DNA of 64,000 nucleotides, taken from NCBI RefSeq assembly GCF_009914755.1, contig NC_060925.1; one strand, 5' to 3'. A program made the translations under genes and the position numbers. Under the pieces are notes generated by a model. It worked only from the letters and a program-made list of their open reading frames with translations. It searched no databases and was not told the DNA's origin. Below are positions 1-64,000 of the stretch, piece after piece (the first letter of the stretch is position 1; every line of letters starts with the position of its first letter). Source of the DNA: the human T2T-CHM13v2.0 reference genome, Homo sapiens.

Positions 1-1700
1 ATTGAAGAAATTAAAAGCTCCTGAAAAAGAAATCACCGTGTCAAGATATTTCTTCTTTTTTAAAAAAGATATTAATACATGTTTAACAACATTCATTTTA
101 TCCTTTCCATTTTGGCATGGCACATGATCTTCATCTGGATTTATATTTTATGTGATAAATGATTTTTTAATTTAAGTTCAAGGGTACAAGTGCAAGTTTG
201 TTACGTAGGTAAACTTGTGTGGTGGGGGTTTTTGTATAGATTATTTCATCACCCAGGTATTAAGCCTAGTATTCATTAGTTGTCTTTCTTGATTATCTCC
301 CTCCTTCCACCCTCCGCCTCCACCCTCCAAAAGGCCCCAGTATGTTGTTTCCCTCTATGTGTCCTTGTGTTCTCATCATTTAGCTCCCACTTATAAGTGA
401 GAACATGTGGTATTTGGTTTTCTGTTCTTGTGTTAGTTTAGTAAGGATAATGGCCTCCTGCTCCATCCATGTCCCTGCAAAGGACATAATCTCATTCTTT
501 TTTATGACTGTATAGTATTCCATGGTGTATATGTACACCATGGAAAGAATGAGATAAAAAAGAATGAGATCCTATACACCATGAAATACCAATACTCTTT
601 ATCCAGTCTATCACTGATGGGCATTTAGGTTCATTCCATGTGTTTGCTTTTGTGAATAGTGCTGCAGTGAACATATGCGTGCATGCGTCTTTATAACAGA
701 ATGATTTATATTCCTCCGGGTATATACTCAGTAATGGGTTTGCTGAGTCAAATGGTATTTCTGTCTTTAGGTCTTTGAGGATTCACCACACTATCTTCTA
801 CAATGGTGGAACTAATTTACACTCCCATCAACAGTGTATAAGCGTTCGTTTGTCTCCATAACCTCACCAGCATCTGTTATTTTTTGACTTTTTAATAACA
901 GCCATTCTGACTGGTGTGAGATGGTATCTCATTGTGGTTTCAATTTGCATATCTCTAATGTAATGATCAGTGATGTTTAGCTTTTTTCCATATTATTTTT
1001 GGCCACATATATGTCTTCTTCTGGGAAGTAACTGTTCATGTTCTTTGCCCACTTTTTAATGAGGTTGTTTTTTTCTTATAAATTTGTTTAAGTTCTTTAT
1101 AGATGCTGGATATTAGACGTTTGTCAGATGCATAGTTTGCACAAATTTTCTCCCATTCTATAGGTTGTCTATTTAATCTGCTGATAGTTTGTTTTGCCGG
1201 GCAGAAGCTCTTTAGTTTAATTAGATCCCATTTGTTGATTTTTGCTTTTCTTGCAATTGTTTTTGGCATCTTTGTCATGAAATATTTACCTGTGCCTACA
1301 CCGCAAATGGTATTGCCTAGGTTATCTTCCAGGGTTTTTGCAGTTTTACGTTTTGCATTTAAGTCTTTAATCCATCTTGAGTTGATTTTTGTATGTGGTA
1401 TAAGGAAGGCATCCAGTATCAATCTTGTGCATATGGCTAGCCAGTTATCCCAGCCAAGATATTTCACTAGTGAATTTTACCACACATTTTAGGAGAAATT
1501 AACTTCAAGTTCACAAAATCTCTTCCAGAAAAGAGAAGAGGAGGGAACACTTCCTGACTGATTTTATGAAGCTAATGTTATTACTCTAAAACAGACAGAT
1601 TGTACAGAAAAATAAAACTATAGACCATTATTTCTCACAAATGTACATGTAAACATTTTCAGTAAGAATCATAATGCAGAAATCCTCAACAAGAATCATA
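1..1700 (+). mobile_element. Old L1M ORF2 fragment, present at 1-52 and 1455-~1700 and split by a younger L1 insertion
   Basis: Joining 1-52 to 1466 onward gives aagctcctgaaaaagaaatcaccgtgtcaagatatttc|actagtgaattttaccacacattt...gaggagggaacacttcc...tagaccatt...aatcctcaacaag. This resembles the ORF2 stretch from [15 protein letters not shown] to KILNK. caagatatttc is duplicated at 42-52 and 1455-1465. Confidence 0.7.
53..1454 (-). mobile_element. 5'-truncated old primate L1 (L1PA13-16-like 3' end) with a candidate ~100-bp 3' transduction (62-162)
   Basis: Antisense L1 3'UTR starts at ~163 (ttttttaatttaagttcaagggtacaagtgc). ORF2 C-terminal remnants appear in the ORF track (1036-1467 WDNWLAIC...[11 protein letters not shown]). 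TSD caagatatttc at 42-52 and 1455-1465. Confidence 0.85.
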
Positions 1701-1707
1701 GAATTAG

Positions 1708-1988
<281 letters not shown>

Positions 1989-3399
1989 AAGAAGCATAGA
2001 ATTAGAAGGAATTACAATCAATATTCCTCCTCTTCAAGATTAATAAAGATTGCAACTTTAATGGCAACCTCAATTCTGTGCTGTTTTAGTTACTCCTCCT
2101 ATAGTCTGAAAATGAATTGATTTAAGGCAAATTCAGTAGGTTTTTACAGTTTCATTTGTCATCAGTGTTTTTCAAATATAAGTACTTTTGCAAATTGGAC
2201 CAAATTCTTGGTGCAATTTAAAAACTTGGGCCTTCTATCATTTGCCTATTTTGAGAAAGGCTATTTCCCTTTTCTTTGATTTTCTATTTTTTAGAGTGTT
2301 GAACCTACTTAATCTGAAGTTTACCTCCCTTTTAAAGGAAGTGTCTAGAAGTGTTTCTGGCAATGTGTTCATAATTAGGTTAAATTTTCCTCTTGATAAC
2401 CTGGTGGCTGTAGAACTGAAATCACTGTGAGTTAAAATAATCTTAGTGTGTCTGTGTCCCCTTGGCATTTGTAAATGAGTTCCTTGAAATTTTGTATTGG
2501 TATGTTTTAAAACATCAGTACTTTTATTTCAAAGTAAAATATGCCATAATATGTTTTATAGGATGAAGTGTTTGTTTTTTATTTATACACTATAATTACG
2601 TGTTGTATCACCTTCTTTGAAAAGACATATTTTAAAATAATATCTCAATTTTAGGCAAAGCACATTCCTAGAAGTTTAAAATTAACATTTTCTGTCTAAA
2701 TTAAGGAGTTAATTTTCTGTGAAAATAAAATGTTTGTGGGGGGTGAGTCTTATCACATATCACAGATCATACTTGTTTTAAAGGAAGAAAATGAAAGTCA
2801 TTTTTAAATTTAGTTGGTGACATAAGCAGAAAGCATGTTTACTTTTTGATACTTAATAACACTTGAGGTAATAATAAACAATGATAATTTCCTAATCTTT
2901 TTTGCATTGTTGTAATTAAGCTTACACTTGGAGTTTCCAAGGCCAACATGTAAGGAATTGCTCTTTAATTAGGTTTCCAACAGTTAGAATAAGCAAAAGG
3001 ATGGCTCATCTATGACATTGCAGTGTGTCCTGATAGAGTTCCCTTAGTTATGGTTAATGCAGATAAAGAAAACAGCAAGCATACTTTCACAATTTTATAT
3101 TTTCTGTATAAATGAGAATTCTTATTTTTAGAGAAGTATATTGAAAAGTAATAACACAAATTAAATAAATGGAATAGACTATAAATTTAGGGCCATTTAA
3201 AAAGGATTACATGTATGCCAAGGTACAAATTATCTTTCATACTCAATTTCAGCTGTTACTCATCACTGCTTAACCTACTCTTGAGTAATAACAACATTCT
3301 TTAAGCTTTAAAACATTCTCTAATGTGTTTTTAATATAGACAGAATACCCATCATTAGCTTTATGGCAAAAGCCCTTGCAATCATTTATTTCCCTTAAT

Positions 3400-4490
<1,091 letters not shown>

Positions 4491-4638
4491 TCTTCCCCAT
4501 CCTGTACTCTTCTCTTTTATCAAATGGTTGTACTGGTGGCAAAAGCTTGAAATTTGAGGAGTCAGAGCCAAAAGAAGGATGCAGCCTGAATAGTAACTCT
4601 GGGATCAGGTTACACAGTTGAAATAATAGACATTACAC

Positions 4639-5699
4639 ATTACTTTTCTTTCCTGGGTCTTGAGGAAGTTCTTTAGTGAGGGCTCAAGAAATTTGGAAAT
4701 ATTTGTAGATGGATGAAGTAAGTTCAACTTTGGTGATGGCTTTATGCAGTTTGATAAGTGCACATTTCTCTGAGTACAAACTTATGGGAACATTATTGGT
4801 GGTGAGAAGGAGGAATCTGGAGATTTGTACTAATGAGTTAGTGGCATTTTTGTAGAGGGAGATTCACATCTCTGAATTCTTCAACCATCCCAAAATTGAG
4901 CATGTCACGGAATCTTTCTGGCTAACAGTAAGCTGTAGGTTGTTACATCCTTTAATGCCATATGTCTGCAAAGGATCTTATCTCATCTATATATACTCTT
5001 GAATGACATGAACTGGCACATTTATGACTAGTGCAAAGGGACTAACTCGCATTCGCATGCAAATTTCTGTGGCTGGAAAGGTCAGCCCGACTGGCTTGTG
5101 CAGCAACCTTTGCCATTGCCCTTGTTTGATAATGCTGTGAATTTCCCATGATTTTCCTAAGTGTAGCTTGGAGGTTCCACTCAAGATCAAGCCTGAGATT
5201 CCCCATGAACTCTTCAGGACTATGGCAGGTCTAATATCTTCAATTTGGACATTATCAACTGCCTTGCTGATGCCTTGATTGAGGCTGAGTGATACCAGTG
5301 TGTATCTGCTGGATACAAATATCACTTCTGTCATTCCGATGGCCATGTGTATCTCTTGCTTAGGTAGCATTTCTGGCCTGAACCAGTGATAGGCTATATA
5401 CCACCAGAGTATCCTCCAGAAATTCTTCTCCTTACTTCTGTGACCCTACCCCATCCCCGTCATTCTACTTCTACTACTTTGGGGAACTGTGGCTCCACCA
5501 TAACCTTGATGTAAGAGCAGGTGCTAGCACCCCATTGAATATTTCCACTTAGATCATATCAGAGACTGTACCTGAATTATATCATCCTGTTGTTCTCATG
5601 GCCAGATATGGGGGCAGCCAGCCCAAGCTAGGATCCCAGTGGTTTCTTTAGCTTTATACCAAGCTTGAATGAACTAGAGATGTTGCCCAAGAATTCTAA
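4639..5699 (+). pseudogene. Ancient processed pseudogene of the STE20-related pseudokinase STRAD-alpha (STRADA/LYK5-like)
   Basis: Collinear, intronless translated blocks match STRADA as I recall it. 4639 ITFLSWVLRKFFSEGSRNLEIF vs MSFL..RWVSEKFIVEGLRDLELF. 4775 YKLMGTLLVVRRRNLEICTNELVAFL*REIHISEFFNHPKI vs [41 protein letters not shown] (23/41 identical). KL*VVTSF..SAKDLI. 5063 ISVAGKVSPTGLCSNL vs ISVDGKVYLSGLRSNL. 5147 HDFPKCS vs HDFPKYS. LLDT. HNLDVRAGASTPLN vs RNPDARPSASTLLN. SETVPEL vs SEALPEL. C-terminal LNELE..EF* with TAA at 5697-5699. Multiple stops, frameshifts and deletions are present. Confidence 0.88.
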
Positions 5700-7845
5700 G
5701 CCTCTGGAGACTAAACTGCCTGTCTAAATCCTTATAGGAATACAGACTCATTCTTAGGAGTTAGAGTTTTACATCCTTCAGGATATACATTGGAAAAGAA
5801 CAATTGCTCTGCCAGGAGGGCTGCTGCTTTTTGATTGAGAAAGATGATGCGGCCATGGAAAGCACATGGACCACATCAACTTGGGGTCAGGGTTATCAGA
5901 GGGCAGGCAGTTCCAGTGCTACCACCTGAGCACTCTTCTTCAGAAGAAAAAGAAAGCACTCCAGCTTAATCCTTGTATTTTAACTATTCCCAATTTAAAG
6001 AGTTACACTGCAGCCTTTTGCAGCCGCTTCCTTATCCCCTGAAGGGGAATGGGATAAGGAAAACATTCTCCTTTCCCTGAAGAGTTTCCCTTGAAAATTG
6101 AAGAGAGAAAAATTTTAAGTCATCAGATAAAGGCAAGGGCAGTTCATCCGTATTACTCTTTGAGGCACGGATATATCTCAATTAAAATCTGTGTTAATTT
6201 TCCCACAGTTCAGTTGTATTGACCTTTTTCATTCAAAAGGTCCAGCCTGGGGCTGCATGCCAGCCAACTTGGTGCTTTCTGTAAAAGCCATGATGTTTTC
6301 TCTCAGCCTAAGGAAATTCTTTGTGCTGTTTTATAGCTTTACTGCCAGAGTAAGTTATAATTGCCATTGAATCAATATATATAGCTTAATAAGTTTGCTG
6401 CTTTACCCAGTTTAATCTTGTCTCATTTTCAAAGTTTGCCAAGAGTTACCCTAGAGAGACAAATATTCTTTCTGTGTCTTCTATCATTCTGTTGACCTTC
6501 ATAGTTGATTTGGCTGATCTTTCTAAACAAAGGAAGACCAATTAATGGTTAAAGGTAGAAGTATCTGGACCTCTACTCCAAATAAAAGCTTTCAAGTTAC
6601 ATTTGGAGATGATACTCTTGAATATTTTTTAACCATACTGTGTCTCTTAAACAAATGCTGCTGCTTACCCATAACATGCTAATTAATACCTTATATATCT
6701 CATTCCTGATAATGAAAAGTTACTAGTACCATGGTGTTGGGAGGTTCATTCCCGTGGGCATTATATGAGGCTAGAAGAAAACAAAGACATGACAAATCTA
6801 TAGACTTATGGTTCAGGCAGATACTTTCTTTAGTTTTTTTCTCAGTCATTATGAATCTTGCATTCTAGACAAATGTAGATGTATTTCTCTCAGAGTAAAG
6901 AATGGAAGAAACCTGAAGGTAGCTCTCTGTTGACAGAGAAAGAAGGAATTACCTATCTGGAAATAATCTGTTCAGTATAGTTTTATTGTCAGAGTAAGTT
7001 AAAATGAATGATTCTGCCAAAATGTCAAGAATGGGTCACCTAGGCATCCTTTCCAGAAAAGGGGCATCTAGTCAGTCATCCTTTCCAAGCTATGCTTTTG
7101 TTACTTAAGTATTCACTGAAATGTAAATACCATGTGTTTTATCATTTTTTATACTCTGAAAGTATCATTTTACTAATATGTTTTTGAAATAGGTACTATA
7201 TTTTCTATTGCTCATATTATCATAAGTCTTAGAACTTTATCTATTCAAGGTAATAAAAATTTCAACTTTGGTCTGCCCAGACTGTAGAAAACCAAGCATT
7301 GACACACACATAAAAATATGTATATACACATACAGAACATTTACTTTATCAAAAAGAAGAGTGCATAGGGACTTCAGATCACTGTATTGTGAAGGGACTT
7401 ATCCGCATCTTTGATAATTTAGGATAGAGTATCTTAAAATAACCTTTTTATGTTCTAGACACCAAACTGTGCTGGACTGGTAACATATTAAGAATATGCT
7501 TAAAACATTCTCTCAATGGAAATATTACCTTTTTAAAATATTTTAAATTTCAAGACGGTAGAAGTCCATTTTCTTGTACTGTTGAGTGAGATTGAAAATA
7601 AGACTAGAGAATTGAGTGGAAGAAATAATTTCATTTGAGCCATTCCATTTCACGTCTTTCCTAAATGGTCAGTTCTTTTGGTTCTGGTTCTATTGAAGTC
7701 CTCATGATGAGAAACAGGGTTAGTAAAGCCAAAAGCATGACCTGGGAACAATAATGGGTTATTGATTCTGCCAGAAGTCCACCTACCAGTGGCCCTGGCA
7801 CTGTGAGAATAGAGCAGGCACATGTATCCAAAAAAGTTCCCTTTT

Positions 7846-8166
<321 letters not shown>

Positions 8167-8544
8167 TCAGTATTGACAATTGCAGTTCCCTTTTGGGTTT
8201 CTGTGTCAAGAAGACTTTTTTTTCTACCACGTTTCCTCATCCTGCAGACTGCACTAAACTGTGTCTCCACCTTCACCCCCTCAGAATATACCCAAGTGTA
8301 GTATTCATGGTAGTCCCATATATCAGTTCTTTTTTCAGTCACATCAAAGTTATGCAACTGGTGGGTGCCCCATCCTATGAGTTAAGAATTTAAGAACTGT
8401 GAATAGAAAAGAATATTGCGACTGGTGGGTGACACAGTAAATAAGTAAGCTGAGAATAGGGGCAGGGGAATCTACTTTGTAAGTCGTGTTAATTGTGATG
8501 ATTCTGGGAGGCAGAATTGCTGCTGATGGAGAACCACTACTTTA

Positions 8545-8891
8545 TTTATTTACTTTTTTCAGCTTTTATTTTAGCTTCAAGGGATACATGTGCAGATTGT
8601 TACATGAGTAAATTGTGCAATGCTGAGGTGTAATGTACAAATGGTCTCATCACCCAGGTAGTGAACATAGTACCCAATAAGTAGTTTTTTGGCCATCCTC
8701 CCCTTCGCACCCTCCCCCTTCTAGTAGTCCTTAGTGTCTGTTGTTCCCATCTTTATGCCCATGTGTACTCAGTGTTTAGCTCCTGATTATAAGTGAGAAC
8801 ATGTGGTATTTGGTTTTCTGTTCCCGTGTTAATTTGCTTAGGATAATGGCCTCTAGCTGCATCCATGTTGCTTCAAAAGGACATGATTTCA
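8545..8891 (-). mobile_element. 5'-truncated old L1 3'UTR (L1PA15/16-like)
   Basis: Antisense L1 3' end. TSD gagaaccactacttta (8529-8544) / gagaaccactgcttta (8892-8907). Confidence 0.85.
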
Positions 8892-9005
8892 GAGAACCAC
8901 TGCTTTAAATCACATAAATTATTTACGGAAACATACTTCTTGTAATGCAATTAGTCTTATTTTGCCACAGTGGAGTTACTTATGTGTGTAAATAAAATTT
9001 AGAGC

Positions 9006-11160
<2,155 letters not shown>

Positions 11161-11360
11161 TTAGAGTGTTTTAGAGTTTGACAGTGCATCCTTTGCTATG
11201 CACTGAGTCGTGAGCTGTAGTGAGTGCTTAAACTTAAAATTTATGTTTGGTTTTATGTGAAAGCTTTGATGAAAAAAGATTTCAATTTGCACAAGTATGT
11301 TAATTAGATATGAAATTAACAGTTATTGCATATATTTGTGCTGGCTGCCATATGGATATA

Positions 11361-11585
11361 CAATATAGTACATTAATTAAAAGAGCAGAAACTTTGGAGC
11401 CAGACTGCTTTGGTTCAAATCCTGGCTCTACTTTTCTGTCATCTAAGGCAAGTCACTTATCCTTTGTGTGCCCCAGTTCTCTTAACCATAAAATGAGGAT
11501 AATATTAAAACTTGCAAGGACTAAATAAATTAGCGTATGCAAAGCATGTAGAAAATGTTTTCCATGTAATAAACACTAATTATTA
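11361..11585 (+). mobile_element. MIR
   Basis: ttggagccagactgctttggttcaaatcctggctct...ggcaagtcactta...aaaatgaggataat matches the MIR core. Confidence 0.75.
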
Positions 11586-12354
11586 CTGTGATAACCGAAG
11601 GGTTCCAAAATCAACTCAATTTTTGGCCTCTTTAATTCATTACATAGCAATGAAGTACAAAGGTGTGAATGTGTAATAGTTGTTTTCAGAGTAAAATGGG
11701 GGAAAATGATTTCACTTAATTTGTTTCTTTCCCTAATGCTAGCATCTCCAGTGGCACAGAATATACCTTTTCTGTTCTGGTCCGCAAAATTGTACAGAAA
11801 TGAATGAATGGGGGGAAAGCTGTTGAATTGGCATCTACCCAGGCTACACATTTAACTCCAGCCAGAGATTAAAGTCACAGAAAAAAATGTTGTTACCCCA
11901 GGTCTTGCCACTAGTAGAAAACATGACCTCTAAAAAAAATTATGCCTTTTTCAAAATATTTATTACTTTCAATGCCTTCCCTGGGATGGTTACTCCAGCT
12001 CCTGCAAAGCTCTGCCTTGTAGTAATAAGGGGTATCCATCAGAGTTTGTGTGCCCCAGCAAGTCTCCTCTTCTTGCTTCTTAGAAATGCACATTTTAGTA
12101 TAATTTTCTATTTATGGTATATCATTGTTCCCAAAACACAAAGATGATTATAAATCTTTTTAATCTCATATCATATCTAACAGTTATCGTTTCCTTATTT
12201 TTCTTTTTGGAAAACCACAAACAAGATTGGTAAATCTCAAGATAAAATTTTTATTCCCATTTTTTTCCCCTGAGACATACTGGTTCTGTTAGATCTGTCA
12301 CATATATTATGATTGATCAGCTTGCAACTAATTATTGAACTCCTTTGTATGCAG

Positions 12355-12565
12355 TTAATATTTACCATTTAGGATATCAGCTACTCTACCAGGTGCTTTG
12401 CATGTGTTGCTTTGTTTAATCCTCACAGCAACCCATAAGATACAACTATTATTATCACCATTTTACAATTGTGTATAGTGAAACACAGAGAAGACAAGTA
12501 ACTTTTTCAGCTCACACATCTGGCAAAGTAGGCTGCCAGGGTTAAACTTGACTGTGTCTGATTCT
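12355..12565 (-). mobile_element. MIR
   Basis: tttaatcctcacagcaacccataag...attatcaccattttaca...gaaacacagagaag...aagtaact is the antisense MIR core. Confidence 0.7.
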
Positions 12566-13876
12566 GATATTTTCAATGACTCTTATTCTGCTTCCTGTAC
12601 TCTTTTTCCTACTTGTTTGAAACACCTCAGATCCCCTGGGCAGAGTAGATAGATGTAATTCAGGGACTCTGGTTGGATTTCAGGCAGCCCAAGTGCCTTG
12701 GAAAGCATTTTCCTGGCTTAGAGATGTCAACTTCAGAGATGTGAAATATATGTAAAATTAGAGGAGAAAAAAACTTATTTAATATTTTTAGAATTCTCTA
12801 GATCCTATGGATAGGAAAATTGTTTTAAAAGTAGTATACCTGAATAAGGTGGGCCACCCTGAACACATACCAAGGATTAGCTGTCTTCTAGTTCCCAAAT
12901 ACAATACAACTCCCCCCTGCCCGAAAAAAGTTATTTTATAATATCATGCTATGTATCTTCTTGAGTATTGTGATCATTTTCTCCTAGAATATCAAATATT
13001 TGCCATAACTTTAATAATTCTTTTTAAAAGGACAGAGAGCATTTGTTATTGAGTATGCAGGCAGTATGCTTTGAAGATAGAGGTCACATTTAGTGGGGGA
13101 TTCGTGGTTTAATAGATTGGAAGAAGGGATTATTAGATGGGATGGGTTTGGTGGAATATGTGAGTTTTCTAAAGTCATTAGGTGTTTTATGCATGAGAAC
13201 ATAAAAGAGCTGGGGCTGGAATCAATTTTATTCTAATCTAACAGATGTCTTCTACTCTTAAGACACCTGTGTAATGAAACGTGGCTTTCCCCATATCTCC
13301 CTACTTTCACTCCACTTAATTAATATACGTGGCTGTACATTGACATACTATATCATCTATTCCTAATAGAGGGGTTTTGCTTCCTTAGATTTTAATTATC
13401 AATAACTTCATTGCAGTATTCTCTGCTTTCTTGGTTTCCAGCTAATTGCCCCACTTGTTTTTTGTTTGACTAGTTACTTTCTTCTTCATTTATGACCCCT
13501 GTCTGTAGCTTATCTTGGCTTCTACTTTCTCTTATGTTCTCCCCTGAATTCCTTTACGTATGTTAATATTAAGCTGATTGTCATAATATTTATAAGGTTT
13601 TCACTGTCTGGACTTGACGCAGTTTGGAATTTTCCTAGCACATCTGAAGTTAAATTTTAAATACCAAACAAAGTTGTGCTGGTTTGTATAGCTTAAACAC
13701 CAGCATTTTAAATAAATGCAAAATGCAATAAATGTTTTCAGACAGGTAATTGTTGATTTATTGTATAACATTGTATTAATAATTTCTCATTCCTGATTAG
13801 GTTAAATTTCTTTACAATTCATTCCAAAAAATACAAAGATATCTCAGTGATACTTACAGTTGGTGAATCCTTTACA

Positions 13877-14085
13877 TTTTTTTTTTTTTTTTTTGAGACA
13901 GGTTCTGGTTCTGTTACCCAGTCTGGAGTGCAGTGGCAATACCTTGCTCACTGCAGCCTTGACCTCCCGGCCTCAAGTGATATTCCCACCTCAGTTCCTC
14001 AAGTAGCTGGGACCACAGGCACATACATGCCACCACATCCAGCTAATTTTTGTAGAAATTAGGTTTTACCACGTTGCCCAGGCTA
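13877..14085 (-). mobile_element. Truncated AluJ
   Basis: Poly(T), then the antisense right arm and part of the left arm (gcagccttgacctcccggcctcaagtga). Confidence 0.85.
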
Positions 14086-14959
14086 ATACTTTACTTTTTA
14101 TTGAGTCTTTTTTCTGTGGTGTCAAGCTTTTGGTAATTTCATTGTTGTTAGCTATTTGTATCACCAATAGAAGTTAAGCAGAGAGCAAGAGAAGAAATTC
14201 CAATTTGCTGTTTGTCAGTAACTGGAGAGGAAGTGAGGGGTGGGAGACGGAGAATGATCTGGCTGGAGAGCTGTAGTTTCACCTACAAAGAGTTTTTTTG
14301 TTTGTTTGTTTTAATTTCGTTTTTTCTTTTAATTTGGGGAGCTTGTTGGATGCTATAGGGAGGAAAGGTGGAGGAGAACTTCTGGTGGTAATTGTTATTC
14401 ACCCTGCTCTGCTTTAGTCTCTGATAGAATTAGTGTCATGGTTGATGTTTTGTGGCATTTTTTAAGACTGCATAATCCAGCAACTTATGATTCCCTGTTA
14501 GGCAAGGAACCATAGCTTTCAGTGTATACTTACAGAGTGACTGAGACAGTATCACTTCTTCTCTTTATGCCTTATATTCTTCATTTATAAAATGGAGATT
14601 ATAGACTTGTCCTTGAATACCTATTGAAGTAATTGCAAAAATTCCATATGTATTTGAGTCTTTGCGAGGCCTTGAACGTAGAGTTTAATTAAACAAGACC
14701 GTACTAAGAGTCTTTTGTATTTATGTGCAAGAGTTTTTTCCTGATGGCACTATTGATCATGTTGGGAAAGCAAGGCCTGGTTAGTGGATTTATTGTTTAG
14801 GTGTTTTACAGTTATGATAGTTTTCATTTGCTATTGGCCACAGGTTTGAAAAGAGTATGAAACAACTATGTAGAAAATTTTCTAGCATCTCCCAGTCCCA
14901 GAAAATCTTCATCAGCCTTCAAGAGTCTATGAAGTATGACTATAATGTAATGTGCCTGA

Positions 14960-15410
14960 TATTTTTTATTGTGGTAAAACATAATATTTATCATTATACT
15001 CTGTGTATACATATTGTATACTGATAAGTGTATAATTACACTGATAAGTGTATAATTCAGTGACACTAAATATGTTAACAGTGTTGTATAACCATTACCA
15101 CTATCTATATCCAACACTTTATCATTATCCCCAACAAAAACTATGCCCATTAAACAATAACTCCCACCCTTCTACCTCTCCCCACAGCCCCTGGTAACCT
15201 ACTCTACTTTGTCTTTATGAATTTGCCTATTCTAAGTACTTCATATAGGTACAATTATACATTATTTTCCTTCTATATCTGCCTTATTTCACTAAGCATA
15301 ATGTTTTCCAGGTCCATCCATGTTGTGGCATATGTCAAAATTTAATTTCTTTTTATGACTGAATATTATTCTGTTATATGTGTAGGTCACATTTGGGTTA
15401 GCCATTTATC
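14960..15410 (-). mobile_element. Old L1M (MB/MC-like) 3' end
   Basis: ttttattgtggtaaaacata...cccattaaacaataactccc...gcccctggtaacc...tttcactaagcataatgttttccagg. Confidence 0.75.
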
Positions 15411-15955
15411 TCATGCCTTATATTTTAATTTATAAAATGGTTTCATAATAAAAGGCTGTGATTTAATATCTAAATAAAGGATAAAGGAAGAGTATATTTT
15501 GTTAGAGGGGAAATGAATTATGGAAGATGAATGAGTAGTAATATGGCTTAGCAGTTTTAAATGAGGATAATTATGGTCTAAGTTATAGGGGTTGTTTTGA
15601 GGATTAAAGAGTTAGTATATGTGTCTTAACAACAATGTAGTATTATAACAGTATAAGTGCTATTTGGCTGTTTGCTATCATTGTTATTAGTTGATGAGAG
15701 CTTCGTAGTAGAGATCACAAATGAGGCAGACCTTAATGCAACTCTGCAGGATTTGATTAGAAAAGGAATTTTAAGGTAAATGTAGAGAGAAAGCAGATGG
15801 CATGTTTTTACAATAAGAAAGATGTCACACTGGTTAAACACATAGTTTTTGAGACCAACAGACCTGTGCTCCAGTCTCAGCATTGCCGTATATTTACTGT
15901 GTGACTTGGAATATAATCTTTCTAAGCTTTAATTGTAATCTATAATATGTGGATA

Positions 15956-16368
15956 TGTGTTAATTCATTCTTGCATTGATATAAAGGAATACCTGAAACT
16001 GGGTAATTTATAAAGAAAGTACGTTTATTTTGTCACATGATCCGGGAGGCTGTACATGAAGCATAGCACCATCATCTGCTTCTGGTGAGGACCCCAGGAA
16101 GCTTTCAGTCATGGCAGAAGGTGAAGGGGAGCCAGCGCATCACATGATGAAAGAGAGCAAGCAGGGTGGAGAGGCACCACACTCTTTCACACAGCCAGAT
16201 CTGTGAACCTAGATGAGTGAGAAATCACTGATCACCAAAGGGATGGTGCTAAGCCATTTATGAGGGTCTGCCCCCCATGACCCAGTACCTCCCACTAGGC
16301 CCCACCCCAACACTGGAGATTATATTTTAACATGAGATTTGGAGGGAACAAACATATAAACCGTATCA
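15956..16368 (-). mobile_element. MSTB-like MaLR solo LTR, inserted in a MIR (~15840-16480)
   Basis: TG...CA ends and a perfect 5-bp TSD ggata (15951-15955 / 16369-16373). MST motifs aaggaatacctgaaactgggtaatttataaag and catgagatttggagg. Confidence 0.88.
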
Positions 16369-17086
16369 GGATAATAATGATAACATCAAAGTATTATTAT
16401 GAGGATTAAAATGAGTAAGACACTTGGCATGTTACCTGGCAATGACAAAAAACTTTCAAACAGTGATAGCCTCTATTAATTTAATACTTTTGGTGGTTAC
16501 CATTTTTTATCATTGTTAGCATTATCCACATTGGCTCATAGTGGGTGACACCTTTGGAAAGGTATTAGGGAAATAAAGAAAGAGGAGTTGTAAGTGATTA
16601 TGGCATACCTTTAAAATAGGAGTGTGCACTTGAATTTAGGCAGTGGGATGCCACTAAAGTTTTATTTGAGAGAAAGACTGAGTGTGTGTGTGTATTTGTG
16701 TGTTTGTGTAAGTGTGTGTACATGTTTGTGTATTTTGGCAGGAACATTAATAAGAAGAGGGGCCTTGCTGAAAGCAGTGATTTGTAAAGATCTGTTTACA
16801 CTATGCAGATAATTTGGGATTTGGAAAAGAATAGATAAACAAAAGGGAACAAAATTGCTTATACAATTTTTAACAGTTAGAAGGAAATTAGTAAGAGAAA
16901 AAAATCTGAAGAAAAATGTTTACATGTGTTGGGTATTTAATTGTATGCCAGGCACTTTGCTAACCTCTCTATGTTGATTACTACCATTTCATGTTCACAG
17001 TAACCTTATAATGGAAGATTCTATTATTGTCTCCATTTTATAGATGAGAAATCAAGGACATAAAGTGGTTACGGTCACACAGATAG

Positions 17087-17565
17087 TGTGGCAGAGACAG
17101 CTAGTGTCCCCAAATCCTTTCTCACCTTTTCCCCATACTAACAACATTTTCATCTGGGCATGTGATGACTCCAAGTGAAAAACCACATTTCTTAATCTCC
17201 TTTGTAGTGAAGTATGACTGTGTTGTGCACCCCACCCAGCCCTCAAAAAAAGAGTTGTGAATAATTTTGGAGAACTTTGAGAGTTGGCTTGTACCATCTG
17301 ACCTTCTTCCCTTCCTTATTCTGCCTTCCTCCTGTTACAGACATGTGACAGTCATAGCTCATCTTAGATCATGAAGGCCAGGGCTGCACGGTAGAATGGT
17401 AGAGCGTAAAGCAGGGAGGGAGCTGGATCCCTATGGAACTTGGAAAACAGAGCATCCACACCAATCCTGTACTGCCAACCTTTGGGCATTTACATTAGAA
17501 AGAAAAATAAGCTGCTCTCTGGGGTTTCCTCTTACTTTTTCACCTGACACGAATCCTTACTAACA
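17087..17565 (+). mobile_element. MLT1 (J-like) MaLR LTR inside an antisense MIR
   Basis: tgtggcagagacagctag...ccacatttcttaatctcctttg...catcttagatcatgaag...; MIR sequence (ccattttatagatgagaaatcaagg) lies immediately upstream. Confidence 0.55.
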
Positions 17566-18379
17566 AAGATCAGAGGGCACTCTCATCCACAGTGTATACT
17601 CTTTACCTTGGCTACTCTCAGATGCCCAACAGTTTTTATAAGGAATTGTAAAGATCTAACTCTTGTATTGTATAGCTCAGAAAGCCAAATTTACTGAAGT
17701 TAGGCCCATGTCCAGAGATGGATTCAAGAATTCAGTGGTGTATTTTCTCAGCTTTCTTGAGTAAAAATTAACGAAGTAGAGAAGTTTGAAAGCTCTGCTG
17801 CTTCTTCCTTCTGCTAGACAAGGTTGTTTGCATTTCTTTTTACTTTGCATAAATATCTCTAATTTTGAGAAAAGTAACCTTAGCAGATAAGGAAAGAAGT
17901 TGAAGGGTAGTTTGTTTAATTATCAAGAGCAATGATGTATAAATGGCTTTTGGGAAAAAATGATATCTAACTTTAAGTTAAGAACCTGTGTAGTTATTAT
18001 GGAATGAAGTGAATTCTGTAAAACCATTGATATAAGGTAAGTGTGCTTTTAGATGCTGCATGTTATTCTATGATTTTTATTTTGAGCAATAACAAAAAGA
18101 TGTTGAAATTATACCAGTTGACCAGTTGCTGACAGGCAATCCTAAAGTATTGGCTGGAACTGATAAGAGGTTACCAGCATTACATATTCATAGATATTCT
18201 CAACTTGAAGTACTTTCTAAAGCAAACAGTTCTGTCATCATCACTATGCATAGAGGTATAACGGTGATGCAGGGTGGTTTTCAGATAGACTAGGTTTTTA
18301 TTTTGCCTCTATACTGGACAGGTTGAGTGACCACAGAGCTTTATATCTTAGTGACTAGTGGTTAAAGAGATTGCATTTG

Positions 18380-18690
18380 CATTATCCTAAGTGAATTAGC
18401 ACAGGAACAGAAAACCTACCACTGTGTGTTTTCACTTATAAGTCGGAGCTAAACATTTGATACACACGAACATAAATATGGCAACAATAGACACTGGGGA
18501 CTGCTGGAGAGGGGAAGAGGGGAGGAGAGTAAAGATTGAAAATGAACTGTTAGGTACTATGCTTACTACCTAGAGGATGGGATTAATCATACCCCCAATC
18601 TCAGCATTGTGCAATATACTCATGTAACAAACCTACACATGTACCCTCTGAATCTAAAATAAAAGTTGAAATTATAAAAAATAAATAAAA
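18380..18690 (+). mobile_element. L1PB-like 3'UTR fragment
   Basis: cattatcctaagtgaattagcacaggaacagaaaacc...catgtaccctctgaatctaaaataaaagttg followed by an A-rich tail. Confidence 0.8.
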
Positions 18691-19580
18691 AGACAAAAAA
18701 ACTATAGTGAGATATCATCTCATCCCAGTTAAAATGGCTTTTATAAAAAAGTCAGGCAATACCCAATGCTAGCAAGGATGTGGAGAAAAGAGAACCCTTG
18801 TACACTGTTGGTGTATAAAATTAGTACAACCACCATGGAGAACAGTTTAGAGATTCCTCAAAAAACTAAAAATTTAGTTGCCATATGATGCACCAATTCC
18901 ACTGCTGGGTATATACCCAAAAGAAAGGAAATGAGTATATGGAAGAGATACCTGCACTTCCATGTTTGTTGCAATACTGTTTACAATAGCTAAGATTTAG
19001 AAGCAACCTAAGTGTGCATGAGCAGATGAATGGAGAAAGAAAATGTTGTACATTTCCACAATGGAGTACTAGCCAGACATAAAAAGAAGGAGATCCAGTC
19101 ATTTGCAACAACATAGATGGAACTGGAGATCATTATGTTAAGTGAAACAAGCCAGACACAGAAAGACAAACATCACAGGTTCTCACTTATTTTTGAGATC
19201 TAAAAATCAAAACAGTTGAACTCATAGAGAGAGAATAGAAGGATAGTTACCAGAGGCTGGGAAGGGTAGTTTTGGGAGGCAGGGTTGCAGGGGAGGAGGG
19301 ATGGGCAAAAAAAATAATTAGAAAGAATGAGTAAGACCTAGTATTTGAGAGCACCACAGACACTATAGTCAATAATAATTTAATTGTACACTTTAAAATA
19401 ACTAAAATAGTATAATTGGATTGTTTGTAACAGAAAGGATAAATGCTTGAGGGGGATGGATACCCAGTTTTCCATGATGTAATTATTACTCATTGCATGC
19501 CTGTACCAAAACATCTCAATTACCCCATAAATATATACACCTACTGTGTACCCACGAAATTAAAAATAAAAAAATTTTTA
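18691..19580 (+). mobile_element. L1MA (about MA2) ORF2 end plus 3'UTR
   Basis: gagatatcatctcatcccagttaaaatggct...tatacacctactgtgtacccacgaaattaaaaataaaaaaa. Confidence 0.85.
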
Positions 19581-20369
19581 AAATAAATTATATTTCATAA
19601 TCAGTGGTGTATGCATGCAATATAAATGCTTGTTCCTAGAGGATTTCAAGATCATATGGTCTTTCTAAGTCACATACTATACCAAAGCTCTTCAGACAAG
19701 AGCTTCTTATACAGTCTGAATTTGTGCAGAATCTCAAAAGGGCAATAAAATTTTGAAATAATGTGATTAACTCCAAATTCATTACGAATTATGTAGTTTC
19801 CGTGCTGGGAACCAAATGAATTATAAAGTATGTTTACACTGCTTCAACACGGTGGCTCCATTTTAGCTGCAAACAGAAATTCTTATCATTTTTTTCAGGA
19901 TTAGTCCCAAATACTCAAGTTTAAGTTATCCTAAATCTTTCTTTAGGAACGCCTCACAAATAAAATATAAGAAATTTTGATATTGTACTCTTGGCAAAGT
20001 TTTGCTCTGCTTCCCTAATCTAATGGGACAGTGACAGCTTACAATGAAACATTTTCAAAAACATTCCCTGCTAAATCAAACTGAAATGCAGGGGATTTAC
20101 ATGGACATTTGAGATCGTTTGGTGTAATAGAGCATGGACTGTCAAGTAAGAAGTTTCACATGGACTACGGAGTAAGACCAGTCCTTCTACCATCTTGGAA
20201 CTTGACCTTTTTTTGTAAAATTGGAAACATAACAGCTCACCATCTTGTTGAGAAGACTAAATGAAGTAATGTGAAAGTTCCTTAAGGAAGAAATGTTAAA
20301 TGTTATTACGCTTGACCTGTTTTCTTGTTAACATCTTATATCTTGAAATTTTCTTTAAAGCCTCTAAAT

Positions 20370-20671
20370 GTTGTTTTTGTTTGTTTGTTTGTTTTGACGG
20401 AGTCTTGCTCAGTCACCCCAGGCTGGAGTGCAGTGGTACAATCTTGGCTCACTGCAACCTCTGCCTTTAGGGTTCAAGCAATTCTATCTCAGCCTCCTGA
20501 GTAGCTAGGACTACAGGCATGCACCACCACGCCCAGCTAATTTTTGTATTTTTAGTAGAGACGGGGTTTCACTGTATTGGCCAGGCTGGTCTCGAACTCC
20601 TGACCTCGTGATCTGCCCTCCTCTGCCTCCCAAAGTGCTGAGACTGCAGGCGTGAGCCACCCTGCCCAGCC
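20370..20671 (-). mobile_element. Alu (AluS) with (TTTG)n tail
   Basis: Full antisense Alu. Confidence 0.93.
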
Positions 20672-21082
20672 AACGTTGTGTTTTTAAATACGTTAAAGTT
20701 ACAGCATATGGTTTTAAAAGCCTTTATTTCTCCAGTCAAATATTAGAAACTCAAGAAAAAGGATGCACTAAGTTGAAACTTGCTCTACTACTTTGGCAGC
20801 CACACTTAAGGCAGAAAAGTAAGTTAAAGATCTTATACCTTTGAGTTTAAAAACAAACAGTGATTTTTCTCATTTAGCAGCCCTGTGCAGAATCATAGCA
20901 GAATCATCTCATCTCTCTTGGGAGAAATGTTGGCAGTTAATTAAGCCAATTCCTTCATTTTGTGGTTAAGTGCACTCAGATCCAGGGATTAATCGACTTT
21001 GCCAAAGTCATTTATCTAGTTAACTGTAGAAAAGGCAGAACCTCTTGAATTCCAAGCTAGTGGCTATTTCACTTAGCTAGTA

Positions 21083-21327
21083 TTTTTAAAATCATTGACT
21101 TTAGTGTGTATATATATGTATACACTATTTATGTGTGTATATTTTTAAAATCATTGGCTTTAGTGTGTATATACACTATATGTGTGTGTATATATGTGTG
21201 ACATATATACACACTATATATGTTTATATGTATGTGTGTATATATGTGTGACATATATACACACTATATATGTTTATATGTATGTGTGTATATATATATA
21301 TAATTTGTGTGTGTGTGTATATATATA
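21083..21327. repeat. Compound (TA)/(TG) low-complexity tract with internal tandem duplications
   Basis: tttttaaaatcattg(a/g)ctttagtgtgtatata occurs twice, and a ~50-bp unit (tgtgtgtatatatgtgtgacatatatacacactatatatgtttatatgta) occurs twice. Confidence 0.85.
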
Positions 21328-22891
21328 ACTTTTAATGTTATTTTCCAGTGTCAAGAGACCATTTGAAATTAAATCTGGCTTCAAAAAATGTTACCATCAA
21401 AAGTCATTAAGTGTTTTCTGGTTTTGATATTTGTATTGCGATTATATAAGAGAAGGTCCTTGCTCTTGGTTTACACAGAAATATTTTGTGATTTAAAAAT
21501 ATTAATGATTACTGCCCACCAATTTTTATGTTAGGTATTTTTCAAGGCACTGGGATTTTTCTTTTGAAAATCTTATCCTTGAGAGATTTGATCTATTACT
21601 ATGTTATGGTATATTTTTGCCTTATAGTGATTATGATTTTTTTCTTTCTGCTTCTGAAATGTGGTAGATATGTGTAGAAATCATAAGAAATGGCCATTCT
21701 TGGTGTCAAACTTGTTTTATCTTCAATTATCATAATAAACTATTGAATGCAAAAAAAAAAATAAAGTTGCTGAGAGTAGTAAGTGCTTAACAGAAATATT
21801 TAGAAAAAAGTAAAACCAAACCCAGTAAAGACCTCATTAATTTAAACTCTATTAAAGAAGGATTGTGAACAGTACTTGAACTGAAATTTAGTTTTGGATC
21901 CAGAATTCTATTTAATTGCCTATGCAAAATAATAATGTGAACAAGATTAGAAAGGGAATGTTTTCAATAGTTAAAAGAACAAAATGTCTCTGAGCAGCCA
22001 GCCTTCAGTAGTTGAGAATGCTGATTAACATACACATAAGAGGCATGCTAATTACGGGCAGCCTTATCGGGTCATTACAGCAGGTCCCCCAGGACCTTTC
22101 TGTTACTGGGTAGAACTTGAAAGTAATAAATTTGCTTTTCTTTACAATTATTCTATAATTAGAAATTCCACAGATTTAAGCCATTTTCTCATGGAACTGC
22201 CCTTATTAAACAATTGATTTTTAGCAAATATCCACACATTTCCTGATATATAATACAAAATAGATACTGATATGTGTAAAAGAAAGATGGTGACCCTATT
22301 AGAAAGCATCATCCTTTTTAGTTTTTCCACACTCATTTTGATGAGAAACTTTAAAATCCCTTTTAGTTTTTTTTAATCGATTTACGTCTGAAGGCTCATA
22401 TCGATCTTGTTCTCAATGAAAGTCAACATAGTATTCTTAGGTCTTAGGTCTAGTCTTTTTATTCTTCGATGAAACAGATAGAAATTTGTCTCTCCTATTG
22501 ATGAAAAGATTGAAGCTTTAAACAGAAGGGAGATACCAGTACCATTTTTTCAAAGAATATGCCCATATTTAAATTGTACAAGTTTTGTTTTTCTGTGAGT
22601 ACAACAATCAGATATTAAAATGGCATGTTTTTTTAACTTAAAAAGAGTATTATGTAGTTATTATTATGCACGTTGATGTGGCACTTTTTCTCAACTGTTA
22701 GAATATTCTTCTTAGATATCATTACCAAACAACTGATTGGCCATTTAATTTTGGTCATATTTCACTTTTCCTAATACCTAAATGGCACAAACAGACATGA
22801 AAATAGTGTAAGGCTCAGACTTCATTGTACCTAAGAAATCAGTGAAGCTTTTCATCAGGTGGAAGGAAGAGTAGACTGGATTTTCTCTTAG

Positions 22892-23272
<381 letters not shown>

Positions 23273-23702
23273 TAATATATTTGGTAAAAAACATACCATT
23301 TTCCAAAGTGTTTATATCATTTCGGTTGTTGTTTTGACCCTTCTAATTATTTAGCAGCTCTATCCATGGAGACTACTGGGGGAAGTCTTGAGTTTTGCCT
23401 ATTCATGGAAGGCAGGAAGTAAGCCAGAAGGAACCTCATTCCATCCCCAGATTTGTTTATCTGAAAGACCCATCATCAGTTGTGAAATGTGGAAATTTTA
23501 AGCAAGGTCTTGTATATAAATTTTATAGATGGGAAAACTGTTGAAAAAAGAAAATGCAACTGAGAGATATTACTGGTATTTTTGTCATTGACAACCAAGG
23601 ATAACAATTGCATTGCTCCCTTGTTTGTGATGTATAGAGACATCTATACTTAAAAGACATTTTATTTGAGCACCAAAGTAATTATAAATGGTTTATTGTA
23701 TT

Positions 23703-24618
23703 TATTGTGGGATCTGGCCAGCAGCCCGCAATGCAGCGGGGCTCTCTTTCTTTTCCCAGGCAGATCGGCAGGTCGATAAATAATAGACACACACAAGATA
23801 GTGAAAGCTGGGTCCAGGAGGGTCACCGCCTTCTGGTCCTGCAGTGCTGCCAATGCACTGGATATACCAGCATTTATTATTAAGTTTAGTGAGGGCAGGG
23901 GTAGGTTAGTGAGGGATTTAGGGTTGTTTGATTATAAGGTGAGATGGTCACGTGGGGATGAAGTAATTCTTTAACATAACATCTGTATGCAGAAGTACAG
24001 TATACAGAGAAAAGAATTTACAGTATAGTGTGTGCATCAGTAATTTCTAACAGAGCCTTAAAACAGAAACACAGTCTTTCCGTAACCTATGATCAGCAAG
24101 ATATTAATCAGCAGTAACAGTTGCAGCAAAAGCTGGTTACAAACAATCCATAGAAACAGGATGTGAGGCTAGACAACTGGTTAGACCAGAAATACTCAGA
24201 AGGGAGTATGCCTTAACCCTAAAGAGGCCTAGAAGAGCCATGGCAAGATGAGGGCATTTATAGCCCTATCTTATCCACATGAACAGGCGCCCCTCATGCG
24301 TCCGTTTATAGGCTCTCCACAAGGGTCACATTCCCTCATGCGTCCGTTTATAGGCTCTCCACAAGGGTCACATTCCATTCCCAGAGCTATGAACATCTGC
24401 TTTTCTGGGATAGGAATCTTGGTGATGTGAAACCTCCCTGACTGCACATCCATTCATAGGCTCTCTGCAGGGGGAAGCAAATCACACGCTGTTGGCTCAT
24501 TCTGGCAGTCCAACCTGGCATTGTCTTTACACAATCCTGCATGCAATTTTATATTTACAATAATCAGAAGCATTTCATCTTTTATTCCATAGCAGTAGTT
24601 TCAGGGGGTCTCCCTACA
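23703..24618 (-). mobile_element. ERVK-class solo LTR, MER11D-like
   Basis: The minus strand starts TGTAGGGAGACCCCCTGAAAC and ends CCAGATCCCACAATA (~915 bp). 6-bp TSD tgtatt / tatatt. AATAAA on the minus strand near 23875. Internal 42-bp tandem duplication. Confidence 0.8.
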
Positions 24619-24891
24619 TATATTTATAACTTTTTCCCTATTTATTTATGCTGTTTATGTTTAAGTATGGTTCCCTGAGAGCTCACCTGATATATCACAC
24701 TGCTGAAACTGAGCTAGATCTCTAAAGCTTTCTCCAGATTTAACATCCTATGATTCACTGACTGTGTAAATTAATTCTAACCACTGATGTTGAAAATGTC
24801 TTCTCATGGATCTGTAAAGGTTATGCAGAAAAATCTAGTTGCTAAATAACGGAGCTATCTTCAGGAATGAAAACTGGTAAAGAATATTATT

Positions 24892-25199
24892 GGCTGGGTG
24901 CAGTGGCTCATGCCTGTAATCCCAGTGTTTTAGGAGGCTGAGGTGGGAGGATTGCCTGATGCCTGGAGTTCCAGACTAGCTTGGGCAACATAACCACATC
25001 TTACAAAAAACAAAAAACAAAAAACTAGCTGGGCATTGTGGCATGCACCTATAGTCCTAGCTACTTTAGAAGTCTGAGGTAAGGAGGACCCCTTAAGCCC
25101 AGGAGTTAGAGGTTACAATGAGCTATGATAGCTCCATGATAGCACCATTACATTCCAGCCTGGGTGACAGAGTGAGACCCTGTCTGTTAGGGGGAAAAA

Positions 25200-25200
<1 letters not shown>
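24892..25200 (+). mobile_element. Alu (AluJ)
   Basis: Diverged dimeric Alu. Confidence 0.9.

Positions 25201-25201
<1 letters not shown>

Positions 25202-25240
<39 letters not shown>
25202..25240. repeat. (CA)19 microsatellite at the Alu tail
   Basis: Perfect CA run. Confidence 0.97.
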
Positions 25241-25244
<4 letters not shown>

Positions 25245-26158
25245 GAGTCAGTGATATGTATAGTCAATGGAAGAATTTAGTCAATATAAATATATTTATA
25301 TATATATATAGTCAATATAAATATGTACATATAGTCAATGGAAGAATTTCCATACATTTTTGGTCCCTAAGTGTACAACTTCACTGGGTTATTAAAAATA
25401 TTAAAAAACACCTATAAAGTGCTTAGAACAGTACCTGGCAACCTTGTAAGTGCTATGTTAAGTGTTTACTGTTACTGCCACCAACACCACTGAGGATCCA
25501 GCAGAGGATTCTATGATAAGTTGTCTTTGTCCTAAAAATAGTATATCCTCTTGCAGTCATTGGAAATAATATGGCCAGTAATCTAAAATATATAGTTTCC
25601 TAGTAGCTATAGGCTATTTTGAAGTCATTCTAAAACCAACCATTAAACCTGAGCGTAATCTGTTTAACACATGAAGAAAGCTGTTTCATAAGACTCTGAA
25701 AGAGATTTATAAAATGAAAATGCTGTGGCATCAAATATTAATATTTTGCTAGCAGCAGGTAGCCCAAATGTTGATGGCTGGTATGCATTTGAAGGCCTAC
25801 TTAACTGTGAATTTTATTAGGACCATTCCTCAGAGCTGGAGTTACAAATGGGCTTATAAATGAGAAATTAACCACCCCTCTAGGGAACAGCAGTTTCTTT
25901 GAAATCTTAATTAACCAATCACACTGATCTTCTCTTTTTTCAATTGCCAACACTTGGATAAATGTTGAATAAAACATTGTCTAATTGGAAATAGCTTAAG
26001 TACTGGGAACACCATTCTTTTATATGTTGAAATAAGTATAGTGGTAAAATGAAATAAATTTTAAAAAGTAGTGCATATGTGCCTGTTTGAATATTTTCAT
26101 TTGTCCACTATACTTTTAAAAAAATTAAACTGTAAAAAAATTACATTGTGAAACTAGG

Positions 26159-26446
26159 TTTTTTTCTTTTTTCTTTATTGAGACAGTCTCACTCTGACAC
26201 CCAGGGAGGAGTGCAGTGGTGTGATCAGGACTCATTGCAGCCTTGACCTCCCAGGCTCAAGCAGTCCTCCTGCCTCAGCTTCCTGAGTAGCTGGGACAAC
26301 AGGTGCACAGTACTATGCCCTGCTAATTTTTTGATTTTTTTATAGAGAGGAGATCTCACTATTTTGCCCTGGCTGGTTTCAAAAGCAATTTTCCCACCTT
26401 GGCCTCTCAAAGTGCTGGGATTACAGGTGTGAGTTACCAAGCCTAG
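26159..26446 (-). mobile_element. Alu (AluJ)
   Basis: Diverged antisense Alu (gcagccttgacctcccaggctcaagc). Confidence 0.9.
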
Positions 26447-27737
26447 GCAGAAGTTGTTTTTTTTTTAATTGGAAAATAAGCATAAGAAACATAGGATGTT
26501 TCATGTTCAGAAAGACCATTACTTACAATATGACTTTGTAGTATCACTTTATTTTCTTCCACACAGAACATTACAAGTAGAGGCAACACATTTGTGAAGA
26601 GGTTAATTTTAACAAAATATAAATAAACTGATCCACTGTAAAGTGTTACCTAGAAAAGATAGTTTATGTAGTGGAATGGAAATACATATATAGGTGAAAA
26701 TTTAATGACCTTTCTAATTGAATTTTTTGAAGAAATAAACATTGTATTTTCTAAGATAAATTCTTCTATGTTATATTATTACTTTATTAAAATGGATACT
26801 GCAGTCAATATGATTTTCTTAAATTTATAAGAACATAGAGAAGATAGTTTTGTGAACAGTTAGGTCTCCCTTAGGCTTATTATTTCTTTGAAATTGTTTT
26901 ATTTGTGCTGTATAGTTTTCATACATATGAGACTTTCCAATAATAGCTATTGAATGGAAAAAATACATATAGAACACAGTCATTTAAGTCGCTCAAATTT
27001 CTAGAAATAAAATATGGAGACCTGCTTTCCCAAATATATTTGCTATGTCCTTTTTCAGATTTAGCAAACATTATGCCTTCTATATGCCATACACATTTGC
27101 ATAGTTATATTTAATGTTGAGTACAATGTTGTAAACTGGAGATATGTGTTTCAAGCAGAAGGAATAACATGTAGGTACAAAGGGATTTGATTATAATGAG
27201 CATGGCACGTTGGATAGGGTCAGAGAGTTTTTAATGCTAATCAGTGGGAAGGGAGTTGGAGACCAGATGACTAGTAGGCTAAAATGATGGGTTAGGGCAG
27301 TTCCTGTTGGACATTGAATGGCAAAGGGGAGTCCACAAGAGTTTATATTTTATTCTTTTGTCTGAGGGTCCTTGAATGGGCTTTAGTCCATTGTGAATCT
27401 CTTTAAATTACGTATGTGTATGTGTGTTAGTATGCATATGCACTTGTACGTCCGCATCCACTGAACACACGTGCTGTGGAAAGGGTTTGTAGTTTTCATT
27501 AGATTCTGTAATTCCACAAAGTTAAGAATCACTGCAGTAGATATGACACATCCTATTAGAGATTCTAATTATGTGATGATGGAGTAAGAATTGTTGGTTG
27601 TTTGCTTTTTAAGAAAGATCATTTTGGCAGCAAGACCACAGGTCACTATCTCACATCATATACAAAAATGAACTTTAAGAGCTAAGACTGTGATGCTCTT
27701 CGAAGAACACAAAGGGGTAAATCTTCATGACTTTGGA

Positions 27738-28035
27738 TTTGTTTTGTTTTGTTTTGAGATGGAATCTCACTCTGTTGCCCAAGCTGGAGTGCAAGGCACT
27801 ATCTCAGCTCACTGCAATCTCTGCCTCCCAGGTTCAAGCAATTCTCCTGCCTCAGTCTCCTGAGTAGCTGGGATTACAGTGTGTGCCACCACGCCCAACT
27901 AATTTTTCTATTTTTGGTAGAGACAGGGTTTCACCATGTTGGCCAGGCTGGTCTTGAACTCCTGACCTCAGGTGATCTGCCTTGCCTCGGCCTCCCAAAG
28001 TGCTGGGATTACAGGCATGAGACACCGTGGCCAGC
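27738..28035 (-). mobile_element. Alu (AluSx-like)
   Basis: Full antisense Alu. TSD catgactttggattt / catgactttgtattt. Confidence 0.93.
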
Positions 28036-28247
28036 CATGACTTTGTATTTAATAGTGGTTTATTATACTTATGAAACTTATTGTACTTATGAAACCAAAA
28101 GTACAAGCAGCAAAATATAAAACATAAACTGGACTTCCTTAAAACTTAAGACTTGTTGTATTAAACGACATCATCAGGAAAATGAAAAGGCAATCTAGAG
28201 AAGAGGAAATTTGCAAATCATATCTCTGATAAAGATTGAGTATTCAG

Positions 28248-28781
28248 CCATTTGACCCAGCAATCCCATTACTGGGTATATGCCCAAAGGATTATAAATC
28301 GTGCTGTTATAAAGACACATGCACACATATGTTTATTGCGGCACTATTCACAATAGCAAAGACTTGGAAGCAACCCAGATGTCCAACAATGATAGACTGG
28401 ATTAAGAAAATGTGGCACATATACACCATGGAATACTATGCAGCCATAAAAAATGATAAGTTCATGTCCTTCTTAGGGACATGGATTAAGCTGGAAACCA
28501 TCATTCTCAGCAAACTATCACAAGGACAAAATCTAAACACTGCATGTTCTCACTCATAGGTGGGAATCGAACAATGAGAACACATGGACACAGGAAGGGG
28601 AACATCACACACCGGGGCCTGCTGTGGGGTGGGAGGAGGGGGGAGGGATAGCATTAGGAGATATACCTGATGTTAAGTGACGAGTTAATGGGTGCAGCGC
28701 ACCAACATGGCACATGTATACATATGTAACTAACCTGCATGTTGTGCACATATACCCTAAAACTTAAAGTATAGTAAAAAA
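28248..28781 (+). mobile_element. 5'-truncated L1PA (about PA4/5) 3' end
   Basis: ORF2 C-terminus ([10 protein letters not shown]...) plus 3'UTR. Perfect 17-bp TSD aaagattgagtattcag (28231-28247 / 28782-28798). Confidence 0.93.
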
Positions 28782-30084
28782 AAAGATTGAGTATTCAGAA
28801 TATATCAATAATTTTTATAACTCAATAAAAATGTAACCCAACTGAAAAATTAGAATCAATATTTCTCCAAAGAGAATATTTCTCCAAAGAAGACATACAA
28901 ATGGCCAGCTAGCACATGAAAAGATGCTTAACACCATTAGTCATCAGGGAAATTCAAATGAAAACCACGATGAGATACCACTTCACACCCACTAATATGG
29001 CTGTAATCAAAAAGTCGAGTGTTGGCAAGGATGTAGAGAAATTGGGACCCTTATACACTGCTGGTTGGAATGTCAAAATGCTGTAGCTGCCTTGGAAAAC
29101 AGCTGACACTTCCTCAAAAGATTAGATATATAGTTACCATATGACCCAGCAATTCTATTTATAGGTAAATAGCCAAGAGAATTGAAAGCAAAGCAACACA
29201 AAAACTTCTACACAAATCTATTTAGCAACATTGTTCATAATAGCCAAAAAAGTGGAAACAACCAAAATGTTCATAAAGTGCTGAAGAAATAACTCATCCA
29301 TTCATAGCACATCCAAAACGTTATAGTCATATGAGGAATATTACTGAGCAGTAAAAAGGAATGGAGCATTGATGTATGCTACAACGTGGATGTACCTTGG
29401 AAAGATGCTAAGCGAATGAAATGAGTCACAAACACTACATTTTATATGATTCTGCATATATGAGATGTTGAGAATAGGCAAATTTATTTGAGATACTGAA
29501 AGTAGAGGCTACCAATGGCCTCTGCTTTCAGTAGGAGAATCAGAATTATTGGAGGGTGATGACAAAAAGATACGATGTTTATTTTGGAGGTATGAAAATG
29601 TTTTAAACCTCGACTTGTGACAAATATACAACTCTGAATATGCCAAAAGTCATGGAATTGTACGCTTTAAACGGGTAAATTTTTTCGTATGTGAATTTTA
29701 TCTTAATAAATTTATTTTTTAAACAAAAAGATTATTTATAATATTTCTGGGAGACAAAGCTCAGGTCCTGAAATAAGGTAGGAGCAATAGAAGTGGAGCA
29801 ATGATGATGGATTTGAGGGTCAATAATAAGAAACAACAGGTAAAATGTTTTAAATTGCTTTGACACTAAAAGGAAGGAGAATGCATATATGGTAATTCCT
29901 AGATTTCTGGCTAGCAGGGCTAGATAGAGAATGGTGCCATTACCACAGTGGGGTAGGAATATGGAAAGGAAAGAATGGTTTGGGGAAAAGATGATGAGTT
30001 ATTGTTTTAAGTAGGCTGACTTTGACTTAGCTGTCGGACAACCAGGTGGAGGTGCTCAGTAGGCAATTTAACATGTAGGTCCCA

Positions 30085-30293
30085 GACTAGGTGAGGTAGC
30101 TCACACCTGTATTCCTAGCCCTTTGGGAGGCCAAGGCAGGTGGATTGTTTGAGCCCAGGAGTTTGATACCAGTCTGGGCAACATGGCAAAAAACCCATCT
30201 GTACAAAAAAATACAAAATATTAGCTGAGTGTGGTGGCACGCTGCACTCCAGCCTGGGCAACAGAGTAAGACTTAGAAAAATAAAAATAAAAA
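30085..30293 (+). mobile_element. AluJ with an internal deletion in the right arm
   Basis: Left arm, then gtggtggcac|gctgcactccagcctggg, then an A-rich tail. Confidence 0.85.
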
Positions 30294-30455
30294 ATGTAGA
30301 TCTGAAGCCTAGAGACATGCTTTGAAAAAAAATCATTAGTGAACATCTTGAAGTTGAGGCTTTGTGTATGAAAAGCTGCAAAGAGATGAGATGAAAATCA
30401 GGCAAGAGGTATTCTGGAGCCCATGAAGGAAGAGGTTCAAGAAGAATGGAGTGGA

Positions 30456-30576
30456 ACCTGGCAGTGGTGCGTGCCTGTAGTCCCAGCTACTGAGGAGGCT
30501 GAGGCGAGAGAAATTACTTGAGCCCTGGAGTTTGAGGCTAGTCTGGGCAACACAGCAAGACCCCATCTCTTTAAAA
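30456..30576 (+). mobile_element. FLAM (monomeric Alu)
   Basis: gtggtgcgtgcctgtagtcccagctact...gagtttgaggctagtctgggcaacacagcaagaccccatctctttaaaaa. Confidence 0.8.
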
Positions 30577-32439
30577 AGAGAGAGAGATGGAGGGAATGTT
30601 TAGCTTTGTCAGTCGCTGTCCACTTCATACAATATGAGTACTGAAAAATATCCTTTGTGCGTGGCAATTCAGAGGTAACCTTAATGAGCAGTTTCAGTGG
30701 AGTGTTGAGGGTATAATCTAGAAGGGTTCAAAGGAGGATTTCTTTAAAGATAGGATATTGTTAGGTTTATAAAAGACAAACTTGTTTTCCCTAATCCTTT
30801 TATGCCTTACTACTAGGACTTTTTCCTTTAATCCAAGCATTTCCAAACCATGGTGCTTCATTGTTTAGAAATCACATGTGCTTTAATAATTCAGGTTGGT
30901 TTTTCTTTTCTTAACCAAAAATAGCAATGCAAACTATGGCGTATGTATTATACACTTTATTAGGGATTTCAAATTATGTAAATCTCTAAATTAACACACA
31001 AAAAGGATTTATATCAGATTCTATTTATGAAGTCAGAAAAATTCCTTTTTCCAGAGCCTTAACTCTTATATTTCCCAAGTGCTTTTATGAAGAAACAGTC
31101 ATTAAGGAAAAAATGACTGTTTTATTCAGTGAAGATTTCATGTCATCTAGTTAGCAAACTATACTTTGTCTTAGAGTCATTTGAAGGTAGTTGGACTTAA
31201 CACAGACATATTGACCAAAATTACGATCATTATATCCTTATTCTATGTCCATATGTCAGAGCCCATCTTTTACAGATCTCTCATGATTGCCCTAAAAATT
31301 CCATTTCAAGGGAGTCAAAGGCTCTCTTCTTTCCTGCCCATCTGCATCTCCTAGGAAGTGAGTTTTGGGGCTCCTTGAAATTCTAGTGTGTTCTAAGATA
31401 GTGGTGATCAAACTTTTTTTACCCTCCCCATACATATATGTATGTTTGCCTGTGAGTCAGATGCAAAAGTTTTCAGTAATTATTCTATGAGATGCTATGG
31501 TATTCACTATCTCTTTTTTCCTTTTCATTCTGTTATGAGCTAACATGCTGAGTAGTAGGTCATAATCATGATTCACCAATGGAGACTAAAAGTTCCCATA
31601 GCTCATAGAGGAGTCCCAGGAATGGCCATGTATTTGCTAAACCCTAATTTGTTCACCGTGAATTCATCTTAGAAGTTTTAGGTGTGATCTGGCTTCCTGG
31701 TAACATCAGAATGCTCTAGGAGTTGCCCAGTTTCCAGATACTAGACTTATTGCCCTTGTGCTGTAGAGAAAGAGCAAAAGAATTTTAGGCTTAATAATAC
31801 CTTACTATGTTTACTATGTGTCAGGTGCTATGATTGGTATAGATAATATCTAATCTTAAAACAATTTTGAAAATTAGAATTAGCATCACAATTGTGGTGG
31901 GTTAGTAGGGGAAATGAAGAAAACAAAGCTTGGCGACATTGAGTAACTTGTCTAAGAGTATACAGTGTGTAGGTGGCTTTAAAACCCGAGTTTTTTTCAC
32001 TTCCATAAGCTTTCTGAAACAGGCATTCCATTATGAAGGGTCAGCCTCAGTGCTTGTCCCTATTGTGCCTAAAGAAGATTGAGAAACATGGGGTGGGGCG
32101 GGGAAGTCCCAAAATCATCTTGGATAGCCTAAGCCTTTATGCATTCTCACTGCTTAAATGGAGAACTCTGGCAATGTCAACATAATCAGATCACTGCCAT
32201 CTCAATACAGGATTAAATAAAATTGCTCTCATATTTTTTGGCAGTCTGTGGGTAAAAATTATCTCTGAGATCTGTACAATCATATGTGGAGTTCATTTAA
32301 GCCAAAGTCTATAAAGAATGTTTAAGACCATGCCCCTGTTTGTGCTTTTTACTGGTGTTTCTCTATTAGCCTGGAGTGATAGGATCAGTCCTTGTTAATT
32401 ATAACTGATAGGGAAACATGGCTAAGAAATATCATTCTT

Positions 32440-32611
32440 GGGTCAGGCACAGTGTCTCATGCCTGCAATCCTGGTGCTTTGGGAGGCCAAGGCAGGAGGA
32501 TTGCTTGACTTCAGGAGTTTAAGACTAGCCTGGGCAACATAGCAAGACTCCATCTCAACAGTGACATTTAAAAATTAGCTAGGTGACAGAGTGAGCTTCT
32601 GTGTCAAAAAA
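32440..32611 (+). mobile_element. AluJ with most of the right arm deleted
   Basis: Left arm, then aattagcta|ggtgacagagtgagcttctgtgtcaaaaa. Confidence 0.8.
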
Positions 32612-32921
32612 TATATATATCATTCTTGGTGATGGGCTTGGCCACTTTGTAAGAAACCTTGGTATCTCAGATGATAGATAGAAGAAGCAAAACCGTGAGC
32701 ATTTTTCTCTGTAATGTTTAGTTGTGAGGCCAATAAACTTAACACTCTTGGAGGCAGGTTTTAAGAACTTCTTTTCTATCATTTTCTTCTTCCCTGTTTT
32801 TACTCCCCTACTCAAAAGATGTATGTGTATGTGTTTTTTTTTTAATCCCTCCTACAGAGAGAAAAGCTTGTGGCAAAGGGAGCTAAGGTATAGGATGTAG
32901 CTTCTCCGTTAAAATCTAGTC

Positions 32922-33242
32922 CTGCCCTGTCCAATGTAATAACCACTAGCCACATGTATTATCAAGCACTTAAAATGTGAAAAGTCAGAATTGACAAGTG
33001 TTGTAAGTATAAAATATTTCATACTATATTTGAAAGACTTAGTATTAAAAAGAGAATGTAAAATATTAATAGTTTTTAATATAGATTACATGTTAAGATA
33101 ATATTTCACATTCATTGAATTAAATGTCATTAAAATTTCTCCTGTTGCTTTTTACTTTTTAAAATGTGGCTACAGTAAAATTTTAAATTATATATTTGTC
33201 TTGCATTTGTGGTTGTATTGTATTTCTTTTTGACAGTATTGA
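32922..33242. mobile_element. MER33-like hAT-Charlie element
   Basis: ctgtccaatgtaataaccactagccacatgt...gaaagacttagta...gaatgtaaaatat...atgtggctacagtaaaattt...ttgacagtattg. Confidence 0.75.
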
Positions 33243-33937
33243 TTCTAGGGCAATACTGCAGCTACTCTACCCAGCCATGCTTTGGAATACAGCTCATTAT
33301 CTAATTTTAGGACCCCCCACCCAAAGAGGGCTAAATTTTGCCCAGCCTTTTCTTCCTGTCCACCTGCTACCTCAGCTTGAAAGAGTATATAGTGCTTTAC
33401 TGGACAGGTAAGGCACATAAAAATAAATCAAGTTTTCCCCAATTGGAAGTGAGAACAGATGGTCTTGGATGGGGTGGGACACCAGACTGGTAGGGCCCAG
33501 ATCCAGTAGATTTGCTGAGGATATTCTGTAAAGCAACTTGAAGAAAGTATAGGAAAGTTCACATTTTTCCCATTATGAGTACTTCAGTGGTTTTGTTTTT
33601 GTTTGAAATATCAAATTCTTCCAAGACAGTTTTGCTCCTTTTCAGGGCACTGTTTCCCTGATGCGCTAAGCATGTGCTTAGTCTGTGTGATATACTTCCA
33701 AAGACCAAGCCCTTGATAAGTCCACCCTGGAGTGGTGGCATGGCAAGTTGTCAATACCTGAGCCTTGGGAGCTATACTCCTTCAGTGGTTGGTTGACTGA
33801 TTGCAGGCAAAAAGATAGAAGTTGCCAATGAAAATTGTTTCAAAGGAAGTAGTGTATCATGTGTGCATGTCTATGTGTGTGTATTTATTAAAGAAGATTC
33901 TGCTTAAATTATTTCTACTTTAAAATTCTCTATTTTA

Positions 33938-34538
33938 ACCATTGTGGAAGACAGTGTGGTGATTCCTTGAAGATTTAGAAATGGAAATTCCATTTAACCC
34001 AGCAATCCCATTACTGGATGTATACCCAAAGGAATATAAATCATTCTATTAAAAAGATACATGCATGCGTATGTTCATTGCAGCACTATTCACAATAACA
34101 AAGACATGGAATCAATCCAAATGCCCATCAGTGATAGACTGGGTAAAGAAAATGTGATACATATACACCATTGAATACTATGCAGCCATAAAAAGGAATG
34201 AGATCATGTCCTTTGCAGGGACATGGATGAAGCTGGAAGCCATTATCCTCAGCAAACTAACGCAGGAACAGAAAACCAAACACCTCGTGTTGTAAGTAGG
34301 AGCTGAACAATGAGAACACATGGACACAGGGAGGGCAACAATACACACTGGGACCTGTCAGGGGAGGGTGGGTAGGGGAGAGCATTAGGGAAAAGAGCTA
34401 ACACATGCTGAGCTTAATACCTAGGTGATGGGTTGTTAAGTGCAGCAAACCACCATGACACACGTTTACCTATGTAACAAACCTGCACATCCTGCACATG
34501 TACCCCAGAACTTAAGAAAAAAAAATGAAATTATTTTT
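33938..34538 (+). mobile_element. 5'-truncated older L1PA 3' end
   Basis: accattgtggaagacagtgtgg...catgtaccccagaacttaag plus A-tail. TSD core aaaattctc on both sides. Confidence 0.88.
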
Positions 34539-34540
34539 AA

Positions 34541-34866
<326 letters not shown>

Positions 34867-34897
34867 AAATGATCTGTTTTAAAAAGTACAATATGAG

Positions 34898-35446
34898 TGT
34901 GATGTTCCCCTTCCTGTGTCCATGTGTTCTCATTGTTCAATTCCCACCTATGAGTGAGAATATGCGGTGTTTGGTTTTTTGTTCTTGCGATAGTTTACTG
35001 AGAATGATGGTTTCCAATTTCATCCATGTCCCTACAAAGGACATGAACTCATCATTTTTTATGGCTGCATAGTATTCCATGGTGTATATGTGCCACATTT
35101 TCTTAATCCAGTCTATCATTGTTGGACATTTGGGTTGGTTCCAAGTCTTTGCTATTGTGAATAATGCCGCAATAAACATATGTGTGCATGTGTCTTTATA
35201 GCAGCATGATTTATGGTCCTTTGGGTATATACCCAGTAATGGGATGGCTGGGTCAAACTGTTGTGGGGTGGGGGGAGGGGGGAGGGATAGCATTGGGAGA
35301 TATACTTAATGTTAGATGACGAGTTAGTGGGTGCAGTGCACCAGCATGGCACATGTATACATATGTAACTAACCTGCACATTGTGCACATGTACCCTAAA
35401 ACTTAAAGTATAATAATAATAAATAAAATAAAATAAAATAAAATAT
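34898..35446 (+). mobile_element. Short L1PA2/3 insertion with a 5' inversion (twin priming)
   Basis: 34898-35257 is antisense L1; 35258-35446 is sense 3'UTR plus A-rich tail. Perfect 16-bp TSD aaaagtacaatatgag (34882-34897 / 35447-35462). GAG/A diagnostics, so not L1HS. Confidence 0.93.
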
Positions 35447-35820
35447 AAAAGTACAATATGAGAAGAAAAATCACGTCTTCCAATTAAATAATATACAGTT
35501 AATCAAAGAGAGAGCAAGAATTTGTTCAACTGTGTACCATTATAATCAGACACTATAAAGGGATTCCAAAAGTTTGTGGGAAAATGCAATTAAAAGAATA
35601 AAATAATGTGAACTTTTCTTCCCAACATAAGCTCCATCAGGGTCAAGACACTTTCCAAATAAAAAGTAATGAGTACATAGTAGGTATATATATTTATGGG
35701 GTACTTGAGATATTTTGATACAGGCATGCAATGCATGACAATAACATCGGGGAAATGAGGTATTCACCATCTCAAGCATTTATTTCTTTGTGTTATAAAC
35801 ATTCCAATTATACTCTTTAG

Positions 35821-36434
<614 letters not shown>

Positions 36435-38114
36435 TAGTTATTTTTAAATGTACAATAAATTATTGTTGACTGTAGTCACTTTGTTTTCCTGTCAAATAAT
36501 AGATCTTATTCATTCTATCTAACTATATTTTTGTACCCATTAAACATCTCCACTTTGCCCCCACTACTCCCGCTACCCTTCTCAACCTATGGTAACTATC
36601 ATTATATTCTCCATCTCCATGAATTAATTGTTTTGTTTTTTTAGCTCCCACAAATGAGTGAGAAGATTGTCTTTTTCTGCCTGTTTTATTTCATTTAACA
36701 TAATGTCTTTTAGTTCTATCTATGTTGTTGCAAATGACAGAATCTCATTCTTTTTTATGGCTGAATAGTACTCCATTGTGTACATGTACCACATTTTCTT
36801 TATCCATTCATCTGTTGATGAACACTTAGGTTGCCTCCAAATCTTGGCTATTGCAAATAGTACCACAGTAAACATAGGAGTGCAGATATCTCTTCAACAT
36901 AGTGACCTCCATTCTTTTGTGAATATACCTAGCAGTGGGATTGCTGGATCATATGGTGGTTCTGTTTTTAATTTTTTGCAGAACTTCTATACTGTTCTTC
37001 ATAGTGGTTGCACTAATTTACATTCCCACTAACAGTGTACAAGAGTTCCCTTTTCTCCACATCCTTGTCAGCATTTGTTATTGCCTATTTTTTGGATAAA
37101 AGCCATTAAAACTTGGGTGAGATGATATCTCATTGTAGTTTTAATTTCCATTTCTCCAGTGATTGATGATGTTGAGCACTTTTTTATATACCTGTTTGAT
37201 ACTTGTATTTCTTCTTTTGAGAAATGTTTATTCAAATCTTTTGCCCATTTTTAAATTGGATTATTAGATTTTTTTTCTATTGAGTTGTTGGAGCTCCTTA
37301 TATATTCCGGTTGTTCATCATTTGTCAGATGAAGTTTGCAAATGTTGTCTTCCATTTTGTAGATTATCTCTTCACTTCGTTGATCATTTCCTTTGCTGTG
37401 AAGAAGCTTTTTAACTTGTTAACTTGATATGATCTCATTTGTCCATTTTTTCTTTGGTTGCTTGTGCTCGTGGGGTATTACTGAAGAAATTTTTGCCCAG
37501 CTTGATGTCTTTGAGAGTTTCCTTAATGTTTTCTTGTGTTAGTTTCATAGTTTGAGGACTTAGATTTAAGCCTTTAGTCCACTTTTACTTGATTTTTATA
37601 TATGTCGAGAGAAAGGGGTCTAGTTTCATTCTTCTGCATATGGATTATTCAGTCTTCCCAGCACCATTTATTGAAGAGACTCTCCTTTCAACAATGTATG
37701 TTCTTGGCATGTTGTCAAAAATGAGTTCAATGTAGATGTATGGATTTACTTCTGGATTCTTTATTCTGTTCCATTGGTCTATGTGTTTCTTTTTATGCCA
37801 GTCCCGTGCTGTTTTGGTTGCAGTAGCTCTGTAGTATAATTTGAAGTCAGGTAATGTGAGTTCTCCAGTTTTGTTCTTTTTGTTTAGGATGGCTTAGGCT
37901 ATTCCAGGTCTTTCATGGGTTCCATCAAAATTTACGATTATTTATTTCTATTTCTGTGAAGAATGAGATTGATACTTTGATTCGGATTACACTGAATCTG
38001 CACATTGCTTTGGACATTTTAACAATATTGATTCTTCTAATCCATGAACATGGAATATCTTTCCATTTTTTGTGACCTCTTCAGTTTCTTTTTTTTTTTT
38101 TTTTTTTTTTTTTT

Positions 38115-38289
38115 GTGAGCCAAATAAACTTCTTTTATTTATAAATTACCATGTCTCAGGTGTTCCTTTACAGCAATTTAAAATGGACTAATACACAAAG
38201 TTAATGCTCTAACAACTTTTGGTTAAATAAATGAATATGAGACTGTAAAGTTATTTTTTAATACCTCCTTTGTTTTAGATGCTGTATTG
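38115..38289 (-). other. L1 3'-transduced genomic segment containing an MST-type LTR end (38115-38195)
   Basis: Non-L1 sequence between two poly(A) tracts and inside the TSDs. AATAAA (tttatt at 38134-38139) lies 19 nt upstream of the distal pure poly(A). Confidence 0.92.
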
Positions 38290-38530
38290 TTTTTTTTTCT
38301 TTTTTTTTTTATTTATTTTTTTTTTATTATACTCTAAGTTTTAGGGTACATGTGCACATTGTGCAGGTTAGTTACATATGTATACATGTGCCATGCTGGT
38401 GCGCTGCACCCACTAACGTGTCATCTAGCATTAGGTATATCTCCCAATGCTATCCCTCCCCCCTCCCCCGACCCCACCACAGTCCCCAGAGTGTGCTATT
38501 CCCCTTCCTGTGTCCAAGTGATCTCATTGT

Positions 38531-42382
<3,852 letters not shown>

Positions 42383-42421
42383 TCATTAGTTGATGCAGTT
42401 TCTTCCTAGTCTCGATGGTCT

Positions 42422-43438
42422 TTACATTTTGGCATGATTTTGCAGCGGCTGGTACCGGTTGTTCCTTTCCATGTTTAGCGCTTCCTTCAGGAGCTCTTTT
42501 AGGGCAGGCCTGGTGGTGACAAAATCTCTCAGCATTTGCTTGTCTATAAAGTATTTTATTTCTCCTTCACTTATGAAGCTTAGTTTGGCTGGATATGAAA
42601 TTCTGGGTTGAAAATTCTTTTCTTTAAGAATGTTGAATATTGGCCCCCACTCTCTTCTGGCTTGTAGGGTTTCTGCCGAGAGATCCGCTGTTAGTCTGAT
42701 GGGCTTTCCTTTGAGGGTAACCCGACCTTTCTCTCTGGCTGCCCTTAACATTTTTTCCTTCATTTCAACTTTGGTGAATCTGACAATTATGTGTCTTGGA
42801 GTTGCTCTTCTCGAGGAGTATCTTTGTGGCGTTCTCTGTATTTCCTGAATCTGAACGTTGGCCTGCCTTGCTAGATTGGGGAAGTTCTCCTGGATAATAT
42901 CCTGCAGAGTGTTTTCCAACTTGGTTCCATTCTCCACATCACTTTGAGGTACACCAATCAGACGTAGATTTGGTCTTTTCACATAGTCCCATATTTCTTG
43001 GAGGCTTTGCTCATTTCTTTTTATTCTTTTTTCTCTAAACTTCCCTTCTCGCTTCATTTCATTCATTTCATCTTCCATTGCTGATACCCTTTCTTCCAGT
43101 TGATCGCATCGGCTCCTGAGGCTTCTGCATTCTTCACGTAGTTCTCGAGCCTTGGTTTTCAGCTCCATCAGCTCCTTTAAGCACTTCTCTGTATTGGTTA
43201 TTCTAGTTATACATTCTTCTAAATTTTTTTCAAAGTTTTCAACTTCTTTGCCTTTGGTTTGAATGTCCTCCCGTAGCTCAGAGTAATTTGATCGTCTGAA
43301 GCCTTCTTCTCTCAGCTCGTCAAAATCATTCTCCATCCAGCTTTGTTCTGTTGCTGGTGAGGAACTGCGTTCCTTTGGAGGAGGAGAGGCGCTCTGCGTT
43401 TTAGAGTTTCCAGTTTTTCTGTTCTGTTTTTTCCCCAT
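42422..43438 (-). CDS. LINE-1 ORF1p, intact 338 aa (carries E165Q)
   Basis: MGKKQNRK...NHAKM, with REKG, ARR and YPAKLS motifs intact and a 63-nt spacer to ORF2. Confidence 0.97.
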   Translation of the reverse strand: MGKKQNRKTGNSKTQSASPPPKERSSSPATEQSWMENDFDELREEGFRRSNYSELREDIQTKGKEVENFEKNLEECITRITNTEKCLKELMELKTKARELREECRSLRSRCDQLEERVSAMEDEMNEMKREGKFREKRIKRNEQSLQEIWDYVKRPNLRLIGVPQSDVENGTKLENTLQDIIQENFPNLARQANVQIQEIQRTPQRYSSRRATPRHIIVRFTKVEMKEKMLRAAREKGRVTLKGKPIRLTADLSAETLQARREWGPIFNILKEKNFQPRISYPAKLSFISEGEIKYFIDKQMLRDFVTTRPALKELLKEALNMERNNRYQPLQNHAKM

Positions 43439-44343
43439 CTTTGTGGTTTTATCTACTTTTGGTCTTTGATGATGGTGATGTACAGATGGGTTTTCGGTGT
43501 AGATGTCCTTTCTGGTTGTTAGTTTTCCTTCTAACAGACAGGACCCTCAGCTGCAGGTCTGTTGGAATACCCTGCGATGTGAGGTGTCAGTGTGCCCCTG
43601 CTGGGGGCTGCCTCCCAGTTAGGCTGCTCGGGGGTCAGGGGTCAGGGACCCACTTGAGGAGGCAGTCTGCCCGTTCTCAGATCTCCAGCTGCGTGCTGGG
43701 AGAACCACTGCTCTCTTCAAAGCTGTCAGACAGGGACACTTAAGTCTGCAGAGGTTACTGCTGTCTTTTTGTTTGTCTGTGCCCTGCCCCCAGAGGTGGA
43801 GCCTACAGAGGCAGGCAGGCCTCCTTGAGCTGTGGTGGGCTCCACCCAGTTCGAGCTTCCCTGCTGCTTTGTTTACCTAAGCAAGCCTTGGCAATGGCGG
43901 GCGCCCCTCCCCCAGCCTCGTTGCCGCCTTGCAGTTTGATCTCAGACTGCTGTGCTAGCAATCAGCGAGATTCCGTGGGCGTAGGACCCTCTGAGCCAGG
44001 TGTGGGATATAGTCTCGTGGTGCGCCGTTTCTTAAGCCGGTCTGAAAAGCGCAATATTCGGGTGGGAGTGACCCGATTTTCCAGGTGCGTCCGTCACCCC
44101 TTTCTTTGACTCGGAAAGGGAACTCCCTGACCCCTTGCGCTTCCCAGGTGAGGCAATGCCTCGCCCTGCTTCGGCTCGCGCACGGTGTGCACACACACTG
44201 GCCTGCGCCCACTGTCTGGCACTCCCTAGTGAGATGAACCCGGTACCTCAGATGGAAATGCAGAAATCACCCGTCTTCTGCGTGGCTCACGCTGGGAGCT
44301 GTAGACCGGAGCTGTTCCTATTCGGCCATCTTGGTTCCTCCCT
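43439..44343 (-). promoter_or_regulatory. L1HS 5'UTR: CpG-rich internal sense promoter plus antisense promoter
   Basis: ~905 bp with many retained CpGs. The YY1 core AAGATGGCC is intact (ggccatctt at 44324-44332). Confidence 0.9.
43894..44109 (+). CDS. L1 ORF0 (71 aa antisense ORF)
   Basis: ATG at 43894 in a gcaATGg context; MAGAPPPASLPPCSLISDCC...RCVRHPFL*. Confidence 0.88.
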   Translation: MAGAPPPASLPPCSLISDCCASNQRDSVGVGPSEPGVGYSLVVRRFLSRSEKRNIRVGVTRFSRCVRHPFL

Positions 44344-46013
44344 CCTCTTCAGTTTCTTTCATCAGTGTTTTGTAGTTCTTATTGTACAGATCTTTCACTT
44401 CTTTGGTTAAGTTATTCCTAGATAATTTATTTGTAGCTGTTGCAAATTGGATTCTTAAATTTTAAATTTCTTTTTCAGATTGTTCATTGTTGGCATATTT
44501 AAATGCTATTGATTTTCATATATTGATTTTATATCCTGTAATTTTATGTAATTTACTTCTCAGTTCTAATAATTTCTTGATTAAGTCTTTAGGTTTTTCT
44601 AAATATAAGATTATGTCATCTGCAAAGAAGGATAATTTGACTTCTTCCATTTCAGTTTGGATGACCTTTATTTCTTTATCTTATCTGATTCCTTTAGCTA
44701 GGATTTCCAGGACTATGTTGAATAACGGTGGTGAAAGTGGGCATCTTTGTCTTGTTCCAGATCTTGGAGGAAAGATTTTCAGGTTTTACGCATATGTAGA
44801 TGTGGTTCTTTTCTATATGGCTTTTATTGTGTGTTGAAGTATGTTTCTTCTCTATCCAGTTTTTTTAGGTTTTTTTAAATTTAATCATGAAGAGATGGTG
44901 AATTTTATTGAATGGTTTTTTTGTATCAATTGAAATGATCATATGGTCTACGTCCTTCATTCTTTTTATATGATGTTTATATTGATTGATTTGCATATGT
45001 TGAACCATCCTTACATCCTGGGGATAAATCTCAGTTGATCATGATGAATGATGTTTTTAATGTGTTGTTGAATTTGGTTTGCTAGTATTTTGTTGAGGAT
45101 TTTTTGTATCAATGTTCGTCAGAAATGTTGGCCTGGAATTTTCTTTTTTTGATGTGTCTTTGTCTGGTTTTGTTATCAGGGTAATACTGCCCTCATAGAA
45201 TGAGTTTGGAAGTATTCACTCCTCCATTATTTTTTGGAATAGTTTGAATAGGATTGATATTAGTTCTTCAAATGTTTTGTAAAATTCTGCAGTGAAGCCA
45301 TCATTTTCTGGGACTTTTCTTGATAGGAGACTTTTTATTACATCTCAGTCTCATTACTTGTTAAGGGTCTATTCGAGTTTTTAATTTTTTCCTGGTTCAA
45401 TCTTGGTAGGTTATATGTGTCTAGGAATTTGTCCATTTCTTCTAGGTTTTCTGATTTATTGGCATATGGTTGTTGATAGTAGCTTCTAATGATCTTTGAA
45501 TTTCTGTGGAATCAGTTGTAATTTTTTTTTAATCTCTGATTTTATTTATTTGTCTTCTCTCTTTTTTTCTTAATCTTCCTACAGGTTTGTTGATTTTGTT
45601 TTCAAAAAACTTTTCGAACTTTTCGAAAAATTTTTCAAAAAACTAACCTTTTGTTAATCTTGTGTATTGTTCTTTTTCTCTTTCCAATTTCATTTATTTC
45701 TGCTTTCATCTTAGTTATTTCTTTGTTCTACATTTTAATGTAGGCACTTACTGGTATAAACTTTGCTCTCAGTATTGCTTTCACTGTATTCCAGAGATAT
45801 TGGTGTGTTGGGTTTCCATTTTAATTTGTTTTAAGGAATTTTTGAATTTCCTTCTTAATTTCTTCATTGACTCACTGGTCATTCAGCAGCATAGTGTTTA
45901 ATTTCTATGTGTTTGTATAGTTTCCAACATTCCTCTTGTTGTTGATTTCTAGTTTTATTCCATTGTGGTCTGAGAAGATAATTGATATGATTTCAGGTTT
46001 TAAAAACATTTTA

Positions 46014-46378
<365 letters not shown>

Positions 46379-47921
46379 CTATTAGGTCCATTTGGTTTAT
46401 AGTGCTAAGTCCAATTTTTTTGTTGATTTTTCAGTCTGGATGATCTGTCCAGTGCTGAAAGTGGTATGTTGAAGTCTCCAACTATTACTGTATTGGGGTC
46501 TATCTCTTTCTTAGCTATAATAATATTTGCTTTATATATCTGGGTGCTTCAGTGTTGATGCATATAAATTTATAACTATTTATCCTTTTGTCGAATTGAC
46601 CCCTTTATCATTATATAATGACCTTTTGGTCTCTTTTCATAGTTTTTAATATTGAATTCTATTTTATCTGATATAAGTGTAGCTACTCCTTTTTTTGGTT
46701 TTCATTTGCATGGAATATCTTTTCCCATTCCTTTATTTTTAGTCTATGTGTGTCTTTATTGATGAAATATTTCTTGTAGCCAAAAGATCATTGGGTCTTT
46801 TTTTTATTTTTTTAATCCATTCAGCCACTCCATTTCTTTTGATTGGAGACTTTAGTTCACTTACATTCAATATTGTTATTGATAAACTAAGGACCTACTC
46901 CTGCTATTTTGCTGTTTGTTTTCTGGTTGCCTTATGATCTTTCTCCCTCCCTCCCTCCCTTTCTCTCTCCTTCCCTTCCTTCCTTTTCCCGTTCTGTTGT
47001 TTTTGTGAAGGTTCTCCTCTCTGATGGTGTTTTAATTTCTTGCCATTTTTGTGTGTTTGTATCTGTTGTAGGTATTTCAGGGTTACCACAAGGCTTGCAA
47101 ATAACATTTTGTAACCAATCATTTAAAACTAATGACAACTTAACACTGCTTGTAAAACCAAACGAAAAAGCAGAAGGAAAACTAATAAAAATTCACACTT
47201 TTATTCATCTCTCCCACTTTTTAACTTCTTGTTGTTTCTATTTAAATCTTATTACACTATCTCTTAAAACACTGTTGTAGTTATTTTTGATAGTTTTATC
47301 TTTTGATCTTTATATGGAAGATATAAGTAGTTTACAGACCACTGTTACAGTGTTATCATATTCTGTATTTGTCTATGTACTTCCTATTAGCAGTGAGTTT
47401 TGGACCTCCAGATGATTTCTTTTTGCCCATTAACATCATTCCCTTTCTGATTGAAGTACATCATTTAGCTTTTCTTGTAGGATAGGTCAGCAATTAATGA
47501 AATCCCTCAGTTTTTGTTTGTCTGGGAAAGTCTTTATTTCTTCTGCATATTTGAAGTATATTTTCACTGGATAAAAGTTTTTTTTTCCTTCAGCACTTAA
47601 AATATGTCATGCCACTCTCCTGTTTTGTAGGGTTTCCACTGAGAAGTCTGCAGCCAAACTTAGTGGAGCTCCATTGTATGTTATTTGTTTCTTTTCTTTT
47701 GTTGCTTTTAGGATTGTTTCTTTATCTTTGACCTTTGGGAGTTTGATTATTGAATGCCCTGAGGTAGTCTTCTTTGGGTTAAATCTGCTTGGTGTTTTAT
47801 AACCTTCTTGTACTTGAATATTGATATCTTTCTCTAGGTTTGGAATGTTTTCTGTTATTATCTCTTTGAATAATGCTGTCTACCCTGGTCTACCTCTCAC
47901 TACCTCCTCTTTAAGGCCCCA

Positions 47922-50525
47922 TGTATTAGTCTGTTTTCATGCTGCTGATAAAGACATACCCAAGACTGGGAAGAAAAAGAGGTTTAATTGGACTTACAGT
48001 TCGACATGGCTGAGGAGGCCTCAGAATCATGGTGGGAGACGAAAGGCACTTCTTATATGGCAGCAGCAAGAGAAAATGAGAAAGAAGCAAAAGCAGAAAC
48101 CCCTGATAAACCCAGCAGATCTTGTGAGACTTATTCACTATACAAGAATAGCACGGGAAAGACCATCCCCCATGATTCAATCACCTCCACCTGGGTCCCT
48201 CCCACAATAACGTGGGAATTCTGGGAGATACAATTCAAGTTGAGATTTGAATGGGGAGACAGCCAAACCATATCTTTCTGCCCCTGGCCCTTCCAAATTT
48301 CATGTCCTCACATTTCAGTACCAATCATGCCTTCCCAACAGTCCCGCAAAGTCTTAACTTATTTCATCATTAACCCAAAAGTCCACAGTCCAAAGTCTCA
48401 TCTGAGACAAGGCAAGTGCCTTCCACCTATGAGTCTGTAAAATCAAAAGCAAGCTAGTTACTTCCTAGATACAATGGGGTACAGGTATTAGGTAAATACA
48501 TCCTTTCCAAATGGGAGAAATTGGCCAAAAAAAAGGAGTTACAGGGCCCATGCAAGTCCAAAATCCAGTGAGGCAGTCAAATTTTAAGGCTCCAAAATGA
48601 TCTCCTTTGACTCCACGTCTCTTATCCAGGTCACACTGATGCAAGAGGTGGGTTCCCATCATCTTGGGTAGCTCCACCCCTGTGGCTTTGCAGAGTACAG
48701 CCTCCCTTCTGGCTGCCTTCACAGGCTGGTGTTTAGTGTCTGCAGCTTTTCCAGGCACATGGTGCAAACTGTCCGTGGATCTACCATTCTGGGGTCTGGA
48801 GTATGGTGGCCCTATTCTCACAACTCCACTAGGCAGTCCCCCTGTGGGCACTGCCTGTGTTGGGACTTTGACTCCACATTTCCCTTCCGCACTGCCCTAT
48901 CAGAGGTTCCCCATGAGGGCCCCACCCTGAAGCAAACTTTTGTCTGGGCATCCAGGCATTTCCATACATCTTCTGAAATCTAGGTGGAGGTTCCCAAACC
49001 TCAATTCTTGACTTTGGTGCACCCGCAGGCTCAACACCACATGGAAGCTGCCAAGGTTTGGAGCTTCCACCCTCTGAAGCCACAGCCTGAGCTGTACATT
49101 GGCCCCTTTCAGCCAGGGCTGGAGTGGCTGGGACACAGGGAACCAAGTCCCTAGGCCGCACGCAGCACAGGTAACCCTGGGCCCAGCCCACAAAACTACT
49201 TTTTCCTCCGGGGCCTCCAGGCCTGTGATGGGAGGGGCTGCTGCGAAGGTCTCTGACATGGCCTGGAGACATTTTCCCCATGGTCTTGGGAAGTAACATT
49301 AGGCTCCTTGCTACTTATGCAAATTTCTGTAGCCAGCTTGAATTTCTCCCCAGAAAAATGGGTTTTTCCAAACACTGCATGTTCTCACTCATAGGTGGGA
49401 ATTGAACAATGAAAACACTTGGACATAGGGTGGGGAACATCACACCCCGGGGCCTGTCGTGGGGTTGGGGGCAGGGGGAGGGATAGCATTAGGAGAAATA
49501 CCTAATGTAAATGACGAGTTAATGGGTGCAGCAAACCAACATGGCATATGTACACCTATGTAACAAACCTGCACATTGTGCGCATGTACCCTAGAACTTA
49601 AAGTATAATTTAAAAATAAAATAAATAAATAAGAAAAATGGGTTTTTCTTTTCTACTGCATTAGGCTGCAAATTTTCTGAACTTTTATGCTCTGTTTCCC
49701 TTTTAAAACAGAATGCTTTTAAAAGCACCCAAGTCACGTTTTGAATGCTTTGCTGCTTAGAAATTTCTTCTGCTAGATACCCTAAATCATCTATCTCAAG
49801 TTCAAAGTTCCACAAATCTCTAGGGCAGGGACGAAATGCCACCAGTTTTTTTGCTGAAACATAATAAGAGTCACCTTTGCCCCATTTCCCAACAAGTTCC
49901 TCATCTCTACCTGAGACCACGTAAGCCTGGACCTTATTGTCCATATCACTCTCAGGCTTTTGGTCAAAGCTATTCAACAAGTCTCTGGGAAGTTCCAAAC
50001 TTTCCCACATTTTCCCATCTTCTTCTGAGCCCACCAAACTGTTCCAACCTCTACCTGTTACCCAGTTCCAAAGTCACTTCCATATTTTCGGGTATCTTTT
50101 CGTCAACGCCCCACTCTATGGGTACCAATTTACTCTATTAGTCTGTTTTTATGCTGCTAATAAAGACATACCTGAGACTTGGAAGAAAAAGAGGTTTAAT
50201 TGGACTTACAGTTCCACATTGCTGAGAAGGCCTCAGAATCGCTGGGAGGCTAAAGGCACCTCTTAAGTGGCAGCAGCAAGAGAAAATGAGAATGAAGCAA
50301 AAGCGGAAACCCCTGATAAACCCGTTAGATCTCGTGAGACTTATTCACTACACCAGAATAGCAGGGGAAACTCGTGAGACTTATTCACTCTGCAAGAATA
50401 GCAGAGGAAAGACCACACCCCCATGATTCAATTACCTCCACCTGGGTTCCTCCCACAACACGTGGAAATTCTGGGAGATGCAATTCAAGTTGAGATTTGA
50501 ATGGGGACACAGTCAGACTATATCA
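47922..50525 (-). mobile_element. Full-length THE1 (THE1C-like) MaLR: 3'LTR 47922-48275, internal region 48276-50133, 5'LTR 50134-50525
   Basis: Two similar LTRs (gaagaaaaagaggtttaattggacttacagttc). The internal region has a MaLR ORF remnant (49591-50037 MWESLELPRDLLN...DLGYLAEEISKQQSIQ). TSD ggc(cc)ca / ggcca. Confidence 0.9.
49369..49631 (+). mobile_element. Short L1PA (about PA5/6) 3' end inside the THE1 internal region
   Basis: L1 3'UTR plus A-tail. Perfect 17-bp TSD agaaaaatgggtttttc (49352-49368 / 49632-49648). Confidence 0.93.
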
Positions 50526-52825
50526 GGCCAGTAACTCATAGATTTGCCTTTTTGAGCCTATTATTTAGATCTTGTAGGCATGCTCCATTGTTTTTTATTA
50601 TTATTTTTTGCCTTTTCTGACTATTTATTTTCAGATACATGTCTTCAAGCTCTCTAATTCTTTCTTCTTCTTGATCAGTTCGACTATTGAGAGACTGATA
50701 CATTCTTCAGTGTGTCCATTGAATTTTTCAGCTCCAGAATTTCTGCTTGATATTTAAAACTTATTGTAATCTCTTTGTTAAATTTCTCTGATAGGATTCT
50801 GAATTCTTTTTCTGTGTTGTCTTGAAGTTTGTTGTGCTTCTTCAAAATAGGTATTTTGAATTCTCTTGTCTGAAAAGCCACTATCTCTGTTTCTCCAGGA
50901 TTGGTCCTTGGTGCCTTACTTAGTTCATTTTTGAGGTCATGTTTTCCTGGATGGTGTTGATGCTTATAGATATTTGTTAGAGTCTGGACATTGAAGAGTT
51001 AGGTATTTGTTTTATTGTTTGCAGCCTGGGCTTGTTTGTTCCTGTCTTTTTGGAGAAGATTTTCCAAGCATTCTGAAGGAATTGAGTATTGTGGCCTAAG
51101 TCTTTGATCACTACAGCTATATCTGCATTAGGGGGCATCTCAAACCAGTAACACTATGACTCTTGCAGACTTGTCAAGATCACCTTGATGTTCTTTGATA
51201 AGATCCAAGATAATTTTCTGGAACAAGAGGCAAAGACTCTTGTTCTCTTTCTTTACTTTCTCCAAAGCAGACAGAGTCTCCGTCTCCATCCTGAGCTGCC
51301 TGGTATTGGCAAAGGGGTGACACAAGCACCTGGTGGCTACCATCACTTGGACTGTGGTGAGTCAGACCCGAATCCAGCACAGTACTGGGTCTTGTCCAAA
51401 TCCGGAGGCGACCACTGCCTGGTAATTGCCAATCTTCATTCAAGGCCAGAACTGCCATTCGGGAACCAGGGCCAGGAATCAGGAACCTTAGGATTCTACC
51501 TCCTGCTCTATTCTACTCCACCTAAGCTGGCACCCCCACCACAAGACAAAGTCTTTCCCACTCTTTTCTCTTCTTTCCTCAAGTATAAAGAGCCTGTTGT
51601 AATGGCCACCACAGCTGGTATTGTGCTGGGTCACATCTGAAGCCAGCACAGCACTAGTTCTCACCCAAAGCCCACAGCAACTACTGCCTGGTTACAACTG
51701 ATGTTTATTCAAGGCCCATGCAGATGATGAATGCCGCCAGAACTGGGTTCTCCCCTACAAGGCAGCAGGTTCCCTTCTGGCCCAGGATGTGTCTAGAAAT
51801 GTCATCCAGAGCTAGATCCTGGGATGTGGGCCTCAGGACACTGCTTGGTGCCCTATTCTACTGTGGCTAAGCTGGTGTGCTAATTGCAAGACAAAGTCCT
51901 TTTTACTCTCCCCTCTCCTCTCCTCAAGCAGAAGGAAGGAGTTTCTTCTGGAGCTGTGAGCTGTGCTGCCTTGTGTTGGGGAAGAGCTGACACAAGTACT
52001 CCTGGGCTGGCCTAGCTGGTGTCTTATAGCTTGTGTGTACCCCATGTCCTCTGGCTCAGGGTCCAGCACAGCACCAAGACTTGACCAGGAATTGCAGTCC
52101 TTGTGGCCTAGACTGCCTTTCATGTTTATTTAGGACCCCAAAGCACTTTAGTTCACAGTCGGCCTAGCTGGAACTCAGATACCAACCACTGGGAAGGATG
52201 ATTCCCCTCTGGCTGTGACTGGTCTAAATGCTCCCTCCATTGGCACTGGCTGAATTCTGCCATGTGTTTCTTTTGCTGTGACAGATAGCACTGAGTTCCA
52301 AAGCAAAGTCCCACAATCACTGTCCTCTCCCTCTGCCTATCACACATACTGTCTCTCTGTGCCATGCAGCTAATGCTAGGGGATAGAGGTGATGTTGTTG
52401 GCAATTCAAGACTGTCTTTTCTACCCTCTTCAGTGCCTTTTTCCTTGATATGATGTTAAAACCAGGCACTGTGATTGTGTACCTGATTTTTGATTCTCAT
52501 GAAGGTGCTTCATTATGTGGATAGTTGTTCGATTTGGTATTCCTGTGGAGGGGATAATCATTAGAGGATTCTATTCAGCCATCTTGCTCCACCACCTTCT
52601 CTCCAGACACTTTTGTAAGTGATGATACCAGTCATTTAGTCCATCCCTAAAAAACTGAGGATTCTGGGAATTTACCATGTCAATGCCATCTTTGTAAGAT
52701 TATTACCTAAGAAAAATGGGTGCTCTTTACTTTAAGAGTAGAAAACAAAAAGAAGTCAGAAGTAGCCACATCAGGACTGTAAGGTGGATGCTTAATAATG
52801 TTTCATCAAAACTCTTGTAAAATTA

Positions 52826-53235
<410 letters not shown>

Positions 53236-54992
53236 CTAGGCATTTTTCTGCTAAATCTTTGACTAAGTGTCTCAAAATGCTATCATAAGCAGATGTTATT
53301 CTTTATCTCTCCCAGAAAGTCAACAAGCAAAATGGCTTGAGCATCTCAAACACCTGTTGCCATGATCTTTGCTCTTGACTGGTTTACTTTTGCTTTTACT
53401 GGACCACTTCCTCCTCCTGGTAGCTATTGCTTTGATTATGCTTTGTCTTCAGGATTATACTTGTAAAGCCTTTTTTTTTTAATCTCCTATTACAATTCTT
53501 CGAAGAAATGCTTCAGATTTTGATTCCACTTGTTCAAAATTTAATTGAAATCTCTGTTGTTGTCTGAAGCGGATCTGGTCACAAAAGTTTTGGCACCCAT
53601 CACATGGAATATTTACTCAACTTTAATTTTTAGTCAGATCTATATAAGCTGAACCAATTGAGATGTCTGTGGTGTTGGCTTTTGTTTCTGCAATTAATTG
53701 TTGGGCCCTTTCAATTAGAGCACAAACAAGATAATTTTGTTCTTGCAAATTGATATGGATGGACTGCCACTGCAGGCTTCATCTTTAACATCATCTCATT
53801 CCTTCTTAAAGCGAATTTTCTATTTGTAAATTGATGATTTATTTGGGGGCATTGTCCTCATAAACTTTTCATAAAGCATGATTGATTTCACCATTCTTAC
53901 ACTCAGTCTTCACCCTGAATTTGATGTTTGTTCTTGCTTCAATTTTGGTGGAATTAATGTTGCACTGAAAGGGGCTCTTTTCAAATTTATGTTTTATTCT
54001 TCTTAGTGCCTCAGACTAGATCCTATTTAGACATGTTATAACAAGTTAGGGAGAATTTATTTTGGTGCAAATTTTTTTGACATTCATGCATAGCTTTTAA
54101 TAATGTACACTATCCATCAACATTTTGAAGACTCCTCATATAGTATCTACTAGTTTATGAAATTTCAATAAAAATTTAAAACCTTCAGAAAAATAATTAC
54201 AAATGGCTAAGTGTAGATGTTAATTGTTTAAAATATGCAACTCATAAATTTTGATTTTTCCTGAATTCATAGCTGTATATAAAGGTGCTTGTCCCTAGCC
54301 TGCCACACCCACTGTCTTTCAGATTGTGCCCTGATACTCCTTCACATCATTATTTGCAATGACAATACTAGAGAAATAAATTGTCCATTGATAAGGCATA
54401 CCACGGGTTTATTTCATTATGCCAATTTTAAAGCTACTTTCTTCTGTGACCAGAACATTTTTTAAGACGTTAATTGGTTGGTCTTTATTTGGCATTTGAT
54501 CAGAGGAGAGACAGTGTTGACAAAGCAGACATTTTCAGTATCTTTGTCATTTATTCACTAGCGGGAATCTTTATCTGTTCTCTGCCTTCATGTCTTTGGT
54601 AACCTCAGACCAGTCTGGTATATCTTAATTTGATCTTGTTTTCCAAGCCAAAATTCAGTTTTTCTGTGCCTCACAGGCTTAGTATTCTCACTAATGATGA
54701 TGTCTATCCATTGTTATCTCAAAGTCCTCATTTTCCTCTGTCTTACAGCTGAGATCAGATTTTTCTGATTCTATTCATAGCAGTATCTGTAGCTTTTAAC
54801 TAGTATTTTTGCCTCTTAATTAAATAAATGTAACACAGCTAGCGTCTGAAGTAAAATGTGACTAGTTTATATTAAATATGGTAACTTTCATAAATAAATA
54901 TTAAAACCTGTTTAATCAAGAATAAAACCCAAGTATTTATGAAGATACTTGGGAATTGCTTTTCCCAACACTATGATATTAGTAATCTGGGT

Positions 54993-55146
54993 AGGACTGC
55001 CAGATGTAGCAAATAAAAATACAAGACACCCACTTACATTTTTGTTTCATATAATTAAGGACTAATTTTTAATATCAGTATGTTCAATGCAGTATTAAAT
55101 TCCATGTGGTTTCACTGGGCATTTTATATTTTAACTGTCACCCCTA
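54993..55146. mobile_element. MER53-like palindromic MITE with a central deletion
   Basis: taggactgccagatgtagcaaataaaaatacaagacaccca ... ctgggcattttatattttaactgtcaccccta (inverted ends). Confidence 0.65.
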
Positions 55147-56244
55147 AATTTTCTTCATAGGGGCATTGATTCTTGTAGTAGTTGCCCTACTGAAATCCTT
55201 CAGTAAAATAGAAACAAAGAGCTAACAAGTTATGAATTCTTTTCATGAAATATTATCATGCCCTCCACTTATGTAATCTTTTTCCCCCATCACTTTGCCA
55301 AAGTTTCCTTCAGTCTCTACGGGCAGTGGTCCTGTGGTGTTGCAATACCTGCTCTCAGAGGGTAGGGCCAGACCACTCTTTTGCCCCACTTAGCCCAGTC
55401 TCATCTCCATCTCTCCCTAACTGTTGGGTTACAGACATTCCTCTGGTGGCAAAAGCAGAGGTGTCCTCTGGGCTGATACCCAGGATCACAATGCTGCATC
55501 TTTGTTGTTTAAAGACTCAAAATCAGCCACCACTCCTTTGTGCTCTCTGTGGCTCTCAAATTTGCTGCATTTGTGAAAAATTATCTGGTTTACACTATTC
55601 CAGTTTTATTTCAGGGCTGTATCACTTACATTAGGAGATTGAATACAATATCACAGCCATGATTTTCAGGAAATACTAACTTGGAAGAGTGTTATTTCCA
55701 GTGGCTATTTGGATAATTGGAGCATAACATCCTCTTCATAAAGCATTTTAGCCTAGGCTGAGTTGAATAAAGATTTAAGCAAAATGTGTGTTTTAGAAAC
55801 CTGTGTAAAAGCTTCTTTGGTTATTCTTTCCTATACATCAGGAAGATAGTATTGAGAACTACAGTGTGATGACTTGCTCTAGGGTTACCTCCAAGCAACC
55901 CTTACGAAAGTGTGATTTTGAACAATGAGATAATTTGTTTCATGTGGGTACAAATGTCGTGAATCATGGCATTGATTATGGGAGTAGTTCCATTGGATAA
56001 CATTCTGCCTTACAATGGATTTTATAAACTCTCTTCCTAGGGAGACAGCTCAAAGCATTTCGCAGGGCAGATGTGAGTGCCCAACAAAGAAAAATTTGCC
56101 CCATCCTAGCTTTCATATGTGCCTAAGTGTGAGGCATGACTCACCTTCCACTTAAGCAGCAATATAACCTTTTTCTTCATACTCTGCCTTTCTGCCTTGG
56201 TTCACCATTTTCTTCTTTCTATCATATGGATCGTTTATAATAAT

Positions 56245-56830
56245 AATTATTCAACAAATATTTGTTCAGCCCCTACTACATTTAGGGTACTAGATGTGTT
56301 ACTATAAGGTGCTGCCTGTAGTGGCCAGGAGCTTATCTTTCAGTTAGTGGAAGTAAGATATGTCTTAGCCCAAGGCAATATGTAAAAAAGTATTATATAA
56401 GTATATACAACTTGGTATTACAGTAAGTAACATAAGGGAAAAAGGTGTTTTTACCTGGGTGTTTTACATTATGAAAGCACTATGGAAGGAATCTGATGAT
56501 CTGTATAGATGAGCAAGATTTCAGTAGGGGAAAATGTGGGATGGAGGATCATTCAGACAGAGGAAATTACACAAAAGCCTTGAAGCTTAAAGAAAAGCAC
56601 AACTTTGCAGAATGGAATGTGATTCAGATGGAATGGAATAAGTCCTTTTTTTCTATTTGAGGGTAACGGGACAATATTACAGATGGATTTGAATGGTATA
56701 TGGGAACAAAATAGTGCTTCAGGTAGATTAACCTAAAAGTACTGTACAGACTGATTGAAGGGCAGAAAGTTTAGGAAATTGATTATTTGAAATAGTTTAG
56801 GCATAAAGTGATAATATCCTGACCTATTAA
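56245..56830 (-). mobile_element. L2 fragment
   Basis: attcaacaaatatttgttcagcccctacta...cattcagacagaggaaa... Confidence 0.6.
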
Positions 56831-56930
56831 AAGATGGTAGTGCCAAAAAAGAACACATGGTTTAGCTGGCCCAAACAATGGTTAGTTTGTCTACTTAGAC
56901 AATATATTGAATAATATTCTCTATTTTTCA

Positions 56931-57042
56931 TAATATTTTCATATTGTGAACTACTTAACACTTATACCGAATTACCTCAACACTAATAATATTTTCATAT
57001 TGTGAACTACTTAACACTTATGCCTAATTACCTTAACACTTA
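56931..57042. repeat. 56-bp tandem duplication (2 copies)
   Basis: taatattttcatattgtgaactacttaacacttat... starts at 56931 and at 56987, with a few mismatches in the distal part. Confidence 0.85.
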
Positions 57043-57996
57043 TAACTAATCACTATGCAAAGTAAGAACAGTCTTGTATATGTAATTTGTTATCAACCAC
57101 TTAAAACTTTGGAAAAATGAAAGAGTTTTTATTTGTAGAACTGGTTCTAAATAAAAAGGCAAGGCCAGACAAATACCTGGAAAGAAACCTTCTCTTAGCC
57201 CTAGAGCCACTGAATCAAGTCAAAATACCTTCCACAAATGGCAACTTAATACTTAAGGAATAAGTGAAGTTACTTTTACAGTTTCTTAACAGCAGTTGCA
57301 TTTTCTTTCTTTTTATTACAAATTCAGACTTTAAAATTGTTCTCTTAGCTGCATGAGAGTCAATTAGGAAAAAGTTACATAAAAATCATTGTTCCTCATG
57401 ACATACATATCAAAAGCAAAAATGTATATTGATTAAAGGGGTAGAAGGGAATTTCAAACGAGAGGAGGACTGTAACCATAAACTGTTTCTGTCTCATATG
57501 GTATTAAGAACAGCAAAGAACCTGAGCCTGTTAAGCACTATAATCCAGAGGTACACTGAATGGGAATTTTCTGATCCTTACCTAACCTTCATGTCAATCT
57601 ACTACTTCAAGCTATTTTTCTGTGAAAAAGTTAACATGTAAACTAAGACAGATACCTGAGATTTAAAAACAAAATCTATTGTAATTTGCTTCTAACAGTG
57701 TTTTATACACCTTAATTATGTAATTCATCTGTCACTTTAATAAGAGTGATTTTAAAATAATGCAGGGATTGAATGTATCTTTATCTTTTGTACTTCTTTT
57801 CATATAAAATGAAGTAAAGCTCAATGAGCAAACCCCAAACAGTTTTTTAAATTATTTTGGATGAATCAAATAATAGTAGGATTTTCCATTTCTGTTTTAA
57901 GATAGAGATCCATTTTGTTTTGTTCATAGTTTATATAATATGTAAAATTATTTTTATATATCATCTTTGATATTAGAAAAGACATTTTGGTATGCG

Positions 57997-64000
<6,004 letters not shown>

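What the first reader, a model, noticed from the sequence alone, without database searches (positions are those of the whole stretch)
38076..38330. L1HS carries a ~175-bp 3' transduction that tags its source locus
Seen: inside the 16-bp TSDs the order on the L1 strand is 3'UTR, an interrupted A-tract (38290-38325, the older source tail), 175 bp of unrelated DNA, and a pure 26-nt A-tract (38089-38114, the new tail). Knowledge: this is the signature of read-through past the weak L1 poly(A) signal. Inference: the segment identifies the parental pre-Ta L1 and any siblings. Because this daughter is full length with intact ORFs, it could propagate the tag further.
Basis: partly seen in the sequence, partly recalled or inferred. 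Interest (0 to 1): 0.75.

Follow-up and report, generated by a model that had tools for sequence, protein, structure and literature searches.

The report
L1 carrying a chromosome-3 transduction tag
A full-length human L1 retrotransposon in a RABGAP1L intron carries 175 bases copied from chromosome 3, which marks where its parent L1 once sat (that site is empty in this genome); this is an ordinary, well-understood by-product of L1 copying.

Summary
On the minus strand lie a 6,018-bp L1 (38326-44343, both ORFs open), an interrupted 36-nt A-tract, 175 bp of non-L1 DNA, and a pure 23-26-nt A-tail. Perfect 16-bp target-site duplications enclose all of it.

The 175 bp has one other full-length copy in this assembly, chr3:140570247-140570421. 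That copy has 1 mismatch and lies in the L1's orientation. At chr3 the sequence runs on, without a break, into the rest of a ~420-bp dispersed LTR-like repeat. An AATAAA lies 19-20 nt before the cut point.

No L1 precedes the segment on chr3: CHM13 carries the empty site. No other tag-bearing L1 exists in CHM13.

Best reading (about 0.9): a classical partnered L1 3' transduction from a pre-Ta parent on chr3 that is either polymorphic or lost.

The kind is textbook. I did not find this instance in print, but the tables that could list it could not be read. Interest is low. The only practical twist is that an intact full-length L1 carries a tag that maps to a site with no L1.

The parts
38076..38091 (.). 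Target-site duplication, copy next to the new poly(A) tail (CCTCTTCAGTTTCTTT)
   Evidence: longest exact match between the two junction areas. The 16-mer occurs only at 38076 and 44344 in the window.
38092..38114 (-). New, pure poly(A) tail of this insertion. It is 23 A, or up to 26 if the 3 T of the duplication (38089-38091) are counted.
   Evidence: uninterrupted run of 26 T on the + strand at 38089-38114.
38115..38289 (-). 175-bp transduced segment (tag) derived from chr3:140570247-140570421
   Evidence: one other full-length copy in CHM13, with 1 mismatch (tag position 8, window 38282). Homology stops at both tails.
38134..38139 (-). AATAAA polyadenylation signal used for the read-through transcript, 19-20 nt before the cleavage point (CA at 38115-38114)
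   Evidence: motif scan; chr3 reads ...GGCTCACA/GTTCTG at the break.
38115..38206 (-). Distal part of the tag: antisense end of a dispersed LTR-like repeat. 'MaLR/MST-type' is a name from recall only.
   Evidence: 38 other scored loci match tag positions 82-99 to 172-175 at 83-90% (1746 first-look candidates); at chr3 the repeat continues to about position 486-512.
38207..38289 (-). Proximal, single-copy part of the tag. Its first bases would be the parent's 3' target-site duplication (inferred).
   Evidence: a 90-bp query gave exactly 2 hits in the genome; the first 30 nt occur at 2 places with up to 2 mismatches allowed.
38290..38325 (-). Old, interrupted A-tract (A10 T A3 T A11 G A9), read as a copy of the parent's genomic tail. 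It contains a second AATAAA (38317-38312).
   Evidence: 33 A of 36.
38326..44343 (-). Full-length L1HS body, 6018 bp: 3'UTR 38326-38530, ORF2 38531-42358, ORF1 42422-43438, 5'UTR 43439-44343. The L1's own AATAAA is at 38328-38323.
   Evidence: two open frames of 1275 and 338 aa. (ORF2p aligns 1-1275 to solved L1 ORF2p chains; ORF1p residues 106-335 align to 2yko). (24 other full-length copies align from query position 1-6 to 6017-6018).
38417..38419 (-). ACG trinucleotide in the 3'UTR, the pre-Ta diagnostic
   Evidence: motif found at 38425-38409. (passages of PMC7026601: ACG = pre-Ta, ACA = Ta, GAG = L1PA2 or older).
44344..44359 (.). Target-site duplication, copy at the L1 5' end
37800..38075 (-). 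Host: an older L1 in the same orientation, interrupted by the insertion. The other half starts at 44360.
   Evidence: families D1-D3. 38011-38071 matches L1HS 39910-39970 (82%) and 44343-44401 matches 39975-40033 (76%). The two flanks are therefore collinear to within 1 bp once the insert and one duplication copy are removed.

Best explanation
This is a partnered L1 3' transduction.

A pre-Ta L1 once sat on chromosome 3, in + orientation, immediately before T2T position 140570245-247. Its transcript read through the L1's own AATAAA and through its genomic A-tail. It was then cleaved and polyadenylated 175-178 nt further on, at a CA that follows an AATAAA lying in the antisense end of an LTR.

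That RNA was copied by target-primed reverse transcription into an older L1 in a RABGAP1L intron on chr1. The nick was at ...TTCTTT/CA on the window's + strand. The result is 16-bp target-site duplications, a new pure A-tail and a full-length daughter.

Shown here:
- the anatomy of the insertion;
- the single chr3 origin of the tag;
- the continuity of chr3 across both tag ends;
- the polyadenylation signal;
- the open reading frames.

Inferred:
- that an L1 occupied the chr3 site. CHM13 carries the pre-insertion allele, so the parent is either still polymorphic in people or was lost by drift;
- that the daughter is still mobile.
For: (1) Order on the L1 strand is 3'UTR, interrupted 36-nt A-tract, 175 bp, pure 23-26-nt A-tract. 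All of it lies inside perfect 16-bp duplications.

(2) The tag has exactly one other full-length copy in 3.1 Gb, chr3:140570247-140570421, + strand relative to the L1, at 177 of 178 bases. The single-copy 90 bp and the first 30 nt each occur at only those two places.

(3) At chr3 the block is continuous with unrelated flanks, has no A-tail, and runs on into the same ~420-bp repeat in 8 of 8 other copies compared. So chr3 is the donor and chr1 the recipient.

(4) AATAAA lies 19-20 nt before the break, which falls at CA. Passages of PMC13009371 state that signals sit 10-30 bp upstream of transduction ends.

(5) The old tail has 3 interruptions in 36 nt and the new tail has 0 in 26. This is expected if the old tail was encoded in DNA at the source. 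The difference is not statistically significant (my estimate, p about 0.26).

(6) The host older L1 is collinear across the insertion.

(7) The same layout (poly(A), transduction, second poly(A), duplication) is described for a validated insertion in passages of PMC7026601.
Against: - No L1 lies at the chr3 site in the only genome I could search, so the parent itself was not observed.
- The nearest L1 on chr3 is an older, internally inverted copy that ends 570 bp upstream (93-95% identity). It cannot be the source.
- The inferred nick site at chr3 (bottom strand ...TGTT/GA) is only a loose variant of the TTTTT/AA consensus quoted in PMC7026601.
- No sibling with the tag exists in CHM13.
- Neither 1q25.1 nor 3q22.3 appears in the two source-element tables I could read. 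My cytoband assignment for chr3 rests on a recalled offset between assemblies.
Confidence: 0.9

Rival explanations
1. Template-switch chimera. Reverse transcription started on an unrelated polyadenylated chr3 transcript that ended at the same AATAAA site. It then jumped to the 3' end of an L1 RNA's poly(A) tail and copied the whole L1. Under this reading no L1 ever sat on chr3.
For: - The chr3 site is empty in CHM13.
- The junction at the tag start is a poor endonuclease site.
- Chimeric retrocopies made by template switching are known. This is recalled, not checked here.
Against: - The internal A-tract is interrupted (A10 T A3 T A11 G A9), whereas a freshly added RNA tail should be pure like the distal one.
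- The jump would have to land at the very end of a tail and then copy 6 kb.
- About a quarter of L1 insertions carry ordinary transductions (passages of PMC13009371), so the prior strongly favours read-through.
Confidence: 0.04
2. Two independent events at chr1. The 175 bp plus its A-tail was already there (for example as an orphan transduction or retrocopy), and the L1 later inserted right beside it.
For: Nothing beyond the presence of two A-tracts.
Against: - A single perfect 16-bp duplication encloses L1, old tail, tag and new tail.
- No second duplication flanks the tag: one search lists no repeat that pairs 38280-38300 with the left junction, apart from the T-runs themselves.
- The host older L1 is collinear when the whole composite is removed.
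Confidence: 0.02
3. Reverse direction, or a DNA-level copy. The chr3 segment derives from chr1, or both arose through duplication or gene conversion rather than through RNA.
For: Near-identity of the two copies.
Against: - At chr3 the block sits inside an uninterrupted LTR-like repeat and unique flanks, with no tails or duplications.
- At chr1 it ends exactly at a polyadenylation site and is bounded by A-tracts.
- Homology is limited to 178 bp.
Confidence: 0.01

Closest known systems
L1-mediated 3' transduction (partnered type)
   Same: It shows read-through of the weak L1 poly(A) signal, termination at a downstream AATAAA, two A-tracts, and duplications around the whole composite. The mechanism as described in passages of the T2T repeat preprint 10.1101/2021.07.12.451456, PMC13009371 and PMC7026601 fits point by point. 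The founding LRE2-dystrophin case appears only as a reference-list entry seen.
   Different: Nothing in kind. The only particular is that the donor site holds no L1 in this assembly, so the parent is inferred.
'Proxy elements' of PMC13009371: reference L1s that carry a tag from a source absent from the reference
   Same: This is a reference-genome L1 whose transduced sequence comes from a source that is not present in the same reference (here CHM13). New insertions from the true source, or from this daughter, would map ambiguously to chr3 and chr1 (passages read).
   Different: The published proxies are truncated L1s in GRCh38. This one is full length with both ORFs open, so it could be a source itself. 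I could not check GRCh38.
Chimeric retrocopies formed by reverse-transcriptase template switching (recalled, not read here)
   Same: Two unrelated RNA-derived parts lie inside one pair of duplications.
   Different: Here the junction is an interrupted, genome-like A-tract that follows a complete L1 3'UTR. The distal part is contiguous genomic DNA ending at a poly(A) site. Both fit read-through better.

Membership tests
L1 3' transduction | L1 3'UTR followed by a first A-tract, then non-L1 DNA, then a second poly(A) | tested here: met
   old tail 38290-38325, tag 38115-38289, new tail 38089-38114.
L1 3' transduction | Target-site duplications enclose the L1 plus the extra segment | tested here: met
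   the 16-mer at 38076-38091 and 44344-44359, with only two copies in the window.
L1 3' transduction | The extra segment maps to a distinct genomic locus where it is continuous with its flanks | tested here: met
   chr3:140570247-140570421, 177 of 178 bases, the only other copy. The repeat continues past the tag end.
L1 3' transduction | A polyadenylation signal lies 10-30 nt before the end of the segment at the donor locus | tested here: met
   AATAAA at 38139-38134, with cleavage at CA 19-20 nt later. The 10-30 bp criterion is from passages.
L1 3' transduction | A source L1 lies directly 5' of the segment, in the same orientation, at the donor locus | tested here: inconclusive
   CHM13 has no L1 there (empty allele). 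Other human genomes could not be searched, and sources absent from a reference are documented.
L1 3' transduction | Endonuclease-type target site at the insertion (TTTTT/AA and variants) | tested here: met
   the + strand reads ...AGTTTCTTT/CATCAG at the nick, a T-rich variant. The consensus is quoted from passages.
L1HS pre-Ta subfamily | ACG at the 3'UTR diagnostic trinucleotide (ACA in Ta, GAG in L1PA2 or older) | tested here: met
   the motif with ACG at window 38419-38417. The criterion is from passages.
Intact full-length L1 | About 6 kb with uninterrupted ORF1 (338 aa) and ORF2 (1275 aa) and the reverse-transcriptase FADD motif | tested here: met
   for the open frames. ORF2p aligns end to end with solved ORF2p chains, with 12 differences in the first 1000 residues printed and FADD kept. 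for ORF1p. Retrotransposition activity itself cannot be tested here.
MaLR / MST LTR (distal half of the tag) | Match to the family consensus in a repeat library | not testable with these tools
   No repeat library is on hand. Searches show only that it is a ~420-bp dispersed repeat (72-90% identity between copies). The family name is from recall.
Proxy element (PMC13009371) | A truncated reference L1 that carries a tag from a source absent from the reference | tested here: not met
   The source is absent from CHM13, but the element is full length, not truncated. It behaves like a proxy but does not meet the published definition.

The most novel reading that the evidence does not exclude
The chr3 parent is a pre-Ta source that is uncatalogued and still segregating, or only recently extinct. 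This intact chr1 daughter is then the only reference-genome record of that lineage. The daughter may be an active second-generation source. Its progeny, and those of the parent, would be mis-assigned between chr1 and an apparently L1-free chr3 site in transduction-tracing studies.
Probability: 0.2. Interest if true: 0.35.

Novelty: already known. Interest (0 to 1): 0.15.

Why it matters
The tag gives a firm parent-to-daughter link (chr3 to chr1) for one intact pre-Ta L1. It also shows that the parental allele is missing from CHM13.

In practice, a 30-mer from the single-copy half of the tag could be used to look for the parent, siblings and progeny in pangenomes and tumour call sets. Pipelines that assign transductions to sources should know that this chr3 sequence also lies next to a full-length L1 on chr1.

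Beyond that, it is a textbook example. 3' transductions accompany about a quarter of L1 insertions. They were catalogued for this very assembly, with 183 high-confidence L1 3' events (passages of the preprint).

Tried and rejected

Literature on this instance:
- RABGAP1L with LINE-1 and transduction gave 5 papers. RABGAP1L with L1HS and full-length gave 2.
- The only relevant one (PMC7763009, passages) lists L1Base UID-103 in RABGAP1L at 174,376,771-174,384,818. By my recalled GRCh38 gene start, that lies about 213 kb from this element, so it is probably a different L1.
- '3q22.3' with LINE-1 and 'source element' gave 0 papers.
- A search on coordinate digits returned only noise.

Supplements that could not be read:
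- PMC9311842, PMC13192797 and PMC7026601.
- bioRxiv supplements of the T2T repeat paper are closed. The journal version and Szak 2003 are not held.
- These tables may well list this event.

Supplements that were read:
- PCAWG (file cut when stored): 0 occurrences of '3q22' and 4 of '1q25'. The 2 rows displayed are source 1q25.2.
- MELT: 15 files are held, of which 4 (files 1, 13, 14 and 15) were not searched. There were no coordinate hits.
- Nanopore colorectal-cancer source table: 4 occurrences of '1q25', the 2 displayed being 1q25.2-1 and 1q25.3-1. There were 2 occurrences of '3q22', both 3q22.1-1. There were 0 of '3q23'.

Other checks:
- An Rfam scan of 37600-38800 gave one chance-level match (E 0.71, 15.8 bits against a gathering score of 90).
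- Search for a near-identical sibling L1: the 24 other scored full-length copies differ by 44-51 mismatches in 6018. Only 25 of 10,960 candidates were scored, so closer relatives may exist.
- Dating from the tag was rejected. One mismatch in 178 bp is compatible with anything from zero to several million years (my estimate).

Calls with format errors:
Searches were re-sent corrected as 17 and 43.

Full report
**Observation**

All of the following is read on the minus strand.

- The L1 3'UTR ends at 38326.
- It is followed by a 36-nt A-tract with three interruptions (38325-38290; A10 T A3 T A11 G A9).
- Then come 175 bp that are not L1 (38289-38115).
- Then comes an uninterrupted A-run. It appears as 26 T on the + strand at 38089-38114, of which 3 are shared with the duplication.
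- The 16-mer CCTCTTCAGTTTCTTT sits at 38076-38091 and again at 44344-44359, directly beyond the L1 5' end. These are its only two occurrences in the window. The neighbouring bases differ, so the duplication is exactly 16 bp.

**The L1**

- The body is 6,018 bp (38326-44343).
- It has open frames of 338 aa (42422-43438) and 1275 aa (38531-42358) under the standard code.
- ORF2p aligns over residues 1-1275 with solved L1 ORF2p chains. There are 12 differences in the first 1000 residues printed, and the FADD motif is kept.
- ORF1p residues 106-335 align with chain 2yko.
- The 3'UTR carries ACG at 38419-38417. Passages of PMC7026601 call this diagnostic for pre-Ta, against ACA for Ta and GAG for L1PA2 or older.
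- The 24 other full-length copies scored in CHM13 align from query position 1-6 to 6017-6018 and differ by 44-51 mismatches (99.15-99.27%). Only 25 of 10,960 candidates were scored, so this does not exclude a closer sibling.
- The element lies antisense to RABGAP1L (hub table).
- It is nested in an older L1 of the same orientation. That older L1's two halves are collinear to within 1 bp once the insert is removed (families D1-D3).

**Origin of the 175 bp**

- A whole-assembly search found one other full-length copy, chr3:140570247-140570421. It lies on the strand that matches the L1's orientation and was reported at 99%.
- The other 38 scored matches cover only tag positions 82-99 to 172-175, at 83-90% identity, out of 1746 first-look candidates. 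The distal ~80-92 bp therefore belong to a dispersed repeat.
- The proximal 90 bp occur exactly twice in the genome.
- The first 30 nt occur at exactly two places with up to 2 mismatches allowed. The reversed-pattern control gave none.
- BLAST and MAFFT define a 178-bp block (window 38291-38114) with one mismatch (G in chr1, A in chr3, tag position 8) and unrelated sequence on both sides.

**Direction of transfer**

- At chr3 the block has no A-tracts.
- Its distal repeat continues for about 330 more bases. In 8 of 8 other copies compared, the alignment runs from tag position 84-95 to 486-512 without a break at position 175.
- At chr1 the block stops at a CA, 19-20 nt after an AATAAA (38139-38134), and is followed by the pure tail.
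- So chr3 is the donor, and the end of the tag is a polyadenylation site. This matches the 10-30 bp rule quoted in passages of PMC13009371.
- The read-through transcript passed the L1's own AATAAA (38328-38323), a second AATAAA inside the old tail (38317-38312), and an ATTAAA in the tag (38262-38257).

**The parent**

- In CHM13 no L1 precedes the chr3 block. The sequence upstream is unique DNA.
- The nearest L1 is an older copy with an inverted 5' part at 140568247-140569674 (93-95% identity). It ends 570 bp away.
- CHM13 therefore carries the pre-insertion allele. The parent is inferred: it is either polymorphic in humans or lost.
- The interrupted internal A-tract fits a tail that had resided in DNA at the source. 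The pure distal tail fits a new one. The contrast (3 interruptions in 36 against 0 in 26) is suggestive but not significant.
- The inferred nick at chr3 (...TGTT/GA on the bottom strand) is a loose variant of the consensus. The nick at chr1 (...TTCTTT/CA) is T-rich.
- No other L1 in CHM13 carries any part of the single-copy tag. There are thus no tagged siblings or progeny in this genome.

**Rivals**

- Template switching from a chr3 transcript onto an L1 RNA tail would also leave chr3 empty. It predicts a pure internal tail and is far rarer than read-through.
- Two separate insertions are excluded by the single duplication around the composite and by the collinear host L1.
- A DNA-level copy, or transfer in the reverse direction, is excluded by the tails at chr1 and the unbroken repeat at chr3.

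**Comparison with what is known**

- This is the standard partnered 3' transduction. The mechanism is described in passages of 10.1101/2021.07.12.451456, PMC13009371 and PMC7026601.
- It resembles the 'proxy elements' of PMC13009371, which are reference L1s tagged by a source absent from the reference (passages). It differs in being full length.
- I did not find this instance in print. The readable source tables show 1q25.2, 1q25.3-1 and 3q22.1-1 among the rows displayed, and none at 1q25.1 or 3q22.3.
- The tables most likely to list it could not be read: the CHM13 transduction catalogue, the 3202-genome map, the pangenome L1 catalogue and the PALMER calls.
- The cytoband I give for the chr3 site and the GRCh38 position I give for the chr1 L1 rest on recalled offsets between assemblies.

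**Verdict**

The added results are that the donor is chr3:140570247-140570421 and that it is empty in CHM13. The kind is textbook, and interest is low.

Noticed in passing
window 43446-44047: The RefSeq 'enhancer' feature in the hub table lies entirely inside the L1 5'UTR (43439-44343), which is the element's internal promoter region.
   Followed up: no
window 37800-38075 and 44360-44401: The L1HS is nested in an older L1 of the same orientation, at almost the homologous ORF2 position. The flanks match L1HS 39691-39970 and 39975-40033 at 73-82%.
   Followed up: partly
L013 / L002: G000:C3:140568247-140569674: An older L1 (93-95% identical to the window's L1) has its 3' part on the minus strand and an adjoining earlier ORF2 part on the plus strand. 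This looks like a 5'-inversion layout. It ends 570 bp upstream of the tag origin.
   Followed up: partly
L022 (G000:C9:122962755-122968770), L041 (G000:C4:21140997-21147012), L027 (G000:C20:23485651-23491667): Three of the 24 closest scored full-length L1s show a short non-A stretch between two A-tracts just after the 3'UTR. These are candidate short 3' transductions of about 12-60 bp. Duplications were not checked.
   Followed up: no
outside the window (GRCh38 chr1:174,376,771-174,384,818 as printed in PMC7763009): L1Base UID-103, an intact L1 bound by ORF1p in bladder cancer cells, is also in RABGAP1L on the minus strand. By my recalled gene coordinates it lies about 213 kb from this element, so the gene may hold two intact L1s.
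   Followed up: partly
window 38115-38280: NCBI's masking starts at 38281, so the whole tag is unmasked. Yet its distal ~90 bp are part of a dispersed LTR-like repeat.
   Followed up: yes
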